Translations under genes and position numbers: made by a program | IMG/VR virus record: IMGVR_UViG_3300050821_002136 | Coordinates: 1 to 64,000 of that record | Direction: 5' to 3' (one strand) | Length of the DNA stretch: 64,000 nucleotides | DNA from: a virus | Notes under the pieces: generated by a model | The model's database searches: none | The model's input: only the letters and a program-made list of their open reading frames with translations | Told to the model about the DNA's origin: nothing | Part shown: in pieces, positions 1 to 64,000 of the stretch | How positions within the stretch are numbered: position 1 is the first letter of the stretch | Layout: each line of letters begins with the position of its first letter

Positions 1-281
1 GGTGCCAGGGCGAACGATGCCCACTGCGAGCCAGTACCACGACCCATAGCATCTGCGTTGCCTGTTCCCTGGGCAATTGCCGCACCAGACTGCACGCGGA
101 ACGGAACACGGAACGATGCACGTACGGTGCCACCAGCGTTGGACTGGTTGCTAACCGGGACGTTTGTTGCTTCGGCCTTGAACAAAGAATAAGCCGTGGT
201 CCCGTGAAACACGAGATCAGGGATTTCCTTGGCAAAGGCGTCAAGTTCAACGGCTTCTACAGCCGCTTCCAAAAGTGCCAT
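1..281 (-). CDS. Major capsid protein, N-terminal part (runs off the window edge)
   Basis: Manual translation from ATG 281 (RBS AGAAGG): MALLEAAVEAVELDAFAKEIPDLVFHGTTAYSLFKAEATNVPVSNQSNAGGTVRASFRVPFRVQSGAAIAQGTG..., open to the edge. Lies downstream of TerL-portal-scaffold. Identity is from synteny and composition. Confidence 0.7.
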   Translation of the reverse strand, partial: MALLEAAVEAVELDAFAKEIPDLVFHGTTAYSLFKAEATNVPVSNQSNAGGTVRASFRVPFRVQSGAAIAQGTGNADAMGRGTGSQWASFALA

Positions 282-619
282 AAAGATTTACCTTCTGTTA
301 CTACGATAGTCCCACGTAGCAGACCTTTCTAAAGGGCCAACTGGGCTGTCGCTGAGTCGTTACTTTTTCGTACCTCATTCCGTGTCGAGATTATGGCTCT
401 TCGAGAGCGATTCGGGAAGTTGGTGCGAGAGTTCTAGATGTAGCTCCGTAGTAGGTAACAGTTCCGTCTATTATGGTTTCAGGAACTTTCAAACACCATA
501 TGTCTAGTTACCTACTGCGGAGCCACAACTGCGCTCCGTCCTACGATAGGCGTAGGTGCCAGCGTGGATGTTATTCAGTACGGTTATGCATTGTCTGCGC
601 CGGACTGCACCCACTTCGA

Positions 620-799
620 TTACTGAACGCCAAGGTGAATTTTGACGTGTTTGGGTTTTTGATTCTTACGACCTTTTTTGAACTTCGCTTTGGCATAGCG
701 AACAGACGCAGGGTACAGTGCAAAAACTTTTGCACGGTGAGCCTCGCGCTCTGCAGCTTTGCGCAGCTTGGTCGCCAGTTTTTCTTCTGGTGTACGCAT
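620..799 (-). CDS. Small basic protein, 59 aa (not in ORF track)
   Basis: TAAGGAGG RBS, then MRTPEEKLATKLRKAAEREAHRAKVFALYPASVRYAKAKFKKGRKNQKPKHVKIHLGVQ*. Confidence 0.7.
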   Translation of the reverse strand: MRTPEEKLATKLRKAAEREAHRAKVFALYPASVRYAKAKFKKGRKNQKPKHVKIHLGVQ

Positions 800-925
800 G
801 AGAATACCTCCTTAGAGTGTAATCGTCATGGGTCACCTCCTGTTTTGAATTGTGGTCCGTAAAGTGTGGGACGGTTCGCACGTCCCTTCAGGTCCTTTCT
901 TTCTCTGACCCTGTTATCATTCTTT

Positions 926-1192
926 TTACAGAGACTGAGATGCAGCTACGTCAGCTGCGTACACGCCAGTCGCTGGGGGATTGGTGCCGCCACCAAGGGG
1001 CACTCCAATGGAGTACGAATAAACTCCACCTGGGGTCCCTGAGATGCCTGGGCCAGTAAGTGCTCCCGAACACAGAACCGTGAGATTTGCCGCTTCTCCG
1101 GTGCCTGTAACTGCGGTGACCACGCCAACAATGCTGACCTGATCCCCAACCTGAACGGGCTTTCCGTTGCGCGTTATTCCAGAATTTGCCAT
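926..1192 (-). CDS. Hypothetical Gly/Val-rich protein, possible virion component
   Basis: RBS CAGGAG; beta-rich N-terminus (GKPVQVGDQVSIVGVV); located in head module. Confidence 0.65.
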   Translation of the reverse strand: MANSGITRNGKPVQVGDQVSIVGVVTAVTGTGEAANLTVLCSGALTGPGISGTPGGVYSYSIGVPLGGGTNPPATGVYAADVAASQSL

Positions 1193-1210
1193 TGTATTAT
1201 TTCTCCTGTT

Positions 1211-1741
1211 TTATCTCTTATTTTTTGTCCAACGATTGCTTCGACATTTCCTGCACAACTCACAACGACAGCCGTGGCGGTTATAGCAGTTTTCAGTTCC
1301 ATGTTTCCAAGGGGGTTTTGGTCTAGCATTGTGAGACGCTCTCATCTTCTTTTTAGTTTCCTCAGAAACTACTTTTCCTAGATGAGCTTCTCTATTTTTC
1401 CTCTTAGATTCTTCTGTGCTCTTTTTTCCAAGATTTGCTTTTCTTAACTTCTCAGAAAAGCCTTCTGGTTTAGGTATTCCTTTGTGGTTTGGAGGCTTCT
1501 CTCCTCCATCACTAAGGTTTCTAAGGCACCCTGTGCCCAAATCTATACGCCCCCAGAAATAAATCTGATAAATCTCGTAAGCAAGGGCGGTTGCCTCATC
1601 CGACCAATATTGAATAACAATTCTGCTTCGGTCTTTTGGGGGATAGTGGTTCTTCTCTTTTTTAAAAACTCTACGCCCTTCTCCTTTGCCTACATAATAG
1701 GGAGTACCGTCAGATCGTAGGTACAAATACGTGTAATACAT
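1211..1741 (-). CDS. GIY-YIG-like homing endonuclease with NUMOD3-type repeats
   Basis: YYTYLY...PYYVGKG N-terminus; GKKSTEESKRK and GKVVSEETKKKM repeats; C-terminal HGT..CY..HGCRCELCR motif; AT-rich insert. Confidence 0.8.
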   Translation of the reverse strand: MYYTYLYLRSDGTPYYVGKGEGRRVFKKEKNHYPPKDRSRIVIQYWSDEATALAYEIYQIYFWGRIDLGTGCLRNLSDGGEKPPNHKGIPKPEGFSEKLRKANLGKKSTEESKRKNREAHLGKVVSEETKKKMRASHNARPKPPWKHGTENCYNRHGCRCELCRKCRSNRWTKNKR

Positions 1742-1749
1742 TTCTTCCT

Positions 1750-1789
1750 CCTGATAAGGTCGAGAAGGGAGCAGTATCAGGCTGCTCCC
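1750..1789 (-). promoter_or_regulatory. Hairpin whose loop pairs with the RBS (anti-SD pseudoknot), copy 1
   Basis: Minus strand GGGAGCAG-CCTGATA-CTGCTCCC; loop complementary to TATCAGG overlapping the AGGAGG SD of 1211..1741. Confidence 0.65.
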
Positions 1790-1831
1790 AACTCTAGCTA
1801 AGGACCGCTAAGTCCTTAGATTTTTAAGCTT

Positions 1832-2911
1832 TTACCAAATTTTCCACCAAGTCTTTTCTTTTTCGCCTAGAAGGAATCTTTCCCAGTACTCTAGGCTGTC
1901 TTCATTGTGCGCTCTGAGATATTCCAAGCCTTCTGCACGGTCTTCACAGTCTGTCAACAGCTTCAGGCCGACATTAGCTACGTTCATAGCGTTGTCAGGA
2001 TCTGCTTTCCAGCTTGGGGGTGCCCAGTAAATTGCTGGAGACACTACTGAGGGAACTCCTACGGATATTCCATCGGCCGTTATCATGTTGAATGATTCTG
2101 TGTAAGAGACTTGAATCATCAAATGCATAGATGAAACGATGCGTATGAATTTATCCCAATAGCACCATGGGTGACGAATCACAGGCACTTTCCCAGCGCA
2201 CATTTGGTCAATGGCTGCAGATGTAGTACCTAGTTCTCCTTCGCCTCCTGCCGACATGTGCAACTCTACGGGCATGTTCAACTCTGCCTGTATTGCCACA
2301 ACTGCTGCGGCAGCTGTCATGAAGTTTTTCTCGGAACGAGTAGCACCAAACACTCCAATTTTTAATGGCCAAGAACTTGTTTTTGATATTTCTTGAAGTG
2401 ACCATGGACATTGTAGAACTGGGTCGTCATCTGGGTACAAGTTTGGTAGGAGCAATACTTCGTCTCCGTAAACTTTTTCCATCCACTCCACAAACTTCTT
2501 AGAGTTTCCTCCAACCTTGAAATTCGTGAAACACTGGGCGAGTTTATGGTACTCTCTGAGAAGATGGACTCCCCGGGGGTCTGCTTGGAGAAATCCAACG
2601 TTAGAATGAGACAAAATCACAAATTGTATTTCTGGGAAACCATAGAGAAGACTTTTAAGATCGTGCACACTAAGCCAAGGGGCTGAAATTACCACATGGG
2701 TAAGACGTTTTCTGTGCGTCTCGTTGTATCTGTCTATGGCGTTCACTACATCTATGTTGTGCCGAACCGGATAGGTCTCAGTCTCGAATCCGTGGCGTTC
2801 TAGAACTTTCCTTGTGGCAAATCCAGCTACGTGCAAACCCACGCAGCTGGTGCGACACCATGAAGCAAAGTCCTTGAAAAAAAGTGCTAAGCGTACGTCT
2901 GTTCTCTTCAT
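1832..2911 (-). CDS. GT-B fold (GT4-like) glycosyltransferase
   Basis: IGVFGATRSEKN and QVSYTESFNMITADGISVGVPSVVS match the GT-B C-terminal E-x7-E/D motif. Confidence 0.8.
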   Translation of the reverse strand: MKRTDVRLALFFKDFASWCRTSCVGLHVAGFATRKVLERHGFETETYPVRHNIDVVNAIDRYNETHRKRLTHVVISAPWLSVHDLKSLLYGFPEIQFVILSHSNVGFLQADPRGVHLLREYHKLAQCFTNFKVGGNSKKFVEWMEKVYGDEVLLLPNLYPDDDPVLQCPWSLQEISKTSSWPLKIGVFGATRSEKNFMTAAAAVVAIQAELNMPVELHMSAGGEGELGTTSAAIDQMCAGKVPVIRHPWCYWDKFIRIVSSMHLMIQVSYTESFNMITADGISVGVPSVVSPAIYWAPPSWKADPDNAMNVANVGLKLLTDCEDRAEGLEYLRAHNEDSLEYWERFLLGEKEKTWWKIW

Positions 2912-2951
2912 TGGGGGATCTTTCTTTGGCCAGAGTTAGGACGTTGTGGAG

Positions 2952-4373
2952 TTACTTACGCCAAGTGACTAGCTTATTCGTACCTTTAAGCCAAGCTTTT
3001 CCAGTGATGTATAGAAGCTGCTTAGGATCTTTGTCCCAATCAATGGCTTCCCACTTCGGCTTGGTCGCAACATACACAGGCTTACCAGAAGCTGCGGCCG
3101 TATCTTCTATCTTTGCTGCCGCAACCTTCTTCTCGGTAGCAGCGGCCACGCGGCCAGCTGCGGCTCCACCCTTTGCATAGCCGGGATACATCTTCTGGAC
3201 GGTGTCACGCACGATGTCTGCAGAAATAGACTGCACGCGAGCCTTGTGGTACTCTTCGATCTTGGCTCGATCAGGCTGTTTAGCTGCCCACATGGATTTC
3301 ATCTGTGCCTGATAAGCATTGTCCGCTTTTAGCGTTGCGTACAGGTTAGATTTGATCGTATTGCCAAGAGGAATCAGGTTTTCACGTCCGAAACCTTTGA
3401 AAAACGGCATTTTCAAGAATGTTCCAAGCTCTGCGCCGAGAGATTTGTTATTTACGCTCTCGCAGGACTTAGCAACGCTGTTTTTGAACTCTTCAGACTG
3501 ATTTGTCTTGAAAGTCTCCTGTTCCTTCATGAAAGCAGCGCGTTCAGCGTCCAAAGCCTTGCGCTCGGGGGAAACCACGGCATCCTTGGTCTTTTTGTTC
3601 TTGTCGCCAAGGTCTTTGTACCATGTTTTGAGATCTTCTGAGATTTCCTTAGCTGCGGCCAAGGCTTTTGCTGGATCTGGGTCAGAAAGTGCCTTAGCAA
3701 GGCCGTTAATGGCTCCCGGCAGGTTGGCAGTCTCCAGTCCCTCGAAGAAATGAGGAGCAAACGCGGCATAATAACCCTTTTCATCGTGGGCTTTCACTGC
3801 GTCCAAGAATGACGGGGCAAGTTTGCCAAGTGCGTCCAATTTTCCGTTGGATTTCAGGTCCTCAACGATATTTTGGATGAGCTGAGGGTCTCCAGAGTAG
3901 AGTTGAGTGTCACTGGCTTCTGCAGCGTGCACGGTGTTGGTCAGTTTCTCATATCCCTCGGCCCCACCTACGAGATCTGCGAATTCCTTCGCCTGTTGCA
4001 TCTCTTTTACGCCGCCTGGGTAGATGGCCTTAGCAGCTTCCCAGCGTTCAAACGCACCATGCAGCTGCTTTACTGCGTTACCGTTGGCAACGGGGTCCTG
4101 ATCACGAAAAGCCTTGAGGGCTTTGCGGATTTCCTGAGGAGTCTTATCGGTACCCGGAAGATCTTCTACCTTCGCTGCTGCTTCCTTGGGTGTTCCGTCA
4201 CTATTGTATTGCTGTTTAGCTTTTTCTGCAGGCTTTTCTGTAGTTTCTGCTCCGACTTCTGGGGTTTCTGCTGCTGCATCTATTTCAGGTGTGTCAACTA
4301 CTGCTGAGTCCACTACAGGCGCATCGGCAACTGCCGTGTCTAAACCTGCAAAGTCAATTACTGATTCTGACAT
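2952..4373 (-). CDS. Putative capsid scaffolding/assembly protein
   Basis: Acidic disordered N-terminus, helical Ala/Lys-rich body, between portal and capsid genes. Confidence 0.55.
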   Translation of the reverse strand: MSESVIDFAGLDTAVADAPVVDSAVVDTPEIDAAAETPEVGAETTEKPAEKAKQQYNSDGTPKEAAAKVEDLPGTDKTPQEIRKALKAFRDQDPVANGNAVKQLHGAFERWEAAKAIYPGGVKEMQQAKEFADLVGGAEGYEKLTNTVHAAEASDTQLYSGDPQLIQNIVEDLKSNGKLDALGKLAPSFLDAVKAHDEKGYYAAFAPHFFEGLETANLPGAINGLAKALSDPDPAKALAAAKEISEDLKTWYKDLGDKNKKTKDAVVSPERKALDAERAAFMKEQETFKTNQSEEFKNSVAKSCESVNNKSLGAELGTFLKMPFFKGFGRENLIPLGNTIKSNLYATLKADNAYQAQMKSMWAAKQPDRAKIEEYHKARVQSISADIVRDTVQKMYPGYAKGGAAAGRVAAATEKKVAAAKIEDTAAASGKPVYVATKPKWEAIDWDKDPKQLLYITGKAWLKGTNKLVTWRK

Positions 4374-4400
4374 TTTGTCTCCTTGAGTCTTTCTGAGTGC

Positions 4401-5027
4401 CTACGACCCGAAGGTCGCTGCTTTTTCAGCACCAAAAAGAACTTCGGTGCTGTAATTTCCTTCTGAGTCTACGTATATTCCCATGGCTCCCCCGGGCTCT
4501 ACCGATACTTCTGAGGATTCTGGTCTTCCCGCTGTTTTCCCTGCTATCAGTGTTTCTACAGTAACAATGTTGCTGTTGTGCGTGCAGTACACGGCTAGTT
4601 TGTCTTTTTTTAATTCTTTGTCAAAGTACTCGAATAGTCTTTGCTCCAGATCGTCTAAGGGTTCTCCTTCGGGAGGTACTAATTTTGGGTTATCTACAAA
4701 AAGATTAAGTATGTCTTCCCATTCATCTCTGTCCTTACCAGAGATCACACCCAAATTCCAAGAAATCAATGAGCGTTCTTGCTCTACTTCCAAGCCAAAA
4801 ACTGTTGCAATCTCATCAGCGGTTTGCACAGCTCTAAGCATGGGAGAAGCTACTACTCTCTTCACTTCCATGCCTTCATTCTTTAGGTCTTTGGCAGCTT
4901 TCTCGGCTTGCTTAACACCTTTTTCATCTAACGGAGGGTCCATTCGGCCACGGTACTTGTTATCTTCGTTGAGAGTAGTTGAGCCATGACGCTGTAGAAT
5001 CGCAATTAGCTTTTTGTCAGCCATCAT
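4401..5027 (-). CDS. Histidine phosphatase (phosphoglycerate mutase family)
   Basis: QRHGST..N, ASPMLRAVQTA, GEPLDDL..R, CTHNS motifs. Confidence 0.9.
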   Translation of the reverse strand: MMADKKLIAILQRHGSTTLNEDNKYRGRMDPPLDEKGVKQAEKAAKDLKNEGMEVKRVVASPMLRAVQTADEIATVFGLEVEQERSLISWNLGVISGKDRDEWEDILNLFVDNPKLVPPEGEPLDDLEQRLFEYFDKELKKDKLAVYCTHNSNIVTVETLIAGKTAGRPESSEVSVEPGGAMGIYVDSEGNYSTEVLFGAEKAATFGS

Positions 5028-5088
5028 GGCTCCTTTGTGTTATTTTGTTCACCCAAACTCCCCGAAAAAGGGTGTTTTGATGAAAAGA

Positions 5089-7746
5089 TTAACGTCTCAA
5101 CTGTCTGGGTTGACCCTGGGGTTGCCCGGGAGGTGCCTGGGATTGCGGTTTCTCCCCCTTCAATGCCTCAGGGATTGCTTTTTTCTGAACGGCCTGCTGT
5201 AGTTGTTCCTGATTATGCTGAGCAAAATCTGCAGGCGTTGCATTGATGCTCATTTTAGCAAGAGCCTGAACCGCTACTGCGGCTGGCATCTTAGAAACAT
5301 CAACGCTTATGCTCTCGGAAGGTGGTTTATCCGGTGGTGCATTAGCTGCGGCAATTTTCTTAGCCATAGCTACATGCTCTGTCCAATGCAAATGTACGTT
5401 GGCGAACGCTGCACGCTGTTGAGGAGTACCCCATTTGAATTTCTGGCCCTCTGAGCTGTTCATCCAGCTTAAACATGCCGAAGCTTCTAATGTATGCAGT
5501 TCACTTTCGTCCTGTGCGACCGGGACAGTGCTGACCATTGGGGGAAGCGTGGTCTGTTGCTGTTGTAACTGCTGAACCATGGCTATTTCTTTGGGATCAG
5601 CAGGTATTCCTTGAGCAACCTTGGGTCCCATTTCATCAGCGGCTTGTGCAAGTGTCTGCTGTATTTTAAGGAGCTGAGGATTCGGCATAGGGCCGGATCT
5701 CAAGAGCAACTCAAACTCCGACTTCTGTTTCGTAATAGAAGTTGCGCCAGTGACTTTGAAACCTTTCAAACGCAAACCGTCTTGCAACACAGGAAGATTC
5801 TCGGGAGAGAATATCCACGCTGCTAATGATGGATTAGCATTGCTTGTGTCTACTAAGCCTGTAAGCTTGGCTTCCCTTTGAGCAGAACTCTCGGGGAATG
5901 ACGGATCACTTTCTGGGTAGCAAAGAACATTGCCTGACAAATTGCTCGTGTTTACCGAAATACGTCCAATACCTTTGAACGTTTGTGAAATCTGTTTGCC
6001 TTCTCGGCAATCTGCCGCGCAACCAACTGCTTGTCTTGCGCACTCTGCAAAGAGTGCCTGGATATTGTTCCAAGGACACCCTATACGCTGCAGTGCTTGG
6101 TCCCTCTGTATCTGTGCATTACCTACTGTATTCTCACCAGTCGCCGCGCCAAACAATGATGGCAGTGCGCCACTAATCTCTTCTGAAAGATTAGTAATGA
6201 ACCATTTGATAAAATCAGCTAGAGACGCTTGCGGCTGAGGAGTAGGCTCGACCATGATGTACTGATCCATGGTTGTAAGCCCAGGTTGAGGTAGAAATGA
6301 TCCAGTGCTACCAGGGACATTGTTCTCGCTCTTAAGAACTTGTAGATCAAACGCGTCAGCATTCATCCACTTCTTAGGAACGGTACGTTTGAAGAAGTCA
6401 TCCTGCAGATCCACCCAGTCATTAATTCTTTTCTGAATAGAAATTAAGGAACTACCTAATGCTCTGCGATTTTGTCCTTTGCCTGTGAACGGATGGGCTA
6501 TTGCTAGATGGGCATCCATGCTCTCGTTTCTAGAGAATGCATAGTTAGCTCCGGCCTTTACTAACAAAGCTCCATTAGGAAACTTTTCAAGGAGTTCTGC
6601 GCGGACTGCGTCGTTTACTTTTTCGTCCATGAACATTGAAGGACGAAACCACGTATACTTTACAACCGTATGACGTTGTAGGGAATCTCCAGTTACGTAC
6701 GCTCCAAGCACAGCTTGCCTAGTGTTCTCTCGGGCAATCCTGTCCAATTCAACTTCTGTGTTTCCGTCTGAGCCAGTCCTAATTTTATCGGCAATCCACG
6801 GGAACTTAGCTTTTACAATGGCAACGTCTAGGTCCTCATAGAGCTGCACGAATTGCATGTCTTTGATGTTGTCTACTGCGATGGGTACCTTGTGATCCAA
6901 CTTTCCATGCAAGGTAGTGACTTCTCTTCCTCTGGGTTTCTTAGCAGGCTCAGGGGCTTCTGTGGTTTCTTCTTGCTCCTCGTCCTCTTCAGTCTCCGTG
7001 GGAGATTCTGTCTGTTCTAAGAAGGAGTCTAGGCCTTCTTGGCCTGTGGGTGCATCTTCTGGAGGATTGAGAATATCTTCGGCAGTGACTGGTGCAGTGT
7101 CTCCGTCGTCTCCATCAAACCCGTACAACTGGCCATTAAGCTCATAGCGCGTCCACGCTAACACTCGGTCTTCATTCCAGAAGATACGAGCGCAGTCGGT
7201 CAACAATGCATGTAAATTATTGTTACGCGACCAAATCTCTTTGAACTTGTCTGCTTCTTCTGCCGCAACTATGTCCGGCCCGTACTCTGGGTTGGCGGGA
7301 AAGAACTCTACCTTGGGGACTTCACGAGCAAGTGCGGATACAATGATGTCTCCTTTTGATCCGTACACATTCGTGTCATAGATGGTGTTGTTGTTCTTTT
7401 GAGAATTGGGTCCAAACCCTGAAGCCTGTCCAGGAAGAATCCATCCACCCTGCTTTCCTCTCAGTAGATGCTGATAACCTCTATCAAAGTGCAAAGCTTC
7501 CCAAGTTTGTTCGACTTCGAACCTACGCGCTGCAACGTCTGTCTTTGTGGCGATGATGTCCAGCTGCATAAGTACGCCCTGAGCATCTTCTGTTAAGTCT
7601 GCGAAAGGCTCGGAAGAATGAGGAAACGGGGCATAGACACCTAATGGGCTATCATTAGGAGACTCAGGTTTTACGTATGGCATGGGCATTGACGGAGCAT
7701 TGGTAGTCATGGTGTTTACGTCCTGCCCGGGTCCTTGGTCTGCCAT
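5089..7746 (-). CDS. Portal protein
   Basis: 885 aa downstream of TerL; SLISIQKRIN, LSEEISG..LFG, Q/P-rich C-terminus typical of P22/podovirus-like portals. Confidence 0.8.
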   Translation of the reverse strand: MADQGPGQDVNTMTTNAPSMPMPYVKPESPNDSPLGVYAPFPHSSEPFADLTEDAQGVLMQLDIIATKTDVAARRFEVEQTWEALHFDRGYQHLLRGKQGGWILPGQASGFGPNSQKNNNTIYDTNVYGSKGDIIVSALAREVPKVEFFPANPEYGPDIVAAEEADKFKEIWSRNNNLHALLTDCARIFWNEDRVLAWTRYELNGQLYGFDGDDGDTAPVTAEDILNPPEDAPTGQEGLDSFLEQTESPTETEEDEEQEETTEAPEPAKKPRGREVTTLHGKLDHKVPIAVDNIKDMQFVQLYEDLDVAIVKAKFPWIADKIRTGSDGNTEVELDRIARENTRQAVLGAYVTGDSLQRHTVVKYTWFRPSMFMDEKVNDAVRAELLEKFPNGALLVKAGANYAFSRNESMDAHLAIAHPFTGKGQNRRALGSSLISIQKRINDWVDLQDDFFKRTVPKKWMNADAFDLQVLKSENNVPGSTGSFLPQPGLTTMDQYIMVEPTPQPQASLADFIKWFITNLSEEISGALPSLFGAATGENTVGNAQIQRDQALQRIGCPWNNIQALFAECARQAVGCAADCREGKQISQTFKGIGRISVNTSNLSGNVLCYPESDPSFPESSAQREAKLTGLVDTSNANPSLAAWIFSPENLPVLQDGLRLKGFKVTGATSITKQKSEFELLLRSGPMPNPQLLKIQQTLAQAADEMGPKVAQGIPADPKEIAMVQQLQQQQTTLPPMVSTVPVAQDESELHTLEASACLSWMNSSEGQKFKWGTPQQRAAFANVHLHWTEHVAMAKKIAAANAPPDKPPSESISVDVSKMPAAVAVQALAKMSINATPADFAQHNQEQLQQAVQKKAIPEALKGEKPQSQAPPGQPQGQPRQLRR

Positions 7747-7747
7747 G

Positions 7748-8014
7748 TTATTTTTCCTTTTCTATAGCCTCGTGATAAATGCAGCATCCTTCGGCTTCTA
7801 CTTTAACTCTACCCTCTGATGTCTTAGGACGTTTGGATTTTTCCATGAAATCTTTTTGTCCACACGAGTTATCTTGGGTTTTAAAGTACTCGCATGTGCT
7901 ACATGAAAAGGGGCCGTCTTTTGGTCCTTCATAACCAGTTCCAGGCTCACCATGGATTGCTGCAGAGTTGATCTGTACAAGCTTGGGTTTTTCCCTACCA
8001 ATACCTAGGGGCAT
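7748..8014 (-). CDS. HiPIP-like Cys-motif protein
   Basis: CSTCEYF..C..VEAEGCCIY resembles the HiPIP C-x2-C...C...C ligand pattern; start MPLGIG at 8014 preferred. Confidence 0.5.
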   Translation of the reverse strand: MPLGIGREKPKLVQINSAAIHGEPGTGYEGPKDGPFSCSTCEYFKTQDNSCGQKDFMEKSKRPKTSEGRVKVEAEGCCIYHEAIEKEK

Positions 8015-8015
8015 A

Positions 8016-8171
8016 TTATTCCCCCTTCTTGGCATAAGAAAATTTCTTCTTCTTCTCTGGCAGAGTTTTAAAATTAGTAGCGCTGGACCACTCTGCCAGC
8101 TTTTTCTTTCCGCCTACTTTCTCAGGGTTGGCGTACAGAAAGCGTTGCTGCGCTTTCGAGGCAAACGGCAT
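8016..8171 (-). CDS. Small basic phage protein, 51 aa (not in ORF track)
   Basis: RBS TAAGGAG; MPFASKAQQRFLYANPEKVGGKKKLAEWSSATNFKTLPEKKKKFSYAKKGE*. Confidence 0.75.
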   Translation of the reverse strand: MPFASKAQQRFLYANPEKVGGKKKLAEWSSATNFKTLPEKKKKFSYAKKGE

Positions 8172-8180
8172 AGTTACTCC

Positions 8181-8585
8181 TTAGGCCAAGTCCGGCATCT
8201 CGTATCCGCGCTCTTCAGATTCAGCGCCTTGCTGGTCTGGGTGTGTGCGTTTCTTTACGTTAGAGGCCTGCTCTTCGCCGCCTGCTTCCAGAGAAAGTTG
8301 CTCAGCGGAGTCGTGAGCCTCTTTTGCAGAGCCGTGCTCCGTTTCGTGTGTGTGTCCGTCTTCATGTTCAGATGAGACAACGTGCTTCTTGCCCTCATGA
8401 TCGTGCGCGATGTGGATCGTGTGCGCCGGACCATGGGCTTTAGTTACGTCAGCTGCGCTAGAGCCCTCTTCTTTGGGTTCTGCAGAAACCTCAGGCTGCT
8501 CCCCATTATGGTACGCGTCAAATCTTTTTCCTCTAAACGCGCTGCCGAACTTACGGGAAGAATCGGTTGTTGATTGATATGCCAT
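8181..8585 (-). CDS. His-rich protein (paralog A)
   Basis: KFGS N-terminus; HGPAHTIHIAHDHEGKKHVVSSEHEDGHTH. Confidence 0.75.
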   Translation of the reverse strand: MAYQSTTDSSRKFGSAFRGKRFDAYHNGEQPEVSAEPKEEGSSAADVTKAHGPAHTIHIAHDHEGKKHVVSSEHEDGHTHETEHGSAKEAHDSAEQLSLEAGGEEQASNVKKRTHPDQQGAESEERGYEMPDLA

Positions 8586-8596
8586 TGTGTTTTCCT

Positions 8597-9097
8597 TTAC
8601 CCGAGATGCGGAACTTTGAATCCATCATTGCCAAACAAGTCGTCACCGCTCAATTGCTCAGCGTTGGCTGGCTTGCTGTCGTTTTCGGTGTGTTGTTCTC
8701 CAGATAGCTGCGCTGCAGCTTTGTGGGCGTCCGGCGCACTCCCAAAATCCCCTTTGTGCATATGTCCGTCAGCATGGCGACTCACAACGTGATGATTACC
8801 ACCCTTGTGGTCGTGATGGATAGTGACGGAATTTGCTGGGCCGTGCTCGGCCGCTACTGCTCCCGCGTCTACGCCTTCGGGCTCAGCCTTGGTGTCTGCT
8901 GTGTTCTCTACTTCGTGTCCTGGGTATGCTGAGGTTTTCTTGGCCATGCCCGATTCTGCTGTTCTGGGCTCTTCCTTAGGTTCCATAGGCTTATTGGGCT
9001 CATTGGTATCCATAGTGCGATTCTCGGGGGACATAGAGTCCTTCTTTTTGCCGACAAAACTACTACCAAATTTCTTACCAGATTTCGTTGTGTACAT
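8597..9097 (-). CDS. His-rich protein (paralog B)
   Basis: KFGS N-terminus; HGPANSVTIHHDHKGGNHHVVSRHADGHMH. Confidence 0.75.
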   Translation of the reverse strand: MYTTKSGKKFGSSFVGKKKDSMSPENRTMDTNEPNKPMEPKEEPRTAESGMAKKTSAYPGHEVENTADTKAEPEGVDAGAVAAEHGPANSVTIHHDHKGGNHHVVSRHADGHMHKGDFGSAPDAHKAAAQLSGEQHTENDSKPANAEQLSGDDLFGNDGFKVPHLG

Positions 9098-9126
9098 TTA
9101 TTTCTCCTGTCGGCATTGCCGAGATA

Positions 9127-9336
9127 TTACAGAATGTCTTTGATGCGTTTTAGAACTGCGTCTTTGGTCTTTTCCACGTAATCCTTGGATTCTCCATAAG
9201 AAGGAGGAATCCATCCTGCTCGTTGCCCCAGGGTTTGTTCTCCAGATTCATACTGACAGGAGATTTTATATCCGTTCTCAACCACGCAGATGGACACATG
9301 GCACACTTCCATCTTCTTTTCTTTGGCGTCTGCCAT
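9127..9336 (-). CDS. Hypothetical protein
   Basis: RBS AAGGA, tightly packed in the operon. Confidence 0.65.
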   Translation of the reverse strand: MADAKEKKMEVCHVSICVVENGYKISCQYESGEQTLGQRAGWIPPSYGESKDYVEKTKDAVLKRIKDIL

Positions 9337-9339
9337 ACG

Positions 9340-9741
9340 TTATCCTTTTGCGGCAGCAGCCGCCTTCTCTTCTTCTATTTCTTTTCTCATCTGCTCTTCG
9401 TGTTGGTCCTGGACTACCTGCCACCTAGATTTAGGGGCAGGGATCTCTGCGTAGGAGAAAAGGGGCTTGGTAGGTTTTTGGTAAGCAACAACCTCAGCTC
9501 CTGCTCGGGACGAGTGTGGCATGATTGTCATTTCGTACATGGTAACTTTGGACATGAGCAATTGCTTCTCTTCCCGTAGAGTTGCGACGAGGAGTGCTTG
9601 ATCTTGCAGCCGTTGTTCAAAGTCATTCCTGAGGTTTACCAGATCCAGTTCCAGGCGTTCTACGAGACGCGAGCCAAATAGATCCCGGAAGAATTGTCGT
9701 ACACCAGCTCCCCACGTTATAGTCCAGCTTTGCCCATCCAT
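9340..9741 (-). CDS. Coiled-coil protein following TerL
   Basis: RBS AAGGAG; overlaps TerL 3' end; heptad pattern. Confidence 0.7.
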   Translation of the reverse strand: MDGQSWTITWGAGVRQFFRDLFGSRLVERLELDLVNLRNDFEQRLQDQALLVATLREEKQLLMSKVTMYEMTIMPHSSRAGAEVVAYQKPTKPLFSYAEIPAPKSRWQVVQDQHEEQMRKEIEEEKAAAAAKG

Positions 9742-11384
9742 ACTGGTTGCTCCTTCTGCACAAATGGTGCGCCTTCGTTTACCTTGTCATGCGCCATTTT
9801 CAGCCTATAAAAATGGGCTGCTATTGGGTCCAAAGTTTTGGCGTGTTCCTCTATGGTAATGTCTTGGGGCTTATTCTTGCCTCTAAGCATTCCGTACAGA
9901 CCATACCTAAACGAATCATAACAATCGTCTCCCTTAGTACTCACCTTGAGAACGTCATCCATGTTGTCTGGATCACGCATGAGGGAAGGTATGGATTGGA
10001 TTATGTCTTTGCAGTTGTCTAGTATTACCAAATCTCCATTTTTAAAGAGATTGTACATTAAAGACGCACCGCCAACACGATCCATGGCTGCACGGGAGAC
10101 TGGGGGAAGTCCTAGGGCTCTTAATTCCTTGGAGTATTCATCTGCGGGCGTATGTGCTGTAACCTGTTTTGAGAATTTCTCATGTGAGAAGAATATCGCC
10201 TTAGGTATAGCTTCTTGTCCATTGGGCAGTTTGCACATGCTCTTAAATATGGTCGCCCATTCTTTGTGGGTTTTCCCACCCTGAGACACAGATTCCTTAA
10301 AGCATACTGTCTTTAGCTTGTAATTTGTACCAAGGGTTCTAACCAAGGCTTTAGTAAACAGATAAGCCGCATTGTGGTGGCCTCCCATCGCCCAGTCCTG
10401 ACTACCCCAAACAGGTTGCCAAGGTTGCCATATGATGGCTTCTGGATCTTCACGAAGATCTATGACATGCTCATACTCATCAAAGCACTCGAAGTATTGT
10501 CCCTCGACAACTCCATCTAATCCTAAAAGCTTCTTGTCACGCTGAGCTTTAGGGAGACTGTTCATCCTAGCAATGAAGCCAGGGTCCCTCTTTAGGAATT
10601 CTGGGTTATCCATTGCTGTAGAACGCTGGTAGGCATATAGGCGTGGGTCATATACGTTAACCCACTCTCCAGATTCTTTGTTCCACCAAGTACCGTTCGT
10701 ATCATCTCTACGACTTCCCTCAGGCCTCTCGAAAGGTTCCTTCTGAACGAACACCGTACGGTAGTACTCATAGTACGGACCAAGAGGGTTTGTGCAGCCA
10801 ACTATAACGGGTATTGGGAGATGCCCATGCTTGTTGGGCTTGCATGCTGCGTTGACGATGTTTCGGGAATACAGCATTCCCCATGCGTCCGAAGAAAACT
10901 GACCACACTCATCTACGAGGATGAAAGAGTAAGCAGAACCTAAATACTGTTCCACGTCTCTCATTTTCAAATTTTGGCAGTGACCAAAGACTACACGGGA
11001 ACCATTCACCATTGTAGCTACGTGCTTCGTCTGGTCGTAGTTATAAAGTTCAGGAGGAGTAAAGGTAATGAAGTCCTTTATGGCTCCAGCCTCCAACTCC
11101 TTAAAGGTACGTCTAAGCACAAGTATGTCGCAATTGTCATACGCCAAAGAATAATTCATTACAGCGTACATCAACCATCCTGTGGTCTTACCACTACGAA
11201 AGCCTCCAACGCTCAAGCATTGCGGAGCAATCGGCATTATATAAGGGATGCCGTCTCGTGTACGCACTTGCAGCAATTCAGTCTGTTTCGGCTGCAGTGT
11301 GAATATCTTCGAAAAATTAAGGGTGCCGTCTGCATTCAAATAGGGTGGGCGTTCCTTGACTTCCACAACCTTTTTACGAGGCAT
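9717..11384 (-). CDS. terL: Terminase large subunit
   Basis: QPKQ adenine motif, Walker A GGFRSGKT, Walker B FILVDE, CTNP motif III, nuclease GSQDW and DDCYDSFRY. Confidence 0.93.
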   Translation of the reverse strand: MPRKKVVEVKERPPYLNADGTLNFSKIFTLQPKQTELLQVRTRDGIPYIMPIAPQCLSVGGFRSGKTTGWLMYAVMNYSLAYDNCDILVLRRTFKELEAGAIKDFITFTPPELYNYDQTKHVATMVNGSRVVFGHCQNLKMRDVEQYLGSAYSFILVDECGQFSSDAWGMLYSRNIVNAACKPNKHGHLPIPVIVGCTNPLGPYYEYYRTVFVQKEPFERPEGSRRDDTNGTWWNKESGEWVNVYDPRLYAYQRSTAMDNPEFLKRDPGFIARMNSLPKAQRDKKLLGLDGVVEGQYFECFDEYEHVIDLREDPEAIIWQPWQPVWGSQDWAMGGHHNAAYLFTKALVRTLGTNYKLKTVCFKESVSQGGKTHKEWATIFKSMCKLPNGQEAIPKAIFFSHEKFSKQVTAHTPADEYSKELRALGLPPVSRAAMDRVGGASLMYNLFKNGDLVILDNCKDIIQSIPSLMRDPDNMDDVLKVSTKGDDCYDSFRYGLYGMLRGKNKPQDITIEEHAKTLDPIAAHFYRLKMAHDKVNEGAPFVQKEQPVWMGKAGL

Positions 11385-11396
11385 AACTGAGTCCTT

Positions 11397-11999
11397 CTAA
11401 ATCTTGTCTTTGTCGTCTGTAAATTCGCCTTCGATAAAACTAGGCAACAACTTCTCCCTAGGTTTGTCCTCGGTCACTTCCCTATTTAACATCTCAGGAG
11501 GAGGTGTGATAACCACGATCTTCACTCCGTGCAGTTTCTGTGCTTCCAGGTCTTCTTCACTGGTTGCGTATTTGCCGTCTGCTCGAAGCATGATCTCTTT
11601 GAAGGCCTGAGTAGATGCCATCATAATCTTGGGGTCTGTTACCATAACCGGCTTCCCCTCTATCATTAAAGGGTTTCCAAATTTATCTAACACTGGTTGT
11701 GAAGCATCCATCATGGCATTCTTGATCTGATTGTCCAAGATCAACTGAAAGCGAGATTTACCTCCACGTTTAAACTTTCCATCTGGACCGGCAATGCCTG
11801 CATCCAACAAATTCCTAAGCACGTCCCGTCTTGCTTTGGACGTGGCTGCGGTTTTATTTTGCTTTACGTACTTTCCACCCGCGCCCCTAATCTGCACTAC
11901 TGGGGTGCCTGATCTGGGATGCAATACAATCTCTGTGGTGGTCTCAGGCTTAGCCGGAGGTGTCTCCGGCTGTCCTGGTTTCTTCTCTGAGTCTTCCAT
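11397..11999 (-). CDS. Putative terminase small subunit
   Basis: Immediately upstream of TerL; basic N-terminus, helical core, VKIVVI beta tail. Confidence 0.55.
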   Translation of the reverse strand: MEDSEKKPGQPETPPAKPETTTEIVLHPRSGTPVVQIRGAGGKYVKQNKTAATSKARRDVLRNLLDAGIAGPDGKFKRGGKSRFQLILDNQIKNAMMDASQPVLDKFGNPLMIEGKPVMVTDPKIMMASTQAFKEIMLRADGKYATSEEDLEAQKLHGVKIVVITPPPEMLNREVTEDKPREKLLPSFIEGEFTDDKDKI

Positions 12000-12004
12000 T
12001 TTGC

Positions 12005-12292
12005 CTACTTGCGTTTGAATGTGAGTGAAACATTATCGAACACCCACTCTGCTGGGGACACTGCGTACTTCTTGACGAGATTTTCTACGGTATCCGTAAA
12101 TCTCTTCTGAGCATTCTGAGTGATTTGGCTCAGGCGATTGATTTCGATCTGTGCTTTGAGATATTCGTTCTCTATCTCACGAATAACGAGCTTCTCTTCA
12201 GCTCCTAGTTCCTGAGTGGCCTTGACAACTTCCGCCTTGACTTCCTCGGCAACCTCCACAACTTCCTGCTTTACTGCGGTTTCTGCATTCAT
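12005..12292 (-). CDS. Hypothetical coiled-coil protein
   Basis: RBS CAGGAG; helical acidic sequence. Confidence 0.7.
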   Translation of the reverse strand: MNAETAVKQEVVEVAEEVKAEVVKATQELGAEEKLVIREIENEYLKAQIEINRLSQITQNAQKRFTDTVENLVKKYAVSPAEWVFDNVSLTFKRK

Positions 12293-12309
12293 CTGAGTTC
12301 TCCTGAGTT

Positions 12310-12675
12310 TTAAAATATGGTTAGGCCCTTTCTCAAGGCCCCTTTCTTAAAGATCCCACGATCACCTATGTACTGTCTCCAGTATTCAAATGCTGGTCCG
12401 TGATCGTCCTTCATTTTTGTTGCTATATGACACATCTCGTGTGCCAAAGTCAAAAGAGTAATGGATGGTGCGCTGCATTTTGATTCGCTGAGAACTATGA
12501 CCCATTCATGGTAGCCATCATCACAGGAATTCATGTACCCGAAGAATTTTTCTTCGTATTTCTCAATTTCGGCCTCATTAGCCCAGCGTACGCATACATT
12601 GTTGGTAAGTTTCTTGTCAAAGAACTTTTTGTTGATTACTCTGTACCACCTCTTGAGCGTTGGGTCCGACTTCAT
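12310..12675 (-). CDS. SprT-like zinc metalloprotease
   Basis: YRVINKKFF N-terminal motif, TLAHEMCH, DHGPAF. Confidence 0.85.
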   Translation of the reverse strand: MKSDPTLKRWYRVINKKFFDKKLTNNVCVRWANEAEIEKYEEKFFGYMNSCDDGYHEWVIVLSESKCSAPSITLLTLAHEMCHIATKMKDDHGPAFEYWRQYIGDRGIFKKGALRKGLTIF

Positions 12676-12710
12676 CTGAGTTCTCCAAGCACAAGGTTAT
12701 TTTGGTCAAC

Positions 12711-12741
12711 AAAAAAGGCCCAGTCCGAAGACTGAGCCTTT
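12711..12741 (-). terminator. Intrinsic terminator
   Basis: Minus AAAGGCTCAGTC-TTCG-GACTGGGCC-TTTTTT. Confidence 0.75.
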
Positions 12742-12781
12742 GTATTAACTCCTGGGTATTAACTTATGAAAAGTATGAAGC

Positions 12782-13093
12782 CTATTTCAGAAGCGCTTTC
12801 CATGCGCGAGCACCACGAATGTGCTTAATCACCAGCACGCCTAGTCCTGACAGGGTGCCGTATGCGCCTGGAACAGATCCTAGCAAGAACAGTGTCAAGG
12901 GTACTGCCGCAACTACTCCGGTTATCAATGCGTCACGGAGATAAAGAGCGAGTGCTGAGGGTTTTGGTCCGACAAGCCACGCGAACCCTTCCTGCGCGAC
13001 ACCTTTCTTCAATCCCTGTTCTGTCAACGTCACATCATAGATGTCCGCAGCAACCGCTGCCGCTAAACCGATCCCAAACAGTGTAAGAAACAT
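12782..13093 (-). CDS. Membrane protein
   Basis: Three hydrophobic segments; RBS AAGGAGG. Confidence 0.75.
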   Translation of the reverse strand: MFLTLFGIGLAAAVAADIYDVTLTEQGLKKGVAQEGFAWLVGPKPSALALYLRDALITGVVAAVPLTLFLLGSVPGAYGTLSGLGVLVIKHIRGARAWKALLK

Positions 13094-13102
13094 GTTTCCT
13101 CC

Positions 13103-13312
13103 TTAAATTGATGTGGTACCGATAGCTTGACCAACGCTTCCGCCAGTCGTCGTGTATGGGTATCCTCCCCATGGCGTTGTTGTTGGATAGATGTACGGCT
13201 GAGGAACGAAAGGAACAAAATGTGGTTGAACGTATGGAGGATTACTGCGCCCACAGTGTGGGCAGTGTCCACAGTTGGGACAAGTGCCGTAGGGAGGATT
13301 TGGTATGTACAT
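13103..13312 (-). CDS. Small Pro-rich CxxC protein
   Basis: CPNCGHCPHCG; RBS AGGAG. Confidence 0.6.
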   Translation of the reverse strand: MYIPNPPYGTCPNCGHCPHCGRSNPPYVQPHFVPFVPQPYIYPTTTPWGGYPYTTTGGSVGQAIGTTSI

Positions 13313-13410
13313 TTTCTGCGCTCCTAAAATTATTGCCTCAGCCCCTCACGGGCCGCTTGGGCGTCGGGTCAGTTGTCACACGAAGTGACCAACGCACTGA
13401 CGGGCGAACT

Positions 13411-13486
<76 letters not shown>

Positions 13487-13491
13487 AAAAT

Positions 13492-13565
13492 TGGTGGACC
13501 GTGAGAGAGTTGAACTCTCGTTTGAAGCTTGCAAAGCTACTGTCCTCCCACTAGACGAACAGCCC
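13492..13565 (-). tRNA. tRNA-Ala (UGC)
   Basis: GGGCTGT/ACGGTCC with G3.U70, loop TTTGCAA, A73, CCA. Confidence 0.88.
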
Positions 13566-13784
13566 ACATAAACTTGGATATTTCATTTCTTCGAAGAGGG
13601 AATGAAAATGCCTAAAGACCCTATTGTCGCCACATTCAGCTCTACGTATGGAGCAGGCACGCGACCGGCCTTTAGACGGCGTCGAATTCCGTAGCCTCAC
13701 CATCACCTCGGACGAGGGGTGAGTCTTTACTCGGCACGGGCTTATCAAGCCCTCACGGTCGCGTAGCGCCCATGGCCGAATCTT

Positions 13785-13860
13785 TGGAGCCCCTGGATGG
13801 GATTTAACCACCGGCCTCAACCGTACAAAGGGTGCGCTCTGTCTACTGAGCTACAAGGGC
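13785..13860 (-). tRNA. tRNA-Thr (UGU)
   Basis: GCCCTTG/CAGGGGC, loop TTTGTAC, CCA; T-loop TTAAATC and one anticodon-stem mismatch. Confidence 0.8.
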
Positions 13861-13863
13861 ATG

Positions 13864-13897
13864 AAAAAAAGGTGGAGACTTTTGTATCGTGGTCTCC
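13864..13897 (-). terminator. Intrinsic terminator-like hairpin
   Basis: Minus GGAGAC...GTCTCC followed by ACC-TTTTTTT. Confidence 0.55.
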
Positions 13898-14283
13898 GGC
13901 ACGTCGTTCGTGATATCAGGCTCTGTGGCTACTGACTCAACAGAACAAATTTTATAATGCGCCTACCTGAAATGCTTTGGCCAAACATTCAGATCCCTCG
14001 GCCAGCCAAATTATCGGCCCCTGGGAACCCTGAGGTTTAATCTCAGCGCATTAATACGCTGGGCATGCAGGATGGTTGTCACTGCACTTCTCGAAAAGAA
14101 TCAGGCCCAAACTAATTAAGCGCTGCATTCCGTAGTTGCAAAACTTGCGGAGGTTTTCCAGCGAGAAGGTTAAAGGCTTTGCAAGTCCTTCCTTCCCTAC
14201 CAGAGCGCTTAAACTTGGTGCTCTCCCGGGGCTCTACTCGGAAACTGCGAAAGGAGATACGCAGGAGGAGCCCCGGTGCGATT

Positions 14284-14619
14284 CTACATCTTGTTGATAA
14301 ACTCTATAAGTTCTGGTGCAGGAGAAAACCATTCCCCGTGTTGCCTGAGGTGCGCAAAGCGCTTGTGATATGTCTTTTCAACATTCCCTGACAGAGTCTT
14401 GGCAATATGTAACACATCGGGGCTTCCTACTTGCAGAGTGGCAAGGCGTTCGTTTAGGTTTTCTGTTTTCCCAATCTTTATAAGGCCAGTTGTTCTTCCT
14501 TGAATAAAGTAGGTGATTAAAATGCCTATCCTTTTAAAGCTACGACGTGCTTTGTCTCTTGCTCTCTTCTTGTCCTCTTCTGCTCTCCATTGCTTTTCTG
14601 TTCTAGGTGTAATGTTCAT
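14284..14619 (-). CDS. T5orf172/MUG113-type GIY-YIG domain protein
   Basis: TYFIQ..LIKIGKT..RLATLQVGSP..HKRF..GEWF; true start MNITP at 14619 after GAGGAGG. Confidence 0.85.
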   Translation of the reverse strand: MNITPRTEKQWRAEEDKKRARDKARRSFKRIGILITYFIQGRTTGLIKIGKTENLNERLATLQVGSPDVLHIAKTLSGNVEKTYHKRFAHLRQHGEWFSPAPELIEFINKM

Positions 14620-14627
14620 TATTCCCT

Positions 14628-14667
14628 CCTCATAAGGGGTGGGCAGAGGTATGAGGCCTCCACCCAC
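14628..14667 (-). promoter_or_regulatory. Hairpin whose loop pairs with the RBS (anti-SD pseudoknot), copy 2
   Basis: Minus GTGGGTGGAGG-CCTCATA-CCTCTGCCCAC; loop complementary to TATGAGG overlapping the SD. Confidence 0.65.
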
Positions 14668-14685
14668 GTAAATCGGTATAAGATA

Positions 14686-14714
14686 ATTCTACCATGTCAT
14701 TTTTACTCTGTCAA
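14686..14714 (-). promoter_or_regulatory. Sigma70-type promoter (leftward)
   Basis: TTGACA-17-TAGAAT with extended TG. Confidence 0.8.
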
Positions 14715-14748
14715 GTATCCAAGTAGTAAACAGTGTAAAAACTTCCTA

Positions 14749-14777
14749 TTGACTTCCGGCCGAAAAGGGTTTATGAT
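14749..14777 (+). promoter_or_regulatory. Sigma70-type promoter (rightward, polymerase operon)
   Basis: TTGACT-17-TATGAT. Confidence 0.75.
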
Positions 14778-14989
14778 AAACCTATTGGGTGGGCTGGGGA
14801 TATAGTATAGGGAGTAGAACACCTATGTAATCAAAGACTTAGAAGTAGAACCAAGAAAACAAAGGAGTTATGATAACCTAAGAAACCAAAGGACTTACAG
14901 GTTGACCTTAGGGGCTCAACGAGTTACAGACATCAATACACTAACTCCTCTATAATCAACAACAAGAAAGCTGAGGTCAACCAGGGGTC

Positions 14990-15205
14990 ATGAAGAGAAC
15001 GCCCGATGAAGTGAGTAAAGCACGCCAAGCCGCTGGCCAGGAGATTAAGATTTGGAGAGCAGAGATCCGAGGAGCCAGCCTAGGTCTACAGCTAACGGCA
15101 GAATCAGAGGCCAAGATTGCTCTCTGCAAAGGCCAGATCAAAGCTTGTCAGAAAAAAATCGCAGAAACCTTCAGCAAAGGTAGGAAGCAATTTTGGGCAC
15201 ACTAG
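14990..15205 (+). CDS. Hypothetical protein
   Basis: First ORF after the promoter; helical and basic. Confidence 0.5.
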   Translation: MKRTPDEVSKARQAAGQEIKIWRAEIRGASLGLQLTAESEAKIALCKGQIKACQKKIAETFSKGRKQFWAH

Positions 15206-15247
15206 GGATGTGGGGGGGGAAGTTCCCCCCAGATACAGAAAGGACCC

Positions 15248-17719
15248 ATGTCAGACACCGATAATCTCAAGCCGCTAGTTCTCTCTGCACTGCAGCCGCC
15301 AATGAACACAACGCTGGTCACACCTGAGTCAGGTATGGCAGAGCTGTCAAGTTTTATAGCAGAAAAACTTGCCACACGAGGACTGCTTGGGTTCGACACA
15401 GAGACCAACTGGGTTCATGATTTCTACTTCCGAGTAGTACGCACGATTCAAGTAGGTGATAAAGAAAAGCAATTCGTCATTGATCTGCGTGCTTTCCTGG
15501 GCTCCCTAGAGAAACTCAAGGAGACCCAAGGCCGCTACACACTGCACGAAGCATACAAGCCCATCTTCGACATTCTCACCCCAGCACTCTGCAGCGACAC
15601 GACACTAAAGGTGGGACAGAACCTTTCGTTCGAATACATGGTAATGTTCTGGAACTTCGGTCAGCGCATCTGGCATTTGTACTCGACAGATCTCGCGGAG
15701 CGCGTTATTCAGGCAGGAAACATCAGCTTGAAGAGGATGACTGAGTTCTCCATGAAAGCTATCGTGGCTCGACGCTTCGGTGTGCTGGTGGACAAAGAAG
15801 AGCAGGATACTTTCGGGGAAGATGCTCCTCTGACGCAGGCTCAAATTGAGTACGCAGCCTTCGATTCTCGTATGCCGCTGTCCATACGCGAGCATCAGAT
15901 TCGGGAGATGACCACCGATCAATTGCTCAGCACTGCTCAGCTTGAAAATGACTCCCTGGGGTCTTGGCAAGACATGCATCTTCACGGTATGAGAATTGAT
16001 AGCGAGCGCTGGATGAAGCGCATCGACGCAGTCATAGCGCGTAGAGTAGATGAGCTAAAACTGTTAGACCAAGAGTTCATTGCTAAGGTAGGCAGGAAAA
16101 CAGAGCACATAGACTTTGAAGAAATGGCAGCGCGTGAAAACGTATGGAGAACTGGCTTCGAAATTGCATCTCCTGAGGAGATGGCCAAGGCTGAGGAAGT
16201 GCGTTGCACGCGTGAACCTGTAAAAAAAGCTGAACTCAAGACTCAGTTGGAAGAATTGAAGAGAGCGCGAGCTGCTTTGAAAAAAGAAGCCCGCTCTCGG
16301 TACACTGAACTCAGCAAGAAATACACAAAGTTCAAACACAATCTTCCCAAGTGCGAGGGAGAAGCTTATCTTAATTACGGGTCCAATGATCAGTTGCTAG
16401 AAGCCCTGAAGAAATTCACAGGCATGAGCACTCTGTCCAGTGTAGGTGATGACCATCTCCTGAAGTACAACGACAGGCCCTTCATCCAGACTCTGCGAAA
16501 ATATCGCAAAGGGAAGAAGGACACAGGAACGTATGGTAAGCAGTGGACGGAGAAGTGGATCACCAAAGCCAGCAAGGAAGAAGGCTGGAGACACCCATGG
16601 GATGGCCGCATACACGCAAAGTTCAATCAGCTAGAAGCTGAGACTGGGCGCAGCTCTTGCGTACAGCCCAACATGCAGAACTTGACGAACGATGAAGAGG
16701 GAGAAGTGCATGCCTGCTTCATCTGCGACCCACCTGACGCAGAAGAGCCTGATGGTTATGTTCTGGTCACCACAGACATGTCCGGTGCAGAGCTGCGCAT
16801 CATTGCAGAACTCTCTGGAGATCCCGCGTGGATCAAAGCATTTTCTTTGGGGCATGATGTTCACTCAGTTTCCACAGAAATCTTGGAACCTGAAAAGTGG
16901 GCAGCGGGAACCGAAGCAGGCTGCTTATACTTCGAGCTTGATGCCGAAGGAAGTCCTAAGCGGCTCAAGTGCGAATGCAAAGCTCACAAGAAGCTGAGAA
17001 AGAATACTAAAGCCATCAACTTCATGCTTTGTTACGGTGGTGGTCCTGATGCTCTGGCTGATGAACTTGATATCACTGTAGATGCAGCCAAGGATCTGAT
17101 GCGTCAACACGAGAAGAAATTTCCTATCGTGTGGGCGTACCTCAAAGAATCTGGGGACCGTGCGCAGCGCACAAATGAAGCCCGAGATCTTTACGGCCGT
17201 AGACGTTTATTGCCTAAGCCGACCTGGGAAAGTTCCAAGGAGTATTACAAAGACGAACACGCAGACCGTCTTGAACTTGAAGAAGAAGACCAGGAAAAAA
17301 ATATCTTCAATTTCAAAGCGGCGTACATGCGTGAGCCCACCGAGGAGGAAGAATACAAACTCACCCACAGAGAGCCCAACGAAAGCGAAATCAAATCAGC
17401 GATGCGTAGTTTGTGGGGTTCAATTGGTAGACGAGGGAAGAACCATTGCATTCAAGGCACCAACGTTTCAATTATCAAGCGTGCTATGGGTTGTGGCTTT
17501 GACAAGGATGGGAAACCGTTTCTTTGGCATACTCTTCCTCAGTTCAAAGCGAAGCTTCTCTCCATGGTGCACGATGAATTGATTGTGCAGTGCCCTAAGA
17601 GATTTGGGGAACAAGTAGCACGCCTTGTAGCCGACGCATTCAAACGTGCAGCGGCCGAGGTAATGTCAAAAGTAGTCATGGAGGCCGATTGGCACATAGC
17701 GAATTGTTGGCAAAAGTAA
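15248..17719 (+). CDS. polA: Family A DNA polymerase with 3'-5' exonuclease
   Basis: GFDTET (ExoI), YAAFD (ExoIII), ETGRSSC.QPNMQN, motif A DMSGAELR, motif B RKNTKAINFMLCYG, motif C VHDEL. Confidence 0.96.
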   Translation: MSDTDNLKPLVLSALQPPMNTTLVTPESGMAELSSFIAEKLATRGLLGFDTETNWVHDFYFRVVRTIQVGDKEKQFVIDLRAFLGSLEKLKETQGRYTLHEAYKPIFDILTPALCSDTTLKVGQNLSFEYMVMFWNFGQRIWHLYSTDLAERVIQAGNISLKRMTEFSMKAIVARRFGVLVDKEEQDTFGEDAPLTQAQIEYAAFDSRMPLSIREHQIREMTTDQLLSTAQLENDSLGSWQDMHLHGMRIDSERWMKRIDAVIARRVDELKLLDQEFIAKVGRKTEHIDFEEMAARENVWRTGFEIASPEEMAKAEEVRCTREPVKKAELKTQLEELKRARAALKKEARSRYTELSKKYTKFKHNLPKCEGEAYLNYGSNDQLLEALKKFTGMSTLSSVGDDHLLKYNDRPFIQTLRKYRKGKKDTGTYGKQWTEKWITKASKEEGWRHPWDGRIHAKFNQLEAETGRSSCVQPNMQNLTNDEEGEVHACFICDPPDAEEPDGYVLVTTDMSGAELRIIAELSGDPAWIKAFSLGHDVHSVSTEILEPEKWAAGTEAGCLYFELDAEGSPKRLKCECKAHKKLRKNTKAINFMLCYGGGPDALADELDITVDAAKDLMRQHEKKFPIVWAYLKESGDRAQRTNEARDLYGRRRLLPKPTWESSKEYYKDEHADRLELEEEDQEKNIFNFKAAYMREPTEEEEYKLTHREPNESEIKSAMRSLWGSIGRRGKNHCIQGTNVSIIKRAMGCGFDKDGKPFLWHTLPQFKAKLLSMVHDELIVQCPKRFGEQVARLVADAFKRAAAEVMSKVVMEADWHIANCWQK

Positions 17720-17858
17720 AACATCCGTACCTGAACTGTCCATATTGTCCTTCTCAATCCTTCCCTGAGGGTCCTGTACTATACATAGACCTTCAAACAT
17801 ACAAATGCCCAGCAGGCCATGAATTTTTCGTGGCCCCAGAAAAAGAAAGAGAAAGTTA

Positions 17859-19502
17859 ATGTCGAAGATGAGTAGTTTCTCCAATAGGATCATGCAGCAA
17901 AAGTATTCCCACGAACACAAAGATGGTACCAAGGAAACTTGGGAAGACATTGCAGAACGCGTTAGCAGATACGTGCTCAAAGCTGTAGGAGCGAATAAAT
18001 CCCTCGTTGGACAAGTGAAGCAATACATCATTGAGCGCAAGTTCATTCCCGGTGGGCGTTATTTGTACGCCACAGGCAGACCCTATCACCAAGTCAACAA
18101 TTGCTTACTCATGCGAGCAGATGACAGCCGCGAAGGGTGGGCGGATCTGATCCACAAAAACACTCTGGGCCTCATGACGGGAGCAGGGATAGGCACAGAC
18201 TACTCCGCAGTTCGTCCTGAAGGTAAACCCATACGTAAAACAGGAGGCTTTGCTACAGGTCCGTTAGCTCTCATGCAAATGATCAATGAAGCCGGTAGAG
18301 GAGTCATGCAAGGAGGGAGCCGACGCTCTGCGTTGTGGGCAGGTTTGAATTGGTCGCACGCAGACATCATGAAGTTCATTGTCATGAAGAACTGGATCAA
18401 AGAAGTACGCGACCTGAAAGCTAAAGACTTCAATTTTCCTGCGACGTTGGATGGGACTAACATCAGTGCGGGGTTGGACGATGAATTCTTTGAAGCGTAC
18501 TCAAACGAAAAGCACGAGAAGAATTCCCATGCCAACATAGTGTACTGGGCAGCAGTAGAGCGCATGCTTAGGACGGGCGAGCCTGGGTTCAGTATTGATA
18601 CTGGTAAGAACCACAAGGAGACCTTGCGCAATGCCTGCACAGAGTTGACCAGTGAGGACGACAGCGACGTGTGCAACCTGGGATCTATCAACATGGCACG
18701 CATCACCAGCTTAGAAGAGATGAAAGGCGTGGTTGAAGTAGCTACTGCTTTCCTGTTGGCAGGGACAGTTTACAGCGATGTGCCGTTCGCTAAAGTAGAC
18801 ACAGTCAGAACTAAGAACCGTAGGCTAGGACTGGGCACTATGGGCATTCACGAGTGGCTCCTGGTTAATGGAAAGAAGTACGGAGCCGATGCTGAGCTGG
18901 ACAAGTACTTAGCGGTGTACGCTACCAGCGGAGATTATGCCAAATCATATTCCAAGGAATGGGATTTGTCTTGCCCAGTAAAGACACGAGCCATCGCACC
19001 CACGGGAACAATTGGAATTATCGCAGAGACGACCACGGGCATTGAGCCCATCTTCTGCGTAGCCTACAAGCGGCGTTACCTCAAGGGCAGCATTTGGAAC
19101 TACGAGTATGTCGTAGACCCAACGGCCAAGCGTCTCATTGAAGAGAAAGGCGTACGTCCTGCGGACATTGAAGATGCGTACGTGCTGGCTGAGGACGTAG
19201 AGCGTAGGCTAGCATTTCAGGCCCACGTTCAGAAGTATGTGGACCATGGAATTTCTAGTACCATAAACTTGCCGCAGTGGGGCAGCGAACTTAATAACAA
19301 AGACACTGTGCAGAAGTTTGGTAAGATCCTCATGAAATACCTGCCGCACTTGCGCGGCGTAACGACGTACCCCGATGGCGCACGAAATGGCCAGCCTCTG
19401 ACTCCTGTGAGTTGGAAGACAGCCAACGAGCACATCGGAGAAGTTTTTGTGGAAGCTGGAGATGCTTGTGAACTACGTGGTGGAGGGACCTGCGGGTCCT
19501 AA
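17859..19502 (+). CDS. nrdJ: Class II (B12-dependent) ribonucleotide reductase
   Basis: PGGRYL, NNC, RRSA, NACTE (NPCxE variant), CNLGSIN, APTGTI, C-terminal C..C; no nrdB nearby. Confidence 0.9.
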   Translation: MSKMSSFSNRIMQQKYSHEHKDGTKETWEDIAERVSRYVLKAVGANKSLVGQVKQYIIERKFIPGGRYLYATGRPYHQVNNCLLMRADDSREGWADLIHKNTLGLMTGAGIGTDYSAVRPEGKPIRKTGGFATGPLALMQMINEAGRGVMQGGSRRSALWAGLNWSHADIMKFIVMKNWIKEVRDLKAKDFNFPATLDGTNISAGLDDEFFEAYSNEKHEKNSHANIVYWAAVERMLRTGEPGFSIDTGKNHKETLRNACTELTSEDDSDVCNLGSINMARITSLEEMKGVVEVATAFLLAGTVYSDVPFAKVDTVRTKNRRLGLGTMGIHEWLLVNGKKYGADAELDKYLAVYATSGDYAKSYSKEWDLSCPVKTRAIAPTGTIGIIAETTTGIEPIFCVAYKRRYLKGSIWNYEYVVDPTAKRLIEEKGVRPADIEDAYVLAEDVERRLAFQAHVQKYVDHGISSTINLPQWGSELNNKDTVQKFGKILMKYLPHLRGVTTYPDGARNGQPLTPVSWKTANEHIGEVFVEAGDACELRGGGTCGS

Positions 19503-19512
19503 AAGGAGAACA

Positions 19513-19854
19513 ATGAACTTTGATAATTACCAAGAATTAGCCGTGTCAACAGCGATGTACGAAAACATAGGACAGAACCTTGTGTACCCAGCCATGGGTT
19601 TGGCTGGGGAAACCGGGGAGTATGTAGACAAGGTCAAGAAAAATTGGCGAAACAAAGGAAGCATGTCCGCAGCCAACCTCTCCTTTGAAGAGAAGATGGG
19701 ATTCGCCAAAGAGTTGGGAGACATTTTGTGGTACATAGCTGCCTCGGCCAAGGAGCTGGGTGTTGACCTAGAGGAAATAGCTGTGCTGAACATTGCTAAG
19801 CTTTCCGACCGAAGAAACCGTGGCGTGATAAAAAGTGAGGGAGACAATAGGTGA
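19513..19854 (+). CDS. mazG: MazG-like nucleotide pyrophosphohydrolase
   Basis: GLAGETGE, KELGDILWY, NIAKL..R..RG...GDNR; start MNFDNYQ after AGGAG. Confidence 0.9.
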   Translation: MNFDNYQELAVSTAMYENIGQNLVYPAMGLAGETGEYVDKVKKNWRNKGSMSAANLSFEEKMGFAKELGDILWYIAASAKELGVDLEEIAVLNIAKLSDRRNRGVIKSEGDNR

Positions 19855-20153
19855 CCACAGTCGTCAAGGTAAACCAGAGAACTAACAACTTCACCCTGTA
19901 TATCGGTCGTGCATTCGCTGGGTTTCCCAGGTCGAAGTGGGCTAATCCATACTGGATAACTAGTGGGTCACCAAGAGAGACAGTTCTTGCGTGCTACGAG
20001 GATTATGTAAGAGCACTTCCTGAACTCATGGATGCTCTGCACGAGATTGACGATCAGACCCTAGGCTGCTGGTGTCATCCTCAGCCTTGCCATGGAGATG
20101 TCTTGATTAAACTCAGAAAGGAACAACTTGATAGCTTACACGGACGGAGCTAG
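19851..20153 (+). CDS. DUF4326-like protein
   Basis: YIGR..SKWANP..LGCWCHP.PCHGDVL. Confidence 0.85.
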   Translation: MTTVVKVNQRTNNFTLYIGRAFAGFPRSKWANPYWITSGSPRETVLACYEDYVRALPELMDALHEIDDQTLGCWCHPQPCHGDVLIKLRKEQLDSLHGRS

Positions 20154-20553
20154 GCGAGGTTCCCATACAAAACCCGGGAATTGCTCAGCAGCTTTTGCAA
20201 TCTACAACGGCAAAGCTCTGGTACACACTAGCGCTAGGTATCTGGGTCCCGGCACCAACAACTTTGCAGAGTACCAGGGACTGCTGGACTGCTTGAAGTG
20301 GGCCGAGAAGGAAAACATAAAAGGCCTGGATATAAACAGCGATTCTCAATTAATGATTCGTCAAGTCAATGGGGAGTGGCACGTCAAAAAAGAAGAACTA
20401 AGACCCTTAAGAGATCTTGCCTACGCTCTCTTGGTGCGCGGTGAGCACACCCTGGAATGGGTGAGGGGCCACAACGGAAACCCAGGCAACGAGTATGTGG
20501 ACAATCTGTGTAACGAAGTTTTGGACAAGGAGCTAAATGAGAAATCCATTTGA
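20128..20553 (+). CDS. rnhA: Ribonuclease HI
   Basis: YTDGA, TNNFAEY, SDSQL, WVRGH.G.PGNEYVD. Confidence 0.92.
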   Translation: MIAYTDGARRGSHTKPGNCSAAFAIYNGKALVHTSARYLGPGTNNFAEYQGLLDCLKWAEKENIKGLDINSDSQLMIRQVNGEWHVKKEELRPLRDLAYALLVRGEHTLEWVRGHNGNPGNEYVDNLCNEVLDKELNEKSI

Positions 20554-20704
20554 AAATCTAGTGTTGGTGTTCGACACTGCTAAGGCGTACGCTGAGCGCA
20601 CAGGAAAGAACTTCTGGGATGACCTCAGCCTTATCGAGCAGCGCAAAGAGATTGAAAATTACATGGAGGACCATGTGTACGACAAAGGAGGATACGGACT
20701 ATGA
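20537..20704 (+). CDS. Small hypothetical protein, 55 aa
   Basis: AAGGAG RBS; MRNPFENLVLVFD...GGYGL*, coupled to the next gene. Confidence 0.6.
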   Translation: MRNPFENLVLVFDTAKAYAERTGKNFWDDLSLIEQRKEIENYMEDHVYDKGGYGL

Positions 20705-21135
20705 TCTACATTTTCGACATCGACGGCACTTTATCAAGCTGTTCTCATCGCTTGCATTTAATACAGAAAGAACCCAAGGACTGGCCAGCCTTCTTTGCAG
20801 CCGCTACGGCCGACGTGCCTATCTGGGAAATCATCACCGTGGCTAGGGCCTTGAGTGCTGCTGCACATGAGGTAGTACTTATGACAGGTCGCCCAGAATC
20901 CTCCAGGGCTTTAACTGTTGCATGGATGGGCAAATACCGTGTGCCTTTCAGCAGACTCCTGATGCGCAAAGAGGGAGACCATAGAGAAGACTTCGTAATC
21001 AAAGCAGAACTCTTGGAGAGCCCAGTGTTCCTAGGAGGAAAGCTTGGTGGAGTTTTCGAGGACCGTCAGCAGAACGTAGACATGTTCCGAGAGAAGGGCC
21101 TCAAGGTCTTCCAAGTTGACAAAGGAGCTTATTAG
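20701..21135 (+). CDS. HAD-family phosphatase (PNKP 3'-phosphatase-like)
   Basis: FDIDGT, MTGR, FEDR motifs. Confidence 0.9.
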   Translation: MIYIFDIDGTLSSCSHRLHLIQKEPKDWPAFFAAATADVPIWEIITVARALSAAAHEVVLMTGRPESSRALTVAWMGKYRVPFSRLLMRKEGDHREDFVIKAELLESPVFLGGKLGGVFEDRQQNVDMFREKGLKVFQVDKGAY

Positions 21136-21363
21136 ATGAACCAAATGTCTAAGCTATATCCCGAGGGATGGCTGCTCTATTGCCCAGACTGCTATGAGTA
21201 TATTAAGCAATCAGATCCGCAGAACGACAGCCGACGCAAGTCAGTCGTCATAGATGATACGCCTTGCAAAGCGTGTACCGAGAAAAGAGAAGCAGAGATT
21301 CAGGAAGCACAGCAAATCATGGGTCGCCTAGGGTTACCCAAAGGAGAAGAAAAGAATGGCTAA
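21136..21363 (+). CDS. Small zinc-ribbon protein
   Basis: CPDC...CKAC. Confidence 0.6.
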   Translation: MNQMSKLYPEGWLLYCPDCYEYIKQSDPQNDSRRKSVVIDDTPCKACTEKREAEIQEAQQIMGRLGLPKGEEKNG

Positions 21364-22108
21364 AGGAGCAGTAGCATCGTTTTGGCGTAAGATGTACTAC
21401 GATCTCGCCAACGAAGTTGAACAAGTCCTAGGGAAGGCCTTGGGGTACCCGAAGTACTCAGACGACCAGAAGAACTTCCCGGGAACCACTGAGGCAGACG
21501 GAGTGTGCGTGGGAGACTCTGTGCCGGAATCTTTAGTGGCCCAGGCCGCAGGGCATGTTGCCGATAATAGAGCAGCAAAGATGACCCTACAGGCAGTCTT
21601 GGACAGAGACTGGAACAACGAAACTCTTCGTCAAACGGCCAACATTGCTGCCAATGCCATCTACTGGAGAGATGAGCAGATCAAGGATCTCAAGAGACGC
21701 ATAGTCAACTTTGAGGATGAGACCACTAGCAGAGCTACTACTAGTCTATGGTCAGAGTACGTTAAGAAGACTAACTACCCAGCAATGTTTGGAGGTCTTT
21801 TGTTCCCCGACCGACCAATCATACCTTACAAGATTGCAGTTTTCGATGACTCAGACAACGTGCCCTGCACGGCCGAGATCGAAGTTGCGTTTGAGAAGCT
21901 AGCCTCGTACTTCGAGAAGAGATCCAAGGAGAACGCTAGGCGTGCTGAGAAGGAAGAGAAAAAAGTAGAAATGGAGCAGCAAAAATCTCTCAAGGATTGG
22001 AGATACCACGAAGAAGTGGGAGCAGACCGCAGCGGCTACTACTTCTCAGGGAAGGCCGACAGCTACAAGAGAGCTGCCGAGAAAGTGAGGGAGATCCTTG
22101 GGAAGTAA
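21356..22108 (+). CDS. Hypothetical protein
   Basis: RBS AAGGAG; 250-aa ORF in operon. Confidence 0.7.
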   Translation: MAKGAVASFWRKMYYDLANEVEQVLGKALGYPKYSDDQKNFPGTTEADGVCVGDSVPESLVAQAAGHVADNRAAKMTLQAVLDRDWNNETLRQTANIAANAIYWRDEQIKDLKRRIVNFEDETTSRATTSLWSEYVKKTNYPAMFGGLLFPDRPIIPYKIAVFDDSDNVPCTAEIEVAFEKLASYFEKRSKENARRAEKEEKKVEMEQQKSLKDWRYHEEVGADRSGYYFSGKADSYKRAAEKVREILGK

Positions 22109-22274
22109 CATCTATATCGTAGAGTACAAGTCTCCCTTTGGGTTCTGGCACAGGCTACAATACCTCTTTGATACTAGAGCAGAAGCCCAAGAGGCCATAG
22201 AGAGAGACGCTAAAAACTACACAGTAAGATTGAAGTACCGAGTGGCAAAGTTCAAACGAGCAGACTGAAATGAC

Positions 22275-22324
22275 AAAAGCCCCAGAGGAGCCGGATGATG
22301 AGTCCAGTTCTTCTGGGGCTTTTT
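22275..22324. terminator. Bidirectional terminator between convergent operons
   Basis: AAAAGCCCCAGA...TCTGGGGCTTTTT. Confidence 0.85.
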
Positions 22325-22328
22325 GTGT

Positions 22329-22748
22329 TTATGAGTGTGTGTATATGTTGAACAGTCGTTCTACTTCCTGCATCAAGGTGAACTTTATTGTACGTCCGTA
22401 GTCTGCGTCGTACCTGTCTAGGAGGTCATAGATCTCCCAGCGAAGACTCTTCAGACTCGTCGGTGTGTTCTTGTCTGCGACTGGCGGCTGTGTATGCCCA
22501 GCAGACCCATTAAGCAGTTTGTCTACATAAGGATATTTCTCCGCAAAAGTAGTGCTTCCTGCCTGACCTCCCTCTTCATAGGCTCCCGGCTGGTTACCAA
22601 AAGTAGTTCCAGGCACATACTCTTCTACAACCTTGTCTACTGCTCGGGTGATATCGGACATGCGCGGCCTCTCCCTTCGGTTACGCTCTGTGAAAGGATT
22701 TTCTTCTTTGTTCTCTTTTCGTAATGAGTCCTCTTTTTTGTACGCCAT
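22329..22748 (-). CDS. Hypothetical protein
   Basis: AAGGAGG RBS, TAATG coupling, start MAYKKED. Confidence 0.65.
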   Translation of the reverse strand: MAYKKEDSLRKENKEENPFTERNRRERPRMSDITRAVDKVVEEYVPGTTFGNQPGAYEEGGQAGSTTFAEKYPYVDKLLNGSAGHTQPPVADKNTPTSLKSLRWEIYDLLDRYDADYGRTIKFTLMQEVERLFNIYTHS

Positions 22749-23281
22749 TATTTTCCTCCTTGTTTCATCAGCCACTCCTCAAAAGTCTTATTGCAGAGTA
22801 CTGCAGGAGATCTAGACTCCCTCAGCAGCGCGATTGCTGCCGCAGGGTCCATCCCGGCCCTGACTAGGGACAACCCAGCCAGGAGCCCTGAGCGATTCAG
22901 GCCAGCTTGGCAATGCACTAGGGTGGGTCCATTGTCACGGCAGATGTTGATCCAGCGTGCCAGGGTCTCCAGTTGCTCTTCATCTGGGATAGTACCACGG
23001 TCATAGAGCCTGACTTCCACAAGGCTATCCAGAGGCCCACCAAAGATGTACTGCTCCCAAGGGTACAGACTGATGACGTGCTTAAACAATCCCTTGAGGC
23101 TGACGCCGCCTTTGCAGCCGCCCTGCCACAGGTTCCCCTCGACGTGACTGATGAGTGGAGCTGAGAAAGGCTTGTTCCCCTCCCGGGCAATGCCTTCGAT
23201 GTGGTGAGTCTTGAGATCTGCTTCCAGTTCTCTAAATTCTCTTGCGATGATGCTTGCATCTAATTCTTTGATTGATCTCAT
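22748..23281 (-). CDS. Dual-specificity/tyrosine protein phosphatase
   Basis: P-loop VHCQAGLNRSG; start MRSIKE after AAAGGAG. Confidence 0.9.
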   Translation of the reverse strand: MRSIKELDASIIAREFRELEADLKTHHIEGIAREGNKPFSAPLISHVEGNLWQGGCKGGVSLKGLFKHVISLYPWEQYIFGGPLDSLVEVRLYDRGTIPDEEQLETLARWINICRDNGPTLVHCQAGLNRSGLLAGLSLVRAGMDPAAAIALLRESRSPAVLCNKTFEEWLMKQGGK

Positions 23282-23420
23282 GGTTCTCCTTTTCATATTC
23301 TTCTTCGCACACCTCACAGAATTCTGCCGGAGGTACTACAGGCAGGCTGCATCGGGTACAACTTGGGTACAGTGACCAATCTGTGTAGTCGTCTTCGCCT
23401 TCACTTATGTGTTCTCCCAT
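23232..23420 (-). CDS. Small CxxC protein
   Basis: AAAGGAG RBS; CTRC...CEVC. Confidence 0.55.
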   Translation of the reverse strand: MGEHISEGEDDYTDWSLYPSCTRCSLPVVPPAEFCEVCEEEYEKENHEINQRIRCKHHRKRI

Positions 23421-23437
23421 AGTTCTCCTTTGAAGTT

Positions 23438-23512
23438 TGGTGGGCAATGCAGGACTCGAACCTGCGACATCCTGCGTGTAAGGCAGGCGCTCTGCCGCTG
23501 AGCTAATTGCCC
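23438..23512 (-). tRNA. tRNA-Val (UAC)
   Basis: Canonical cloverleaf, loop CTTACAC, TTCGAGT, CCA. Confidence 0.95.
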
Positions 23513-23868
23513 GTTATACTTCTCGCTTGTTTTGGACTAAGAGCAACAAGCTCCCATGCGCCGTCAAGAAACATCATTACCTTTGCTGGAGATTCGCTGA
23601 TGTCAATTACCTGTCCATCCTCGATCCATCCGTGAAAGCATGGGTATTGAATTGACGGAGAGACTGTAAGTTCATCAACAAATTTTCCCTCACGTTTCCA
23701 TAGAGGTTTTTGCCAAGGAGCGGGATTGTACCCATCCAGAGGGTTTTCAAAGTATACACACAGCCGATGGTTTGGTCCACACTTTGGACAGTCTAAGGTC
23801 ATTCCTTCTCCACTGTCGGGACGAAGTAGTCCACAAAATTTAGGATTTAAATTAATCAATGGAAGCAT
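23503..23868 (-). CDS. DUF6527-like protein
   Basis: CPKC..H, TVSPSI..CFHGWI.DG; stop overlaps the tRNA-Val 5' end. Confidence 0.6.
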   Translation of the reverse strand: MLPLINLNPKFCGLLRPDSGEGMTLDCPKCGPNHRLCVYFENPLDGYNPAPWQKPLWKREGKFVDELTVSPSIQYPCFHGWIEDGQVIDISESPAKVMMFLDGAWELVALSPKQARSITGN

Positions 23869-23887
23869 TGCTCTCTCCTTTGAAATT

Positions 23888-23963
23888 TGGTTGGCGCGGC
23901 AGGCTTCGAACCTGCGACCTCTCGGTTATCATCCGAGGGCTCTACCAATTGAGCTACGCGCCA
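23888..23963 (-). tRNA. tRNA-Ile (GAU)
   Basis: Cloverleaf, loop ATGATAA (A32), TTCGAAG, CCA. Confidence 0.9.
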
Positions 23964-23964
23964 G

Positions 23965-24040
23965 TGGAGGGTACGTGAGGTAACGCTCCTCATTCACATG
24001 GCGTCACAGGCCACTGCCGGTCCTTCCCGGTGCCGCACCC
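23965..24040 (-). tRNA. Atypical tRNA-His-like (GUG)
   Basis: GGGTGCG/CGTACCC, D arm CCGG/CCGG, loop CTGTGAC, T arm TGAGG-AGCGTTA-CCTCA, U73, CCA. Confidence 0.7.
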
Positions 24041-24118
24041 TTGGCTTGTGGCTGAGTGAGGCACGGCCATTCTCATTTAATCCTTGACCCACTGCTTCAA
24101 GGAACCACTAGCAAGACT

Positions 24119-24148
24119 AGTATACCACACCACCGGCCGGAAATGCAA
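24119..24148 (-). promoter_or_regulatory. Sigma70-type promoter for tRNA operon
   Basis: TTGCAT-18-TATACT with extended TG. Confidence 0.7.
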
Positions 24149-24149
24149 A

Positions 24150-25230
24150 TCCCTTGGGGTCCTCCTGGGGCTCCGCTCGGGTCCGGTCTTCGACACCGGC
24201 GAGGGTGTCTGGGTTCCTGCCACGTCCATTAGTAACGGACACCCAAGGACACACCCAAGGACACCCTTTGTCAACCTTAGGCTCCCGGATTGTCAACCTT
24301 AAGCCTGTTCATTGTCAACCTTTGTTCATGATTCGTGAACGCCCCGCGTATATACCCCTGAAAAATTTTGGGAGTATGCTCCGCATATTCTGCGTCTAAT
24401 AGACCTCCTAAGCTACGCAGGTTCCGGCCAGGGTGTGACCTATACATCACAGTGTAGAATTTACCTAGGGAGCCCCTCCGCATTAGGGAAAAATTGCACA
24501 GGTGTGCCCCCGCGTCTGCCGAGTGGGTCCCTTGCAAGGGGTGTACCCCGGGTCCTCCTTGGCCAGCCGGATCGCTCCTTAGGTAACCTGACCAAGGGTC
24601 AACCCAAGGTCCACCCAAGTGGGAAGCCAAGTCCAACTCCAGTTTGGTGGTGGGATTGCATGGTGGGACAAAGTGTACGTTCTCATGTACGCTCAGGAGT
24701 CGGGCCTCTCGGTGTGGCAGCAGAGGGAGGAGCAAGGGGTCAGGTTGGGGTCACCTCGGGTTACCTAAGGTCCGCTAAGCAAGCAAAGGAGTTAGCTTGG
24801 GAGGGGCTTGTAAGTATGTCATTCTAAAGGCCAAGGGAAACCCAAGGTCACACCGAGGTCAGCCGAGGTCAGCCCCGGGCATGCTGGGGTTACTAAGGTA
24901 ACTTTGGGGAAGACCAAAGTGCTCCCAAGGTTGAGCCGAGGGAGAGTAGAGGGAGCCTGATCGCTCCTAAGTGGTTGCTATGGTTGAGCTTAGGTCAGGT
25001 GCTTGGGTGTTATAGTCAGGTAACACACCTCCTGCTTATGGCTATACCTATGATCGGTACAGTGCTTGACCTAAGCTTGACCCTAGTCCTTTCATATACA
25101 TACGAACTGGCCAAGAGCTGAGCTGACCGCATACACCCTAGGGTGGCTTGGGACACCTCAGGCGCTGTCCTAGGACACCGTAGGGGGCCTGCTGGTCATA
25201 TGGTGACTACCTGTCTGTCCTACTGGTGAC
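24150..25230. repeat. Repeat-rich non-coding region (candidate origin / genome terminus)
   Basis: TTGTCAACCTT x3 at 24268, 24290, 24312; ACACCCAAGG x2; CCGAGGTCAG x2; many CCYAAGG/CCTNAGG variants; no credible ORF. Confidence 0.7.
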
Positions 25231-25237
25231 ATTCCGA

Positions 25238-25672
25238 TTAGAGCACGGGGTTCGAACGTACATGGCAGCGTATGCGCTCAGAGTCAGCAACGATTGCTCG
25301 AAGCTCTTCCAAGGTTGCATTGCTCTTCAGAGCATTAGCACGGTAAGAGATGACACGGACATTCCCAGACACATAACCCATGGCCGGAATGATTCGGTCA
25401 AGCGAAGGGGAAGAATCACAGGGCCTGCCACTCCCAGATTGAAGCTTAAGGCCGAGCACTGGGCAAACCTCAGGAATTGAAATGTCAGCGTCAGTCAGGT
25501 TGAAAGGCAAGCCAAGTTCTGAAGCTCTCTTCTTAGCAGCGTAGAGCATTGGCTTGTAAGGTTTTAGACGCCTGAACCGAGCCCATGCTGTCATCTTAAA
25601 CTCATTAGGATCATATACATCCGGGGGTTGTCTGTCTTTCATGTCTATTTGTCTCTGCTCTAGTGTTTTCAT
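25238..25672 (-). CDS. HNH-type endonuclease, probably leaderless
   Basis: CPVLG..SPSLDRI.P..GYV.GNVRVIS.RAN..K. Confidence 0.85.
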   Translation of the reverse strand: MKTLEQRQIDMKDRQPPDVYDPNEFKMTAWARFRRLKPYKPMLYAAKKRASELGLPFNLTDADISIPEVCPVLGLKLQSGSGRPCDSSPSLDRIIPAMGYVSGNVRVISYRANALKSNATLEELRAIVADSERIRCHVRSNPVL

Positions 25673-25679
25673 ATACTTA

Positions 25680-25709
25680 ATTATAGCATGTACACCTGCT
25701 AAAAGTCAA
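25680..25709 (-). promoter_or_regulatory. Sigma70-type promoter of the HNH gene
   Basis: TTGACT-18-TATAAT with TG; ATG 7 nt after the -10. Confidence 0.75.
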
Positions 25710-25805
25710 GTAGAAATTACACTGTGGGTAAAATAGTTCCCTCGAAGGGAAAAGACTTTCCCATTCATAGCCTGAGACCTGTTGAAAACAAAGCGACTAT
25801 AGTGC

Positions 25806-25834
25806 TTGACCTATGGCCAGTGCTTTGCTAGTAT
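25806..25834 (+). promoter_or_regulatory. Putative early promoter
   Basis: TTGACC-17-TAGTAT with TG extension. Confidence 0.65.
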
Positions 25835-25840
25835 CCATAC

Positions 25841-26236
25841 CAGTAAGCGGTACGGACAGGATAGGCTGAAAGTAGTGGCACGGAGCAGGTAACGGTTACC
25901 GGAGCAGGCCATGCCGTAGCGGCCAGTGAGGCGACCTGAGAAACTGAAGCGGGACAGGAAAGCCGCTTCGAACACCTCCGGTGCTGACGAACCAGCCGAC
26001 TCGGTCCAAGCCAAGCGATAGGACAAGAGTACGACATACGCGTGAATGGAAAAGCCGTCCGGTGTTCGAACCGGAGCGAAGTACAGCAAACGCGAAAGAC
26101 TCATCAGCAAACCCGTCATGGAAGGCTAGAGCCGAACGGGGTTCAGGATGCGATGCAGTCGCGGGGAAGTTTACGGGGCCTTACAAGTCCGCTCCCTTTA
26201 CTCACTGGATAACCCAGCCTATCGCGGTAACCTTAC
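25841..26236 (+). ncRNA. Large structured leader/ncRNA of unknown family
   Basis: Nested long-range helices: GATAGGCTG/CAGCCTATC, CCAGTGAG/CTCACTGG, GCGAC/GTCGC, CCTGA/TCAGG, TGCTGACGA/TCATCAGCA. Confidence 0.6.
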
Positions 26237-26251
26237 AGATTGGAAAACAAA

Positions 26252-26578
26252 ATGAAGCACGGTCATCGTGCGAACTATCGGCACACTCCCGAGTATCAGG
26301 CATACATGCACGCTAAGCACAGATGCACAAACCCGAACCATCCCAGATTCAAATACTGGGGCGGTCGCGGTATCCTGTTTAGGTTTGCATCGTTTGCTCA
26401 GTTTCTCGCGGACGTTGGGCCAAGACCTGCTGGAATGAGGCTAGATCGTAGCAATAATGACGGGCACTATGAACCCGGCAATGTGCGATGGGTCACACCT
26501 CTGGAAAGCAACCAAAACAAGCGACAAAGGCAAAGCAAGAAGATTAAGTCTTCATCATGCACTGCACCTAAGCTGTGA
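26252..26578 (+). CDS. HNH homing endonuclease
   Basis: RCTNP..YWGGRGI..LDRSNNDGHYEPGNVRW..NKR. Confidence 0.88.
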   Translation: MKHGHRANYRHTPEYQAYMHAKHRCTNPNHPRFKYWGGRGILFRFASFAQFLADVGPRPAGMRLDRSNNDGHYEPGNVRWVTPLESNQNKRQRQSKKIKSSSCTAPKL

Positions 26579-29500
26579 TTACAGGACCGAAAGGCCGCTT
26601 CACTGTTAGGCTTCAGTGCATGAATGAACACTTAGGAGGCAGCACATTATGATGGGAGCATCGTATCCAACCAAGAAAGCCCTGAAGGAAAACGTTGGCC
26701 AACCTTTGCGATACATAGAGACCAGCGCATTCGGTCTTGAGTACGTGGCAACGGGCAAGTTCTGCGTTGTTGGCCCCTCGCCTTACAATCGCAAGTGGTT
26801 CGCTGAAGTGACCATGAAAGACGGCGTCATTGCCAAGGTAAGCTAGTACCTGAATCCAATCCCGCACTGAGGAGACGATCATGACCACCACATTCACGCA
26901 CAAACATTATGAGAAGCTTGCTAGCTTCTTCCGCTACGAACTGGAAGTCAGCGACATGAGAGGCACGTTTAATCAAGTGCACAACGACATTCGAGTCAAC
27001 ACCATCAAGGGCTTGATCCGCTTGCTGGCCAACAATCTGGCCAACGACAACCCCAAGTTCAACACACAGCGTTTCTACAAGGCCGCAGGCCTGAAGGAGA
27101 CAGTATGAGCGCATATAAGCGCAAGACTGAAGACGAGTATCAGGTGCATGGGCTCTACTCTGGTGCATGGGAAGAAGTGACGTGCGAGACCACCAGAAGC
27201 GAAGCACGAGCACGGTTGAAAGAGTATCGGGAAAACGAACCGGGAACACCGTTCCGACTTGTTGTGCGCAGAGTCAAGATCGAAGCAACAATCTAAGATA
27301 TGCAAGGCATGCCCTGAAGACCTGAGAAGCCCTCAGGGCATGACTGGTACATCTTAGGAGGCAACAATGCCGCGAATCACGAAGGACAATCCACTCACGA
27401 ACTACATCAGCCGCGCTGAAATACAAAGCTGGCGTGACAATCACGACCGCGCCATCGTAGCTCAGGAGAACCAGAAGCTAGCACGCATCCAACTGGTGGA
27501 CGCGCTACAAACTGTGCTTGAGATGTTCGAGACCAACTCTACATTACCAGCAGGGCGAACCCTACAAGAACTTGACGCTGCATTCCCACGCGGCTCTGTG
27601 TACGGCATAGTCAAGGCCGCTGTAGCACGCATTCAGGAAGCGAGACTCTAACCTTAGGAGGACACCATGACCGCACCAAAGCTAATTGCAGAACGCAGAT
27701 TCGGGGATGTACGGGCGATGCTGGGCGACATCCAAGCCATGTTGGCGATTGCCAACCTGAAGTGGACCGACGTTGTATATGTGAAGACGTTCGAACCTGA
27801 AGAAGCCTACGCCTATGCCAGTATCGCTAGGCTCTGGGAAGAGAAACTGACTGATGGCAGCAAAGTTTACGAGCTGCACATCCTGTAACCCTGAGGAGGG
27901 ACCATGGCGCGATATCGTGAGACACCTGATGTAGAGCGTGAGCGTATGCCAAGCGTGCAAGGCGTTTGTAAGGATTGCAACGCTGGCACGCTCAACAACG
28001 AACTGAACCCCGCCTTCGACCTGTACGACGAAGGCATAACCTGCATACGCTGTGGCAGCTCGCACGTTGATGTCGTAGCATTCTAAACAGGAGCGGGTTC
28101 GAAAGAGCCCTGCTCACCCTGCACTGAACCGTCCTCGATAATGACACGGGCCATAATGCCTTAGTGAAGGTAACGGGAGTGCAGAGTGAGCAATCCAAGG
28201 AGAGACCATGGCAAACCATAAGTCTGGAGCAGAAAGATACAACGATAGAATGGCTAAAATTTGGGAAGATGCCAAGCGTTTGGAACGTGAGCGATTGAAG
28301 CGCGGAGAGAAGCCAAACTCTAACCTCACCTCTCCAGAAGAGGCGCAGAAGTATCAGGCCTTGAGAGATGCCGTGACCAATGCCATGGAGACCTTGGCAG
28401 ATGCGCTTGACCCTACCTCTGCATTGGACCGGGGAGAGATAGTAGAACTGCACAAAGAACTAACGCGTGCTAGGAAAGCACTGGAGGCAGCATGACCACA
28501 ATCAAGTACAATGGTGAGACACTCGAAGTCAGCAACGATGGCCGCGTGGCACGCATCAAGCCCGAGGCCATCTATGCACTGACGCGGGACCAAGACGTAC
28601 ACGAGGCAGTGGCCAAGGCGATTGAATGCCGAGGTGAGCTTGTGTACGTGCCAAGCACGAGCGCTGCACGCGGCCTGAAGCCGAGGAGTGCTCAGAAGTA
28701 CTTTGTCCAATAGGAGGACATCATGGGATACTTTGAAGCACTAAAAGCCGCTGGCGCAAAGCTATTGGCCAGCTCAACGTTTGGTAGTTATCAGGGCGAT
28801 TGGTTTGCCAAGGTAGTTTATCAAGGCCGCACATTCTGGGTACACGGTTCGTATGGCTCGTGCTCCTACTGTGACGCTTTCCAAAGCGAATTTGATTACG
28901 CTGCGGGAGACACCTGCGACGAACACAAGTACGAAGGTGACTCACCAGAGTCTAAGGCCTGTGAAGCCTGCAAGGCCGCACCTGCTACTTATCAGGCCAA
29001 GCTGGCCGCGTTTGGCCTAGGCTACCTGACTTCAGGAGACATGACCCAAGCTGAAGCCGAGGCACTAGCAAGCCGAAACCTAGAATGGGACGAAGACGCA
29101 ACGGAAATGTTGACCTTCGTACAAGCTAACGCAATCTAAACCTCAGGAGGACACCATGCATATTCAAATTGTTGAGGATGCGCAAGCACCAGCGTATGTG
29201 GTGATCGTACATCACACAGATTATGAGCAGACCATCAGATACTACCTTAGTGAGCAAGCTGCTAGGGATGAGTATGCAAAGCAGTCAGCTCTGCACAATG
29301 AAGTTTACATTGCCAAGCTTTTGGCATAACCTGTTCCAAGTCCTCAGGAGGACACCATGGCAAAGATGAAAGCAACACCCAAGTCATACTCAGAAGCAGC
29401 AGCGTTACTCAATGGTCGGGAGCAGGTCAAGCTGGGCAACAACACTTGGCTTGAACGCCTCGAAGGCCTTCAGTTCATCGGTGTGCGTTTGCACAATACG

Positions 29501-30520
29501 TACATCGTACGCTTCCACTACAACGGCAAGGTGACGCTCCACACTGGTGGGTACCACACGGTGACCACCAAGGAGCGCATGAACCAGTTCATCTATGGTC
29601 GCGTGTATCAGAAGGCGTACGATTGGTACTTCTACGTTAACCGTGGCACGCTTGCCGGGGAAGTGACCGTGATCTTCTCAGAAGGTATGGAGGTACAGCC
29701 GTGATCGACTACGAACGAGCAAAGCGCAACAATCCCAAGCTGAAGGCCGCACTGACACGCGCTATGAAAGTGTCGGACCCATTGAAGCGCAGCGAAGCTG
29801 TAATCGCCGCGTGTCGCAAGGCTGTGCAAGAATGGAACGAGTGGGGAGCGTGGCCGGATAACTGGTCACACTGGCAACGTGCCTTGAGTGATTCGCTGCT
29901 GAAGGCGAGGTACGCAGGCGACAATCAGATGCACGTCGGTGTCAATCAACTGGAGGACTTAGCATGAGTCGTAACGCAACTGCAAAGGCCATACGCTTGG
30001 CCAAGGAAGCACATCCTGAGCGCTACTGCACATTGACTAAGTGTCTGCGCAGAGCGCCGTGCTCCCTGCACAGCGATGTGCTTTATGTCGCAGCAGAGCA
30101 TGCATCGCGTGAAGAGCAACACGCACGTTACATTGACTGCGGCCCCCAAGCATGGGACGACCGCGACTAGGGAGGCAGTATGACATGGCATCAAGCAATG
30201 GCTAAGATAGGCTCATCCAAGAGCACTGAGGAGTGGCTAAGGGCTATGGGCAGTCTGCCAACAACTGTGCGAACACGCGCAGTGTTTACAGTCGAAATGC
30301 TTGCTGGCCTAGAGTGGCAGCAAGTTGTTCCTATGCAAACTCCTCAGCATCTCTATCGCGTGGAGATTACGTGGGCTCTGGATCGCTACCGCATCACGGT
30401 GATTGATCTAGCGTCTGGGCATACGAAGCGCCGTGTGTCTTCATGGTATGCACGTACAGCAGTGGCGAGGGCTAACAAATTTCTGCGCCACTTCACAAAG
30501 CTTGAACCTCAGGAGGCAGC

Positions 30521-31261
30521 ATGAGCTACATTGTAACCGAGCAAGAGAAAAACCCGATTGTTCCTATCTCAGAACTACCAAACGGCACGCTTGCCATTGC
30601 GATTAACGGTGGATTCAAAGGCGAGTTGTTTTACAAGAACGTCGCAGGCATTATCGGAATCTCAGTTGACCGCTATTGGGCCAGCGCTTACATGGAGAAA
30701 ACTACTCGTGCTTACGTGCCGAACTTCTACGTCCGCGCCGTCACAGAGAAGCATAACGATCACACCTCGGGAGGCAGTATGAGCATTCACAACGGGCAGG
30801 ACATCATCGACAGCCGGGATGTAATCGCACGCATCGAAGAGTTGCAAGACGACCGCGAGGCATACCAAGACGCCTCAAACACCGCTGCTGAAGCCTTAAA
30901 GAACGTTGCTCCTGAGGATGCCAACGAAGATCACATGTTCGAACTTCAGGACGAGGCTGACGGCACTCTGGACGAACTCAACAACTGGGACCAAGTCAAC
31001 GGAGAAGAACTCAAGGCACTTCGAGCGCTAGACAGCGAAGGCCGCGATGCCACCTCAGAGTGGAGCCATGGAGAAGCTTTGATTCGTGACTCGTACTTTG
31101 AGGACTATGCAATGCAGCTCGCAGATGACATCGGAGCAATTGATCGCAACGCTGAGTGGCCTGTGAACTGCATCGACTGGAAGCAAGCCGCTGAGCAACT
31201 ACAGCAGGACTACTCCTCGGTAAACTTCGAGGGTGAGGACTACTGGATTCGTAGCGCCTAA
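30521..31261 (+). CDS. ArdA-like acidic antirestriction protein (from internal start 30779) fused to an upstream small ORF
   Basis: Very acidic; EALIRDSYFEDYAMQLADD..CIDWKQAAEQLQQDY resembles the ArdA C-terminus; GGGAGG RBS before ATG 30779. Confidence 0.6.
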   Translation: MSYIVTEQEKNPIVPISELPNGTLAIAINGGFKGELFYKNVAGIIGISVDRYWASAYMEKTTRAYVPNFYVRAVTEKHNDHTSGGSMSIHNGQDIIDSRDVIARIEELQDDREAYQDASNTAAEALKNVAPEDANEDHMFELQDEADGTLDELNNWDQVNGEELKALRALDSEGRDATSEWSHGEALIRDSYFEDYAMQLADDIGAIDRNAEWPVNCIDWKQAAEQLQQDYSSVNFEGEDYWIRSA

Positions 31262-32909
31262 GAGAGGAGGTGGGAGTCATGACTACAGAAGAACTGACAA
31301 GCCGTGGCTTCCACGTCTTCTGCTTCACCACACGCACGGCACGCGCAGAGTTTAGCTTGCGCACTGATCCAAGCTTCGCCTGTGTCGAGGTAGACGAAGT
31401 GTACACGCCCAAGCGCTTCGAGGTTTTCTACCTCGGAGTACGGAAGCTTCACCATGTACCAGTCAAGTTCACGAGACCAACGGAGGCAGTATGAAGACTT
31501 ACATTGTAGAGATCGTGGGGTACGAGGGAAAAGACACTGGCATCACGATTGACGGTGACTTTGAGGATACCGAGAACGACATTTACAGTGGCGAGAGTCT
31601 AGACAGGCTCTACGCCATTGTCCAAGTAGATGATCACGGTGCTTCCATTGTTGACAACGGATACAGATCGGTTGCAGAAGCGCATGCAACTTGGCCTGAG
31701 GCCTTGGAACCGGGGCTGGACCATCTAGTCAGTGGTGGCCGCGCATTCGCTAAGGAGATCTAACCATGGCGTTCTACAGTGAAAATGCTCAATGGAGGCG
31801 TATGACAACTAAAAGTGGTGGACGAAAACCAGCGCCAAAGAAGTACACGCTTGCAGACCTTGAGTCTGTGTCTGGTGTTACTGCGGAATTCTTCTCAACC
31901 GCAATGTCACGCACGTTCTATGAAGAGTACTGCGATGACCTAAGCGGCATGAGCGGAGTATGGCAGTATGTCAGGGATGCCGCTCTAATACTGGAGAAGG
32001 AAAGCAAGGCATTCGGCACGGCAGGCGAGGACTTTGACTGGTTTCAATCAGTGCAAGACTTCGCATGTTCTCTGATGCCAAAGCGTCTAGACCCTTCGCA
32101 GATGAGGAAGCTGGCAAAGCAAGTTCTCGCAGACAACAAATACTTTGACACGGAGGCAGTATGAACAAAGCCACATCGAAGAGCGGACGCCGCGCTGCAC
32201 GCAAGCTGTTCCCCAAAGCCAAGCAGTCAACGCGACCATTCACCAGTGCGGATTACACAGCACTGCCGAGCATTCCCAACCGACCACCAACGAAGTAAAG
32301 CAACGTGGGTGTAAACATCACATCAAAGGTGGATGAAGCCCACGATCCCCTCTCTCAGGTAGGCTGAGGCAGCACATAGCAGCACATCATACGGAGGCAG
32401 AGACCATATGCAATCGAGCTGAGGCAAGCTCAGCAACGCAGGGAAAGTGTCCTGCGTGATACTACAACGCACGCGCAACTGCTTGCTAGAGATTCGCTAG
32501 GGCAGCGCCTTGTAGTGTCACGGAGGGCATCATGAATACTGTGGAGATTCGCAATCTGACTGACTTGGAGATTCGTACACTTAGGACTGCTCTGGAGACC
32601 TTGAGTGTCACTAGTCCAAGCAAGAGTACTGACCGCTGGGCCAGTGACGTTATGCTCGAAGACGATGCCAAGTTTATCAAGCAGCTTCTATGGATCGAGA
32701 AAGGAAACATCTCATGATCAAACTGGAAATTACGGACAGCCAATTCGATACCATCTTGGCAGCACTGTGGAACGCCAAGGCGCAAGCTTCCAACACTGGT
32801 ACGCACGTAAACGACATGTACATCGGTTCCCCCATTGTTGTGGAACTGACTAACCTCATGGCAAAGATCGGCAACCAACGCGACTCACAAATTCGAGCGG
32901 AGGCACTCC

Positions 32910-33212
32910 TTGATTACCAACTTAACGGATGATGAACAGCATCGACATCCAAACGGCCTTGGCTGGGTTGCCAATACAGCCAAGGTTGACCCCAGCGTTT
33001 ATGTAGGTCCGCATGCGCTTGTCTATGGCCAAGCCGAGCTGACAGACAAAGTACGCATCCTAGATGTAGCTCAGGTGTCTGGGCATGCCAAGCTAAGCGG
33101 GGACGTAGTTGTCTCACGGCATGCTTGGGTGGACGGGAACACCAAAGCAACCACTGGGCACTTCTACAAGAACGAACGGGCGCAGGCCACTAAACAGGAG
33201 CGTATCAGATGA
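32910..33212 (+). CDS. Left-handed beta-helix (hexapeptide repeat) protein
   Basis: VANTAK VDPSVY VGPHAL VYGQAE...VSGHAK periodicity. Confidence 0.75.
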   Translation: MITNLTDDEQHRHPNGLGWVANTAKVDPSVYVGPHALVYGQAELTDKVRILDVAQVSGHAKLSGDVVVSRHAWVDGNTKATTGHFYKNERAQATKQERIR

Positions 33213-34606
33213 ATGAAGAAAAAGAAGAGGCAAGAGCAGAAAAACTGCATCAAGCTATTGAGGAAGTTCTCACAGAGGTGCAATGATGATCAAGGGCTAC
33301 AAGCTGTTTCGCTTACGCAAGGACGGCACACTTGGGCCTTTGTTTATCGGCGCGAGACTGCGCGTGCCTGTAGGACTGTGGCAGGAAGCTCAGGGCATAT
33401 ACGTCAAGGGCTTTGCCTATCGTCCCGGTTGGCACGCGTGCTCTAGGCCGGAAGCTCCGCACCTATCGAAGCGCGGCAGAGTGTGGTGCGAGGTATCGCT
33501 CAGTGGCGTGCAGGAGCACCGCAGGCCTGAGACTCAGGGTGGGCTCTGGTACGTTTGCCAATGGCTACGGGTAGATCGTATAATGGTGGAGGGTGGAAAA
33601 TGAAGACTCGCAACGAAGAGCGCGTTTATAAAAGTTTGTGGCACCTGCTCATTGCAGGCATGGGAGTGTATGAGCTACGCAACCACAAGACAAAGCTGTC
33701 CAAGGTGCTTGCAGTGGGCCTGATCGCGTTCCACGTAGATGCCGCACTCTGTGACGCTATGGATATTCCCACAACAATGCAACGGTGGTTGAGAAAGCTG
33801 AGGCCGGAATGAGTGGCATCATGGGTAGATGTGAAAAGTGTGGCCATGTGTTCGATGTGCTACTTGGCTTCAACTGTCCTGCATGCGTGGCTTGGAGAAC
33901 AGAGCGTGTACGTGAAGCCTTCGCGCCTATTGATCCACTACGCACAGCGCTGGGGATACATGGCTTGCGCGAGGATGCCGAGCTGGATGGGGTATGGCAC
34001 TGGCACGGTGACCCGGGAGAATTTTACCGGAAGATGCAGCATAGGGAAGAATACCCGGGGCGGCTATGTGCGCCCAACGAAAATCAAGCAGAGGTACCCC
34101 GAGGGTGCAAGATGCCGACATCTGAAGAAGCTCAGGTGTACGAACTCAAACGAAGATTCAGACTGTAACAACGGAGGATACAATGGTTTACTTTGACAAA
34201 GTTTTCGAAACGCACGAACAAGCCGACAAGTTCATTGAGGAATACTACGCTGCATACCACCCCGCTGGGTATGGTACGTGGTGTCGTAAAGAAGACTTGC
34301 CGAACGATGGTGGGGTGAAAGTCAAAGTCAGTCGCGGATCGTCTTGCGACTAAAGGAGAAAACATGAGAGGTTTCGTAGCTCTGGCTCTGCTCGTACTGG
34401 TACCGCTAGCCTTAGGCTTTCCCGCGCTTTGGCTAGTGGTGGTCCCCATGGTGCTGTGGCTGCTGGGGAGTGACAAGGTACGCTTAGGAGATGATGACCT
34501 ATGATCGCAGAGATGCTGAAGTTTTTCGCTGGTCAGTTTGTAATCTGGGTAGTTGTAGCGTCCACACTCAAGGCGGCAGGTTTATAATAATAAGAAGGGA
34601 GACAAC

Positions 34607-36430
34607 ATGCTACGTTCCTATCAGCAAGAGCAACTCGATTCCGCTTTGACCGAATACGTTAGTGGCGTCAATCAGCAACTGTTCGTTGCCGCGACAGGCA
34701 CAGGGAAGACTGTGATGTTTTCCAATCTGCCGGACAAGTTCAAGCATGTTCTCCCCGGCAAGATGCTTGTGACTGTGCATCGTGAAGAGCTGGTCAACCA
34801 AGCCATCTCTGCTATTCGCCACTGGAACCCAAGCCTAAAAGTAGGCAAGGAGATGGCCGAGCACTTCGCGGATACTGACTGCGATGTGATCGTGTCGTGC
34901 ATTGCCAGCATCGGACGCGAAGGTGCAACGCGCATGGAGCGCTTTGGATGGGACAATATCGACAAGTTCGTCATCGACGAAGCTCATCACGCCATCGCTT
35001 CAACGTACATGAACGTGCTGCAAGCCGGAGGATTCTTACAGCCGGGAACCAAGAAGCTGCTCATCGGAGTGACAGCTACGCCCAAGCGCAAGAACCTGAC
35101 GCGCACTGAGAAGAAGCAGCTCACCACACTGGACGACGAGGAGATCGTCTCGCTCAAGAGTGTGTTCAAGAAGATCGTACACAAGTACACCATACGTCAG
35201 GCTATTCGTGACGGCTGGTTAGTTCCATTGCGCGGACTCAAGCTGAAGACTGAGACCGACCTGAGCAACGTCAAGAGCACTGCTGGGGACTACCAACAGG
35301 ACCAACTGTCTGAGGCAGTCAACACAGCAACACGCAACCAGCAGATCGTGAAGTTCTGGCTGGACCATGCTGAGCAGCGCCATACCATAGCTTTCACTGT
35401 GGACATTGCACACGCTAAAGACTTGGCCCAAACGTTTGCAAGTACAGGCGTGAAGGCTGAGGCCATCTGGGGAGTTGATCCAGACCGAGCTGAGAAGCTG
35501 GCAAGGTTCAAGGCTGGGGACATCACAGTCCTATGCAATTGCGCTTTGCTGACCGAGGGCTTCGACGCGTGGCAGGTACAGTGCATCATCCTCGCGGCAC
35601 CTACCAAGAGCAGCTCCAAGTTCACGCAAGAGGTAGGGCGAGGCACACGTCTGGAAGAAGGCACTGGCAATCTTCTGGAAGCACTCAAGGCAGGCAAGTT
35701 TCTGCGCAAGAAAGACTGTCTCATTCTGGATGTGGTGGACAACAACAAGCGTTGCTCACTGGTGACATTCCCTAGTCTGTTGGGATTGAATCCAGACTTC
35801 GACCTGCAAGGTAAGTCTGTTACAGCAGCCATCGAAGAGATCGAAGTGTTACAAGAGAAGAACCCCGGCATCGACTTCGCACACCTCACTGACTTGAGCA
35901 AGGTGAAGATATATGTCGAATCGCTGGACATGTTCTCAGAGCCCTACACCCAAGAGGTGAAAGAATTCTCTGAGCTGACATGGATGCAGACTCAGGACGG
36001 TGCGTACGTCCTCTCTGTGCCTGAAGCCCGGGAAGTGAAGGAAGCCAAACAGTACTGGAACTTCCAACACGAGAAGCTCCACATCACGCCCAACGAACTG
36101 GACGAGTACGAGCTGAGCATTACAACGGTGAACACCGACCGTAAGCTTGGCACGTACAACACGCTCCAAGAGGCATTCACAACAGCTGATGAAGTCGTGC
36201 GTAGATGCCGTGCGGATCGTGTGCGTTTGCTCAAGCGTGAGGAGTCGTGGCACGCTGGGCCTGCAAGCGATGCAGCTAAGAAGTACCTGAGGACACTGAC
36301 CAAGGGCAAGCCATTCCTCTATTGCCTGTGCGCGGGTTCAGTAGGCACAGTCTGTGGAGCATGCATGAAGCAGAAAGGCATTACCGCAGGACAGGCCGCA
36401 CTGGCCATCAACAAACTCAAAGTCAAATAA
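34607..36430 (+). CDS. Superfamily 2 DEAH helicase
   Basis: LRSYQ, ATGTGKT, IDEAHH, TATP, LTEGFD, QEVGRGTR. Confidence 0.95.
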   Translation: MLRSYQQEQLDSALTEYVSGVNQQLFVAATGTGKTVMFSNLPDKFKHVLPGKMLVTVHREELVNQAISAIRHWNPSLKVGKEMAEHFADTDCDVIVSCIASIGREGATRMERFGWDNIDKFVIDEAHHAIASTYMNVLQAGGFLQPGTKKLLIGVTATPKRKNLTRTEKKQLTTLDDEEIVSLKSVFKKIVHKYTIRQAIRDGWLVPLRGLKLKTETDLSNVKSTAGDYQQDQLSEAVNTATRNQQIVKFWLDHAEQRHTIAFTVDIAHAKDLAQTFASTGVKAEAIWGVDPDRAEKLARFKAGDITVLCNCALLTEGFDAWQVQCIILAAPTKSSSKFTQEVGRGTRLEEGTGNLLEALKAGKFLRKKDCLILDVVDNNKRCSLVTFPSLLGLNPDFDLQGKSVTAAIEEIEVLQEKNPGIDFAHLTDLSKVKIYVESLDMFSEPYTQEVKEFSELTWMQTQDGAYVLSVPEAREVKEAKQYWNFQHEKLHITPNELDEYELSITTVNTDRKLGTYNTLQEAFTTADEVVRRCRADRVRLLKREESWHAGPASDAAKKYLRTLTKGKPFLYCLCAGSVGTVCGACMKQKGITAGQAALAINKLKVK

Positions 36431-36441
36431 GGAGAACAGTT

Positions 36442-36747
36442 ATGAACAGCAGAGAACTCGCAGTAGAACTTCGCAACGTCGCAAACTTCTTGGACACACG
36501 CCCTGAATTCGAGTTGCCTTCGTACTACAAAGCGAAGCAGTACATCACGTTCTGGGATAAGCAGGAGTTCATAGAGGCTGCGAAAAGTTTGGGAGACGCG
36601 ACCAAAGACTATACAGACTACGACTTCCAACTGACATCCAAGCATGCCCCGGTGGTTTTCAGCATTGCGCGGGACAAGGTCTGCAAGAAGACGGTGACCT
36701 TCGATTGCGAACCATTGTTCAGCATAGCAGAAGTGGAGGCGTTTTAG
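36442..36747 (+). CDS. Hypothetical protein
   Basis: AAGGAG RBS, start MNSREL. Confidence 0.7.
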   Translation: MNSRELAVELRNVANFLDTRPEFELPSYYKAKQYITFWDKQEFIEAAKSLGDATKDYTDYDFQLTSKHAPVVFSIARDKVCKKTVTFDCEPLFSIAEVEAF

Positions 36748-36901
36748 TGGCTTGTGAGAAATGTTGGACAGATGCGTACTTCCGACATCGGTACCTTGAT
36801 CCCAACAAAAGCCAGTCGGATCACTACCATGAAATATTGGCCGAACGAGTGCTGAAGCCCTGCTCCGAAAAAGAGCAGGCAGGGGAAATAGGAGAAAAAG
36901 A

Positions 36902-37156
36902 ATGAAAAAAGTAATTGTAATTGCTCTGGTGTTTCTGGCAACACTTCTCGTCGCGGAAGAGAAGTACCGCATAGAGCGCTTGTCCGGCCAGCAACTAGGA
37001 AACGGTTTGCAGGTAGTTGCTTATCACGATACAGAGAGCGGTATAGAAATTTTGTGTTTCTATGACAACTCCGACGCTACTAACGGCATGCACTTGAATA
37101 CGGCGATTCCACAAGGCATTAGCTGCGTGACTACGGGAAGGCGGTGGACGAAATGA
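36902..37156 (+). CDS. Small secreted protein
   Basis: MKKVIVIALVFLATLLVA signal peptide. Confidence 0.7.
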   Translation: MKKVIVIALVFLATLLVAEEKYRIERLSGQQLGNGLQVVAYHDTESGIEILCFYDNSDATNGMHLNTAIPQGISCVTTGRRWTK

Positions 37157-37340
37157 CGTACATGACACAAGACATGTTGCCGGATACGTACATCTTGCTG
37201 TTCACGTTCTTTGGGCTTGGACTAGTGGGCCTGGGAGGCTTAGTCTTCCTAGGCTATGTCGTAGTCAAGCGCATCACTACACGGAAACCACAGACCAAAT
37301 GGAAACGCGACTGGGCAAAGATTGAGGAGGACCTAAGCCG

Positions 37341-37655
37341 ATGAAGCTAACCGAGAGGGCAAGCACATACCTACGCGAGCATGGCATCACTCTGCTTCGC
37401 ATAGGTGTGCAGGGTGGTGGATGCAGCGGCTTTCAATACCTCATAGAAGAGCCCGGGCCGGAAGACCAGTCTCCTCTGCCTGCTGACAAGGTCTTCACGT
37501 TCGATGGCGTCACTGTCTACGTGGACCCCATGTCCTACATGTACCTGTCTGAGTGCGAAGTAGACTATGTCTCGTCTCTGGAGATGTCCGGCTTCGTCTT
37601 CAACAATGCAGCGGCCAAGAGTACCTGTGGCTGCGGAAAGAGCTTCAACTCATGA
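37341..37655 (+). CDS. iscA: A-type Fe-S carrier protein (IscA/SufA/ErpA/HesB)
   Basis: LTERA, GGGCSGFQY, TCGCGKSF. Confidence 0.95.
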   Translation: MKLTERASTYLREHGITLLRIGVQGGGCSGFQYLIEEPGPEDQSPLPADKVFTFDGVTVYVDPMSYMYLSECEVDYVSSLEMSGFVFNNAAAKSTCGCGKSFNS

Positions 37656-38238
37656 CGCAAAAAGTAGTTGATAAAGAACTACTAAAGCTGACCAAGCGTC
37701 CCCCGAAAACAAAGGCTGAGAAGAACTTTCACGAGTGGCTGCTGTACTGCAAAACAGTACTAGAGAAAGGAAAATCATGACTCCATCACTTTTAGCAATC
37801 CTCGCTCGCTTCGATGGTGATCCCAAGCAGGCCCGGGATTACTGTGCAATCATGGCCTTGACCTACCCAGCTCTGGCCGAGGAGTACCAAGGGTATGCTT
37901 ACGCTCTGGAGGAGGAGTTCGTATATGAACCACTACGTGATCATCGACGGGCAGCTACAGCGTAGTTCTCCCGAGACCAAGCGCTGGTCACGTAGGGCTG
38001 CTAAGGAGGTTCCTAAGAGTGCCCCGGAGGACATGCACGAGAATGTGCAATATCCAAAAATTGCACAAAACACAGATTGGGAGATCATTGAATCTCTGGA
38101 GGAACACGAATGAACGGAAAGAAAATGCTAACGTGCCCAAAGTGTGGTCGCTCAATTTGCATATACGAAAGGTGTGTGACCTACAGACCCGCAAGCTCTC
38201 CGCATCCTATTTTCTACAAACACCGATGCGCGGACAAG

Positions 38239-38267
38239 TTGACAAAGTGACCAAAGTTTGGTATAAT
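38239..38267 (+). promoter_or_regulatory. Consensus sigma70 promoter
   Basis: TTGACA-17-TATAAT with TG extension. Confidence 0.9.
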
Positions 38268-38296
38268 CATTACACTGGTCAATACGAAGGAGTCAC

Positions 38297-38515
38297 ATGA
38301 AGGGTGCGTTCATCGAAGCAACTCTGCCGGAACTTAAGGGCGGGAAGATGTATCAATCAGGGCGAGGCGAGGGAGCCAATGCCAAAGCCGCCATCAGCCG
38401 AGCAATGGGTGACATGCTCAAGAAGATCAAGGGAAAGCGCATCAGCATCATCCAAGCACGCATCACATTGACAACCAAAGTCGAACAGGAGGTCGCTCAT
38501 GAAACTGAAGTTTAA
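38297..38515 (+). CDS. Small basic protein
   Basis: AAGGAG RBS right after the promoter. Confidence 0.7.
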   Translation: MKGAFIEATLPELKGGKMYQSGRGEGANAKAAISRAMGDMLKKIKGKRISIIQARITLTTKVEQEVAHETEV

Positions 38516-39746
38516 AGATATCCTCAGCAATCCCTACCGCGACCTGAAGAGCAATCCTCTGCTCAAAGATAAGATTGTCGAGCTGGTCGCTTCCATCAAC
38601 ACGACGGGCTTCTGGGACAACGTCGTGGTACGCAAGAACAAAGCCGGGAAGTACGAGATCGCTTGCGGTGGGCATCACCGCATTGCCGCCGCCAAGGAAG
38701 CAGGGCTCACCGAGGCTGACTTCATAGTCAAGGAGTTCACAGACGCGCAGATGATTCAGGTAATGGACGCCGAAAATCGGGAAGTCTATGCCTCAAGTCC
38801 TGCGTCTGTGATCGAGTCGGTCAAGGCTGTAGTGGCTGCACTGACTGATGGGACCATTCCCGCATTCGAGGTGGACCCCAAAACAAACGCGCAGCACATA
38901 CGCTACGCACCCTCATACGTCGCTGGAAAGGAACCCGTTGCAGGTGCGCGAGCATACCCATATACCTCTACATTGATTGCCAAGTTCCTAGGTAGGGTAT
39001 ACCTAAATGGCCGAGCGGACACAGCGGTTGAAGCTGCTTTAAATTTCTTGCACCTGAAAGAGATGGGAGCTATCACTAACGCCATACTCGTGAAGGACAA
39101 GCAACCCATCACCGCTAGAAAGCTATTTGACATCACTGCGGACATCAAGAAGCGCACCGAGACCATAACGGAGCGCCGAGGAAAAACCCAAGAAGAACTG
39201 AACAAACTCCGCGAACAACAGCTAGCCGCACAGGCCAAAGCCAAAGCCGATGCCAAGCAAGCCGAAGACGAGCACAAGGCCCTCCTGAAGAAGGAAGCTG
39301 ACGCAAGGCGCGAGGAGAACAACCGCAAGGCTGACGCACTGGCCAAGCAGATCAAGGAGAAAGACGAACGCGCAAAGGCCAAGGAAGTTCTGAACCAACT
39401 AGCGATGGCTGACTTAGAAGCGAAAGTCGCTCAGAAGAAAGTCTGGGAAGCGGAGCAGCGCGTGCAGGATGTGTACCTTCCAATCCGACGAGATGTAGAA
39501 GTCATGCTTGGTAAGTTCGAGACCATGGTGTCTGAGCGCAATCCTCTGCGTGAAGACGTGAAGGCTCTGGCAAAGCTCAAGGCATTACGGCCGGAAGATC
39601 GCAAGCGCTTACGCACTGCCGCCGTAGCCGTGGCAGATTGGTTTTCCTCATGGGTAGCAGCACAGTTCGCACCGTTGCCCACTGCGAAAGCCGAGCTGAA
39701 AGAAATGGCTAAGAAAGAAAAATCGAAACGGTCAAAGGAGACCTAA
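38499..39746 (+). CDS. ParB/Srx N-domain protein with coiled-coil
   Basis: NPYR, LVASI..G, YEIACGGHHRIAA, AEN. Confidence 0.85.
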   Translation: MKLKFKDILSNPYRDLKSNPLLKDKIVELVASINTTGFWDNVVVRKNKAGKYEIACGGHHRIAAAKEAGLTEADFIVKEFTDAQMIQVMDAENREVYASSPASVIESVKAVVAALTDGTIPAFEVDPKTNAQHIRYAPSYVAGKEPVAGARAYPYTSTLIAKFLGRVYLNGRADTAVEAALNFLHLKEMGAITNAILVKDKQPITARKLFDITADIKKRTETITERRGKTQEELNKLREQQLAAQAKAKADAKQAEDEHKALLKKEADARREENNRKADALAKQIKEKDERAKAKEVLNQLAMADLEAKVAQKKVWEAEQRVQDVYLPIRRDVEVMLGKFETMVSERNPLREDVKALAKLKALRPEDRKRLRTAAVAVADWFSSWVAAQFAPLPTAKAELKEMAKKEKSKRSKET

Positions 39747-39913
39747 TGGAAACCAAGAAGTACATTGTGCAAGCGCATTTTGACTGGGGCTGGAAGCGGT
39801 CTGGAAACACAGGAGCTGATGGCAAGTACACCAAAGAGAGCGCACAGAGACGCGCTCGCTATCAGGAAAAGAACGGAATGGGACTCAAGTACCGCATCAA
39901 GGAGATCAAATGA
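39746..39913 (+). CDS. Small basic protein, tandem paralog 1
   Basis: METKKYIVQ..SGNTGADGKYT..SAQRRARYQ..YRIKE. Confidence 0.75.
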   Translation: METKKYIVQAHFDWGWKRSGNTGADGKYTKESAQRRARYQEKNGMGLKYRIKEIK

Positions 39914-40080
39914 AAACTAAGAAATACATCGTGCAGTTTATGTTGCCAGCCAGCCGTCGTTGGGTGCAGTCTGGTAATACGGGGTCTGATGGCAAGTACA
40001 CCGAAGGAAGCGCACAGAGACGAGCCCGTTACCAAGCACGAAAAAATGAACTTGAATACCGCATCAAGGAGAGCAAATGA
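39910..40080 (+). CDS. Small basic protein, tandem paralog 2
   Basis: MKTKKYIVQ..SGNTGSDGKYT..SAQRRARYQ..YRIKE. Confidence 0.75.
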   Translation: MKTKKYIVQFMLPASRRWVQSGNTGSDGKYTEGSAQRRARYQARKNELEYRIKESK

Positions 40081-41061
40081 GAAAGCTGATTGAAGTGAAG
40101 GAGAGTCACATCAAGAACGGCAAGCCACGAAGTTATTCCTCTTGCCCCATTGCCTTGTCTCTAAAAGAGTATGGATACAAAGCAGTAGGAGTGGATGACG
40201 ACTGTGCAGAAGTTGATGGGTATTCTGTAGAGCTACCTACAAGGGCTACACGTTTCATACACAAGTTTGATAACAACAGGCCTGTGAAGGCTTTTAAGTT
40301 TTGGCTTAACGACCTGATAACGGAGGCTCAGTGAGAACGGACACCCAAGTAATCCATAGCGATGACATAGGTGAGGTCGTGGGCAGCTTCTATGGTGTCC
40401 CTATCAACTCCTTGAATCCCATTGCCTCAGAACTGAGGGAACTGGACGATGCTCAAGTTCGTGCTAGGGCTGGCCTAGGTACTGAACCAAGCCTTGCTGA
40501 GGTTCTTCCTGGGGAAGTTGCCAAGGACAACCTCATTCGACGCGAGACGACCGCTGAAGTCGTAGGTGAGACATTCTACGCCGAGGATATTCCTAAGGGA
40601 CGACAAGTGCCCATCTCAGAAGTCCCTGATGGAGTCTTAGTAACTTGGCGTCCGAACAACCTTGAATTTGCCGTCATCCACGAGGAGGTGACCGATGAAA
40701 TTTCCACACAAGGACGATAAGGACATGGCAGCTCTAGCGCGTCTGCCAAGCACAGCGTACGCTCACGACGACAGGCCTTACTTGTCTACCCAACGCTATA
40801 GCCTGAGCCCTGACTTCGAAGCCAGTGACGTGGTTGCTAAAGCCCGAGTGGACATGCAGTCTGCTCAGGAAAACCAATGGTGGATGAACCAGTGGAAGGA
40901 GAGCACATAATGGAACTGAATGACTTTATTTTGTTGGCCGCTGCATCCATTAGAGCAACTACCCTGAATGTTAAAAGGTATGAATATCTTCTCCGAAAAG
41001 AAGCTGTGGAAGAGGCCAAGCTTTTGTGGGAAGAAGTCCTCAGACAGGACCGAGAGCGATA

Positions 41062-42507
41062 ATGGGAAGTGCAGAAAACTTTCTGAGCAGGTTCGGTGGA
41101 GGCGCAGAAGCCGTGCCTGAGACCAACCTGCTCAGCGCCGGAGCGCCAAACGCTCTGGCTTCCTTCATGGACACATTCACAACGTCCATGGAGATTCTGT
41201 GGTTTTACAATCACACAGAAGAGGTTCGTTACAACAAAGAAGATCACGTTTATTTTCGTGTGGACCCGGACCTCGGCAACCTGATAGAATTGTACGGAGT
41301 CACCAATGTCCTGAAGAAAGCTATTGATCGCTCAGTCATGCTCGTACCGTGGGCAGCTAAGATGGCGATTGAGAAGCTGCTGAGGACAATCCCAGTTGTA
41401 CAGGACACCTCGGGAGTTTCTTGGATCGCTCCAATGACTCTCACAGACTTCACCAAGCTCGCCTTGGAAGCCAAAGGTGCACACAAAGAAAAGCTGGAAG
41501 AGGCTGGGGACATCGGGCACATTGCGCACCTGTGTCTATCTGATTCCATTCAGCACGCGATTGATCACACGAACAGCACAGTACTTGAACTGCGCAACAT
41601 TCCGACTGACGAGAAAGCCAAGGCGTGCGCTGAGGCTGGCTTAGCATGGATGCGGCTACACAATGTGCGCTGGATAAAAACTGAACAGAAGATCTATTCC
41701 CGTGAGTACGGTTACGCCGGGACCATGGACGGGCTCGCCACAGTGGACTCCTGTGGTGACCCGTCGTGCTGCACTGAGCAATTCAAGGATCGTCTATCGC
41801 TCATCGACTTCAAGAGCAGCAATGCTTTGCATATCGAGTATCTTTTTCAAACAGCGAGCTACCAACACGCGGAGCAAGAAGAGCAGGGCCTTGACATCAA
41901 GGATCGCTGGATACTTCGCCTCGGCAAGAACGAAGAAGAAGCTGGAAAGTTTGAACCATGGCACTGCACGGCTAAGGACTTCAAGGAAGACTTTGAGGGC
42001 TTCTTAACGTGCCTTGCACTCAACAAGCTTCTGGACTCCGTAAAGGAGCGCATGAGCCTGCAAAAAAAGGGCGTACGCGAAGCCAAGAAACAACTAAAGG
42101 CTATCCAGAAAGAAATAGACAAAGCTGCGGCCAAGGTCAAGAAGGAAGCCGATAAGGCACAGCTAAAGTTGGACAGAGCAGCTGAGAAAGAGAGGATCAA
42201 AGCTGATGCGAAGAAAGCCAGGGAGGAAGCCAAGCTTGCGAAGACACAAGATGCTAAAGAAAATACCTTGGTACCTGAGGACGAGGTGAAGCATGCTGAA
42301 GTGGAGCGAGTCAAAGAATCAGTATTGCCCATTGTGTCCGAGAATGCCGAACCAACCGACGTTTGCGTACACACTGTGGAACGACCCAAGCATGCAGAGG
42401 CACCTGCTATCCCACTCGTGGTTGCAGATCCTGTTTCTTCATCTCGGCCTATTGAGGAAGAAGCCCCAATAGAACGCAAGCCGTTTGTGGTACCCATGGA
42501 GGGATGA
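41062..42507 (+). CDS. PD-(D/E)XK exonuclease (Cas4/RecB-like) with K/A-rich tail
   Basis: GVTNVL, G...H, TEQKIY, YAGTMDG, IDFKSS, QTASY. Confidence 0.85.
   Translation: MGSAENFLSRFGGGAEAVPETNLLSAGAPNALASFMDTFTTSMEILWFYNHTEEVRYNKEDHVYFRVDPDLGNLIELYGVTNVLKKAIDRSVMLVPWAAKMAIEKLLRTIPVVQDTSGVSWIAPMTLTDFTKLALEAKGAHKEKLEEAGDIGHIAHLCLSDSIQHAIDHTNSTVLELRNIPTDEKAKACAEAGLAWMRLHNVRWIKTEQKIYSREYGYAGTMDGLATVDSCGDPSCCTEQFKDRLSLIDFKSSNALHIEYLFQTASYQHAEQEEQGLDIKDRWILRLGKNEEEAGKFEPWHCTAKDFKEDFEGFLTCLALNKLLDSVKERMSLQKKGVREAKKQLKAIQKEIDKAAAKVKKEADKAQLKLDRAAEKERIKADAKKAREEAKLAKTQDAKENTLVPEDEVKHAEVERVKESVLPIVSENAEPTDVCVHTVERPKHAEAPAIPLVVADPVSSSRPIEEEAPIERKPFVVPMEG
42293..42472 (+). CDS. Candidate overprinted C2H2 zinc-finger-like protein, 59 aa
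   Basis: GAGGTG RBS; YCPLCP...MQRHLLSH in the +1 frame inside the nuclease tail. Confidence 0.5.
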   Translation: MLKWSESKNQYCPLCPRMPNQPTFAYTLWNDPSMQRHLLSHSWLQILFLHLGLLRKKPQ

Positions 42508-42685
42508 TGACACCAGCGGACGTTATCAAGACAATAGAGGAGCTGGACCCTACGAAGGACTGCTGGTTCGTCAGACACAATGACGACCAGCTGGTGTACA
42601 TCGTAGGACATCTGCCTGATGGACAAAGAGTCTGTACAGCACTTCCCACAGCTATTCACAAAACTGAAATCAAACAGGAGAAACA

Positions 42686-43633
42686 ATGAGCGATGCACTG
42701 GTAGTACTGAACAACAACACAGCTATAATGTCTGGGGGCGTAGGTCTCGGCTCCTCGATTTTCAAAGCACGCCCTAGCTTTCTGGAACTGGTCCATAAGA
42801 GCAGCCGTCAAGAGAATGTGGTGCCCGGGGAATTCCGAGTGTTGTCAACGAATGAGCACCTGGGCAAGACCATTCGCGCAGTGCTCTTGGCCGTACCTCA
42901 GCCACGTCGTGAGTGGTACCGTGATCCCACCGTGTTCTCTAAGGACAACAAGGCATGCTTCTCGCTGGACGGCATTCGTCCACATGACCGTGCAGCTGAC
43001 CCTCAGGCCATGTACTGCGCAAAGTGCCCCAAGGGAGACATCAACTGGAACACATGGCGCAAGACGAAGGACCCCAAGGATCTCCCTCCGTGCGGTGCGT
43101 ATTGGCACTTGTTACTCGCTGATCGTGCAACACAGACGCCTTACTACCTCGACATCAAGGGCACAAGCGCTTCGCCCTTCAAGCAAGCCATGGAAACTCA
43201 GATGTCCGGCCTGCTTGCGAAGTTGATGGCCAATGTACGTGCTGAGAATAAGCAGCGCGGATATTCGCTAGTGACTCTGCAAAATCAGGAAACCGGAGAG
43301 CAGTTCCAAGAGTTCCGTACGACGCCTGGGTTTACTGTGCCAGAAACTGGGCAGCTCCCAATCTTGCCGATGCCGAACATCTTTGACATCAGCTTCGATA
43401 TCTACGCTGCAAGCAAAGATGGTGGACCGTACGTCATGGGCTTCAAGAACTTTGCTCTAATGAAGCCTGAGGACAAAGCTGAGTTTGGTCAGTTGTACCT
43501 CGACCTGATGCAGCAACGCGCAGAAGCACAGCAAGTGCAGCAGAACGACGAAGCCGAGGTAGATGCGGCAGTGGCCGAAGCCCCTGCTCAGCAAGCCAAG
43601 GGTGGTGAAGTTCTGCCGCCAATCACAATCTAA
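42686..43633 (+). CDS. Putative ssDNA-binding/annealing protein
   Basis: CFSLDG..P..CAKCP..PPC motif and acidic tail; adjacent to the exonuclease. Confidence 0.6.
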   Translation: MSDALVVLNNNTAIMSGGVGLGSSIFKARPSFLELVHKSSRQENVVPGEFRVLSTNEHLGKTIRAVLLAVPQPRREWYRDPTVFSKDNKACFSLDGIRPHDRAADPQAMYCAKCPKGDINWNTWRKTKDPKDLPPCGAYWHLLLADRATQTPYYLDIKGTSASPFKQAMETQMSGLLAKLMANVRAENKQRGYSLVTLQNQETGEQFQEFRTTPGFTVPETGQLPILPMPNIFDISFDIYAASKDGGPYVMGFKNFALMKPEDKAEFGQLYLDLMQQRAEAQQVQQNDEAEVDAAVAEAPAQQAKGGEVLPPITI

Positions 43634-43646
43634 AAAGGAGAAAATA

Positions 43647-43868
43647 ATGTTGAAAATAGAACTCAACGGGGAAAGGAACTATGAGCTTGCTAAGTTGTCA
43701 GCCAAGCTTATCGACGGAGACTTAGTGATCACTGACGAAACCGCTGGTTGGTCTCTGGTTGCTTTGCGTATCGTGGACAATAAGATCAACCTTGTGCGCT
43801 ACAACAGCATCGCTGATAAGAATTACAACACAGACAAACAGGGCAGGCTTGTAGAAGTGCCCGAGTAG
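43647..43868 (+). CDS. Hypothetical protein
   Basis: AAAGGAG RBS, start MLKIEL. Confidence 0.65.
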   Translation: MLKIELNGERNYELAKLSAKLIDGDLVITDETAGWSLVALRIVDNKINLVRYNSIADKNYNTDKQGRLVEVPE

Positions 43869-43899
43869 GTCGTCGCGGCGACGTTAAGCCGATGGTGGA

Positions 43900-44014
43900 G
43901 GCGTGCGGTTCTACAGGGGGAGGGCTTAGCGGCCCTGGTGGAAATCTGAGCACTAAGGTGAGGCAAAGATGAAATCTCAGATATGAACTCCCTTCCCCTG
44001 TAGGGCCGTACGCC
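43900..44014 (+). ncRNA. Long hairpin RNA upstream of tmRNA
   Basis: 25-bp stem 43900-43924/43990-44014; its 4 non-Watson-Crick pairs are all G.U on the plus strand. Confidence 0.6.
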
Positions 44015-44019
44015 CCGTA

Positions 44020-44294
44020 AGTTATGGATGTATGAAGCTGAGGTACGAGTTGCAAGACCCGGTTTCGATACCGGCAGGTCCACCACAACGCTTCAGGTAT
44101 AACGGCATTACCGGCGTACACCCGGAGAGCGGGTCTCGCTGAAGCGTTTTGATGGGCCTGAAAGGTTTCGATTGCGACTACGAGACAGCAGTGGACATCC
44201 CGAGATGACGTGGCCCTCGTTAAAAGGACACGTAACAACCAACCGCGACTGAAAAGCCGATGGTTATGGCAGCTGCCGCAGGGCGCTAGCCATA
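44020..44294 (+). ncRNA. ssrA: Circularly permuted (two-piece) tmRNA
   Basis: Acceptor piece ending CAGGTCC-A-CCA (44075-44085) precedes 5' GGGCCTG (44154); G3.U70; helix 2, pk1 and tag ORF 44245-44289. Confidence 0.9.
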
Positions 44295-44295
44295 G

Positions 44296-44328
44296 GGTGG
44301 GCAGGGTCAAACCTGCCCTACCGATTTT
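44296..44328 (+). terminator. Terminator after tmRNA coding piece
   Basis: GGGCAGG-GTCAAA-CCTGCCC then TACCGATTTT. Confidence 0.6.
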
Positions 44329-44368
44329 AGATTCAGATGTACAAACCCAAACAGGAGAAACAACATCA

Positions 44369-44899
44369 ATGAAGTACCTTAGCTCCATCTTAGCAATTCT
44401 CGTTCTTTCCATTGCGGCCTTTTCTCAGGATTACCCAGTAGGCCCGAACGTAGGCAAGGCAACCACGCCGTACGCAACCACCAACTTCTCGGCCACATTC
44501 GACGGCCCAGTGACTGCAATGTTGCCAACGAGGAATGGCGAGAACACCAGCACCGATTACAAGTACGTTTCTCAGAACGGCAAAGTTGCAGAAGCAGTCA
44601 CGGTTCGCTTTATTGACCATGACATTGCTGTGGACTATACGTCCTCCGACTTCTACGCCAACGACGACCGCACGGGCGGCACGGTAGACACGGCTAACAC
44701 CAGTCATGATTCGTGGAATGGTGCGCCGTTCACTTATACGTACCGTACCTTTACGCTCGATGGTGTGATACTGACCAAGCGTACTCGTTACATCATCGTG
44801 AATGCTCGTGAGGCCATCTTCATTCAGCAAATCACGGCTGTTGGATATGAAGATCGGCCGGAATGGCTGGACTTCGAGTACTCGTTACGCATCAAGTGA
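44369..44899 (+). CDS. Secreted/periplasmic protein
   Basis: CAGGAG RBS; signal peptide MKYLSSILAILVLSIAAFSQ. Confidence 0.8.
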   Translation: MKYLSSILAILVLSIAAFSQDYPVGPNVGKATTPYATTNFSATFDGPVTAMLPTRNGENTSTDYKYVSQNGKVAEAVTVRFIDHDIAVDYTSSDFYANDDRTGGTVDTANTSHDSWNGAPFTYTYRTFTLDGVILTKRTRYIIVNAREAIFIQQITAVGYEDRPEWLDFEYSLRIK

Positions 44900-44908
44900 A
44901 CGAACAAT

Positions 44909-44938
44909 GGGGAGGGTCAAACCTCCCCTCTATTTTTC
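44909..44938 (+). terminator. Intrinsic terminator
   Basis: GGGGAGG-GTCAAA-CCTCCCC then TCTATTTTT. Confidence 0.7.
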
Positions 44939-45140
44939 TGTTAAGGAGGAAAATAATGGAAGAACATGTCAAAAACATTCTGGCTTTAGCCTGGGCCTCG
45001 TTCGATACGCCGCTCTGGCACGCTCGTAAAGAGATGCAAGAATACCTTGAGAAACATTTTGAGCTAAAGAAAGTAGCCACAGCTGCCGACGCTGCGGAAG
45101 GTTGGAACGGGCGCATGCCTAAGTACTTCTAAGGAGAACC

Positions 45141-45971
45141 ATGGAGCCCATTGTAATCGTAGGAGAAGCCGTAGCAGGCCGAGAAGCCAAGCTAGCCGCT
45201 CTGCGTAAACGCATACGAGCCTTGGCCAATGACATAGAGATAAACACCTTCGACTTGGCTGAGGCTTTTTTTCAAGCTCAGGAATCCCATTGCTATGTTG
45301 AGTGGGGCTTCGAATCTCTCGGTGAGTACGCGTCGTTGGAGCTAGGCATCAAGCATAGGAAGGCGCAGTACCTCGCTCGAATAGTTCGTGTCTGCCGTGC
45401 CTGTGGAGTAGCTAGGAAGGACTACGAGCCTGTAGGTGTATCCAAGCTTCGCGTCATTACAGGGTTGGACCCTGAAAGCTCCTTCTTCAACACAGAGACA
45501 AAGACCAACGAGCCCATGGTTGAGCATATCGTGCGCCTTATTGCTGAAGCTCCTGAACTAACCACAGTTGAAGTAGAGGACGAAGTGCAGCGGCTGATGG
45601 GCAACGTGGGCGAGAATGCCATGGTGACTAAGAGCTACCGAGTCACCAAGAGTGCCTATGAGAACACCGTGCAACGTTGCTTCGAGTCAGTACGGAAGCG
45701 ACTAGGCAGCAAAGGCCGGGACGGCACAGGTGCAGCCGTGGAGTATACGGACGGCAATTGCTTGGAAGCTGTCTGCGCCGAGTACAATAGTGATCCAAGA
45801 AATTTCATGGAAGAGCTGGACGAAAGCAAAGAACAAATCGAAGTACCGGAGGAACCAAATGCACACATTAGAGATGTCACCGGAGCACCCGTTCATGTGG
45901 CTAGCGAGGAAGCAGCACAAGACTCACTTCCGAGAACGCACGTCCCGTTCATCGTACCTACCGAAGACTAA
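45141..45971 (+). CDS. Helical protein resembling HNH-associated N-terminal domains
   Basis: WGFESLGEYA..ELG...RKAQYL..I...GVSKL. Confidence 0.6.
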   Translation: MEPIVIVGEAVAGREAKLAALRKRIRALANDIEINTFDLAEAFFQAQESHCYVEWGFESLGEYASLELGIKHRKAQYLARIVRVCRACGVARKDYEPVGVSKLRVITGLDPESSFFNTETKTNEPMVEHIVRLIAEAPELTTVEVEDEVQRLMGNVGENAMVTKSYRVTKSAYENTVQRCFESVRKRLGSKGRDGTGAAVEYTDGNCLEAVCAEYNSDPRNFMEELDESKEQIEVPEEPNAHIRDVTGAPVHVASEEAAQDSLPRTHVPFIVPTED

Positions 45972-46245
45972 TACCCTGGGTCTCTATGATGGAAGCGCAG
46001 AAGCCCGGGCTATCGTGAACAACGCTATGCAAGAAGTGGAAGCAAGAGAAGTGCTTGCTGCTTGTATACTTTTGCATGTCCTGCACTATCTAAAAGGTAT
46101 GGACACTGTGGAAGGCTCTTTTACTGCTGAGTTCTTTGAGGGTACTGATCCTTTCAAAGAGGAAGAAAAGGACTTTGAAGACTCCGTGGAAAAGAACAAA
46201 GAATTACTGGAGAAACTCTCTGATGAGTCTACGTCTGGAAGTTGA
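45859..46245 (+). CDS. Hypothetical protein overlapping the upstream gene
   Basis: GGAGGA RBS before MHTLEM; 113-nt overlap. Confidence 0.6.
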   Translation: MHTLEMSPEHPFMWLARKQHKTHFRERTSRSSYLPKTNTLGLYDGSAEARAIVNNAMQEVEAREVLAACILLHVLHYLKGMDTVEGSFTAEFFEGTDPFKEEEKDFEDSVEKNKELLEKLSDESTSGS

Positions 46246-46537
46246 GGAGTACCGTGCGCTCTGGATGAGCGTCCTTGAACGTGACGGATGGAGATGCCGT
46301 AATCCCAGGTGTGGTATGAGAAATAATCTTCATGTGCACCATGTAATTTATAGAAGTGAATTAGGGCCGGACGAAAGCTGGAACCTAGTCACTCTGTGCA
46401 GCGATTGTCATGATGCTGTACACAACTACAAGCTCTTCATCGGTGTTGGTCCTGACTGCACGATAGGGGTTGGTGGTGGGGCTGACGGACGTTTGATCTT
46501 CACAGGAGGCTATCTTGCTAATTATTCTGGCACATAA
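46223..46537 (+). CDS. HNH endonuclease
   Basis: VLERDGWRC..C..LHVHH..NLVTLCSDCH..VH. Confidence 0.9.
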   Translation: MSLRLEVEEYRALWMSVLERDGWRCRNPRCGMRNNLHVHHVIYRSELGPDESWNLVTLCSDCHDAVHNYKLFIGVGPDCTIGVGGGADGRLIFTGGYLANYSGT

Positions 46538-46726
46538 CACAACTGGGACCAAAGAGGACGGCACCTCAGACTACAATGTAGAAGCCAGAGTTAACGAGCG
46601 AGTGATTGCCAAGATGGTCGTCAAAGGCCACATCAGAAACGCAGGCGCGGCAGTACTGCTCAGGAAAATAGCCGACACTTGGGAGAACGGAGCAGGTTAT
46701 CGCGCTCCTTAAGAAAAGAGAAAATA

Positions 46727-47500
46727 ATGAGAACACTTAATATGCTTCTGATTGCGCTGGCACTATGTTGTACACCCGCGCTCGCTAATAACTGTAAGGG
46801 CAACGACGCACGAGACCACGCCACGACCGAAGGCAAGGGAGACGACCACGGCAAGGGGGACGACAATTGCAAGACACATGAGCCCGAACGTCCCGAAAGA
46901 CCCGAGCGTCCCGAACCTCCCAAACACATACGGCCCACTCCTCCCCCAGTCAACGTAACAAGCACTAATACGAACACCAACACCGCGACATCTTCATCCA
47001 GCAGCACAGCGTCTGCTAATGGCAACGGCAACAACTCGAATAACACCACGGTAGAAGCCCCCAAGATTCCCGTGTCGTCCGCTATTACTCCTCCCATCAT
47101 GCCTACCGTGCCTTGCTTCAAGGGTTTCGGTGGCAGTGCTCAGACCATGGCCTTCGGCGCATCCTTCGGTGGTGGTAAGATCGACAAGGGCTGCAACGCT
47201 AGAGAGCTGGCACGATCCTTCTCAGGACCACAGACGGTTGCATCATGTAAGATTCTGTTGGCAACCAAGGAAGCAAAGGCCGCAGGGATCACCATGGAAG
47301 ACTGTCTTCCTCCTCTGGTACTTACTCCTGTAGCTGAACCTATCACCCCGGTAGTTGCTCCTATTCCCGTCACCGTGAACATTGTGTTGCCGAACGGTGA
47401 CTTTCTTGAAAGTAAGCGAACGGTGACACCGAGTGTTACAAAGAAGGCTGTACAACGTCACAGACACATGACACCTAGCTGCCAGAACGTCGTGCAGTAG
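46727..47500 (+). CDS. Secreted low-complexity protein
   Basis: Signal peptide, PER repeats, N/T/S-rich linker, Cys-containing domain. Confidence 0.7.
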   Translation: MRTLNMLLIALALCCTPALANNCKGNDARDHATTEGKGDDHGKGDDNCKTHEPERPERPERPEPPKHIRPTPPPVNVTSTNTNTNTATSSSSSTASANGNGNNSNNTTVEAPKIPVSSAITPPIMPTVPCFKGFGGSAQTMAFGASFGGGKIDKGCNARELARSFSGPQTVASCKILLATKEAKAAGITMEDCLPPLVLTPVAEPITPVVAPIPVTVNIVLPNGDFLESKRTVTPSVTKKAVQRHRHMTPSCQNVVQ

Positions 47501-47763
47501 GTTTGCAAAGGAGAAAAATAACATGAACAGAATTTCACCGAGCACTACCAGAAAACCTAATGGTAAAGTGAAAGACCTTAAGAACGGTTCCATAGTAAGA
47601 TGGGGTGGTGGTTTTTACGTTGTCCTTCTTTACATGGCCAACGCTTCACAAATCGGAGCAGTTTCTCTGCAAGACGGTGGCTATCTGACCCCAGATACTG
47701 TCGTGGAAATTGTGCCTGCGGGAGATGTACTCACACTCACAGTCGGTGAATAGGAGAATTGAC

Positions 47764-48351
47764 ATGTTGAAATGGACTCTGGTACTTTGCTTAGCCTTCC
47801 TCCTTGGCATTACAGCAAGTGCCAGGGTCCGTCCGCGAGGGCACAAAAATTTTCCGGCGACACACGATTCAGTGCATTTGGAAAATGAAGTTGCGAATTC
47901 CATGGGGGCCTACAGGTATTTTACTCAGGCCCAAGTGGACACAGATGTGATTAACCGGCACCTTTCTGCCATTCATGAGTGCACAGTGTACGTAGTCGCA
48001 CCAAAGCTGTCGATTGAACGCAGATATGCACTGCCTGCCACAACTGCTTTTCTGTACGAGCTGTCCAAGGAGTACTACGAAGTATTCAAGCAGCCACTGA
48101 TGGTAGACAGTGCAATTAGACCCGCTACAGTGCAACGCGGCTTGCACATGCGCAATGCTGCCCCTGCGTACGGAGAGAACGCAAGTAGCCATGAACGCGG
48201 CACTACTGTGGATCTCTCCCGCAAGATGAGCAAGACTGAGTACAAGTGGCTGATAGTAAAACTGCTGTACTACAGAGCGATAGGGAGAATCCTGGTGATC
48301 GAAGAACGACATTGCTTTCACATTTTCGTCATAGGAGACCTGTCGCAATGA
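47764..48351 (+). CDS. Secreted peptidase M15/DUF5715-like protein
   Basis: Signal peptide; VDSAIR..Q, NAA, SSHERGTTVDL, E..CFHI. Confidence 0.8.
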   Translation: MLKWTLVLCLAFLLGITASARVRPRGHKNFPATHDSVHLENEVANSMGAYRYFTQAQVDTDVINRHLSAIHECTVYVVAPKLSIERRYALPATTAFLYELSKEYYEVFKQPLMVDSAIRPATVQRGLHMRNAAPAYGENASSHERGTTVDLSRKMSKTEYKWLIVKLLYYRAIGRILVIEERHCFHIFVIGDLSQ

Positions 48352-48935
48352 CAGACTTTTGGACTACAGACAAGCGTTTGCGTAAGGCCCTAGACGACAT
48401 TCATCGTCAACTGGTGTGTCACTGTGGTTGCTATAGACATCACGGACTCGATTGGATGCCAGAAGGTTCTGGTGAAGGACTAGCTGAGGCTATGGGAATT
48501 CTGCGGGACCTGTTAGACGAAGGCACAGGTACCACCTGCAAAACTACTAAGGGGTATCCTAGATGCACCTCAGGGCCTCTACGACACAAGTACATTCATC
48601 GCATCGTAGCAGCAGCTCTTATCGGCCGAGAGCTGGAACGCTCCGAGGAAGTCCACCACAAAGATGGGGACAGACGCAATTTCAACTGGGACAATCTGCT
48701 CGTGCTAGGCCAGAAAGATCATGGCTGGGTCTCAGCTAAGCAAGCATGGTACATGAAGGAAATAGACGTTAAGCTGAAGACTGAATGGGAAGACTTCATG
48801 AAGTCTGAGGAGAAGCGTTTCGACGCTGAAGTACGGGCCTGCAAAGCTGATGGCCGTGCATACGGAGTAGAAGACGGAACAATGAAAGAAAGATTCGAAG
48901 GAGGACGCCTTGGAATTCCCAGCACTAGCACGTAA
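48348..48935 (+). CDS. HNH endonuclease
   Basis: YIHRIVA..EVHHKDGDRRN...NL...H. Confidence 0.85.
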   Translation: MTDFWTTDKRLRKALDDIHRQLVCHCGCYRHHGLDWMPEGSGEGLAEAMGILRDLLDEGTGTTCKTTKGYPRCTSGPLRHKYIHRIVAAALIGRELERSEEVHHKDGDRRNFNWDNLLVLGQKDHGWVSAKQAWYMKEIDVKLKTEWEDFMKSEEKRFDAEVRACKADGRAYGVEDGTMKERFEGGRLGIPSTST

Positions 48936-49680
48936 TATGTACGGCATGACCAAGCAGGAAGCTCTACTCAACGGTATATGCGTAAGATGCAAACTGCCGC
49001 CAACCTTCTACAGCATGGCAGGCCGCGCAGAGTACCCGATCACCGGCCTATGTGAACCATGCTTTGACCTTGTCACAGAAGCATTTGACCTTGTCACAGA
49101 AGCAGAAGAAGAGCCCATGGAAATTAAACAGAGCATCCCTATGACGGACGCTGAATACGACTTTGAAACCATAGCCAGCAGCCAAGCATACAAAGACGCA
49201 GAGAGGCTAGGACTCGAAGTGGTTCTGCCCCAGGACAATCAGCTGCAGATCGACATTGACGACGAGGCGTCCTACCAAGTATACTTAGGAAACCTTAAGC
49301 GCTACAAGCTGCACTTCGCAGACAACCCAGTCATCGGTGAAGAGATCCATCCCTCGAAAAGCAACGTGTTTGAAAAGAAGCACATCACGGTAACCTTGGC
49401 AGAGCCTATAATTTCTAAGGGAGGATGGCATCGTGATAACGAAAAACGTATTCTTCTCCAAGTTCTGCTAGGGTCAGACCCCGTGCGTGAGATGCTGAGC
49501 TACATCAGACTGATTAACGATGACGAGCATCCTACGCTGTTCATGGAGAAACCTGCGCAGAAGCTGCTTGAGACGCCTCCTGATCACCTTATGCTAGGGC
49601 CGGGAGACTACGTAAAACCAAATAACGAAGACACCTGGATCAAAAAGCAAGCGACAGAAGAAGATGGAGCATACTTATGA
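48910..49680 (+). CDS. Hypothetical protein (zinc-finger N-terminus)
   Basis: CVRC..CEPC; LQIDID; 21-bp tandem duplication. Confidence 0.6.
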   Translation: MEFPALARNMYGMTKQEALLNGICVRCKLPPTFYSMAGRAEYPITGLCEPCFDLVTEAFDLVTEAEEEPMEIKQSIPMTDAEYDFETIASSQAYKDAERLGLEVVLPQDNQLQIDIDDEASYQVYLGNLKRYKLHFADNPVIGEEIHPSKSNVFEKKHITVTLAEPIISKGGWHRDNEKRILLQVLLGSDPVREMLSYIRLINDDEHPTLFMEKPAQKLLETPPDHLMLGPGDYVKPNNEDTWIKKQATEEDGAYL

Positions 49681-49991
49681 GCGACATTCCTAGCATCACC
49701 GAAAGCCAAGTAGCACTGATGAAGCTGGTCTGTTTTGACCCGGAGATGTCCGTGTTCTCTCAGACCTCCCCCAAGCCGTCTGACCCACTGCAAAGCGCTA
49801 TTGATATGCGACAAGCTGCGGACGACGCGGATCGCTTAGCTTCCCTAGGGTTCCTGAAGAACATCACAGCTGACCATCAGGAGCGCATAGATCAAATGGG
49901 CGCGAACACAGGACGTATGTGGAGAGTCTTTGAAATTTCGGCAATGGGACGAGCGATGTTCCAAGCTACTACGAGCACTACGGTTCACTAA
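49677..49991 (+). CDS. Putative winged-helix protein
   Basis: LASLGFL..FEISAMGR pattern. Confidence 0.5.
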   Translation: MSDIPSITESQVALMKLVCFDPEMSVFSQTSPKPSDPLQSAIDMRQAADDADRLASLGFLKNITADHQERIDQMGANTGRMWRVFEISAMGRAMFQATTSTTVH

Positions 49992-50000
49992 GGAGAAACC

Positions 50001-50243
50001 ATGAAAACAAAAGCCATCATTGAAGGTTTACAAGTCCTTCTTCCATTCTACAACGACCAAGACGGGTTCCATAACGGAGCTGAACATGATACCTTCTATG
50101 CTTACGCTACAGACACTGAGCTGCCAGAAGCAGCGGTAAAATGGTTGATAGAATTGGGATGGTTTCAACCGGATGTTGAGTATGAAGACGACTTCTTGCC
50201 AGAACATTACGATCCCTCTGAGGGGTGGGTAGCTTACTTATAG
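50001..50243 (+). CDS. Small acidic hypothetical protein
   Basis: AAGGAG RBS; GAEHD..YA..LIELGWF. Confidence 0.7.
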   Translation: MKTKAIIEGLQVLLPFYNDQDGFHNGAEHDTFYAYATDTELPEAAVKWLIELGWFQPDVEYEDDFLPEHYDPSEGWVAYL

Positions 50244-50254
50244 AAAGGGTAACC

Positions 50255-52303
50255 ATGTCGAAAGCAATTCCCGAGAACCTGCGAACCAGCAACGCTCTGA
50301 AATTCATAATCGAGCAAGGCTGGAACTGGCAGGGCGATGGCAGCGGTGGACAAATTCAAATAGAGACGTGCCCTTTCTGCAACAAAAAAGACTTCAAGCT
50401 CTATATGGCAGTCGGAGACCCAAGAGAGACCAGTAGAGATGGCCTTTGGTTCTGTCACCACGGTTCCTGCGCTAAGACTGGGAACCTCCGTACGCTGGCC
50501 GAACATGTAGGCGTACGCATAGCCGGTGTGGACTCGCGCAAGGAGTGGGCCGGGAGTGGGGACAGCAAGCCGGACACTCTGCCTGATGTTGAGCTGTGCC
50601 ATGCAACCCTACTAGGTGACGCGGAAGCTATGGATTATTTGTTGAACGTCAGAGGCTTCTCAAAGGAGATCATTGAAAAACAAAAGCTTGGACTCAAAGA
50701 GAAAGTCTGGTTCCGTGAAGCGGGGGAATCGAAAGCCCTGGTCATACCCTATCTCGTTGGCGGAAATGTTGTCTTCGCAAAATTCAGAACGCTTCCTCCG
50801 AAACCAAAAGACTTTGTCACACCTTCTGGCTGGGAAGCTCCTCTCTATAATGGAGAAATTCTCCAAGAAGGACTCAACGAAGTCATCTTCGTAGAGGGCG
50901 AAGCAGACGCCATAAGTATGATGTCTAATGGTGTAGAGAATGTTGTGGGCGTACCTGGGGCCAATGTTAAGAAGGCCGCATGGATCGACACTCTGGACAA
51001 GATCGCACCTAAGAAGATCTACATCCTCTACGACAACGACAAAGTAGGCAAGAAGGCCGCGCAGGAAATCGCATCACGCATCGGCATAGACAAGTGCCTG
51101 AAGCTGGTGCTTCCGCCATTCAGCGTAACGCTAGAAGGCGTAACCCGAGACGGCAAGGACATCAATGAGTGGTTCCGCTACGGTGGGGGAACCTTAGAGG
51201 TGTTCAACAAACTGAAGGAGTCCGCAGTCCTGTTCGATGTGACTGGTGTGACCTCTTCAGTGGATGCCTTGACGCAGCTCGAAGACGAATTGAATGGCAA
51301 GGTTGATCTGGCCCCTAAGTACGTATTCCAATGGCCGGAACTCAACAAGCTGATCGGAATGGAAGACGGTGATGTGCTCGATATCGTTGCGCCGGAGAAG
51401 GTAGGGAAGACGACCTTCGGCCTCAACATACTTGACCACATGGTCGCCGCATACGGTGAGGACGGCCTGCTTGTGTGCCTTGAGATGACTCAGGCTAGAC
51501 TGGCACGCAAGTGGGTTGCCCTCGTGACTGGCTTCGAAGACACTCTGACTGAACCTGGGACAGAGGAATCGAAGCTTAAGTTAGCTGAGCTGAAGGGGTG
51601 CGTAGTAAAGGCACGCTCGATTCAACAGAGTCGTGGCGCAGACCTGTACTTCGCATACCCTCAGCTTGTGAAGGAGCCAGAAGATGTTTACAAACTTGTC
51701 CGAGACTGCATTCGTCGTTACGGTGTCAAATGGGTCATGTTTGATAATCTGCAAAGATTGTGCGATGATACACTCAAAAACCAAGGCCACCGTACAGTGC
51801 AGCTTTCTCAAATCTCCAAAAACTTCGCAAAACTTGCCAAGGACTACCGTATCAAACTTATTCGCATCCTTCAGCCCAAACGAATAATGCCCGGGGCAAC
51901 CATCAGCACCAACGACGTAGACGGAAGCTCACAGATTGCTAAGGACTGCGATGGCATGATAACGTTGTGGCGCAGTGTAGTAGGAGAGATGAAGAAGTCT
52001 GAATGGGAGACCCAACAACAAGGCTTCGAAGAAAGCAATGAATCCTTCGAGCCTGTCATGAAGGTCACCGTGGGGCTCTCTCGCTATTCAGCTGGAGGCT
52101 CTACTAAGCTCTTCTATGATGGAGCCCGATCCCAGGTGCGTTCACTGCCTGAAAGCCAAAAGGCACAGATGAATGCGAACCGAGACTACAACAAGCTGGT
52201 AGCCAATAACATCCCCATGGAAGGTGGAGGTGTTCTGCATGTCGTACCAGAGGAAAACCAAGCCGTAGCCGTCGTTGCAACAGAGTCAGACATCACAATC
52301 TAA
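50255..52303 (+). CDS. Primase-helicase (T7 gp4/Twinkle-like)
   Basis: Zn finger CPFC..CHHGSC, TOPRIM VEGEAD and YDND, GKDINE, Walker A APEKVGKTT, LEM, FDNL. Confidence 0.93.
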   Translation: MSKAIPENLRTSNALKFIIEQGWNWQGDGSGGQIQIETCPFCNKKDFKLYMAVGDPRETSRDGLWFCHHGSCAKTGNLRTLAEHVGVRIAGVDSRKEWAGSGDSKPDTLPDVELCHATLLGDAEAMDYLLNVRGFSKEIIEKQKLGLKEKVWFREAGESKALVIPYLVGGNVVFAKFRTLPPKPKDFVTPSGWEAPLYNGEILQEGLNEVIFVEGEADAISMMSNGVENVVGVPGANVKKAAWIDTLDKIAPKKIYILYDNDKVGKKAAQEIASRIGIDKCLKLVLPPFSVTLEGVTRDGKDINEWFRYGGGTLEVFNKLKESAVLFDVTGVTSSVDALTQLEDELNGKVDLAPKYVFQWPELNKLIGMEDGDVLDIVAPEKVGKTTFGLNILDHMVAAYGEDGLLVCLEMTQARLARKWVALVTGFEDTLTEPGTEESKLKLAELKGCVVKARSIQQSRGADLYFAYPQLVKEPEDVYKLVRDCIRRYGVKWVMFDNLQRLCDDTLKNQGHRTVQLSQISKNFAKLAKDYRIKLIRILQPKRIMPGATISTNDVDGSSQIAKDCDGMITLWRSVVGEMKKSEWETQQQGFEESNESFEPVMKVTVGLSRYSAGGSTKLFYDGARSQVRSLPESQKAQMNANRDYNKLVANNIPMEGGGVLHVVPEENQAVAVVATESDITI

Positions 52304-52543
52304 GGAGGCATATGCCATTTGTCGAAGAGGTAATTGAGGAGCAGCAACCTATGTGGGGTGAATACCTACCAACCAGCAGCGCTAAGGGACTGAAAGACAG
52401 GAGCCGCAGTTGCGTCAAGGTCAGAGACGTAGGTTGTGTCTTCATCGGTACAGCGCAGGAGTGTCAAGAGTACATCCGAAACAACGAGTGGCGGTATGAA
52501 AAGAAAGACTCACAAAAACTGATAACAGCCTAAGGAGAAAACA

Positions 52544-52924
52544 ATGAAACCGTTCAATCTGCAAGAAGCACTCGCAGGCAAGTCCGTGATTACCAGAGAT
52601 GGTAAAGCAATAAAGCAGGTAGCTTTCTTTCCAGACGCTGAGTCATACCCTGTTCTGGCTTATTCTGAAGGTAAAGAAGTTGATACGTACACAGCAGCAG
52701 GAAGGCGTTTTTTCGGTACATCACCACTAAGCAGTGGCAAGGATCTCTTCATGGGTGCTCCCAAAGTCACGAAGTGGGTCAACCTCTACCGGAAGTCGAA
52801 ATACCTGCAAACTTCTAATGCCGACGTAGCGGTTGGTATCTCAACCTTCGATACTGAAGAGGAAGCACGTCGCTCAGGCGGCGAAAATCGTGTCGGAACA
52901 TTACAAGTAGAGTGGGAGGAATAA
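52544..52924 (+). CDS. Hypothetical protein, tandem paralog 1
   Basis: MKPFNLQEALAGK..TRDG..DLFM..WVN..WEE. Confidence 0.8.
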   Translation: MKPFNLQEALAGKSVITRDGKAIKQVAFFPDAESYPVLAYSEGKEVDTYTAAGRRFFGTSPLSSGKDLFMGAPKVTKWVNLYRKSKYLQTSNADVAVGISTFDTEEEARRSGGENRVGTLQVEWEE

Positions 52925-53301
52925 TGAAACCGTTCAATCTGCAAGAAGCACTCGCAGGCAAGCCTGTGGTCACCCGAGATGGAAGAGAAGTCACAGATGT
53001 CACTTACTTCTCTACCTTGCGTAACTCCACTTCTTTCAAACTTCGTGGCGTCCTTGAGGGTTATCTGAGGAAATTCAATGACGCCGGTATGTATTTAACC
53101 AACAAAAATTTAGATCTCTTCATGGCTTCTACCAAGAAGACTGGGTGGGTAAACATCTACCGAGAGAACATCACTACGTGGCCTGCGCTAAAATTACTCC
53201 CAGGTGGAGCTGTCATCCACCCCAGCAAAGCTATAGCCGATAAACAGCAAGAGACTGCTAAGGAACGCATCGCTGTTGTTGAACTCACTTGGGAGGAGTA
53301 G
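52924..53301 (+). CDS. Hypothetical protein, tandem paralog 2
   Basis: Same motifs; first 40 nt identical to paralog 1. Confidence 0.8.
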   Translation: MKPFNLQEALAGKPVVTRDGREVTDVTYFSTLRNSTSFKLRGVLEGYLRKFNDAGMYLTNKNLDLFMASTKKTGWVNIYRENITTWPALKLLPGGAVIHPSKAIADKQQETAKERIAVVELTWEE

Positions 53302-53667
53302 ATGCCTTGGCCTATAAAGCACGGACTTGCTTTCCATCCACTCTACCGTGTATGGATGTCCGTAAAGCAAAAGTGCACTAACCCAAAAAGCCTTGTTTAT
53401 AAAGACTACGGTGGGCGCGGCATTAAAATGCACAAACCTTGGGAAAGAGACGTACGTCGGTTTGTGCACTACGTTATGGAAAACCTAGGAGAACGCCCTT
53501 CAAAACGGCACTCTTTGGATCGTAGAAATAACAATGGTCATTACGTGCCTGGAAACATAAGATGGGCAACATGGGAAGAACAAGCTAGAAATCGAAGACC
53601 CGTTCGTTGCTTGGGAAACTACTCTGATGCAGAGCTACTACAAGAAATAAAGAAACGAGGAATATGA
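53302..53667 (+). CDS. HNH homing endonuclease
   Basis: KCTNP..YGGRGI..SLDRRNNNGHYVPGNIRWAT..QARN. Confidence 0.88.
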   Translation: MPWPIKHGLAFHPLYRVWMSVKQKCTNPKSLVYKDYGGRGIKMHKPWERDVRRFVHYVMENLGERPSKRHSLDRRNNNGHYVPGNIRWATWEEQARNRRPVRCLGNYSDAELLQEIKKRGI

Positions 53668-54785
53668 AAAAGGCCAATCACCAAGCAAACGTTGTAAGGA
53701 TTGCGGAAGTATTACCACACTCTAATGCCGACAGCTTGGAAATCATACACATCGGCGCATTCCAAGTAGTGACCAAGAAGGGCAACTTCAAAACTGGGGA
53801 TCTCGGTGTCTACATTCAGCCTGACAGCGTCGTACCTCAGACTGAGCCCTTCAAGTTCATTTGGGAAACCTATGTAGGCTTGGATGGTACTGTGCCTGAG
53901 AAACGCAGGCGCATCACCGTAAAGCGTTTGCGAAAGGAGTGGAGCGAAGGATTGCTCATGCCTCTCTCTGACTTCCCTGAGCTTTCTGTGTTCAATCTAC
54001 CTGAAGGCGCAGATGTCTCAGAACTCCTGGGCATCACTCACTATGACCCAGACAAAGGCAAGGAACCTGCTGCGGACAACGAGACCTTCAAGAAGAAGCG
54101 TAGCAAGTACCCAAGGAGTCTCAAGGGATGGTGGTATCTCATCCTGCACAAGCTGGGCATTTACACCAGCGGTGGGCAGAACCATGGGTTCGACAATGAG
54201 GAGGGAACAGACATGCCCGTGTTCGACGTAGATGCGTTCAAGCACTACAAGAACGCATTCGAACGTGAGGAGCTGGTAGAGGTAACTGAGAAGATCCATG
54301 GGAGCAATGCACGCTTCGTGTTCCGAGAGGGACACATGTACGCAGGGTCACGAACTCAGTGGAAAGCTGAGAACGCCAATTGTATCTGGCGCAATGTGCT
54401 CAGGGCTCAGCCATGGATTGAAGCATGGTGCCGTACGCATGAGGGCTATGGGCTCTACGGTGAGGTCACTCCCACCCAGGGTGAGAATTTTCAATATGGA
54501 AGCGCTGAACCTCAGTTCTTCCCATTTGACATTAGGACCCCTGAGGGAACTTGGCTGGAAGAAATAGAAACCGGACCAGCACAATGGGTACCCGTGCTAT
54601 ACCAAGGTCCGTTCTACTGGGAAGAAATCAGTAAGTTGGTTGACGGACAGACCGCTGTGCCAAATGCTAAGGGCATCCGAGAAGGCATAGTGATTCGTCC
54701 AGTGAAAGAACGGCATGTACGCGGCCTCGGCCGATTAATTCTCAAATGTGTCTCAAATTCGTACCTCGAAAAGGATGGAAAATAA
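53664..54785 (+). CDS. ATP-dependent RNA ligase (DRB0094/Rnl5-like)
   Basis: N-terminal OB domain (HSNADSLE..GDLGVYI.PDS..SEGL), TEKIHG, YGE, FDI, REGIV, K. Confidence 0.9.
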   Translation: MKKANHQANVVRIAEVLPHSNADSLEIIHIGAFQVVTKKGNFKTGDLGVYIQPDSVVPQTEPFKFIWETYVGLDGTVPEKRRRITVKRLRKEWSEGLLMPLSDFPELSVFNLPEGADVSELLGITHYDPDKGKEPAADNETFKKKRSKYPRSLKGWWYLILHKLGIYTSGGQNHGFDNEEGTDMPVFDVDAFKHYKNAFEREELVEVTEKIHGSNARFVFREGHMYAGSRTQWKAENANCIWRNVLRAQPWIEAWCRTHEGYGLYGEVTPTQGENFQYGSAEPQFFPFDIRTPEGTWLEEIETGPAQWVPVLYQGPFYWEEISKLVDGQTAVPNAKGIREGIVIRPVKERHVRGLGRLILKCVSNSYLEKDGK

Positions 54786-54787
54786 CC

Positions 54788-55090
54788 ATGGCAACAAATA
54801 CCATACAAACACAGCAGTTGAACCGAGTAGCAGCTACGACATCTGAGGCCATCTTGGAATTCATTCGGCAACGCTTGGCTGACACAGAAACCAAGGGAGC
54901 CTTCACAGCTGACCAGCTCCGCTTCTACGTTACCAACCATGTGAGCGGAGGAGTTTCACCATCCTCGGCTGACCGTGTACTGCGTATGCTGCGTCAAAAG
55001 GGCGCGTTGGATTACGTCGTGCTCAACCGTGGGAAGAGCCTGTACCGTGCTATGCCCATCACTGAAGTCAGGGCCACTGTGGTTTCCTAG
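54788..55090 (+). CDS. Putative winged-helix DNA-binding protein
   Basis: SPSSADRVLRMLRQKG..Y. Confidence 0.6.
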   Translation: MATNTIQTQQLNRVAATTSEAILEFIRQRLADTETKGAFTADQLRFYVTNHVSGGVSPSSADRVLRMLRQKGALDYVVLNRGKSLYRAMPITEVRATVVS

Positions 55091-55092
55091 CC

Positions 55093-55722
55093 ATGGGATA
55101 TAAAGACCCAGAAAAGAGGCTCTCGGACGCCAAACGACGGAGCAAACTTAGGTACAAGGAAAAGAAGGACGAAATCTTGGCCAAAGCCAAAGAAGACTAC
55201 GCCTCAAACCCTGAGTTTAAAGAGAAGGCCAAACAAAGAGCAGCTAAGTACTACAAAGAGAATCCAGACAAAGTCAAAGAATCCGCCATGAAAAGCCATG
55301 AAAATAACCGAGAGCAAAAGAAGATTGATGCGAGACGCAATCGTCTTTGGAGATTTTTTAGGCTTACTCCAGAGGACTACGAAAGTATAAAAAAGTACCA
55401 AGAAGAGCACTTCTTGTTTAGGTGTCTTATAGGTAAAGACAAAAAAAGAAATGCCGTTGAACATCGACACAAAGACGGATTGGTACGAGGTTTAATGGCA
55501 GTAATACTGAACAGGGCTTATGGGATAATAGAAAGGCTGTATCCAAATAACACCTCAGAAGTGCTTAGAGCCCTTGCTGAATTCCATGACAACCCGCCTG
55601 CAACGTCAGCCTTGGGGTCTCCTAGGTACGGTATATTGGGAATATCAAGGTCCAAGAAAAAGATGATTTACGGCTCCCCAGATGGCCCAATCACAGCTCC
55701 GAAGAAAGTGAGAACAAAGTGA
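55093..55722 (+). CDS. Endonuclease VII-like protein (degenerate)
   Basis: Basic helical repeats, LTPEDY, AVEHRHKDGLVRGL...N. Confidence 0.65.
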   Translation: MGYKDPEKRLSDAKRRSKLRYKEKKDEILAKAKEDYASNPEFKEKAKQRAAKYYKENPDKVKESAMKSHENNREQKKIDARRNRLWRFFRLTPEDYESIKKYQEEHFLFRCLIGKDKKRNAVEHRHKDGLVRGLMAVILNRAYGIIERLYPNNTSEVLRALAEFHDNPPATSALGSPRYGILGISRSKKKMIYGSPDGPITAPKKVRTK

Positions 55723-56123
55723 GCGAAAACAAAGTCGAAGCACAGCTCTACCAGGACACGTTCCTGAATGTCATGGCACTTTACACGGCACTCAAGGGCC
55801 AGCCATCCCGAGGTGTACGCCGAGCTGAACTCAAGCAAGGTGAGGTGACCCCGGAAGCAATTGACTTCCTCGCGGACGTAGAGATCAAAGCTAAGCGCAC
55901 CCTGTCATCTTACGATTACACAAGGCTCATGAATCTTGCGGGTCTAGACAGATACCAAGAAGCCCCCATAGATCTGCAGAACGAACTTGGTCAGGTTTTC
56001 TTGGAACATTCCCTCAACTATGACGGGGACTACCGAGTACTCTACTACCGTGCCAAGAACGCTCGAATGCAAGACCGAGAAGAACCACAGCAGTTTCCCG
56101 AGGAGACAGAATACAATGACTGA
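55719..56123 (+). CDS. Hypothetical protein
   Basis: GTGA-coupled ORF. Confidence 0.65.
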   Translation: MSENKVEAQLYQDTFLNVMALYTALKGQPSRGVRRAELKQGEVTPEAIDFLADVEIKAKRTLSSYDYTRLMNLAGLDRYQEAPIDLQNELGQVFLEHSLNYDGDYRVLYYRAKNARMQDREEPQQFPEETEYND

Positions 56124-56694
56124 GGAGATTAACAATGGAAACGATATTCAATCATCCGATAACGTCCGTAGTGCTTCTAGTGATAGTGCTGACGTTCATT
56201 CTGAGAGTTCTAGAGTTGATGAACAAAAGCTTCGACTAGACTCAGCTCTGCCACACCCAGCAGACGTTCCTGCGGAGGCCGTAACGAGGACTATAGAAGA
56301 CGCGGACCTGGGGGCATCTAAGCCAGTCCCTGTAGCCAAGCCAGAACCTAAGCACACTGTAGAGCACGCCATTGTCAAGGCATGCGGACACAGCATTGAC
56401 CTGAGGCATCCACCTACGCAAGCGAACTGTGAAGATTGCTGGACTGCATTCTTTACACTGGCTGTGGATACTCCGAGCATCCATAAGATCCTCGTGGAGC
56501 AAGGACGGACGGGATTGGAACGTATGGTAGGGAAGAAGTTCGTGAAACACTTTGGCAAGTTCCTCCAAAACCGACTCAATGCTTTTACTCCTGAGGAAAT
56601 AGCTAAAGTGGAACCAACCATAGAAGGCAGCATCATGAGCGTCAAGGAGGAAATAAATGCAGTATCCAATCTACAAACTTCTCAAGAACGATAA
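56116..56694 (+). CDS. Hypothetical protein with CGH..CxxC
   Basis: GAGGAG RBS before MTEEIN. Confidence 0.65.
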   Translation: MTEEINNGNDIQSSDNVRSASSDSADVHSESSRVDEQKLRLDSALPHPADVPAEAVTRTIEDADLGASKPVPVAKPEPKHTVEHAIVKACGHSIDLRHPPTQANCEDCWTAFFTLAVDTPSIHKILVEQGRTGLERMVGKKFVKHFGKFLQNRLNAFTPEEIAKVEPTIEGSIMSVKEEINAVSNLQTSQER

Positions 56695-56811
56695 CCTGAA
56701 ACTATGGGACGGTCCTTCGCTCTCTAAGGAGCAAGCGGAGACGCTGTTGAAGCAGAGACAGGCAGAGAACCCTAAGGCAAAGTTTCTCATCATCAGAATG
56801 AAGGAGAGCTA

Positions 56812-57900
56812 ATGGCGTTTGGAAAAAAGAAAGAGGAGCAGAAGGCTCCTAAGGTGGTGGTCACAGCTCCGACTAGCGATGTTGAGAAGTTCAAATCATT
56901 GTTTGCTGTGTCCAAAGCTCTGGATGCCAAGCATGAGACGAGCAATTCCTTGATGCGCTTGGGGGCCAAGAACATCATACGCATCCCTAGCATCAGCACC
57001 AAGTTGCCCACTGTGGATTACGACATGCTAGGCTGCGGTGGTGTACCTAGAGGCAGAGTAGTTGAGATCTTCGGACCTGAATCCTCCGGGAAAACTACAT
57101 GGTGCTTATGGCTTGCTGCACAGGCTCAGGCTCAGGGTGATGTAGTTGTTTATATTGACGCAGAACATGCACTAGACATAGGCTATGCTCAGCAGCTAGG
57201 CGTAAATGTGGACAACGTACTTATTAGCCAGCCCAACAGCGGAGAGCAAGCCTTGCAAGTTGCCGATGCAGTTGTGGAATCAAAATGTGCAGGACTAATT
57301 ATCGTGGATTCAGTAGCAGCTCTCGTACCTGAGGCTGAGTTGGCAGGAGACATTGGAGATGCGCATGTTGGCCTACAAGCCCGTATGATGTCGCAAGCTC
57401 TGCGTATACTCACAGCCAAGGCAGACGTAAACAAAGTAACGGTAGTCTTCATCAATCAAATACGCGAGAAGATCGGTGTCATGTTTGGCAACCCTGAGAC
57501 AACGACGGGAGGTAGGGCACTGAAGTTTTACTCTAGCATTCGAATTGACATACGCCGTAAGGAAGAGATCAAGCAAGGGACGGAACTGGTAGGCCACACG
57601 ATTCGCCTAAAGGCAGTCAAGAATAAAGTGGGCACACCTCTCAGGGAGACCATGATTGACCTGTACTACCCTGGCACTAGCTTTACCCCGGGCTTTGATC
57701 ACATTGGAGACCTGATCACCTTTGCTTCTAAACGGGGCCTGTTCGAGATGTCTGGATCGTGGTATAATCTCAATGGTGAGAGACTAGCCAACGGCTTAGC
57801 GAATCTTAAGGAACGCCTGCGAGAGGACGACGCAATCCTCTTACATCTACGCAAGAAAATCGAGAAGTTATCCGAGGCAGATACTGAGGTGAAAATATGA
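56812..57900 (+). CDS. recA: RecA recombinase
   Basis: GPESSGKTT, DAEHALD, DSVAAL, ARMMSQALR, FINQIR, GGRALKFY. Confidence 0.97.
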   Translation: MAFGKKKEEQKAPKVVVTAPTSDVEKFKSLFAVSKALDAKHETSNSLMRLGAKNIIRIPSISTKLPTVDYDMLGCGGVPRGRVVEIFGPESSGKTTWCLWLAAQAQAQGDVVVYIDAEHALDIGYAQQLGVNVDNVLISQPNSGEQALQVADAVVESKCAGLIIVDSVAALVPEAELAGDIGDAHVGLQARMMSQALRILTAKADVNKVTVVFINQIREKIGVMFGNPETTTGGRALKFYSSIRIDIRRKEEIKQGTELVGHTIRLKAVKNKVGTPLRETMIDLYYPGTSFTPGFDHIGDLITFASKRGLFEMSGSWYNLNGERLANGLANLKERLREDDAILLHLRKKIEKLSEADTEVKI

Positions 57901-58156
57901 AAAACATCTACGAAGGTGAGTACGAAGGGTACTCCGACAAAGCCAATGACATAGAGAATAGACTTCGTCCCATCATCGACCAAATGTTGAATGAATTATG
58001 GGACGAGGGATACTCACTGCGGCAGGCTTCTCACCTCATGCAGGAACTCATCTCCATCACAGCAGTTGAGAAGATCATACGCAGAAACACAAAAAGGAGA
58101 ACAGCGCCTTCCATCAAGAAGAATGAACATTTCTATGTTCCCGGGGAGCTAGAGTC

Positions 58157-58690
58157 GTGAAGCCTATAGGCAGCGCCATCAGGACATACACTGGAGTGCT
58201 ATTTGACTTTGTATGTCCTGAGAAATCTCCTATCAGTATAGAAGATATTTCTCATTCATTAAGTCTTTTATGTAGATTCGCTGGGCACTGCAAGAAGTTC
58301 TACAGCGTGGCTGAGCACTCCGTACGTGTCAGTGAAATAGTCCCTCCCGAGCACGCCTTATGGGGACTGATGCACGATGCTGGAGAAGCCTACTGCGTTG
58401 ATGTACCTCGGCCGCTCAAGCACATGGCCGGTATGGAGTCATATCGTGCCCATGAAAAGCGTGTAATGGCCGCGATATGCGCATGGTTCCACATGGACCC
58501 AACTGAGCCCCCTGAGGTGAAGACTGCAGACACCATCATGCTAGTCACTGAGCAACGTGACTTGCTGAAAAACTCTCATCCAGACTTTGCCAATATCACA
58601 CCTCGGTGCGAGGTCATTGAACCGTGGACATCAAGGAAAGCTGAACAGAAGTTCCTTAACAGGTTCTACGAACTAACCGAAGAAAAATAA
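58157..58690 (+). CDS. HD-domain 5'-deoxynucleotidase (YfbR-like)
   Basis: CRFAGH..YSVAEHS, LMHDAGEAY..D.P.PLK, AD. Confidence 0.88.
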   Translation: MKPIGSAIRTYTGVLFDFVCPEKSPISIEDISHSLSLLCRFAGHCKKFYSVAEHSVRVSEIVPPEHALWGLMHDAGEAYCVDVPRPLKHMAGMESYRAHEKRVMAAICAWFHMDPTEPPEVKTADTIMLVTEQRDLLKNSHPDFANITPRCEVIEPWTSRKAEQKFLNRFYELTEEK

Positions 58691-58709
58691 ATCCAAGGAG
58701 ATCCGATGT

Positions 58710-59162
58710 ATGCCGAATACTACGCAGGAAACGCAAGTGAAGACTGGGAACTCTCAATCACCTTCTACCCCACAGAAGACTGGGCGTACACGGCCTACAT
58801 CACAGGGCTCCCGGTTTTCTACTGGGACGAAAAAAGACAAGCGTGGGAGCAGCAAGTACGCCCAGAAGTCCCGAGGGAATAAATTCGTAAATTTAGTACG
58901 AAAGCCCCAGGGTCCCGTCAACACGTACACGAGTGTGTGCTGCTCTGTACCTGCTACTAAGACTCCATGCATTGCTGTCAGCAAGAAGGACGCACTGGTA
59001 CAGGGCTTAGGGAAGTTCCGCTGCTCCGCGTGCAAGAAGAGGTGTAAGGTCACTGTGAGCAAGTTCAAGGCTCCCGAGTCATTAACGAAGGATGGCTGGA
59101 AGCCCAGTGACGAAGTAAAACCCGGAGAAGAAGTGATTGCGGAGGTCAACAGTGCTGGCTAA
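58710..59162 (+). CDS. Basic Cys-containing protein
   Basis: SVCC..C..RCSACKKRC. Confidence 0.65.
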   Translation: MPNTTQETQVKTGNSQSPSTPQKTGRTRPTSQGSRFSTGTKKDKRGSSKYAQKSRGNKFVNLVRKPQGPVNTYTSVCCSVPATKTPCIAVSKKDALVQGLGKFRCSACKKRCKVTVSKFKAPESLTKDGWKPSDEVKPGEEVIAEVNSAG

Positions 59163-59520
59163 GATCCACCTGAAAACTGCCTGCGGTTGTACTAGGGTGT
59201 TCTTCCAACCTGTAGACACTGTACCCAGGCAAGTGCATATACCGCTACGTGCCACAGATGTAACCTACCCTTTCGGTGGCCCTTTAAAATCGGTTTACGA
59301 CAAACGTGCTTTCTCTGTGGTGGAAGGACTGTGGAAATCTACTCGTCGTATTGAACTATGGTGTGAGGAGATTGTCAATGTCTAAAAATGATAAGGAATA
59401 TTGGGTAGGAGTACTGTGCATTGTCTTCTCCCTTGTGTTTGCAACGAGCAATTCTTGGCTGGCTTTAAGCTTTGCTGTTCTGGCTGTTGTAATTCTAGGA
59501 AATTTGCTGAGGAGGATTTT

Positions 59521-59916
59521 GTGAGAAGGACCGTAGAAAATCTCGTAATATGGCTCAGCATTCTCGTCCTAGCTTTATTCCTAGCAGTTGCTTTCATGGT
59601 CTCTTTAGGGCATGCCTCGACTACTAAGGCACGACCAAACTCCCTAGGGGCTCCTCAGTTTTTTGACAACCCATACACGTACCTCTTCGGACTCCCTATC
59701 GAAGGCAAGTACGTGGACGGCAACCTCAACCTCAGAGTGCAGCCCTATGCTACTGCTGAGTTGTTTGATGAGTCAGTGCTGTTTTGTGGGGACGTGTCCG
59801 TAGCGTTCGAAGGCAAGAAGGGTCCGCTCGTGATCACATACCGTACACAGGCAGGACGCATGGTCCAAGGTATTGGATGCCATGAACTCCTGAGTGTCTT
59901 CGAGGTGAAACCATGA
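59521..59916 (+). CDS. Membrane-anchored protein
   Basis: GAGGAGG RBS before GTG; N-terminal TM helix. Confidence 0.65.
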   Translation: MRRTVENLVIWLSILVLALFLAVAFMVSLGHASTTKARPNSLGAPQFFDNPYTYLFGLPIEGKYVDGNLNLRVQPYATAELFDESVLFCGDVSVAFEGKKGPLVITYRTQAGRMVQGIGCHELLSVFEVKP

Positions 59917-59958
59917 GCCCGTCCGTGAGAAGGAAAAAAATTTTCGGAGGAGATTCAC

Positions 59959-60399
59959 ATGGCAATTGACAACATCATCGACCAACTCAAAAGAGACGAA
60001 GGCCTACGCTTAGACGTTTACATGGACACCGTGGGCAAGCGCACCATCGGCTACGGCCACAACCTTGACGCCAACCCTATACCCGCATTGGTGACTCCTA
60101 TCAACGAGACTCTAGCGAGTCAAATCCTAGGTGTAGACGTAGAGCGCATCTCTAGATTCCTCGTGTCTCAGCTGCCTTGGGTAGTAAGCCTAGACGATGC
60201 GCGTCTTGGCGTCATGCAGAATATGAGCTTCAACCTGGGAGTCCCGGGACTATTGCAGTTCCACCATGACTTGGCAGATACGCAGGCCGGTAACTACGAG
60301 CAGGCCGCTGCTGATATGAAAGCATCCAAGTGGTATACTGAAGTTGGAGACCGAGCTGTACGCTTGGTTGAACAAATGAGGAGCGGAATATGGCAGTAA
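59959..60399 (+). CDS. Lysozyme/endolysin (T4-like, GH24)
   Basis: DEGLR..Y.DT.G..TIGYGHNL, MSFNLG, SKWY..V..RA. Confidence 0.93.
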   Translation: MAIDNIIDQLKRDEGLRLDVYMDTVGKRTIGYGHNLDANPIPALVTPINETLASQILGVDVERISRFLVSQLPWVVSLDDARLGVMQNMSFNLGVPGLLQFHHDLADTQAGNYEQAAADMKASKWYTEVGDRAVRLVEQMRSGIWQ

Positions 60400-60673
60400 G
60401 CACATGGTGGAAGGTAAACAAGTATGCGGTGGAAATCACTCCCGTAGGGGTAGTAAAAGAGACAGAAAAGTTTATCACCCTTGCTCCTACAGTGTGGTTT
60501 AAAAGAGAAATGCGTGTTGCCAAGTCTAACGAGTATTTCCCTACATTTGCTGCAGCACGTACATATCTTTTGGAACACTTTTCTAGGAACATGGAAAGTG
60601 CTAGACAGCAAATAACCACTTACAAGAAGTATTGGGACAAAGTCTTCCTGATGGAACCTCCTAAGGATACAAA

Positions 60674-60820
60674 ATGAACTGGGGGAAATTGGCAGCTATG
60701 GGAGGCCTTGGATGGGGCTTAGCAACGTCCTTGGGTTACCTTGTCTACGGAGATTGGCGCAAAGCTTTGTACTTTTTCCTAGGAGCTGCAATTACTGCGG
60801 TCGTTATATGGCTGCTGTGA
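60674..60820 (+). CDS. Small two-TM membrane protein (holin candidate)
   Basis: MNWGKLAAMGGLGWGLATSLGYLVYGDWRKALYFFLGAAITAVVIWLL*. Confidence 0.5.
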   Translation: MNWGKLAAMGGLGWGLATSLGYLVYGDWRKALYFFLGAAITAVVIWLL

Positions 60821-61126
60821 GAAAGGAAAACCCATGCTAGACGGAGAGAAGATCAATCACGCACTCAAGACGGGTACCATGGATGACATGGGCACACGCA
60901 TGGAGCACCTAACACAGCTCTATGAGCTTTGGAAGACTGGGCTGGATGTCATAGAACGCTTCGATAAGAACAGTCCTTTCTACGAAGAAAGGAAGCAAGA
61001 ACTTGAAAGTGCCTTGAAGTTGCTGGCTTATCATTTTGAGAAGGACTACTCAGAAAATTCCTACAGGCAAGCGGTAGATACCCTTCCTGCAAACGCAGAG
61101 GACTTCAAGGACCCGGAGAAATCATA

Positions 61127-62149
61127 ATGAGCACAGCTGGAACGCAGCGCAAACTCGACATCACGCAGAGCAGCAAGCTTTATGCACAACTAGCCAAGGA
61201 CTTCTCAGCTAAGATCGTAGGCCAAGAGGAAGCTACTCAGGCCCTTCTGAATATTGTTGAGTCCCACCAAGCAGGCTTCTCGGATGCCAGCCACCCCGCT
61301 GGCGTAGCTCTGTTCCTCGGTCCAACAGGCACTGGCAAGACGCTAGTGGCTGAGACCCTGGCCGCATCCTTACTTGGTAGCAAGCTCGCCTGCCTGCGTA
61401 TTGACTGCGCTGAGTACCAGCACGGACATGAGATCGCCAAATTAGTGGGATCTCCCCCGGGATACTTGGGCCATCGTGAGACGCACCCGCTGCTGACACA
61501 GGAAGCACTTAACCAGTGGCACACGGACAAGATGAAGCTTTCCATTCTTCTCTTCGACGAGATCGAGAAGGCCAGTGATACGCTCTGGGCTTTGCTACTA
61601 GGCATCCTCGATAATGCTACGGTGACCTTAGGAGACAACCGCAAGGTTAACTTTAGCAATGTGATCATTGTCATGACAAGCAACCTCGGCGCACGTAAGA
61701 TGTCTAGTCGTGACATAGGATTCATGGACCCATCCGAAGAGACTGACAACGCTCGCATGGAGACGCAGGCCAGGAGCGCAGCAAAGAGCAAGTTCTCACC
61801 TGAGTTCATGAATCGTTTGCAGTCCATAGTGGTCTTCAAGACTTTGTCCGAGGAGCAAATTGAGAACATCCTTGAACTTGAATTGAAGGCGCTAGAGTAT
61901 CGCTTGTTCATGGTCAGCAAACCGTTCTTCACCATAGCCGTATCACCTAAAGCCAAACGTACGTTGCTGGCTGAGGGCTACGACAAGGCCTACGGTGCGC
62001 GGTATCTCAAACGCACTATCGAGAGACGCATACAGCAGCCGCTGGCAAGACTAGCAGCCAGTGGGCAAGTAGCAGAGCACGACAAAATCATCATTGATGA
62101 CCTCGGAGACAAGAGCTTCGAGTTCTACGTACAGGGGAGAAACTTATGA
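61127..62149 (+). CDS. Stand-alone ClpA/B/C D2-type AAA+ ATPase
   Basis: IVGQEEA, GPTGTGKT, GSPPGYLG, LFDEIEKA, MTSN, IGF, FSPEFMNR, YGARYLKR; no N-domain or D1. Confidence 0.92.
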   Translation: MSTAGTQRKLDITQSSKLYAQLAKDFSAKIVGQEEATQALLNIVESHQAGFSDASHPAGVALFLGPTGTGKTLVAETLAASLLGSKLACLRIDCAEYQHGHEIAKLVGSPPGYLGHRETHPLLTQEALNQWHTDKMKLSILLFDEIEKASDTLWALLLGILDNATVTLGDNRKVNFSNVIIVMTSNLGARKMSSRDIGFMDPSEETDNARMETQARSAAKSKFSPEFMNRLQSIVVFKTLSEEQIENILELELKALEYRLFMVSKPFFTIAVSPKAKRTLLAEGYDKAYGARYLKRTIERRIQQPLARLAASGQVAEHDKIIIDDLGDKSFEFYVQGRNL

Positions 62150-62371
62150 CCAAAAAGAAAATTCTAGGGTACATCGTGTACAGCAGGTTTGGCGTTAAGA
62201 TGCTGGGAGAGTTTAATGTTCTTTGGTTAGACGCCTCGGCTACTCTGTTTAAGAGCAGAGGGAGTGCAAAGGCCGCTATAAAGCGTTCCGAGAAGTACGC
62301 AGCATCACGGTTCTACGGCACAGATGGACCGTGGTTCAACAACGAGATCATGCCAGTCACAAACTAGGCAC

Positions 62372-62430
62372 AAAAAAATAGCCCCAAGCATTCACTCAGG
62401 ATCTTCTCTGGGTGGTGCTTGGGGCTATTC
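62372..62430. terminator. Terminator between convergent operons
   Basis: AAAAAAATAGCCCCAAGCA...TGCTTGGGGCTATT. Confidence 0.8.
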
Positions 62431-62442
62431 GTGTTTCTGGGG

Positions 62443-63162
62443 TTAGATCTTGTGTCCTACGTACGCTCCGGCCGCAAACGCTGCGGCTGTCTTCATGCCG
62501 CCGAGGAACTTCTGCCACTTCGAACGCACGGCCAATTTCTTGAATCCGGCAATGTCGGCCTGGGCCTTTGTATTCAATAGCTTGCATTGATTTAGATCAT
62601 TAGAAAGGCTGAGATTGGTGCCGTTTAAGAGGGAAACCATGGATTTCTCATCAGCAAGATCGGCCGAGGCCTTGTCAAATCCTACCTTAGCTTCCACAGT
62701 AGCCTGTGCCTGGGGCACGCTGAGCGATACTTGTCCCCCCGGGGTAGCCGTGGCCTGCCCGAAGGCTGGGTTCTTGCTGTAGGCCGTCGTTACCGCTCTG
62801 GCAACCGTCTCAGCTGTGGCGTCTGGAAGCAATCCTGCCTGGACCTCCTTGGGAAGGGGCTCAGCATTCCTGTGGGCTATCTGAGCCTCCAAGGAAGCAA
62901 TCTGAGTGGCCTGCGCGGCACGCTCTGCGTCATGTGCGCTCAGCTGATCCATGAAGACCTTGCGGTCCTGATTGTACTGAGCATCCTTGACTTCCTGACG
63001 TGCAAGCTGAGCATCAAACGCTTTGACTCCGAGGTATCCACCGAAGCCCATGAGAACCAAGAGAAGAACTAGGGTCCCCACTAGCGCATAGGAAAAGCTA
63101 AGGTGCCTATGCGCGAGTACTGAGACCTCGCTCTGTACTGCTGTGGTAACACTGTCTGCCAT
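62443..63162 (-). CDS. Spanin (Rz)-like membrane coiled-coil protein
   Basis: N-terminal TM helix, Ala/Gln coiled coils, hydrophobic C-terminus. Confidence 0.55.
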   Translation of the reverse strand: MADSVTTAVQSEVSVLAHRHLSFSYALVGTLVLLLVLMGFGGYLGVKAFDAQLARQEVKDAQYNQDRKVFMDQLSAHDAERAAQATQIASLEAQIAHRNAEPLPKEVQAGLLPDATAETVARAVTTAYSKNPAFGQATATPGGQVSLSVPQAQATVEAKVGFDKASADLADEKSMVSLLNGTNLSLSNDLNQCKLLNTKAQADIAGFKKLAVRSKWQKFLGGMKTAAAFAAGAYVGHKI

Positions 63163-63171
63163 GAGTCTCCT

Positions 63172-63864
63172 TTATTCTACAAGTTTTGGTACATACGTAC
63201 GCGCTGCATCGAGGTGCTGAGCATCGAAGTTTAGAGAAAACCCAATGGCACTTGTATCTCCGTTGTCCTCTTCAGCAGAATACGTGACCAAGCCTACAAT
63301 TTCCCCTTTGGTATTGAATATGGCTGAGCCACTATCGCCATGGTCTACTTTCAGAGAATAGCAAGCCTCTCCAGCTGCCACGTCCAATTCGCTGTAGTCG
63401 TCACACTCAAGCACTTTACCGTAACGAGGAATGGCTGGGTACTCTCCTCGGATGTCTCCATAGATGGTGACGGTCTCTCCAACCATTGCGGCTTTGGTCT
63501 TCACTGTTTCGATGTGAGTGAACGGAGACCCGTAAAACAAGTAGATCACATGATCTCGGTTGTCAGTTGCGGAAGCTATGAGGATGTGCTTCTCTGTAGA
63601 GAGATCAAAGGATACCAACGTTCCTTCTCCAGATTCGTTACAATGTTCGGCCGTAAGAAAAGCGTTCGGCCCAATTGCTGTGCTTGTACAATCTCCTAGT
63701 TTCTTTCCCTTCTCATCAAAGAAGGTTACCATGTGGGAAGTACGTTGCTCTGTTGTGGGGGCTGAGTGTTTGTGAGTCTTGAAGTGAGGAACCTCGTGAG
63801 GTCCAAGGAGGAACAACGAGAGAAGTCCCACGGAAAGAAAATAGTAGAAGTCTAAGCGAGTCAT
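63172..63864 (-). CDS. Trypsin-like serine protease
   Basis: LTAEHC, D, HGDSGS; N-terminal hydrophobic anchor. Confidence 0.9.
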   Translation of the reverse strand: MTRLDFYYFLSVGLLSLFLLGPHEVPHFKTHKHSAPTTEQRTSHMVTFFDEKGKKLGDCTSTAIGPNAFLTAEHCNESGEGTLVSFDLSTEKHILIASATDNRDHVIYLFYGSPFTHIETVKTKAAMVGETVTIYGDIRGEYPAIPRYGKVLECDDYSELDVAAGEACYSLKVDHGDSGSAIFNTKGEIVGLVTYSAEEDNGDTSAIGFSLNFDAQHLDAARTYVPKLVE

Positions 63865-64000
63865 TTATTGGTGCTCCGAGTGAAATTTTACCGCCGAGGA
63901 GTTCCCAGCACTACTCCAGGAATACTACAGCGGCTGTCTTAGGATTAAGCCAAAGCTGGGCGCTGCGTCGGAACCATTGAGAGCACCATGTCAAAGACAA

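What the first reader, a model, noticed from the sequence alone, without database searches (positions are those of the whole stretch)
25841..26236. ~390-nt multi-domain RNA between the early promoter and an HNH gene
Seen: no credible ORF, but nested long-range pairs 25860-68/26215-23, 25923-30/26201-08, GCGAC/GTCGC, CCTGA/TCAGG and 25982-90/26101-09. Local hairpins include GAAGCGG/CCGCTTC and TCCGGT-GTTCGA-ACCGGA. Two crossing or alternative pairings exist: TTCGAACACC/GGTGTTCGAA and GGTTACCG/CGGTAACC. It starts just after the predicted promoter and ends 15 nt before an HNH ORF that lacks an obvious SD. Inference: a new large ncRNA. Options are a cis antiterminator for the long early operon (HK022 put-like), a ribozyme, or an RNA partner of the HNH protein (HEARO-like arrangement, although this HNH is not IscB).
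Basis: partly seen in the sequence, partly recalled or inferred. Interest (0 to 1): 0.8.

Follow-up and report, generated by a model that had tools for sequence, protein, structure and literature searches.

The report
Orphan untranslated leader before phage HNH gene
The roughly 400 bases between a phage early promoter and a small HNH endonuclease gene are non-coding and rich in inverted repeats, but they fold no better than shuffled sequence and have no relative anywhere I could search. They read best as a lineage-specific untranslated leader, not as a demonstrated new RNA family.

Summary
The window is part of a 108-kb IMG/VR phage record. The stretch 25841-26236 is non-coding: its chance ORFs have no Shine-Dalgarno (SD) sequence, no coding signal and no protein match. 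It follows a sigma-70-like promoter and precedes an HNH gene that, unlike every other early gene, has no SD.

The stated pairings exist. Perfect inverted repeats are more frequent than in shuffles (8 of at least 8 bp against 1.1 expected). The region is also GC-rich (57%, 99th percentile of the genome).

The evidence for a large structured RNA is weak:
- Fold energy is ordinary: z -1.1 on both strands, and coding neighbours reach z -3 to -4.
- The outer helices change with the flanks chosen.
- Several inverted repeats come from repeated palindromic motifs (GGTWACC, TTCGAA). GGTWACC is also enriched in the neighbouring 1.2-kb ORF-free tract.
- There is no Rfam match.
- No homologue turned up in GenBank phages, in plasmids, or in about 210 loci around relatives of the three flanking genes, so covariation cannot be tested.
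- Relatives of the HNH protein and of the early operon lack the element.
- A resemblance to RNase P RNA was tested and rejected.

Best reading: an orphan untranslated leader. A DNA-level control region and a true orphan ncRNA remain possible.

The parts
25806..25834 (+). Sigma-70-like promoter: TTGACC, 17-nt spacer, TG-extended TAGTAT. Predicted transcription start is about 25841-25843.
   Evidence: 9 of 12 consensus positions, TG present. The -35 context TAYAGTGCTTGACCTA recurs at 25058.
25680..25709 (-). Divergent leftward promoter-like site TTGACT-18-TATAAT. Its -10 ends 7 nt before the ATG of the 144-aa endonuclease gene.
   Evidence: 11 of 12 positions, TG present; sequence.
25841..26236 (+). 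ORF-free leader. GC 57.3%, T 14.9%, purine 58.8%. It has an excess of perfect inverted repeats.
25946..25969 (+). Hairpin GAAGCGG / CCGCUUC with the loop GACAGGAAAG. Pairing probability 1.0 in all three folds.
25983..26030 (+). Two small local stems: 25983-86/25993-96, and 25999-26002/26027-30 stacked on 26004-07/26021-24.
   Evidence: probability 0.84-0.99.
26039..26094 (+). Stem CGCGU/ACGCG enclosing the hairpin UCCGGU-GUUCGA-ACCGGA (26058-26075).
   Evidence: probability 0.97 in all three folds.
26098..26160 (+). Stem GACU.CAUC / GAUG.AGUC closing a branched arm.
   Evidence: probability 0.97-0.98.
25860..25868 (+). 5' arm of the 9-bp long-range pair with 26215-26223. It competes with GCGATAGG (26015-22), which pairs with 26218-25.
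   Evidence: Present in two of the three flank contexts.
25894..25901 (+). GGTTACCG, complementary to CGGTAACC at 26225-26232. It is one copy of the palindromic motif GGTWACC.
25963..25976 (+). CCGCTTCGAACACC, a 14-nt inverted copy (93% complementary) of GGTGTTCGAACCGG at 26061-26074, with 84 nt between them. Either an alternative RNA pairing or two DNA sites.
   Evidence: I10.
26148..26255 (+). A 35-codon upstream ORF whose TGA stop overlaps the HNH ATG (ATGA). Translational coupling is possible. It has a poor SD and may be chance.
26252..26578 (+). Free-standing HNH endonuclease gene (108 aa from the ATG) with no SD.
   Evidence: phrog_3377, E 3.9e-27; 590 relatives in IMG/VR.
25238..25672 (-). 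Divergent 144-aa endonuclease gene, endonuclease VII/HNH-like.
   Evidence: phrog_3322, E 1.6e-29.
26649..26846 (+). First SD-led early gene (65 aa, phrog_37117). It is conserved in many uncultured phages and was used as the anchor for related loci.

Best explanation
The stretch is a lineage-specific, untranslated 5' leader of the rightward early transcript.

Inferred from sequence: host RNA polymerase starts at about 25841 from the sigma-70-like promoter. The first roughly 410 nt carry no translatable ORF. They are G+C-rich and U-poor and fold into a handful of ordinary local hairpins, with changeable long-range closings. The leader runs straight into a free-standing HNH homing-endonuclease gene that has no Shine-Dalgarno sequence.

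Inferred function: the leader acts mainly as a spacer or insulator. Little HNH protein would be made from the early transcript, through inefficient initiation or re-initiation after the 35-codon upstream ORF that ends in ATGA. Efficient translation would begin only at the next gene (26649), which has a strong SD. The G-rich, structured, untranslated RNA would also be a poor Rho substrate.

Shown here: non-coding status, the promoter-like site, the missing SD, the excess of inverted repeats, and the absence of the element from relatives. Transcription, folding and any regulatory effect are all inferred.
For: - There is no SD-led ORF, and codon scores are 0.05 or less in all frames.
- The chance ORFs match no protein family or phage.
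- The promoter-like site ends 7 nt before 25841.
- No + strand terminator-like site lies between 25841 and the HNH gene, so the stretch is contiguous with the HNH mRNA.
- All 11 downstream early genes examined have AGGAGG-type SDs, and HNH has none.
- Free-standing phage homing-endonuclease genes often lack a recognisable translation initiation region and are translationally limited (PMC2988022).
- The element is absent next to relatives of all three flanking genes and from five whole related phage records. This fits a lineage-specific leader rather than a conserved functional RNA.
- Fold energy is ordinary.
Against: - The excess of perfect inverted repeats and the GC content at the 99th percentile of the genome are more than a passive spacer needs.
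- The core 25941-26172 is somewhat more stable than shuffles on the + strand only: z -2.2 against -0.9.
- In the predicted folds the HNH start region is mostly unpaired, so the classic sequestered-RBS mechanism of T4 endonuclease genes is not seen.
- The promoter is only a 9/12 consensus match, and no expression data could be obtained.
Confidence: 0.45

Rival explanations
1. DNA-level control region. The stretch, together with the 1.2-kb ORF-free, repeat-rich tract at 24040-25238, is a remnant of one large non-coding control region around the divergent promoters. Candidate roles are regulator binding sites, a replication origin or a packaging site. The 144-aa endonuclease gene would have inserted into this region. 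On this view the inverted repeats are protein-binding palindromes, not RNA helices.
For: - GGTAAC/GTTACC is enriched jointly in both tracts: 4 + 3 copies against 20 in the remaining 62 kb, p 1.4e-6.
- GGTWACC occurs 18 times in 108 kb, and 4 of those copies lie within 24582-26226.
- Two 14-nt copies of GGTGTTCGAA(S)CGG lie in inverted orientation 84 bp apart.
- Fold energies are equal on the two strands.
- The neighbouring tract carries 11-mers repeated at exact 22-bp spacing and many CCCAAGG/AGGTCA repeats.
- The window starting at 24501 has the highest inverted-repeat count in the 64 kb.
Against: - Apart from GGTWACC the two tracts share no repeat family. CCCAAGG and AGGTCA are absent from the target.
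- The target is GC-rich, with no AT-rich unwinding element and no iterons of its own.
- No DNA-binding protein or initiator gene has been identified next to it.
- The strong purine/U-poor strand bias fits a transcribed strand.
Confidence: 0.23
2. Functionless residue. The stretch is sequence carried in with, or left behind by, invasion of the two endonuclease genes, or a decayed gene. It is transcribed only because it lies behind the promoter.
For: - It sits between two mobile-type endonuclease genes.
- It has no homologue anywhere searched.
- Thermodynamic stability is ordinary.
- In relatives the first early gene is preceded by quite different sequences.
Against: - Six-frame comparison finds no residual protein similarity.
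- The inverted-repeat excess and the GC/purine bias are unexpected for decaying sequence.
- Phage genomes are compact, and 400 nt of junk directly behind an early promoter would be unusual (general knowledge).
Confidence: 0.2
3. A functional orphan ncRNA. Candidate roles are a cis-acting antiterminator or Rho shield for the long early operon, a ribozyme, an RNA partner of the HNH protein, or a protein sponge made first after infection.
For: - It is promoter-proximal and ORF-free, with an RNA-like composition similar to the phage's own tmRNA: GC 57%, T 15%.
- The core domain has z -2.2 on the sense strand only.
- Six helices are stable in every fold context.
- Mutually exclusive pairings are present that could act as a switch.
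- There are 14 GGA motifs, placing it in the top 2.3% of windows.
Against: - There is no Rfam family at E<=10.
- There is no homologue, so no covariation can be shown.
- It is not linked to relatives of the HNH protein or to related early operons.
- The whole-region z is -1.1, and coding neighbours fold better.
- The outer architecture is unstable to the choice of flanks.
- The HNH protein is a 108-aa stand-alone nuclease, not an RNA-guided IscB-type protein.
- Only weak terminator-like sites lie downstream for antitermination to act on.
Confidence: 0.12

Closest known systems
Untranslated or structured leaders that limit translation of phage homing-endonuclease genes (T4 I-TevI/II/III and segB, Aeh1 mobE; review PMC2988022)
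   Same: An endonuclease gene rides on an early polycistronic transcript. It has a poor or unavailable ribosome-binding site and structured RNA directly upstream. A stop/start overlap (ATGA here, UAAUGA for nrdA/mobE) makes coupling possible.
   Different: The known cases use one short, stable hairpin that sequesters a good SD, and a late promoter then releases it. Here there is no SD at all, the start region is predicted to be mostly unpaired, the leader is about 400 nt long, and no internal late promoter was found.
HEARO / IscB omega-RNA (Rfam RF02033)
   Same: A large structured RNA lies directly upstream of an ORF that contains an HNH domain.
   Different: There is no covariance-model match. 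The protein is a 108-aa stand-alone phage HNH protein (phrog_3377) with no RuvC or bridge-helix domains. Relatives of the protein do not carry the RNA.
HK022 putL/putR cis-acting antiterminator RNAs
   Same: The position, immediately downstream of an early promoter at the head of a long operon.
   Different: put RNAs are about 70 nt with two stem-loops (from my own knowledge). The element here is about 400 nt, is not conserved in related early operons, and has only weak terminator-like sites downstream on the + strand.
Bacterial RNase P RNA, type A (Rfam RF00010)
   Same: Similar length and composition. Twelve 8-mers are shared with E. coli M1 RNA, including a CR-V-like AACCCAGCCUAUCG. That is the highest count of any window in the 64 kb.
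   Different: There is no covariance-model hit. The shared words are not collinear. A set of 107 other RNase P RNAs share only 4.4+-2.9 words, the same as the shuffle level. An nhmmer profile built from them finds nothing. The P4-like helix has no bulged U. Rejected as coincidence.
T7 early leader (A1-A3 promoters to gene 0.3, with RNase III site R0.3)
   Same: An untranslated leader several hundred nucleotides long at the start of the early transcript of a lytic phage (from my own knowledge).
   Different: The T7 leader holds tandem promoters and a defined RNase III hairpin. Here only one promoter-like site was found, and there is no long regular duplex.

Membership tests
HEARO / IscB omega-RNA | Match to the Rfam covariance model | tested here: not met
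   No hit at the gathering score over the whole window, and none at E<=10 in 25600-26700.
HEARO / IscB omega-RNA | The adjacent protein is IscB-like (RuvC + bridge helix + HNH, about 400-500 aa) | tested here: not met
   The ORF is 108 aa. It has no Pfam hit, and its PHROG hits are stand-alone HNH endonucleases.
HEARO / IscB omega-RNA | The RNA stays linked to homologues of the protein | tested here: not met
   Eighty loci around relatives of the HNH protein give no nhmmer or blastn similarity. The median upstream gap is 123 nt.
Processive antiterminator RNA (HK022 put-like) | Conserved promoter-proximal stem-loops at the head of related operons | tested here: not met
   Not found in 42 viral and 80 metagenome loci around the conserved first early gene. 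No homologous ORF-free gaps exist among them.
Processive antiterminator RNA (HK022 put-like) | Terminators downstream that must be read through | tested here: inconclusive
   Only weak + strand terminator-like sites lie between 25841 and about 39600. Rho-dependent sites cannot be predicted here.
RNase P RNA (bacterial type A) | Match to RF00010, with a conserved CR-I/CR-V P4 helix containing a bulged U | tested here: not met
   RF00010 finds nothing in the target. The profile of 107 RNase P RNAs finds nothing. The candidate P4 is a perfect 9-bp duplex.
Known self-cleaving or self-splicing ribozymes (group I/II introns, GIR1, hammerhead, HDV-like, twister and others in Rfam 15) | Match to a family model | tested here: not met
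   There are also no flanking exons, because no ORF lies upstream of 25841 on the + strand.
Homing-endonuclease translational-control hairpin (T4 I-TevI type) | A stable structure that sequesters the SD and start codon of the endonuclease gene | tested here: not met
   No SD is present. The region 26238-26264 forms only a weak stem (probability 0.61), with the AUG in its loop.
CsrB/Rsm-type protein-sponge RNA | Many GGA motifs displayed in hairpin loops, and a match to a family model | tested here: inconclusive
   There are 14 GGA motifs, placing it in the top 2.3% of windows, but this follows largely from the G/A-rich composition. Only one hairpin loop clearly displays GGA (25953-25962). No Rfam hit.
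tRNA / tmRNA-like element | A cloverleaf or tRNA-like domain detected by ARAGORN or Rfam | tested here: not met
   The GUUCGA hairpin has a 6-nt loop on a 6-bp stem, which is not a T-arm.

The most novel reading that the evidence does not exclude
The stretch is a real orphan early RNA of about 390 nt. It would be the first product made after genome entry, and it would act on its own, for example as a switchable Rho-shielding or antitermination element for the >13-kb early operon, or as a decoy for a host RNA-binding or defence protein. Its alternative pairings would act as a switch: 25860/26015 competing for 26215-25, and the TTCGAACACC.CTCCGGT segment against the 26058-75 hairpin. It would have no relative in current databases.
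Probability: 0.1. Interest if true: 0.6.

Novelty: new member of a known kind. Interest (0 to 1): 0.25.

Why it matters
If the leader reading is right, this is an ordinary feature. It is another example of a phage keeping a selfish endonuclease gene poorly translated behind an early promoter. It is useful mainly for annotation: do not call the 102- and 111-aa ORFs here.

It would matter more if the stretch proved to be a discrete RNA. Large phage-encoded ncRNAs made immediately after infection are rare, and their functions (antitermination, anti-defence decoys) are of current interest. The present evidence gives no handle on that beyond an inverted-repeat excess and composition.

The shared GGTWACC motif with the neighbouring 1.2-kb repeat tract may help locate this phage's replication or packaging control region.

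Tried and rejected
1. Known RNA families. Rfam 15 was run at gathering score over the whole window and at E<=10 over 25600-26700 and 23850-25300. It found only tRNAs and a permuted tmRNA elsewhere.

2. Homologue collection. All of the following were negative for the 396 nt:
- GenBank phages by blastn and plasmids.
- 80 loci around relatives of the HNH protein.
- 42 viral and 80 metagenome loci around the 65-aa early gene.
- 6 loci around relatives of the 144-aa endonuclease.
- 5 whole related phage records.
- The phage's own 108 kb, which holds a single copy.
- The earlier notes of this scan.

3. Exact-pattern scans of IMG/VR. The TTCGAACACC...GGTGTTCGAA pair, an 18-mer of the GUUCGA hairpin and the promoter 18-mer were tried. 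They returned only unrelated chance matches.

4. RNase P RNA. I recalled a resemblance and tested it. The excess of 8-mers shared with E. coli M1 is real. It does not extend to 107 other RNase P RNAs, to a profile built from them, to RF00010, or to BLAST against the E. coli chromosome. Rejected.

5. Hidden protein gene. Six-frame tblastn against all loci, PHROGs and tblastn against phages found nothing.

6. tRNA-like element. ARAGORN found none.

7. Analogous leaders in relatives. ORF-free gaps upstream of the early gene exist in some relatives, but they are unrelated to the target and mostly unrelated to each other. Rfam finds only tRNAs there.

8. CsrA-sponge idea. GGA enrichment is modest and driven by composition.

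The 18.9-kb contig encoding the closest relative of the early gene (P0002, 88% identity) and a second contig with the identical protein (P0001) therefore could not be fetched.

10. No covariance model was built. With a single sequence and an unstable predicted fold it would not reach further than nhmmer.

Full report
**Context.** The window is bases 1-64000 of a 108,277-bp IMG/VR virus record estimated 98% complete. It encodes a large terminase, DNA polymerase, ribonucleotide reductase, helicases and a primase, several tRNAs and a permuted tmRNA. No GenBank phage resembles it at the DNA level.

The finding lies at a divergent promoter region. To the left, a 144-aa endonuclease VII/HNH-like gene (25238-25672, minus strand; phrog_3322) sits behind a strong leftward promoter-like site. 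To the right lie a promoter-like site at 25806-25834 (TTGACC, 17 nt, TG-extended TAGTAT), the 396-nt stretch, a 108-aa HNH gene (phrog_3377), and then a long run of small rightward genes.

**The observation.**
One of them, 25982-90/26101-09, has a C-A mismatch.
- Perfect inverted repeats are clearly over-represented. There are 16 of at least 7 bp against 4.1+-2.5, and 8 of at least 8 bp against 1.1. None of 1000 dinucleotide shuffles reaches either value, and the region is in the top 0.6% of windows of the 64 kb.
- The stretch is non-coding. No start codon has a usable SD, codon-usage scores are at background in all six frames, and the chance ORFs of 102 and 111 aa match nothing.
- Its GC content (57.3%) is at the 99th percentile of the genome (49.8+-3.2%). 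It is U-poor and purine-rich, much like the phage's tmRNA.
- The HNH gene has no SD, whereas all 11 downstream genes examined have AGGAGG-type SDs.

**Why this is not yet a structured RNA.**
- The minimum free energy of the whole stretch gives z -1.10 on the plus strand and -1.03 on the minus strand.
- The best sub-domain, 25941-26172, gives z -2.2 on the plus strand and -0.9 on the minus strand. A sliding scan of 23400-28500 shows several coding windows at z -3 to -4, while windows within the target reach only -0.9 to -1.6.
- Six local or medium-range helices are stable whatever flanks are included. The outer closing helix switches between 25860-68/26215-23 and 25894-901/26225-32.
- Several inverted repeats are mutually exclusive.
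- Some repeats exist because palindromic motifs recur. One is GGTWACC. The other is a 14-nt GGTGTTCGAA(S)CGG site present twice in opposite orientation.
- GGTAAC/GTTACC is jointly enriched in the target and in the neighbouring 1.2-kb ORF-free, repeat-rich tract at 24040-25238 (p 1.4e-6). Four of the 18 genomic GGTWACC sites lie within 24582-26226. This keeps a DNA-level reading open.

**Comparative evidence.** None could be obtained.
- Rfam 15 has no match.
- The 396 nt have no detectable relative in GenBank phages or plasmids, nor in 80 loci around relatives of the HNH protein.
- They have none in 122 loci around the conserved 65-aa first early gene, in 6 loci around relatives of the 144-aa endonuclease, or in five whole related phage records.
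- Exact-pattern scans gave only chance matches.
Relatives of the HNH protein usually have short upstream gaps (median 123 nt) and no similar sequence. Related early operons begin with unrelated sequence.

**A lead that failed.** From memory the 3' end resembled the CR-V/P4 region of RNase P RNA. The target does share twelve 8-mers with E. coli M1 RNA, more than any other window of the 64 kb. However:
- The matches are not collinear.
- RF00010 does not match.
- 107 other bacterial RNase P RNAs share no more words than shuffles do.
- A profile built from them finds nothing.

I treat this as coincidence.

**Interpretation.** The simplest account is an orphan, untranslated leader. Transcription from the promoter-like site would run through about 410 nt of SD-less, G-rich RNA into a free-standing HNH gene that itself lacks an SD. 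Efficient translation would begin at 26649.

Poor or absent translation initiation regions, RNA structures and stop/start overlaps are documented ways in which phages limit homing-endonuclease synthesis (PMC2988022). Here a 35-codon upstream ORF ends in ATGA on the HNH start, but this may be chance. The classic sequestered-SD hairpin is not present.

Three rivals remain:
- A DNA-level control region shared with the neighbouring repeat tract.
- Functionless residue of endonuclease-gene invasion.
- A functional orphan ncRNA.

I rate these at about 0.23, 0.20 and 0.12, against 0.45 for the leader.

**Limits.** Expression data, read-level variation and the two closest contigs were therefore out of reach.

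Noticed in passing
window 24040-25238: A 1.2-kb ORF-free, GC-rich (55%) tract between the tRNA cluster and the 144-aa endonuclease gene. It is packed with short repeats: TTGTCAACCTT three times at exact 22-bp spacing, plus ACACCCAAGG, CCCAAGG and AGGTCA variants. It holds the highest inverted-repeat count in the window and shares the GGTWACC motif with the target. Several plus-strand windows fold at z -2 to -3. No Rfam hit.
   Followed up: partly
window 25058-25073 and 25798-25813: The 16-mer TA(C/T)AGTGCTTGACCTA, which holds the -35 of the early promoter, occurs twice, 740 bp apart on the same strand. GTGCTTGACC occurs nowhere else in the 108-kb genome. The upstream copy has no well-spaced -10 and would point into the antisense strand of the 144-aa endonuclease gene.
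   Followed up: partly
window 25670-25709, minus strand: The strong leftward promoter-like site (TTGACT-18-TATAAT, 11 of 12) ends 7 nt before the ATG of the 144-aa endonuclease gene. That mRNA would therefore be leaderless or nearly so. Both endonuclease genes at this locus lack an SD.
   Followed up: no
window 44026-44283, plus strand: Rfam tmRNA_permuted (RF04321) matches at 66.6 bits against a gathering score of 47. This is a phage-encoded two-piece tmRNA.
   Followed up: no
window 25841-26236 against E. coli rnpB (L209:317-693, minus strand): Twelve 8-mers are shared with E. coli M1 RNA, against 3.6+-2.5 in shuffles. This is the maximum over all windows of the 64 kb. It is not reproduced with 107 other RNase P RNAs, so I judge it coincidence.
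   Followed up: yes
L113:1110-1220, L194:147-240, L118:2015-2114, L102:2340-2408 (approximate): A non-coding element of about 100 nt is conserved at 75-84% identity among ORF-free gaps of several distant relatives of this phage group, upstream of their copy of the 65-aa early gene. It is unrelated to the target.
   Followed up: no
L086:3640-3720: In one relative, the roughly 500-nt ORF-free gap directly upstream of the 65-aa gene contains a tRNA-like T-arm/acceptor sequence (…CAGGTTCGACTCCTG…). Neither ARAGORN nor Rfam calls it.
   Followed up: no
window 26881-29357: The early genes share near-identical translation initiation regions (…TAGGAGGACACCATG, …CAGGAGGACACCATG) that extend beyond the SD. 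The HNH gene at 26252 is the single exception in the series.
   Followed up: partly

What the first reader, a model, noticed from the sequence alone, without database searches (positions are those of the whole stretch)
44020..44294. Phage-encoded circularly permuted (two-piece) tmRNA
Seen: the tRNA-Ala-like 3' end (GAC-CCGGT-TTCGAT-ACCGG-CAGGTCC-A-CCA, 44056-44085) lies UPSTREAM of the 5' end GGGCCTGAAAGGTTTCGA (from 44154). GGGCCTG/CAGGTCC forms a 7-bp acceptor stem with G3.U70 and A73, the AlaRS identity elements. The 68-nt spacer folds back (AACGCTTCAG/CTGAAGCGTT), bringing the ends together. Helix 2 forms across the pieces: TTGCGACT/AGTTGCAA, CAGC/GCTG, ACATCC/GGATGT. Pseudoknot 1 is CGAG/CTCG plus ACGTG/CACGT, followed by a resume codon and tag. 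Known: permuted ssrA genes occur in a few bacterial lineages (Alphaproteobacteria, some cyanobacteria and betaproteobacteria); the phage tmRNAs I know of are one-piece. Inference: a minimal two-piece tmRNA (no pk2-4 evident) in a phage, perhaps from an independent permutation, relying on host SmpB since none is in the window.
Basis: partly seen in the sequence, partly recalled or inferred. Interest (0 to 1): 0.92.

Follow-up and report, generated by a model that had tools for sequence, protein, structure and literature searches.

The report
Two-piece tmRNA gene in soil phage
A ~108 kb soil phage carries a genuine, conserved 'two-piece' (circularly permuted) tmRNA gene for rescuing stalled ribosomes; such genes are already known in phages, but this one has a shortened T-loop, an unusual tag ending in Gly-Arg, and probably works in a host phylum whose own tmRNA is one-piece.

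Summary
Nine distinct homologues occur in related ~90-110 kb phages, including the cultured Acidobacteriota phages Tunturi_3 and Tunturi_4, where the gene is unannotated. Across 10 sequences and 20 anchored pairs, 93.5% of cells pair and 15 pairs show compensatory changes (0 of 500 shuffles reach this); G3·U70 and A73 are invariant.

Two-piece tmRNAs in phages are already published (53 unique forms; Buchholz 2022). An independent permutation is not supported: two relatives pass the alpha_tmRNA threshold, and several keep the alpha-type 3'-tail motif.

Three features are unusual:
- The T-loop is 6 nt. The family ranges from 5 to 8 nt, and ARAGORN misses every copy that is not 7 nt.
- The tag ends ...AAAGR. 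This end is conserved in three phages by synonymous changes, instead of the canonical ...AA degron.
- The likely host phylum uses one-piece tmRNA.

The phage encodes no SmpB. Verdict: a new member of a known kind, of moderate interest. This scan also noted the tag end separately (e1-5993140).

The parts
43897..44016 (+). Long, nearly perfect hairpin (~27 bp outer stem) in the 5' leader, between the upstream ORF's stop (43868) and the tmRNA. Possibly a processing site (RNase III-type substrate; inferred).
   Evidence: strand folding gives MFE -73.8 kcal/mol, z -4.78, 0 of 200 shuffles as stable. Single copy in the genome. The outer stem and flanks (TGGTGGAGGCG ... CGCCCCGTAAGTTA) recur upstream of the G004 tmRNA and at the end of contig L039. 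Absent in G001, G010 and G015.
44026..44085 (+). Acceptor piece: helix-2 3'-side strands (GGATGT, GCTG, AGTTGCAA), GAC, T-arm (CCGGT/TTCGAT/ACCGG), acceptor 3' strand CAGGTCC, discriminator A, encoded CCA.
   Evidence: Rfam RF04321 alignment; script dissection; covariation across 10 homologues.
44086..44153 (+). Intervening spacer removed during maturation. A 10-bp end-to-end stem plus two inner hairpins, with a 5-nt single-stranded tail before G1.
   Evidence: RNAfold gives -28.5 kcal/mol. Nine of ten homologues have a 9-14-bp end-to-end stem built from unrelated sequence, followed by a 4-5-nt tail.
44154..44200 (+). 5' part of the coding piece: acceptor 5' strand GGGCCTG (G3 pairs with U70), D-loop analogue AAAGGTTTCGA, and helix-2 5'-side strands (TTGCGACT, CAGC, ACATCC).
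44201..44233 (+). Pseudoknot PK1: S1 CGAG/CTCG and S2 ACGTG/CACGT, with loops of 3, 3 and 9 nt, ending 11 nt before the resume codon.
   Evidence: It is the best H-type pseudoknot in the region, matched by 1 of 200 shuffles. G016 has the same layout from different sequence (AACGG/CCGUU and GUAUGU/ACAUAU, loops 2, 1, 8, ending 12 nt before the resume codon). The other homologues are ambiguous.
44245..44289 (+). Tag reading frame GCG...TAG encoding ATEKPMVMAAAAGR.
   Evidence: Frame analysis. Homologous tags: G011 ...KAMGAAAGR, G015 ...KAMGAAAGR, G010 ...KAMGAAAGV. ARAGORN independently reads the G015 and G010 tags. G011 and G015 differ at 5 synonymous and 0 non-synonymous codons in the last 9.
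44296..44322 (+). 3'-terminal hairpin of the coding piece (GGTGGGCAGG ... CCTGCCCTACC), followed by GATTTTAG. Probable 3' end or weak terminator.
   Evidence: RNAfold gives -20 kcal/mol. G001, G012 and G004 have the same GGRURGG-stem-loop-CCYUWCCGA form with co-varying inner stems. The simple terminator scan does not call it because the tail has only 4 T.

Best explanation
It is a functional, phage-encoded, circularly permuted ssrA gene that descends from the alphaproteobacterial two-piece tmRNA lineage. Inferred mechanism: it is transcribed with the + strand replication/early genes, since no sigma-70-like promoter lies in front of it. Host tRNA-processing enzymes cut the precursor, RNase P 5' of G44154 and 3' trimming to the encoded CCA at 44085, and the 68-nt spacer is discarded. 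The ~60-nt acceptor piece and the ~170-nt coding piece stay together through the 7-bp acceptor stem and helix 2. Host AlaRS charges it (G3.U70, A73). Host SmpB and EF-Tu deliver it to stalled ribosomes, where translation resumes on GCG 44245 and adds ATEKPMVMAAAAGR. The benefit to the phage is extra ribosome-rescue capacity during infection. The Gly-Arg terminus probably means that rescued products do not carry the classical ...AA-COOH ClpXP degron. Shown here: gene identity, architecture, conservation, covariation, selection on the tag peptide, and absence of a phage SmpB. Inferred: processing sites, charging, tagging, and the fate of tagged proteins.
For: RF04321 scores 66.6 bits against a gathering score of 47. 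Nine further distinct homologues in related phages score 52-103 bits; every near-complete relative has one, mostly 6-10 kb upstream of the primase/helicase. Over 10 sequences and 20 pairs, 93.5% of cells pair and 15 pairs show two-sided changes; slid registers give 37-50%, and 0 of 500 partner shuffles reach the observed value. G1-C72, G2-C71 and G3.U70 are invariant. All eight co-folded homologues give the same two-piece architecture. Spacer stems are conserved in structure but not in sequence. The tag peptide is conserved by synonymous change. ARAGORN calls a permuted tmRNA with the same tags in 5 relatives. There is no SmpB in the phage. Phage two-piece tmRNAs are an established class (PMC9004378).
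Against: The T-loop is 6 nt rather than 7, and ARAGORN misses the gene. The lineage-specific models score low on the window's own copy (beta 35 bits against 84). PK1 is convincingly matched only in G016. The tag lacks the canonical terminal Ala-Ala. The host is inferred only from cultured relatives at 30-64% protein identity.
Confidence: 0.8

Rival explanations
1. It rescues ribosomes without marking proteins for destruction, or acts as a competitor. The RNA is charged and enters stalled ribosomes, but its real role is to out-compete host tmRNA, so that rescued (including phage) proteins get a non-degradable ...AAAGR end instead of the host degron. This is a functional sub-variant of the main explanation.
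For: The Gly-Arg or Gly-Val terminus is conserved in four phages, by synonymous changes. More distant relatives keep ...LAA...VAA or ...AAA, so the change is derived. From established knowledge, ClpX reads the free C-terminal Ala-Ala. A CDS-less phage tmRNA (DS6A) is reported to inhibit host tmRNA (as cited in PMC11915505).
Against: There is no direct evidence on the stability of AGR-tagged proteins. Other proteases (Lon, FtsH, Tsp) may read other parts of the tag. The degradation rules of Acidobacteriota are unknown.
Confidence: 0.3
2. It is a decaying or non-functional relic of a captured ssrA gene.
For: Non-canonical T-loop, ARAGORN negative, atypical tag end, and low lineage-model scores.
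Against: All helices are kept by compensatory changes across phages whose proteins are only 30-80% identical. The 6-nt T-loop recurs in G011 with a compensated closing pair (U:A against C:G). The tag is kept by synonymous substitutions. G3.U70, A73 and CCA are intact.
Confidence: 0.06
3. It is a fragment of host ssrA picked up at an integration site (an attP/attB remnant), not a working gene.
For: tmRNA genes are common integration sites, and fragments occur in prophages (PMC9004378). Tunturi_3 has an integrase.
Against: Both halves, PK1, the tag and the 3' hairpin are complete. The likely host phylum has one-piece tmRNA (1,589 standard and 0 alpha-permuted in 2,144 genomes), so it cannot be a copy of the host gene. 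No bacterial match was found to the PK1/resume motif.
Confidence: 0.02

Closest known systems
Alphaproteobacterial two-piece tmRNA (Rfam RF01849 alpha_tmRNA; Caulobacter type, Keiler, Shapiro and Williams 2000, as cited in PMC9004378)
   Same: The same permuted gene order, with the acceptor/T-arm half first, then a spacer, then the 5' half with PK1 and the tag. G3.U70, A73 and encoded CCA. Reduced pseudoknot content. Relatives G012 and G016 pass the alpha threshold. ANDN tag starts and the ACC..CAACAGAA 3'-tail motif occur in several relatives.
   Different: The window's own copy is below threshold for the alpha, beta and cyano models (best is beta at 35 bits). It lacks the alpha 3'-tail motif, has a 6-nt T-loop, has a tag that ends AAAAGR, and lies in a phage.
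Two-piece tmRNAs of marine phages (OM43 phage Melnitz, pelagimyophages, cyanophages; Buchholz et al. 2022, PMC9004378)
   Same: A phage-encoded permuted ssrA without a phage SmpB, located in the early/replication region. In Melnitz the tmRNA type also does not match the host lineage.
   Different: Those were found by ARAGORN, and 50 of the 53 came from marine or aquatic samples. This clade is from soil and is probably Acidobacteriota-infecting. Half of its members are invisible to ARAGORN. No riboswitch is attached.
One-piece tmRNAs of mycobacteriophages, and the CDS-less DS6A form (PMC11915505, PMC1475703)
   Same: A phage-borne tmRNA that relies on host SmpB and AlaRS.
   Different: Those have standard, unpermuted gene order, and DS6A lacks a tag frame. 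Here the gene is permuted and the tag frame is under purifying selection.
Tunturiibacter phages Tunturi_3 and Tunturi_4 (PP885686, PP885687; Demina et al. 2025, PMC11924767)
   Same: The same phage lineage, with at least 12 shared replication genes at 30-64% identity. Both carry homologous permuted tmRNAs (63.3 and 79.2 bits).
   Different: Their tmRNAs are not annotated or discussed. They have 7-nt T-loops and canonical tag ends...MLAA and ...AVAA. Tunturi_4 pairs the tmRNA with an ArfB-like gene, which the window's phage lacks.

Membership tests
Permuted (two-piece) tmRNA, Rfam RF04321 | Score at or above the curated gathering threshold of the covariance model | tested here: met
   66.6 bits against 47, E 1.2e-10 over the window.
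Permuted (two-piece) tmRNA, Rfam RF04321 | Circularly permuted gene order: T-arm, acceptor 3' strand and CCA lie upstream of the acceptor 5' strand, separated by a spacer | tested here: met
   CCA ends at 44085 and G1 is at 44154, with a 68-nt spacer. All nine homologues have the same order.
Permuted (two-piece) tmRNA, Rfam RF04321 | 7-bp acceptor stem with G3.U70 and discriminator A73 (AlaRS identity) | tested here: met
   GGGCCUG/CAGGUCC followed by A and CCA. Six compensated stem versions occur in 10 sequences, and G3.U70 is invariant.
Permuted (two-piece) tmRNA, Rfam RF04321 | T-arm: 5-bp stem with a 7-nt T-loop | tested here: inconclusive
   A 5-bp stem is present and co-varies, but the loop is 6 nt (UUCGAU). 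The U54..A58 core can still form. G011 has the same 6-nt loop with a compensated closing pair. The family spans 5-8 nt.
Permuted (two-piece) tmRNA, Rfam RF04321 | Helix 2 formed between the two pieces | tested here: met
   Co-fold gives z -3.5, and all eight co-folded homologues give the same architecture. Helix 2a pairs co-vary, including the core pair CGAY/RGAC (C:G to U:A).
Permuted (two-piece) tmRNA, Rfam RF04321 | PK1 pseudoknot shortly upstream of the resume codon | tested here: met
   An H-type pseudoknot ends 11 nt before GCG and is matched by 1 of 200 shuffles. G016 has the equivalent architecture from different sequence. The other homologues are ambiguous.
Permuted (two-piece) tmRNA, Rfam RF04321 | Short tag reading frame starting at an Ala codon and closed by a stop codon | tested here: met
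   GCG 44245 to TAG 44287, 14 codons. The peptide is conserved with mainly synonymous differences among relatives.
Permuted (two-piece) tmRNA, Rfam RF04321 | Tag ends in the hydrophobic ...(L/V/A)AA degron (typical of the family, not strictly defining) | tested here: not met
   The tag ends ...AAAAGR. G011 and G015 end ...AAAGR and G010 ends ...AAAGV. More distant relatives end ...VAA...LAA or ...AAA.
Permuted (two-piece) tmRNA, Rfam RF04321 | Processed into two RNAs, alanylated, bound by SmpB, and active in trans-translation | not testable with these tools
   No phage SmpB.
alpha_tmRNA (RF01849) | Score at or above the gathering threshold (50 bits), and the alpha-type 3' tail | tested here: not met
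   For the window, the best clan model is beta at 35 bits, and alpha scores lower. Relatives G012 (60) and G016 (59.9) do pass. The 3'-tail motif is seen in G016 and Tunturi_3 but not in the window. This indicates descent from the family, not a typical member.
beta_tmRNA (RF01850) | Score at or above the gathering threshold (84 bits) | tested here: not met
   35 bits for the window, and 25-55 bits for G010, G011, G015 and Tunturi_3.

The most novel reading that the evidence does not exclude
The sub-clade of these phages that contains the window has re-engineered trans-translation. Its two-piece tmRNA adds a phage-private tag ending in Gly-Arg or Gly-Val that host ClpXP cannot read. Either rescued proteins are spared, or they are routed to the phage's own single-ring ClpA/C-type unfoldase (window 61127-62149, a D2-only protein with an IGF ClpP-docking loop). 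All of this happens in a host phylum (Acidobacteriota) whose own tmRNA is one-piece.
Probability: 0.12. Interest if true: 0.75.

Novelty: new member of a known kind. Interest (0 to 1): 0.45.

Why it matters
The finding extends phage-borne two-piece tmRNAs from marine phages to a soil phage lineage. That lineage has cultured, tractable members (Tunturi_3 and Tunturi_4 on Tunturiibacter), and the gene has gone unannotated in them.

It shows that ARAGORN-based surveys undercount such genes. Half of this family escapes ARAGORN, and most of the missed copies have T-loops of 5, 6 or 8 nt.

It gives a natural series of tag termini within one gene family: ...LAA/...VAA, then ...AAA/...AHA, then ...AAAGR/...AAAGV. 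It also gives a likely mismatch between phage tmRNA form (two-piece) and host form (one-piece). Both make the long-open question 'what is a phage tmRNA for?' testable in a cultured system.

Tried and rejected
- ARAGORN on the window found no tmRNA. Adding one U to the T-loop as a diagnostic did not rescue detection, so the miss has more than one cause.
- DNA search of the cultured-phage collection with 3 kb around the locus: no match.
- Exact 25-mer of the T-arm and acceptor in IMG/VR: no match.
- The exonuclease as a query for related loci: nothing.
- PK1/resume motif scan of 185,579 bacterial genomes: one hit, inside an ORF of an alphaproteobacterial MAG with no tmRNA signal, so a chance match and no host lead.
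- Metagenome scan with the upstream gene: three loci. The closest (72%) ends just as the tmRNA leader starts, so it adds nothing for the tmRNA.
- MAFFT alignment for the count of structure pairs: it mis-registered the acceptor 5' strand by one column in several rows, so pairs were counted on structure-anchored positions by script instead.
- Obligatory coupling of the Clp-type ATPase to the tmRNA: rejected. The complete phage G017 has the ATPase but no tmRNA of either form, and G016 has the ATPase with a canonical ...AAA tag.
- An ArfB-like gene in the window's phage: none.
- Supplement search of the tmRNA-database paper for AAAGR or AAAGV tags: no occurrence, but only 13.7 kb of supplementary text is held.
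- PK1 in G010, G011, G015, G004, G001 and G012: no single consistent pseudoknot could be assigned.

Full report
WHAT IS THERE. The window belongs to an IMG/VR virus record of 108,277 bp that CheckV rates 98% complete. The genes around the locus are phage replication genes: DNA polymerase, two helicases, primase/helicase, exonuclease and a ParB-like protein. Rfam 15 places its permuted-tmRNA model RF04321 on 44026-44283 (+) at 66.6 bits, against a gathering score of 47, with E 1.2e-10 for the whole window.

The elements, in gene order:
- The acceptor piece ends ...GAC-CCGGU-UUCGAU-ACCGG-CAGGUCC-A-CCA at 44085.
- A 68-nt spacer follows, whose ends form a 10-bp stem.
- The coding piece starts with GGGCCUG at 44154, completing a 7-bp acceptor stem with G3.U70 and A73.
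- Three helix-2 segments join the two pieces.
- PK1 is an H-type pseudoknot (CGAG/CUCG plus ACGUG/CACGU) that ends 11 nt before a GCG codon.
- A 14-codon frame (44245-44289) encodes ATEKPMVMAAAAGR.
- A conserved hairpin lies at 44296-44322.

The two predicted mature pieces co-fold with z = -3.5, and none of 200 dinucleotide shuffles is as stable. A pseudoknot as good as PK1 arises in 1 of 200 shuffles. No SmpB (PF01668) and no ArfB-like RF-1 domain is encoded anywhere in the phage.

HOMOLOGUES AND COVARIATION. Searching with neighbouring proteins brought in related ~90-110 kb IMG/VR phages. Every near-complete one has an RF04321 hit of 52-103 bits, in most cases 6-10 kb upstream of the primase/helicase as in the window. 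The nearest cultured phages are Tunturiibacter phages Tunturi_3 and Tunturi_4, whose primase/helicase is 51% and 44% identical to the window's. They share at least 12 replication genes with the window at 30-64% identity. Both also carry the gene, at 63.3 and 79.2 bits.

This gives ten distinct sequences. I counted pairs on structure-anchored positions: 7 acceptor pairs, 5 T-stem pairs, and 8 helix-2a pairs counted outward from the CGAY/RGAC core. The result:
- 93.5% of the 200 cells are standard pairs.
- 15 of the 20 pairs show changes on both sides.
- Sliding the 3' partner by 1-3 nt gives 37-50% paired.
- Dealing partners among sequences gives 66.8 +/- 2.5%, and none of 500 shuffles reaches the observed value.
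- G1-C72, G2-C71, G3.U70 and G7-C66 never vary.

The spacers share no sequence. Even so, 9 of 10 form an end-to-end stem of 9-14 pairs that begins right after CCA and stops 4-5 nt before G1. This is what one expects if the precursor presents a tRNA-like extended stem to RNase P and the 3' processing enzymes. For PK1 the support is thinner. G016 has the same layout built from different sequence, but I could not assign one consistent pseudoknot to the remaining homologues.

WHAT KIND OF tmRNA, AND IS IT NEW? Phage-encoded two-piece tmRNAs are already in the literature. Buchholz et al. 2022 found 53 unique two-piece forms among 18,146 phage genomes, 50 of them from marine or aquatic samples, and studied the one in OM43 phage Melnitz (PMC9004378). 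The tmRNA database lists 79 phage sequences, and its authors built RF04321 by merging the alpha, beta and cyano models (PMC11915505).

The suggestion of an independent permutation is not supported either:
- G012 and G016 pass the alpha_tmRNA gathering score, at 60 and 59.9 bits against 50.
- The alpha model's 3'-tail motif (ACCuGGCAACAGAAacCucC) is recognisable in G016 and Tunturi_3, and in degraded form in G010, G011 and G015.
- Several tags begin ANDN.

The window's own copy is a divergent member. Its best lineage-specific score is beta_tmRNA at 35 bits against 84, and it lacks the alpha tail. It has instead the GGRURGG-hairpin-CCYUWCCGA end that it shares with G001, G012 and G004.

WHAT IS UNUSUAL.

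(1) T-loop. The window and G011 have a 6-nt loop, UUCGAU, closed by U:A and C:G respectively, which is a compensatory change. G004 has 5 nt, G016 has 8 nt, and the rest have 7 nt. The U...A positions that form the T-loop's reverse-Hoogsteen pair are retained, and only the 3' bulged nucleotides are lost (interpretation from established tRNA structure). ARAGORN calls a permuted tmRNA in G001, G012, G010, G015 and Tunturi_4. It misses all four copies with non-7-nt loops, and also Tunturi_3. ARAGORN-based censuses must therefore undercount this family.

(2) Tag end. The tags are homologous (...P-K-A-M-(G)-A-A-A...), but four phages extend them past the Ala run: the window with AAAAGR, G011 and G015 with AAAGR, and G010 with AAAGV. 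ARAGORN reads the same tags for G015 and G010. In the last nine codons G011 and G015 differ at five codons, all synonymous. The Gly-Arg end is therefore selected and is not an assembly error. More distant relatives end ...MLAA...AVAA...SVAA...EAAA and ...AAHA, so the extension is derived. ClpX recognises the free C-terminal Ala-Ala (established knowledge), so these tags probably do not act as the classical degron. That step is inferred, not tested.

(3) Host. Tunturiibacter belongs to the Acidobacteriota, class Terriglobia. The tmRNA database counts 1,589 standard, 0 alpha-permuted and 5 'beta'-permuted tmRNAs in 2,144 Acidobacteriota genomes. If the window's phage infects that phylum, it brings a two-piece tmRNA into cells that use a one-piece one. 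The host assignment is an inference from relatives at moderate identity.

(4) Annotation. The GenBank records of Tunturi_3 and Tunturi_4 carry no feature at the tmRNA positions. The paper describing them does not mention tmRNA.

CONTEXT. Between the upstream ORF's stop (43868) and the tmRNA lies a 120-nt, nearly perfect hairpin at 43897-44016, with z -4.8, single copy in the genome. Its outer stem and flanks recur upstream of the G004 tmRNA and at the end of metagenome contig L039. Other relatives lack it; in them the upstream ORF stops about 7-20 nt before the tmRNA. No sigma-70-like promoter or canonical terminator is called in 43400-44500. The tmRNA is therefore probably cut out of a longer transcript, and the long duplex would suit RNase III (inference). 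A gene for a secreted or lipoprotein-like protein follows (44369-44899), as it does in G001 and Tunturi_3, where it is gp133, 'lipoprotein'.

THE Clp LEAD. I confirmed the family assignment. It matches Pfam AAA_2 plus ClpB_D2-small, and its best solved relatives are the D2 modules of ClpB and ClpC, at E about 1e-59. It has an extra loop...SSRDIGF..., at the place where ClpB has none; ClpA and ClpC carry their ClpP-docking loop there (established knowledge). Its distribution is suggestive but not conclusive:
- It is present in all four phages with AGR or AGV tags, and in G016.
- It is absent from the complete genomes of G001, Tunturi_3 and Tunturi_4, which have canonical tags.
- The complete phage G017 has the ATPase and no tmRNA of either form.

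The sample is small and confounded by phylogeny. I keep the link only as the low-probability novel case.

VERDICT. The core interpretation, a phage-encoded two-piece tmRNA that depends on host SmpB, is well supported by model score, synteny, covariation and selection on the tag. The novelty claim and the independent-permutation idea are not supported. It is a new, divergent member of a known kind. Its secondary features are interesting: variation in T-loop length, a selected Gly-Arg tag end, a probable mismatch with the host's tmRNA form, and cultured relatives in which the gene is unannotated.

Noticed in passing
window 43897-44016 (+): A 120-nt, nearly perfect hairpin (z -4.8), single copy in the genome, immediately upstream of the tmRNA. 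Its outer stem and flanks are shared with G004 and L039 but absent in other relatives. Possibly a processing (RNase III-type) site or an inserted element.
   Followed up: partly
window 43893-43903 (+); also L024 just upstream of the tmRNA (which starts at 1501); L039 1274-1284: The motif TGGTGGAGGCG at the start of the leader hairpin is the exact reverse complement of a canonical tmRNA 3' end (CGCCTCCACCA). It is conserved in three divergent loci. It could pair with the 3' strand of an acceptor stem, either the phage's own or the host's. Its meaning is unknown.
   Followed up: no
window 61127-62149 (+): A stand-alone D2-type Clp/Hsp100 AAA+ module (AAA_2 plus ClpB_D2-small) with an inserted ...SSRDIGF... 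loop at the ClpP-docking position. Present in G010, G011, G015, G016 and G017; absent from G001, Tunturi_3 and Tunturi_4.
   Followed up: partly
PP885686.1 88172-88396 (-) = L036; PP885687.1 43532-43941 (-) = L037: The cultured Acidobacteriota phages Tunturi_3 and Tunturi_4 carry permuted tmRNA genes (63.3 and 79.2 bits). These are not annotated in GenBank and not mentioned in the describing paper.
   Followed up: yes
L035 6024-6371 (Tunturi_4 gp53) followed by the tmRNA at about 6376-6785: An 'RF-1 domain peptide chain release factor' gene (ArfB-like ribosome-rescue factor) ends about 5 nt before the tmRNA gene, forming an apparent ribosome-rescue cassette in a phage. The window's phage has no such gene.
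   Followed up: partly
L022 1893-2058 (G011): An Rfam tRNA hit (45.9 bits) covers the full 71-position model but spans 166 nt, about 125 nt downstream of the tmRNA. It is probably an intron-containing or otherwise interrupted tRNA gene.
   Followed up: no
L039 811-1268: In the closest metagenome relative, an HNH-endonuclease-like ORF (…CCVCCH…LDHV…N…C…) sits between the homologue of window gene 42686-43633 and the tmRNA leader. The window instead has a 101-aa ORF there.
   Followed up: no
window 44369-44899 (+): A gene for a small protein with an N-terminal signal-like segment (MKYLSSILAILVLSIAAFSQ...) directly follows the tmRNA. The same arrangement is seen in G001, G004 and Tunturi_3 (gp133, 'lipoprotein'). 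It has no Pfam or PHROG match.
   Followed up: partly
window 13411-13860 and 23438-23963 (-): Five tRNA genes (Asn, Ala, Thr, Val, Ile) lie on the minus strand, so the phage carries further translation-related RNAs.
   Followed up: no
PMC11915505 Supplementary Table S2: The tmRNA database lists 5 'permuted (beta)' tmRNAs in Acidobacteriota genomes, against 1,589 standard ones. The window's sub-clade of this phage family scores best with the beta model, so those five may be phage contigs binned into MAGs.
   Followed up: no

What the first reader, a model, noticed from the sequence alone, without database searches (positions are those of the whole stretch)
44245..44289. Non-canonical tmRNA tag: degron-like AAAA capped by Gly-Arg
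Seen: GCG ACT GAA AAG CCG ATG GTT ATG GCA GCT GCC GCA GGG CGC TAG = (A)ATEKPMVMAAAAGR*. Known: ClpX recognises the free C-terminal Ala-Ala of ssrA tags, and charged terminal substitutions stabilise tagged proteins. Inference: the phage tmRNA may rescue ribosomes while sparing the products from host ClpXP, or may route them to a different unfoldase. The resume codon is inferred from its position after pk1.
Basis: partly seen in the sequence, partly recalled or inferred. Interest (0 to 1): 0.8.

Follow-up and report, generated by a model that had tools for sequence, protein, structure and literature searches.

The report
Phage tmRNA tag ending Gly-Arg
A soil phage carries a working-looking two-piece ribosome-rescue RNA (tmRNA) whose "destroy-me" tag ends in Gly-Arg instead of the usual Ala-Ala; related phages keep this ending, so the tag probably no longer sends rescued proteins to the ClpXP protease, though no degradation has been measured.

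Summary
Observation confirmed. Window 44026-44322 (+) is a circularly permuted tmRNA gene (Rfam RF04321, 66.6 bits) in a 108-kb phage. It has a 7/7 acceptor stem with G3:U70, PK1, the frame-setting A at -4, resume codon GCG 44245 and stop UAG 44287. The tag ends -AAAAGR.

The Gly-Arg end recurs in at least six other assembled phage sequences (Gly GGG/GGA, Arg CGC/CGG). Two short unitigs add GGT and a TAA stop.

A tree of the neighbouring gene puts canonical -AA tags basal. One well-supported inner clade holds all the non-canonical ends (-GR, -HA, -GA).

New here: in GR-type genes the frame does not stop in the helix 5 loop. It runs round a 4-nt loop and down the 3' strand, so the complement of the Ala codons is read as Gly-Arg-stop. 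One sister keeps the helix by two compensatory swaps but changes the peptide to -ARAGA, so RNA structure confounds any claim of selection on the peptide.

The Ala-Ala-COO- that ClpX needs is missing, but no degradation was tested.

The phage also encodes a single-ring Clp ATPase with an IGF loop. Its link to the tag is unproven: another phage has it and shows no permuted tmRNA.

This scan has flagged unusual phage tmRNA tags on other DNA before.

The parts
44026..44085 (+). Acceptor piece of the two-piece tmRNA: 3' strand of helix 2, T-arm (about 44058-44074), acceptor 3' strand CAGGTCC 44075-44081, discriminator A 44082, encoded CCA 44083-44085
   Evidence: Rfam RF04321 alignment; 7/7 pairing with the 5' strand found by script
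44086..44153 (+). 68-nt intervening sequence between the two pieces; expected to be removed during maturation (inferred)
   Evidence: Lies in the insert region of the Rfam alignment. Its length varies from 26 to 122 nt among relatives. A 15-kb contig of run X6 replaces this part with other letters while keeping the tag
44154..44244 (+). 5' part of the coding piece: acceptor 5' strand GGGCCTG 44154-44160 (G3 pairs U at 44079), D-loop-like GGTTTCGA, 5' strand of helix 2, PK1 (44201-04/44216-19; 44208-12/44229-33), 11-nt spacer with A at -4 (44241)
   Evidence: PK1 stem 2 covaries in L035 (GUGUG/CACGC against ACGUG/CACGU), read. Spacer length and the A-at-minus-4 rule are from PMC2481249
44245..44289 (+). 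Tag reading frame: resume codon GCG 44245-47, 14 sense codons ending Gly (GGG 44281-83) and Arg (CGC 44284-86), stop TAG 44287-89
   Evidence: The frame is kept in 11 relatives
44264..44295 (+). Helix 5. The 5' strand is the Met/Ala codons, the loop is GCAG (44278-81), and the 3' strand holds the last two G of the Gly codon, the whole Arg codon, and the U and G of the stop
   Evidence: MFE folds. The same layout is seen in L036, L035 and L023. The outer stem covaries in L006/L007 (AUGAG(C)/(G)CUCAU against UAUGGC/GCCAUA)
44296..44328 (+). Terminal hairpin (44296-44322) followed by GAUUUU; either the 3' end structure of the coding piece or a terminator
   Evidence: Folds. The hairpin shows compensatory changes in all relatives: RNAalifold finds 6 pairs with both sides changed. 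The flanking AGGRUGG and CCUACCGA are conserved

Best explanation
Window 44026-44322 (+) is a functional two-piece (circularly permuted) tmRNA of a ~108-kb soil/peat phage. It works with host SmpB, AlaRS and ribosomes.

After the nascent chain is passed to the tmRNA's alanine, translation resumes at GCG 44245 and adds 14 residues ending Gly-Arg. It stops at UAG 44287.

The Gly-Arg end exists because, in this phage clade, the tag frame no longer stops in the loop of helix 5. It runs round a 4-nt loop and down the 3' strand, where the complement of the Ala codons is read as GGN-CGN-UAG. The Ala-rich tract is therefore internal, and the tag lacks the free Ala-Ala-COO- that ClpX binds.

The likely outcome is ribosome rescue uncoupled from canonical ClpXP degradation, a natural counterpart of the engineered ssrA-DD tag.

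Shown here: the gene, the frame, the conservation of the ending, and the helix layout. Inferred: function in vivo and the effect on proteolysis.
For: Gene and frame:
- Rfam hit at 66.6 bits with the resume codon aligned.
- All 12 family members have 7/7 acceptor stems with G3:U70, covarying positions 4-7, and a constant 88-100 nt from the 5' end to the resume codon.
- An A stands at -4 in all of them, and the PK1-to-resume spacer is 11 nt.

The tag is selected as a peptide. Window type and L016 type differ at 10 of 12 codons, and 6 of those differences are synonymous.

The GR end is retained:
- It occurs in the window, L006, L007, L035, L036 and L096.
- Contigs of runs X2, X3 and X6 carry an identical tag with different flanks. 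X4 unitigs show GGA CGG TAG and GGT CGG TAA.
- The neighbour-gene tree puts canonical -AA tags basal and all -GR/-HA/-GA tags in one clade with 99/98 support. GR is spread across that clade, including its first branch.

Helix layout: the last two codons and the stop are paired on the 3' strand in every GR/GA gene, whereas the stop lies in the loop in HA-type genes and in L030.

ClpX dependence on Ala-Ala-COO-: PMC7652416.

Phage growth needs rescue rather than tag proteolysis in the lambda-immP22 model: PMC2862035.

Tags with a charged end were known only from Carsonella among 710 unique tags: PMC4131195.

The phage has no SmpB and no ClpP.
Against: - No expression or tagging data exist, and no degradation assay has been done.
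- ClpX specificity is known from E. coli and a few other species, not from the unknown host.
- L023 keeps helix 5 through two compensatory pair swaps but ends -GA. HA-type relatives end in Ala. Avoiding a C-terminal Ala is therefore not universal in the clade.
- The conserved -AAHA and -AA(A/C)GR ends could equally be specific recognition signals rather than a loss of signal.
- All third-position changes in GGN and CGN are synonymous by default, so the codon variation is weak evidence for selection on the peptide.
Confidence: 0.55

Rival explanations
1. Private degron. The non-AA ends (-GR, -HA) are specific signals read by another unfoldase or adaptor. One candidate is the phage's own single-ring Clp ATPase (61127-62149), docking on host ClpP through its IGF loop. 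Others are host ClpA, Lon or FtsH. Tagged proteins would still be destroyed, but by a route the phage controls.
For: - The tag is conserved as a peptide: 6 synonymous against 4 non-synonymous codon differences between the window and L016 types.
- The -AAHA end is identical on two divergent nucleotide backgrounds in which the His codon sits in different structural contexts.
- The phage ATPase has Walker A/B motifs, a GYLG pore loop, and IGF at the alignment column of the E. coli ClpA IGL (617-619). ClpB lacks this loop.
- The ATPase is present in GR-tag phages G000 and G002, and absent from the complete canonical-tag phage G001.
Against: - Complete phage G003 has the ATPase, but no permuted tmRNA was found in it (the standard one-piece model was not run on it).
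- Bacterial homologues are chromosomal, in varied neighbourhoods.
- The ATPase gene lies 17 kb from the tmRNA.
- Only three genomes could be scored for co-occurrence, and G000 and G002 are close kin.
- No binding or degradation data exist.
Confidence: 0.2
2. Neutral by-product. Only ribosome rescue matters to the phage. The 3' end of the tag frame is shaped by the need to keep helix 5, and the peptide end (GR, GA or HA) has no selective meaning.
For: - The GR codons and the stop are base-paired with the Ala codons.
- L035 and L023 differ by two compensatory pair swaps that keep the helix but change -AAAGR to -ARAGA.
- Some relatives have lost the tmRNA or carry a tRNA at that spot.
Against: - The N-terminal and middle parts of the tag show mostly synonymous change across types.
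- GR persists across neighbour-protein divergence down to about 58% identity.
- In L006 and L007 the Gly codon lies in the loop, free of pairing, and is still Gly.
- -AAHA is kept on two different backgrounds.
Confidence: 0.2
3. Wrong frame or dead gene. Translation resumes elsewhere, or the RNA is a decaying relic that no longer tags.
For: ARAGORN does not call it. The Rfam score is lower than for some relatives, with a few non-standard pairs in helix 2.
Against: - The acceptor stem is perfect and covarying, with G3:U70, in all 12 relatives.
- PK1, the spacer and the A at -4 are conserved.
- The other frames stop after one codon or never stop.
- The frame-0 ORF is conserved across divergent relatives.
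Confidence: 0.03

Closest known systems
Two-piece (circularly permuted) tmRNA of Alphaproteobacteria, e.g. Caulobacter (Rfam RF01849 / RF04321)
   Same: Same gene order: T-arm, acceptor 3' strand and CCA, then intervening sequence, then acceptor 5' strand, helix 2, PK1 and tag frame. Same G3:U70, and a resume codon for Ala. Relatives L027 and L023 also reach the alpha_tmRNA model.
   Different: Much reduced: after the tag there is only helix 5 and one hairpin. The tag has no ANDN start and does not end in Ala-Ala. The stop codon lies inside the 3' strand of helix 5 instead of the loop.
Two-piece tmRNAs of marine phages (OM43 phage Melnitz, pelagimyophages; PMC9004378)
   Same: A phage-borne permuted tmRNA with no phage SmpB, probably of alphaproteobacterial type, possibly carried by a phage whose host has a different tmRNA type.
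   Different: Different habitat (soil/peat) and phage lineage. No blastn match in 50,697 phage records. No riboswitch hit here. That paper does not report a charged tag end.
Engineered ssrA-DD and similar proteolysis-resistant tags in E. coli
   Same: A change of the last two residues removes the Ala-Ala-COO- ClpX determinant while ribosome rescue is kept. Phage lambda-immP22 grows on such alleles (PMC2862035, PMC7652416).
   Different: This one is natural, basic rather than acidic, made by extending the frame by two codons, and retained over a phage clade. Its stability has not been measured.
Carsonella ruddii tmRNA tag ending in Lys (PMC4131195)
   Same: A natural tag with a basic last residue. 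It was the only such case among 710 unique tags in 2014.
   Different: Carsonella is a degenerate endosymbiont with a decaying smpB-ssrA locus, and some of its strains keep a hydrophobic end. Here the tmRNA is structurally intact and the end recurs in several phages.
Mycoplasma ssrA tags read by Lon
   Same: A precedent that a tmRNA tag can be matched to a protease other than ClpXP (established knowledge; also PMC10695633, listed).
   Different: There the cell lacks ClpXP and the Lon link was shown by experiment. Here no reader of the tag is known.

Membership tests
tmRNA, permuted / two-piece form (RF04321) | Score at or above the family's curated threshold | tested here: met
   66.6 bits against gathering score 47, full model 1-213; same result on the whole genome
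tmRNA, permuted / two-piece form (RF04321) | tRNA-Ala-like acceptor: 7-bp stem, G3:U70, discriminator A, CCA | tested here: met
   GGGCCTG / CAGGTCC + ACCA, 7/7 with G3:U70. All 12 relatives are also 7/7 with covariation; three of them (L012, L016, L019) lack an encoded CCA
tmRNA, permuted / two-piece form (RF04321) | Permuted order: the 3' acceptor half lies upstream of the 5' acceptor half | tested here: met
   3' strand at 44075-44085, 5' strand at 44154-44160, 68 nt between
tmRNA, permuted / two-piece form (RF04321) | PK1 followed by a spacer with A at -4 and an in-frame tag ORF with a stop | tested here: met
   PK1 pairs read; 11-nt spacer; A at 44241; ORF 44245-44289. Rule from PMC2481249
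tmRNA, permuted / two-piece form (RF04321) | Processing into two RNA pieces, alanylation, SmpB binding | not testable with these tools
   No RNA run holds the stretch. The phage has no SmpB of its own
Canonical ssrA degron for ClpX (C-terminal Ala-Ala-COO-) | The last two residues are Ala-Ala (or a close hydrophobic variant) with a free carboxylate | tested here: not met
   The tag ends Gly-Arg. Candidate host-phylum tmRNAs end -YAA or -LAA
Canonical ssrA degron for ClpX (C-terminal Ala-Ala-COO-) | Degradation of tagged substrates by ClpXP | not testable with these tools
   Needs a biochemical assay
ClpP-docking Clp/Hsp100 unfoldase (for the 61127-62149 protein) | AAA_2 module plus D2-small domain, Walker A/B motifs, aromatic pore loop | tested here: met
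   Pfam AAA_2 8.9e-38 and ClpB_D2-small 3.9e-18. Best solved match is ClpB NBD2, 1.5e-59. GPTGTGKT, ILLFDE and GYLG found
ClpP-docking Clp/Hsp100 unfoldase (for the 61127-62149 protein) | [I/L/V]-G-[F/L] loop at the ClpP-docking position | tested here: met
   IGF 197-199 aligns with ClpA IGL 617-619, and ClpB has no such tripeptide there. Actual docking was not tested

The most novel reading that the evidence does not exclude
The phage runs an orthogonal tagging system. Its own tmRNA writes a tag that host ClpX cannot read (-GR, or -HA in sister phages). That tag is read instead by the phage's minimal single-ring Clp ATPase, which borrows host ClpP through its IGF loop.

A conserved element just upstream of the tmRNA (43891-44016) may interfere with host tmRNA, because its 5' motif is the exact complement of the 3' end of host-type tmRNAs.

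Together these would let the phage take over the fate of every protein released from a stalled ribosome.
Probability: 0.1. Interest if true: 0.85.

Novelty: new variant of a known kind. Interest (0 to 1): 0.6.

Why it matters
tmRNA tags are textbook degrons, and nearly all known ones end in Ala-Ala or another hydrophobic pair. A structurally intact, evolutionarily retained tmRNA whose tag ends in a basic residue would be a natural separation-of-function allele: rescue without the canonical ClpXP signal.

It would give a direct way to ask what a phage gains from trans-translation. The options are more ribosomes, protection of ClpXP capacity, or a private degradation route.

The helix 5 layout also shows how the RNA structure of a tmRNA can dictate the peptide it encodes. 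That is a caution for reading selection into tag sequences.

Tried and rejected
- ARAGORN finds no tmRNA in the window. Rfam does.
- blastn of 43000-46000 against 50,697 phage records gave no match.
- An exact 25-nt T-arm/acceptor pattern in viral contigs gave none. The L035-type tag pattern gave none. The HA-type pattern only re-found the L019 sequence.
- The neighbour protein in bacterial genomes gave no relative, so there is no prophage-based host call.
- The host stays unknown. The only hint is that the phage Clp ATPase's nearest bacterial homologues (45-56% identity) are in Acidobacteriota and Gemmatimonadota MAGs. Those loci share no other phage gene.
- No RNA holder is listed among public runs, so nothing can be said on expression or processing.
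- RNAalifold on a MAFFT alignment of six GR/GA genes recovers only the inner part of helix 5, because of indels. I used per-sequence folds instead.
- ATPase/tag co-occurrence could be scored in only three complete genomes, and a fourth breaks a strict link.
- The supplement of the 2025 tmRNA database paper holds no tag list, so I could not count charged ends among its 97,179 sequences.
- Reading the upstream hairpin as a minus-strand alanine minihelix was rejected. The stem needs a bulged U or C, and the long forms fold 9-29 kcal/mol better on the + strand.
- TAG recoding was rejected: TAG ends 10 of 58 long ORFs.
It was redone by reference.

Full report
WHAT IS THERE

The window is the first 64 kb of a 108,277-bp IMG/VR virus record, 98% complete. 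It is a phage. It encodes a large terminase, DNA polymerase, ribonucleotide reductase, a UvsX-like recombinase, primase-helicase, RNA ligase and five tRNAs.

Rfam places a permuted tmRNA at 44026-44283 (+), at 66.6 bits against a threshold of 47. It aligns the model's resume codon to GCG 44245. ARAGORN misses the gene.

IS THE GENE SOUND AND THE FRAME RIGHT

- The acceptor 5' strand (44154-44160) pairs 7/7 with the 3' strand (44075-44081). It has G3:U70, discriminator A and an encoded CCA.
- The same holds for all 12 members of the phage family that I collected. Stem positions 4-7 covary, and the distance from the 5' end to the resume codon is a constant 88-100 nt.
- PK1 can be drawn at 44201-04/44216-19 and 44208-12/44229-33.
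- The spacer to the resume codon is 11 nt, and an A stands at -4. These match the E. coli layout, in which A86 sets the frame (PMC2481249). All relatives have the A at -4 (read).
- Frame +2 stops after one codon, and frame +1 never stops.
- TAG is a normal stop in this phage.
- The phage has no SmpB and no ClpP.

RELATIVES

The gene upstream (42686-43633) served as a handle. It led to one complete 109-kb phage (G001), one short viral contig and 31 metagenome contigs. DNA patterns added G002 (109.7 kb, complete), L037 and L096.

Rfam finds a permuted tmRNA just downstream of that gene in 12 of the loci. The tag ends, read by script and by eye, are:

| Source | Tag end |
|---|---|
| window | -AAAAGR |
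| L006, L007, L096 | -SAAAGR |
| L036/L037 | -AAACGR |
| L035 (different N-terminal half) | -SAAAGR |
| L023 | -SARAGA |
| L012, L016, L019 | -AAHA |
| L030 | -AFAAAA |
| L027 | -AVAA |
| L002 | -SVAA |

Gly is GGG or GGA, and Arg is CGC or CGG.

Contigs of three other public runs carry the window's tag unchanged on different flanks. Two unitigs of a freshwater run show GGA CGG TAG and GGT CGG TAA.

A maximum-likelihood tree of the upstream protein puts the canonical -AA genes basal. All non-canonical ends fall in one clade with 99/98 support. GR is spread over its unresolved backbone and over its first branch. GR is therefore old and probably ancestral to that clade.

WHY GLY-ARG

Per-sequence folds show that in every GR or GA gene the tag frame runs round a 4-nt loop of helix 5 (GCAG or UGCG) and down its 3' strand.

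In the window:
- the last two G of the Gly codon pair with the CC of an Ala codon;
- all three Arg letters are paired;
- the U and G of the stop are paired.

In the HA type and in L030 the stop lies in the loop, as in E. coli. The Gly-Arg-stop is thus the complement of the Ala (or Ser) codons read in frame.

L035 and L023 differ by two compensatory pair swaps. These keep the helix but move the Arg from the last position to -4. RNA structure is therefore a strong constraint, and it confounds any claim that the GR peptide itself is selected.

Against pure neutrality:
- Window type and L016 type differ at 10 of 12 codons, 6 of them synonymously.
- -AAHA is identical on two different nucleotide backgrounds.
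- In L006 and L007 the Gly codon is unpaired and still Gly.

WHAT IT LIKELY DOES

ClpX binds the Ala-Ala-COO- of ssrA tags in its closed pore, and mutation of either Ala raises KM (PMC7652416). Here the Ala tract is internal and the end is basic.

In the lambda-immP22 model, phage growth depends on ribosome rescue rather than on tag-directed proteolysis (PMC2862035).

The most economical reading is that this phage uses its tmRNA for rescue and has uncoupled it from canonical ClpXP degradation. The RNA ligase and tRNAs fit a phage that has to cope with damaged RNA, but that is inference.

In 2014, among 710 unique tags, only Carsonella had a charged last residue (PMC4131195). Two-piece tmRNAs in phages are known from marine phages (PMC9004378).

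THE UNFOLDASE LEAD

At 61127-62149 the phage encodes a 340-residue single-module Clp ATPase with AAA_2 and D2-small domains. Its best solved matches are ClpB NBD2, ClpC and ClpA D2.

It has an IGF tripeptide at the alignment column of the E. coli ClpA IGL loop (617-619), which docks on ClpP. ClpB lacks this loop.

Distribution:
- present in GR-tag phage G002;
- absent from canonical-tag phage G001;
- present in complete phage G003, in which no permuted tmRNA was found.

Its nearest bacterial homologues (45-56% identity, with LGF/MGF/IGF loops) are chromosomal genes of Acidobacteriota and Gemmatimonadota MAGs. This is also the only host hint. Five such genomes have one-piece tmRNAs with canonical tags ending -YAA or -LAA.

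The link between tag and ATPase is therefore a lead, not a finding. Earlier notes of this scan describe phage tmRNAs next to truncated ClpC genes on other DNA. They are unproven too.

VERDICT

This is a new variant of a known kind.

The part I consider new and solid is the conserved Gly-Arg end and its origin from the helix 5 layout. The part that remains open is whether the end means escape from proteolysis, a private degron, or nothing.

Noticed in passing
window 61127-62149 (+): A 340-aa single-ring Clp/Hsp100 ATPase made of the D2 module only. It has an IGF tripeptide at the ClpA IGL (ClpP-docking) position. There is no ClpP in the phage. Homologues with LGF/MGF/IGF are stand-alone chromosomal genes in Acidobacteriota and Gemmatimonadota MAGs, so this may be an undescribed ClpP partner family.
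   Followed up: partly
window 43891-44016 (+): A conserved element directly upstream of the tmRNA: UGGUGGAGG, then a hairpin (32-36 nt in short forms, 124-144 nt in long forms), then CGCCCC. It was found in at least 10 relatives, including canonical-tag L030. Its 5' motif is the exact complement of a tmRNA-type 3' end (CGCCUCCACCA, the end of four of the five Acidobacteriota tmRNAs as called; the fifth call stops at CGCCUCCA). The long forms fold far better on the + strand. Its function is unknown; it could be a processing site or an antisense to tmRNA ends.
   Followed up: partly
window 63172-63864 (-): A 230-aa trypsin-like serine peptidase (Pfam Trypsin_2) lies next to the Clp ATPase region. 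No PDZ domain was detected.
   Followed up: no
window 53664-54785 (+); tRNAs at 13411-13860 and 23438-23963 (-): An RNA ligase and five tRNA genes (Asn, Ala, Thr, Val, Ile) are carried together with the tmRNA. This could be a set for coping with host attack on RNA.
   Followed up: no
L004, L015, L029 (about 290 nt after the neighbour gene); L020 7030-7075: Three relatives carry a tRNA where the others carry the tmRNA. L020 keeps only a T-arm plus an acceptor 3' half with CCA and no coding piece, so the site is a hot spot for swapping small RNA genes.
   Followed up: partly
L012, L016, L017, L019, L022 (HA-type tmRNAs): These tmRNA genes have ACAG instead of ACCA after the acceptor stem, so the CCA end must be added after transcription. 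Some also have unusual T-loops.
   Followed up: no
G008 (Solibacteraceae MAG), L091 and L093: This bacterial genome holds two full-length one-piece tmRNA genes with different tags (ANNQQFAYAA and ANTQFAYAA).
   Followed up: no

Follow-up and report, generated by a model that had tools for sequence, protein, structure and literature searches.

A D2-only Clp/Hsp100 ATPase with a candidate ClpP-docking loop in an uncultured phage that also carries a permuted tmRNA gene

To our knowledge, the characterised bacterial partners of ClpP are all either ClpX or the two-ring ATPases ClpA, ClpC and ClpE. ClpA and ClpC have an N-domain and a D1 ring in addition to D2, whereas ClpX, which belongs to another AAA+ lineage, consists of one AAA+ ring, uses IGF loops to dock on ClpP and has ssrA-tagged proteins degraded; loops of this type bind the H sites of ClpP (PMC9035409). 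Natural ClpB has an N-domain, D1 and an M-domain and lacks the ClpP loop, and grafting the ClpP-binding loop of ClpA onto the D2 of ClpB, as in the BAP variant, confers ClpP binding (PMC4023160). Cultured jumbo phages (Asteriusvirus with a "ClpA-like protein", phage G with ClpXP, and Sinorhizobium phage AP-J-162) likewise encode Clp ATPases, and phage-encoded Clp ATPases sometimes occur together with tmRNA (PMC12484599, PMC11242549). These jumbo-phage proteins are two-ring and ClpA-like (762 aa in the E. coli phage Ecwhy_1) or are ClpX/ClpP, and they are at most 42% identical to the single-module ATPase described here, which we call mini-Clp.

The mini-Clp gene lies in the replication and lysis region of an uncultured phage of 108 kb (98% complete), within the window, i.e., the whole stretch of 64,000 nucleotides that was analysed. 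Direct reading showed that its ATG overlaps by one base with the TAA of an upstream open reading frame (ORF). The features of the locus are as follows.

60834..61127, + strand: helical ORF of 97 aa, directly adjoining the mini-Clp start (not supported as an adaptor when tested)
61115..61118, + strand: GGAG, resembling a Shine-Dalgarno box, 8 nt ahead of the mini-Clp ATG (read directly)
61127..62149, + strand: mini-Clp gene, 340-aa D2-only Clp/Hsp100 AAA+ ATPase (ORF, Pfam, structural relatives, AF2 model)
61319..61342, + strand: Walker A GPTGTGKT, residues 65-72 (alignments)
61448..61486, + strand: pore-1 loop GSPPGYLGHRETH, residues 108-120 (alignments; low pLDDT)
61547..61570, + strand: Walker B LLFDEIEK, residues 141-148 (alignments)
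61715..61723, + strand: I197-G198-F199, candidate ClpP-docking tripeptide (alignment to ClpA; flexible loop 196-203, pLDDT <50)
61814..61816, + strand: Arg finger R230, in EFMNRL (alignments)
61844..62095, + strand: D2-small (lid) domain, residues 240-323 (Pfam, alignments)
62000..62002, + strand: sensor-2 GAR, R292 (alignments)

An earlier note on this DNA had described the protein as only the second AAA+ module of a Clp ATPase with intact motifs, and Pfam, structure matches and alignments all agree with that description. Pfam assigned AAA_2 to residues 57-233 (8.9e-38) and ClpB_D2-small to residues 240-323 (3.9e-18), and detected no Clp_N (PF02861), D1, M-domain or ankyrin domain anywhere in the 340 aa. 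The best solved relatives were ClpB D2 (4lj4, 1.5e-59), ClpC (6em9, 2e-58) and ClpA (3e-48), in each case over the D2 part only. The top structure matches were the D2 ring of ClpC in ClpC/ClpP complexes and ClpB D2, and the BAP entries 4d2q and 4d2x also occurred among the structure matches. Mini-Clp is 35% identical to ClpA D2 over 292 residues and shares with ClpA/ClpC the Walker A and B motifs, a GYxG pore loop, sensor-1 (N186 by alignment), the Arg finger, sensor-2, the D2-small domain and the tripeptide position; its pore signature differs, being GYLGHRETH rather than GYVG[FY]. The protein thus has AAA_2, ClpB_D2-small and every motif of the D2 module of class I Clp/Hsp100 proteins, with a single AAA_2 in place of the two tandem AAA+ modules and the Clp_N of that class. 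It falls far below the equivalog cut-offs of ClpA (241 bits against 993), ClpB, ClpV, ClpK and ClpG, and its D2 profile scores are about equal for ClpB (248.8 bits) and ClpA (241 bits). ClpX is a functional analogue only: mini-Clp reaches 42.2 bits with the ClpX model (NF003745), whose cut-off is 359, and has neither the zinc-binding N-domain (no zf-C4_ClpX Pfam match) nor the RKH loop. Membership among defence AAA+ proteins was considered and rejected, since the matches to Dodola DolB and PDC-M37B (84 and 59 bits) were partial, covering only residues 15-197 rather than the full length, and weaker than the Clp D2 matches.

The ATPase and pore motifs, including the pore Tyr, sensor-1, sensor-2 and the Arg finger, are near-invariant over about 150 phage and bacterial sequences. 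The pore loop GSPPGYLGHRETH is a family signature, and its core PPGYLGHRET does not differ between phage and bacterial members, which argues that the substrate channel carries no phage-specific adaptation. The AF2 monomer model has a pLDDT of 84 and is confident; the exceptions are the pore loop and the IGF loop, where mobility would be expected.

The IGF motif had been placed at the "P-loop position" in the earlier note, and the placement holds provided that this means the ClpP-binding loop and not Walker A. By BLASTP, SSRDIGF of mini-Clp aligns without gaps on ERKSIGL of E. coli ClpA, so that I197-G198-F199 corresponds to I617-G618-L619 of ClpA; six residues are missing from E. coli ClpB where mini-Clp carries this loop. 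Mini-Clp therefore presents the [L/I/V/M]-G-[F/L] motif of ClpP partners on a surface loop that follows sensor-1, where ClpA has its IGL. A hydrophobic-G-F/Y/L tripeptide is kept in 74 of 77 phage homologues (missing in the other three) and in all 80 of 80 bacterial ones, with G198 invariant and the flanking loop residues varying freely, a pattern which indicates that the tripeptide is under selection family-wide while the loop around it varies. No ClpP, SmpB or ClpS gene was found in the 98%-complete phage genome (G000) or its four nearest relatives, and partnership with the ClpP of the host is hence the natural reading. Bona fide ClpP is encoded by three other mini-Clp phages, in one of them 3.2 kb upstream of mini-Clp on the same strand, and canonical ClpP is present in the Terriglobia genomes that have the mini-Clp gene.

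On these alignments and domain assignments, mini-Clp is probably an active single-ring Clp/Hsp100 unfoldase that uses host ClpP. Six subunits would form a ring, in which the Tyr113 pore loops (GYLGHRETH) would grip and translocate polypeptides with ATP, and the flexible I-G-F loops would enter hydrophobic pockets of the apical surface of the host ClpP tetradecamer so that threaded proteins are degraded. The phage would supply the motor and the host the peptidase, which would create a ClpP protease of phage-controlled specificity during infection. We infer a hexamer that forms without D1, its binding to ClpP and the identity of its substrates. The D1 ring of ClpA is important for hexamer assembly, and a D2-only mini-Clp may therefore assemble poorly.

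The earlier note had left it open whether host ClpP is hijacked or poisoned. As a blocker or decoy, mini-Clp would fill the ClpP pockets, displace ClpX/ClpA and shield phage proteins with no need for translocation. The IGF loop and the lack of a ClpP gene in the phage suit this idea as well, and phages do modulate host Clp proteases, as with the adaptor-like protein of SPO1 acting on ClpCP (PMC6873191). However, a passive plug would need none of the ATPase motifs or the pore Tyr that are conserved in about 150 sequences, and bacteria keep a conserved gene of this family on their chromosomes; poisoning is thus very improbable.

Human CLPB/Skd3 carries ankyrin repeats, acts as a disaggregase and is not known to have a ClpP-docking tripeptide. 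It is a naturally occurring Hsp100 whose sole AAA+ module is of the D2 type, and its structure (PDB 8zrs) matched mini-Clp with E=3e-31. Mini-Clp might, by analogy, be a ClpP-independent remodeller or disaggregase that takes apart or unfolds particular complexes or aggregates for the phage without proteolysis, like Skd3 or like ClpX acting alone on MuA, and the D2 profile score slightly nearer ClpB than ClpA is compatible with this, as is the lack of clpP linkage in bacteria: no conserved clpP operon was seen at the bacterial mini-Clp loci, which have a divergent DUF4015 hydrolase as their conserved neighbour. We consider this reading unlikely, because it leaves unexplained a near-universal tripeptide in a variable, disordered loop where ClpB has a deletion, and because mini-Clp has neither an M-domain nor an ankyrin domain. 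Of the features of ClpB disaggregases, mini-Clp has no room for the M-domain, and the loop that they lack is present.

The mini-Clp family extends well beyond this phage, to many large phages from the environment and to bacteria. At least 594 bacterial genomes have it on the chromosome, with the best matches all in Acidobacteriota and further members in Verrucomicrobiota and Actinomycetota, and it occurs in about 80 IMG/VR phage contigs. A literature search found no published description of the family, and a search for cultured relatives in 50,697 deposited phage records (INPHARED) gave no DNA or close protein match. The suggestion that the protein is a phage-specific invention accordingly had to be dropped, and mini-Clp is better regarded as a borrowed or shared cellular module. 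A search for longer relatives found a D1 ring in no close relative, and the possibility of a split ClpA with D1 elsewhere, or of a fused long form, was rejected: the longer relatives were only intein, TPR and receiver variants, never D1 fusions, and the single ring is thus the native architecture. Two-ring proteins are no more than 42% identical to mini-Clp. A FastTree tree places the bacterial clade within the phage sequences; as only the 80 best bacterial matches were sampled, we do not claim that the gene passed from phages to Acidobacteriota or the other way.

If mini-Clp is a natural ring of D2 modules alone that carries a ClpP loop, it would represent a third architecture among ClpP partners, the natural counterpart of the engineered BAP, and would provide a minimal system for asking what D1 does. 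The family is, moreover, abundant in a major soil phylum that has been little studied, the Acidobacteriota.

Why phages carry tmRNA genes is an old open question, on which the phage copies of mini-Clp bear. A tmRNA gene 17 kb from mini-Clp had been reported in the window, and it proved real.

44026..44294, + strand: circularly permuted tmRNA gene (Rfam; candidate functional partner of mini-Clp)
44245..44289, + strand: tmRNA tag frame GCG...CGC TAG, ATEKPMVMAAAAGR-stop (read directly)

Rfam RF04321 (permuted tmRNA) matched 44026-44283 on the + strand with 66.6 bits, well over the gathering score of 47. ARAGORN did not call this tmRNA, and called the same tag type in relatives. The tag frame of the window ends in ...TEKPMVMAAAAGR-stop. 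The 22 readable tags of mini-Clp phages all belong to a single type, in which an Ala-rich run comes after A[MF]; this distinct type, ...AM[AGS]AAA, is often extended by G-R/V/C/A (10 of 22 tags, counting the window and G018), and the remaining 12 have ordinary Ala-Ala-like ends, which could be readable by host ClpX. The type was absent from all 15 tags of tmRNA phages without mini-Clp. Exhaustive IMG/VR scans with two exact tag codings returned 12 tmRNAs, and those in records at least 80% complete all belonged to mini-Clp phages (7/7). The bacterial family members have ordinary one-piece tmRNAs with the tag ANQQMAYAA.

Co-occurrence of mini-Clp with tmRNA, which the earlier note had proposed as a check, was better than chance. 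Among mini-Clp phage records, 23 of 46 had a tmRNA (14 of 21 for those at least 90% complete), as against 7 of 25 controls (2 of 11 near-complete ones), the controls being tRNA-bearing phages of at least 56 kb without mini-Clp. Fisher's test gave p=0.023 for tmRNA in near-complete genomes and p=0.0037 for permuted tmRNA, in samples that are small and phylogenetically non-independent. This tRNA-pattern sample was used instead of a terminase-matched one since IMG/VR offers nothing but short fragments as close relatives of TerL. The co-occurring phages share merely 4/148 to 24/148 proteins (as little as 3%), their GC content ranges from 32 to 55%, and a detectably similar terminase was present in only 3 of 45 mini-Clp phages. 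In one clade the tmRNA gene is a near neighbour of mini-Clp, one gene upstream and in the same orientation. Replication genes are common to G000, G011, G017 and G034, and part of the association thus reflects common descent. A 535-aa protein with 53-61% identity among G000, G017 and G034, considered as a chaperonin, is an HTH protein and not GroEL.

These data bear on the proposed partnership, according to which mini-Clp would be a dedicated reader of the phage tmRNA tag that delivers tagged proteins to ClpP, a special case of ClpP docking. The co-occurrence in nearly unrelated phages, the exclusive tag type and the near-adjacency of the two genes in one clade speak for it. It is not obligatory, however, as 7 of the 21 complete mini-Clp phages have no tmRNA, and tmRNA phages without mini-Clp are common; moreover, the bacterial members live with ordinary tags and have the same pore loop, more than half of the tags retain Ala-Ala-like ends, the two genes are far apart in the window, and some of the phages share descent. 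We therefore regard a dedicated tag reader as possible but doubtful. A broader rule, by which every tmRNA phage would have a Clp unfoldase of some sort, was rejected: among 55 non-mini-Clp records, only two had ClpX, each with a tmRNA, and three had other Clp D2 homologues.

With similar caution, mini-Clp and a private lineage of mostly two-piece phage tmRNAs may tentatively be viewed as a tag-and-degrade module that is mobile among otherwise unrelated large phages. The ...AMAAAA tag, extended in the window to ...AAAAGR, should then mask the C-terminal Ala-Ala-COOH from ClpX, as would the other Gly-Arg/Val/Cys/Ala caps, and stalled nascent chains would be re-labelled with a degron read solely by the phage's own motor. 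Should mini-Clp have the distinctive tags as its substrates, the two would be the first pair of degron and protease adaptor for trans-translation to be encoded by a virus. Such a module would remove ribosome rescue and the recycling of amino acids from the control of the host.

No conserved adaptor gene was found beside mini-Clp in related loci. The 97-aa ORF at 60834-61127, which has no meaningful Pfam or PADLOC match, was rejected as a coupled adaptor, its homologues in 12 related loci lying 1.2-1.8 kb upstream with other genes between.

An earlier note described the 340-residue mini-Clp protein as the second AAA+ ring (D2) of a ClpA/B/C-type ATPase standing alone, with intact motifs and an IGF tripeptide at the ClpP-loop position, and this description was borne out in full by Pfam, BLASTP, AlphaFold2 and Foldseek, because domain limits, motifs, loop alignment, model and fold matches all agree with it. 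AAA_2 covers residues 57-233 (8.9e-38) and ClpB_D2-small residues 240-323 (3.9e-18), with no Pfam domain N-terminal of AAA_2. PDB and NCBIfam matches were confined to the D2 halves of ClpB, ClpC, ClpA, Hsp104, ClpV, ClpK and ClpG, every score being far under the full-length cut-offs. The protein retains Walker A, Walker B, sensor-1, the Arg finger, sensor-2 and the pore tyrosine. In BLASTP against E. coli ClpA (reference sequence from the K-12 record), TSNLGARKMSSRDIGF of mini-Clp aligned ungapped to TTNAGVRETERKSIGL, which places I197-G198-F199 at the position of I617-G618-L619, the ClpP-docking tripeptide of ClpA; at that place six residues are missing from E. coli ClpB. An AlphaFold2 model built from a 31-sequence alignment had a mean pLDDT of 84, with values below 50 only in the pore loop (106-116) and the IGF loop (196-203), as would be expected of mobile functional loops. 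Foldseek placed two groups of structures at the top: ClpC D2 rings from the S. aureus MecA/ClpC/ClpP complex, and ClpB D2 crystal structures.

The full phage record (G000) comprises 108,277 bp and is rated 98% complete (completeness values are CheckV estimates throughout); the window takes in its first 64 kb. The mini-Clp gene is surrounded by phage genes in a plus-strand block:

9717-11384, minus strand: large terminase
Farther upstream than the mini-Clp block: DNA polymerase, ribonucleotide reductase and helicase
50225-52303, plus strand: primase/helicase
53664-54785, plus strand: RNA ligase
Plus-strand block, same region as mini-Clp: endonuclease VII
56812-57900, plus strand: RecA/UvsX-like recombinase
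Plus-strand block, same region as mini-Clp: dNMP phosphatase
59959-60399, plus strand: lysozyme
61127-62149, plus strand: mini-Clp (340 residues; GGAG box 8 nt 5' of the ATG)

On the opposite strand, 1 kb downstream of mini-Clp, lies the gene for a trypsin-like serine protease of 230 aa with a hydrophobic N-terminus (PF13365, PF00089; 63172-63864, minus strand), a protein with homologues in phage G011 and loci L007-L009. Just past the window end, NUMOD3 homing-endonuclease-like ORFs flank the gene for a protein of 535 aa that has an HTH at its N-terminus (G000:C1:64820-66427, minus strand; L553:820-2427), which is 53-61% identical among phages G000, G034 and G017, although these otherwise share only 11-16% of genes.

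Mini-Clp belongs to a family found in phages and bacteria. At least 120 homologues of 275-385 aa (mostly 337-385) with 52-91% identity were found in the protein database, several of those listed on contigs of about 103-107 kb, and a search of IMG/VR for two peptides specific to the family (GYLGHRET and E[FY]QH[SG]HE) identified 82 phage contigs, from fragments to 463 kb. When each GTDB species was represented by a single genome, at least 594 bacterial matches were found, the best 80 of which (50-57% identity, on large chromosomal contigs) were from Acidobacteriota (Terriglobia, Bryobacterales) except for one Dormibacterota MAG. The bacterial genes are likewise D2-only (maximal ORFs of 381-501 aa), carry an LGF, MGF or FGF loop and commonly an Ala/Pro-rich C-terminal tail, and are divergent from a DUF4015 glycoside-hydrolase-like gene. 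In the ESM Atlas, viruses, Acidobacteriota, Verrucomicrobiota and Actinomycetota contribute to unnamed clusters of D2-only proteins. Across the 31-sequence alignment the catalytic residues and G198 are invariant, and the tripeptide reads IGF, LGF, MGF, FGF, YGF, IGY or IGI; a hydrophobic-Gly-F/Y/L tripeptide occurs in 74/77 phage sequences and in all 80 of the best bacterial ones, amid freely varying flanking residues. Phage and bacterial sequences alike keep the pore loop PPGYLGHRET almost unchanged. Judged by sequence comparison, a single ring is the native architecture of the family, because long close relatives (47-57% identity) owe their extra length to inteins (Hom_end_hint, LAGLIDADG_3, Intein_splicing) and rarely to TPR or receiver domains, and true two-ring Clp proteins reach no more than 42% identity to mini-Clp. 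In a FastTree tree rooted on the D2 rings of E. coli ClpA and ClpB, a short-branched Acidobacteriota clade is nested among longer-branched phage sequences; since the bacterial sample is the best 80 of at least 594 matches, we draw no direction of transfer from it.

Many homologues of 690-850 aa (proteins P0241-P0262; 828-aa ORFs at L074 and L078) carry homing-endonuclease inteins inside the AAA+ module (PF05203, PF14528, PF05204, PF14890), and intein domains also occur in several terminase homologues of the window's phage clade (P0146, P0157, P0171). In the rare fusions P0247, P0263 and P0265, the D2-only module is fused to N-terminal TPR repeats or to a response-regulator receiver domain, possibly serving substrate selection or regulation in bacteria.

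The closest functional analogue of mini-Clp would be ClpX, likewise a single ring whose IGF loops serve ClpP; however, at 42 bits against a ClpX-model cut-off of 359, mini-Clp is not ClpX. Although derived from the D2 ring of ClpA/B/C-type Hsp100s, it has neither the two rings nor the N-domain that define that class. The Clp ATPases of cultured phages are two-ring ClpA-like proteins or belong to ClpXP, not to a D2-only form; no close relative was found among INPHARED deposited phage genomes, and a full-text literature search turned up no account of D2-only proteins with a ClpP loop as a family. Interference with host Clp proteases by a phage has its closest precedent in the SPO1 adaptor-like protein, which acts on ClpCP (PMC6873191).

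ClpX and ClpA dock on ClpP by IGF-type loops, which enter its hydrophobic H sites and remain flexible (PMC9035409), and engineered BAP, which is ClpB with the ClpP-binding loop of ClpA, binds ClpP (PMC4023160); BAP entries 4d2q and 4d2x were among the Foldseek matches of mini-Clp. Because the tripeptide is conserved within a variable, disordered loop and the ATPase and pore equipment is complete, the best-supported reading is that mini-Clp is probably an active single-ring unfoldase feeding ClpP; it would form a hexamer without D1, dock on ClpP and act on substrates. Human Skd3/CLPB is also D2-only, with ankyrin repeats that mini-Clp lacks, but a ClpP-independent remodeller of this type is rather unlikely, as it would leave the conserved tripeptide unexplained, and a passive plug of ClpP, which would leave the conserved motor unexplained, is very improbable. 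For the ClpP-feeding unfoldase, the peptidase must be the host's, since ClpP, SmpB and ClpS are absent from the 98%-complete G000. Bona fide ClpP is encoded by three other mini-Clp phages (E 1e-76 to 1e-83), one of which has its gene 3.2 kb upstream of mini-Clp on the same strand. Terriglobia genomes with the family have one canonical ClpP and two full-length Hsp100s, so that the bacterial mini-Clp is an extra paralogue.

The window also encodes a permuted (two-piece) tmRNA at 44026-44283 (RF04321, 66.6 bits), and the proposed partnership with mini-Clp was supported in part. Of the 46 mini-Clp phage records no shorter than 60 kb, 22 scored above the Rfam cut-off for a permuted tmRNA, and one had a standard (one-piece) tmRNA; of the 21 rated at least 90% complete, 14 had a tmRNA. 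Control records (25 of at least 56 kb, chosen solely by a common tRNA D-arm sequence) all lacked mini-Clp and had permuted tmRNAs in 3/25 and standard ones in 4/25, with a tmRNA in 2/11 of the complete records, so the baseline rate in large tRNA-bearing phages is not negligible (28%). By Fisher's test on these small, phylogenetically non-independent samples, p was 0.023 for complete genomes and 0.0037 for permuted tmRNAs in all records. The enrichment is real but moderate; the samples drawn from two of the pattern scans are arbitrary rather than random. What did not hold was a strict pairing: 7/21 complete mini-Clp phages lacked any tmRNA, and in the reverse direction (30 records chosen by a tmRNA 3'-end pattern), mini-Clp occurred in 0/11 permuted-tmRNA records. 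ClpX was found in only 2/55 non-mini-Clp records. By these counts, tmRNA phages in general do not need mini-Clp.

Whole-genome protein comparison showed that G000 (148 proteins) shares 24 with phage G034, 17 each with G011 and G017, and 4 with G028, where mini-Clp is the best match by far. A terminase detectably similar to the window's occurs in only 3/45 carrier phages, and GC content of those compared ranges from 32% to 55%. In the G028 clade (at least 3 distinct sequences), the tmRNA lies one gene upstream of mini-Clp on the same strand, with a cell-wall hydrolase between.

The window's tag frame, GCG ACT GAA AAG CCG ATG GTT ATG GCA GCT GCC GCA GGG CGC TAG (44245-44289), encodes ATEKPMVMAAAAGR and is followed by a hairpin and a T-run. 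ARAGORN did not call this tmRNA and likewise missed the permuted tmRNAs of G011, G012 and G018 (the loci first tried); surveys by ARAGORN alone will undercount this lineage. The tags it did read in mini-Clp phages all share one pattern, A[M/F] and then an Ala-rich run (e.g., ATTKPLAMAAAA, ANAPKAMAMAAAA and ANTNVLAMSAAA). Ten of 22 readable tags, window and G018 counted, end with an added Gly plus Arg, Val, Cys or Ala (...AAAAGR, ...AAAGV, ...AAAGC or ...AAAGA, then stop; e.g., AETKPLAMAAAAGR and ANDNTVVTPKAKAMGAAAGV), which should remove the C-terminal Ala-Ala-COOH read by ClpX. All ten (window 44245-44289; L085, L086, L090, L095, L099, L100, L103, L104 and L513) fall in one clade of the mini-Clp tree. 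Fifteen tags from tmRNA phages without mini-Clp were conventional (e.g., ANDEVFALAA, ANDNVAFALAA and ADIELLAA). When IMG/VR was scanned exhaustively for one exact coding each of two tag ends, AMAAAA-stop and MxAAAGR-stop, 12 tmRNAs were found; the seven in records at least 80% complete were all from mini-Clp phages, and the other five were on fragments rated 7-54% complete.

That mini-Clp is a dedicated reader of this tag is thus clearly alive as a hypothesis and better supported than when first proposed. We nevertheless regard it as doubtful, because of the tmRNA-less mini-Clp phages, the coexistence of bacterial members with ordinary one-piece tmRNAs (tag ANQQMAYAA), the identical pore loop in phage and bacterial members, the ordinary Ala-rich termini of 12 tags, and the replication genes common to G000, G011, G017 and G034, by which the pattern partly reflects common descent.

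The mini-Clp phage G029 has a standard-topology tmRNA (G029:C1:31464-31821, L106) whose tag, AKPLAMYAMA, resembles those of permuted tmRNAs, which hints at a single phage tmRNA lineage containing both topologies. A low-GC (32%) phage clade (L045, L046, L047, L051 and L065, positions 3100-5300) has a permuted tmRNA followed in order by the genes for a secreted cell-wall hydrolase (PF07486), mini-Clp, an 85-aa zinc-ribbon protein (PF09723) and a P-loop (GxxGxGKT) protein of ~250 aa; the tmRNAs of this clade also score as beta- or alpha-proteobacterial two-piece tmRNAs (RF01850, RF01849). In G052, a complete 99-kb phage without mini-Clp whose permuted tmRNA encodes ANDEVFALAA, a weak ClpP-family ORF (G052:C1:49151-49993, 41 bits) starts ~200 bp downstream of that tmRNA.
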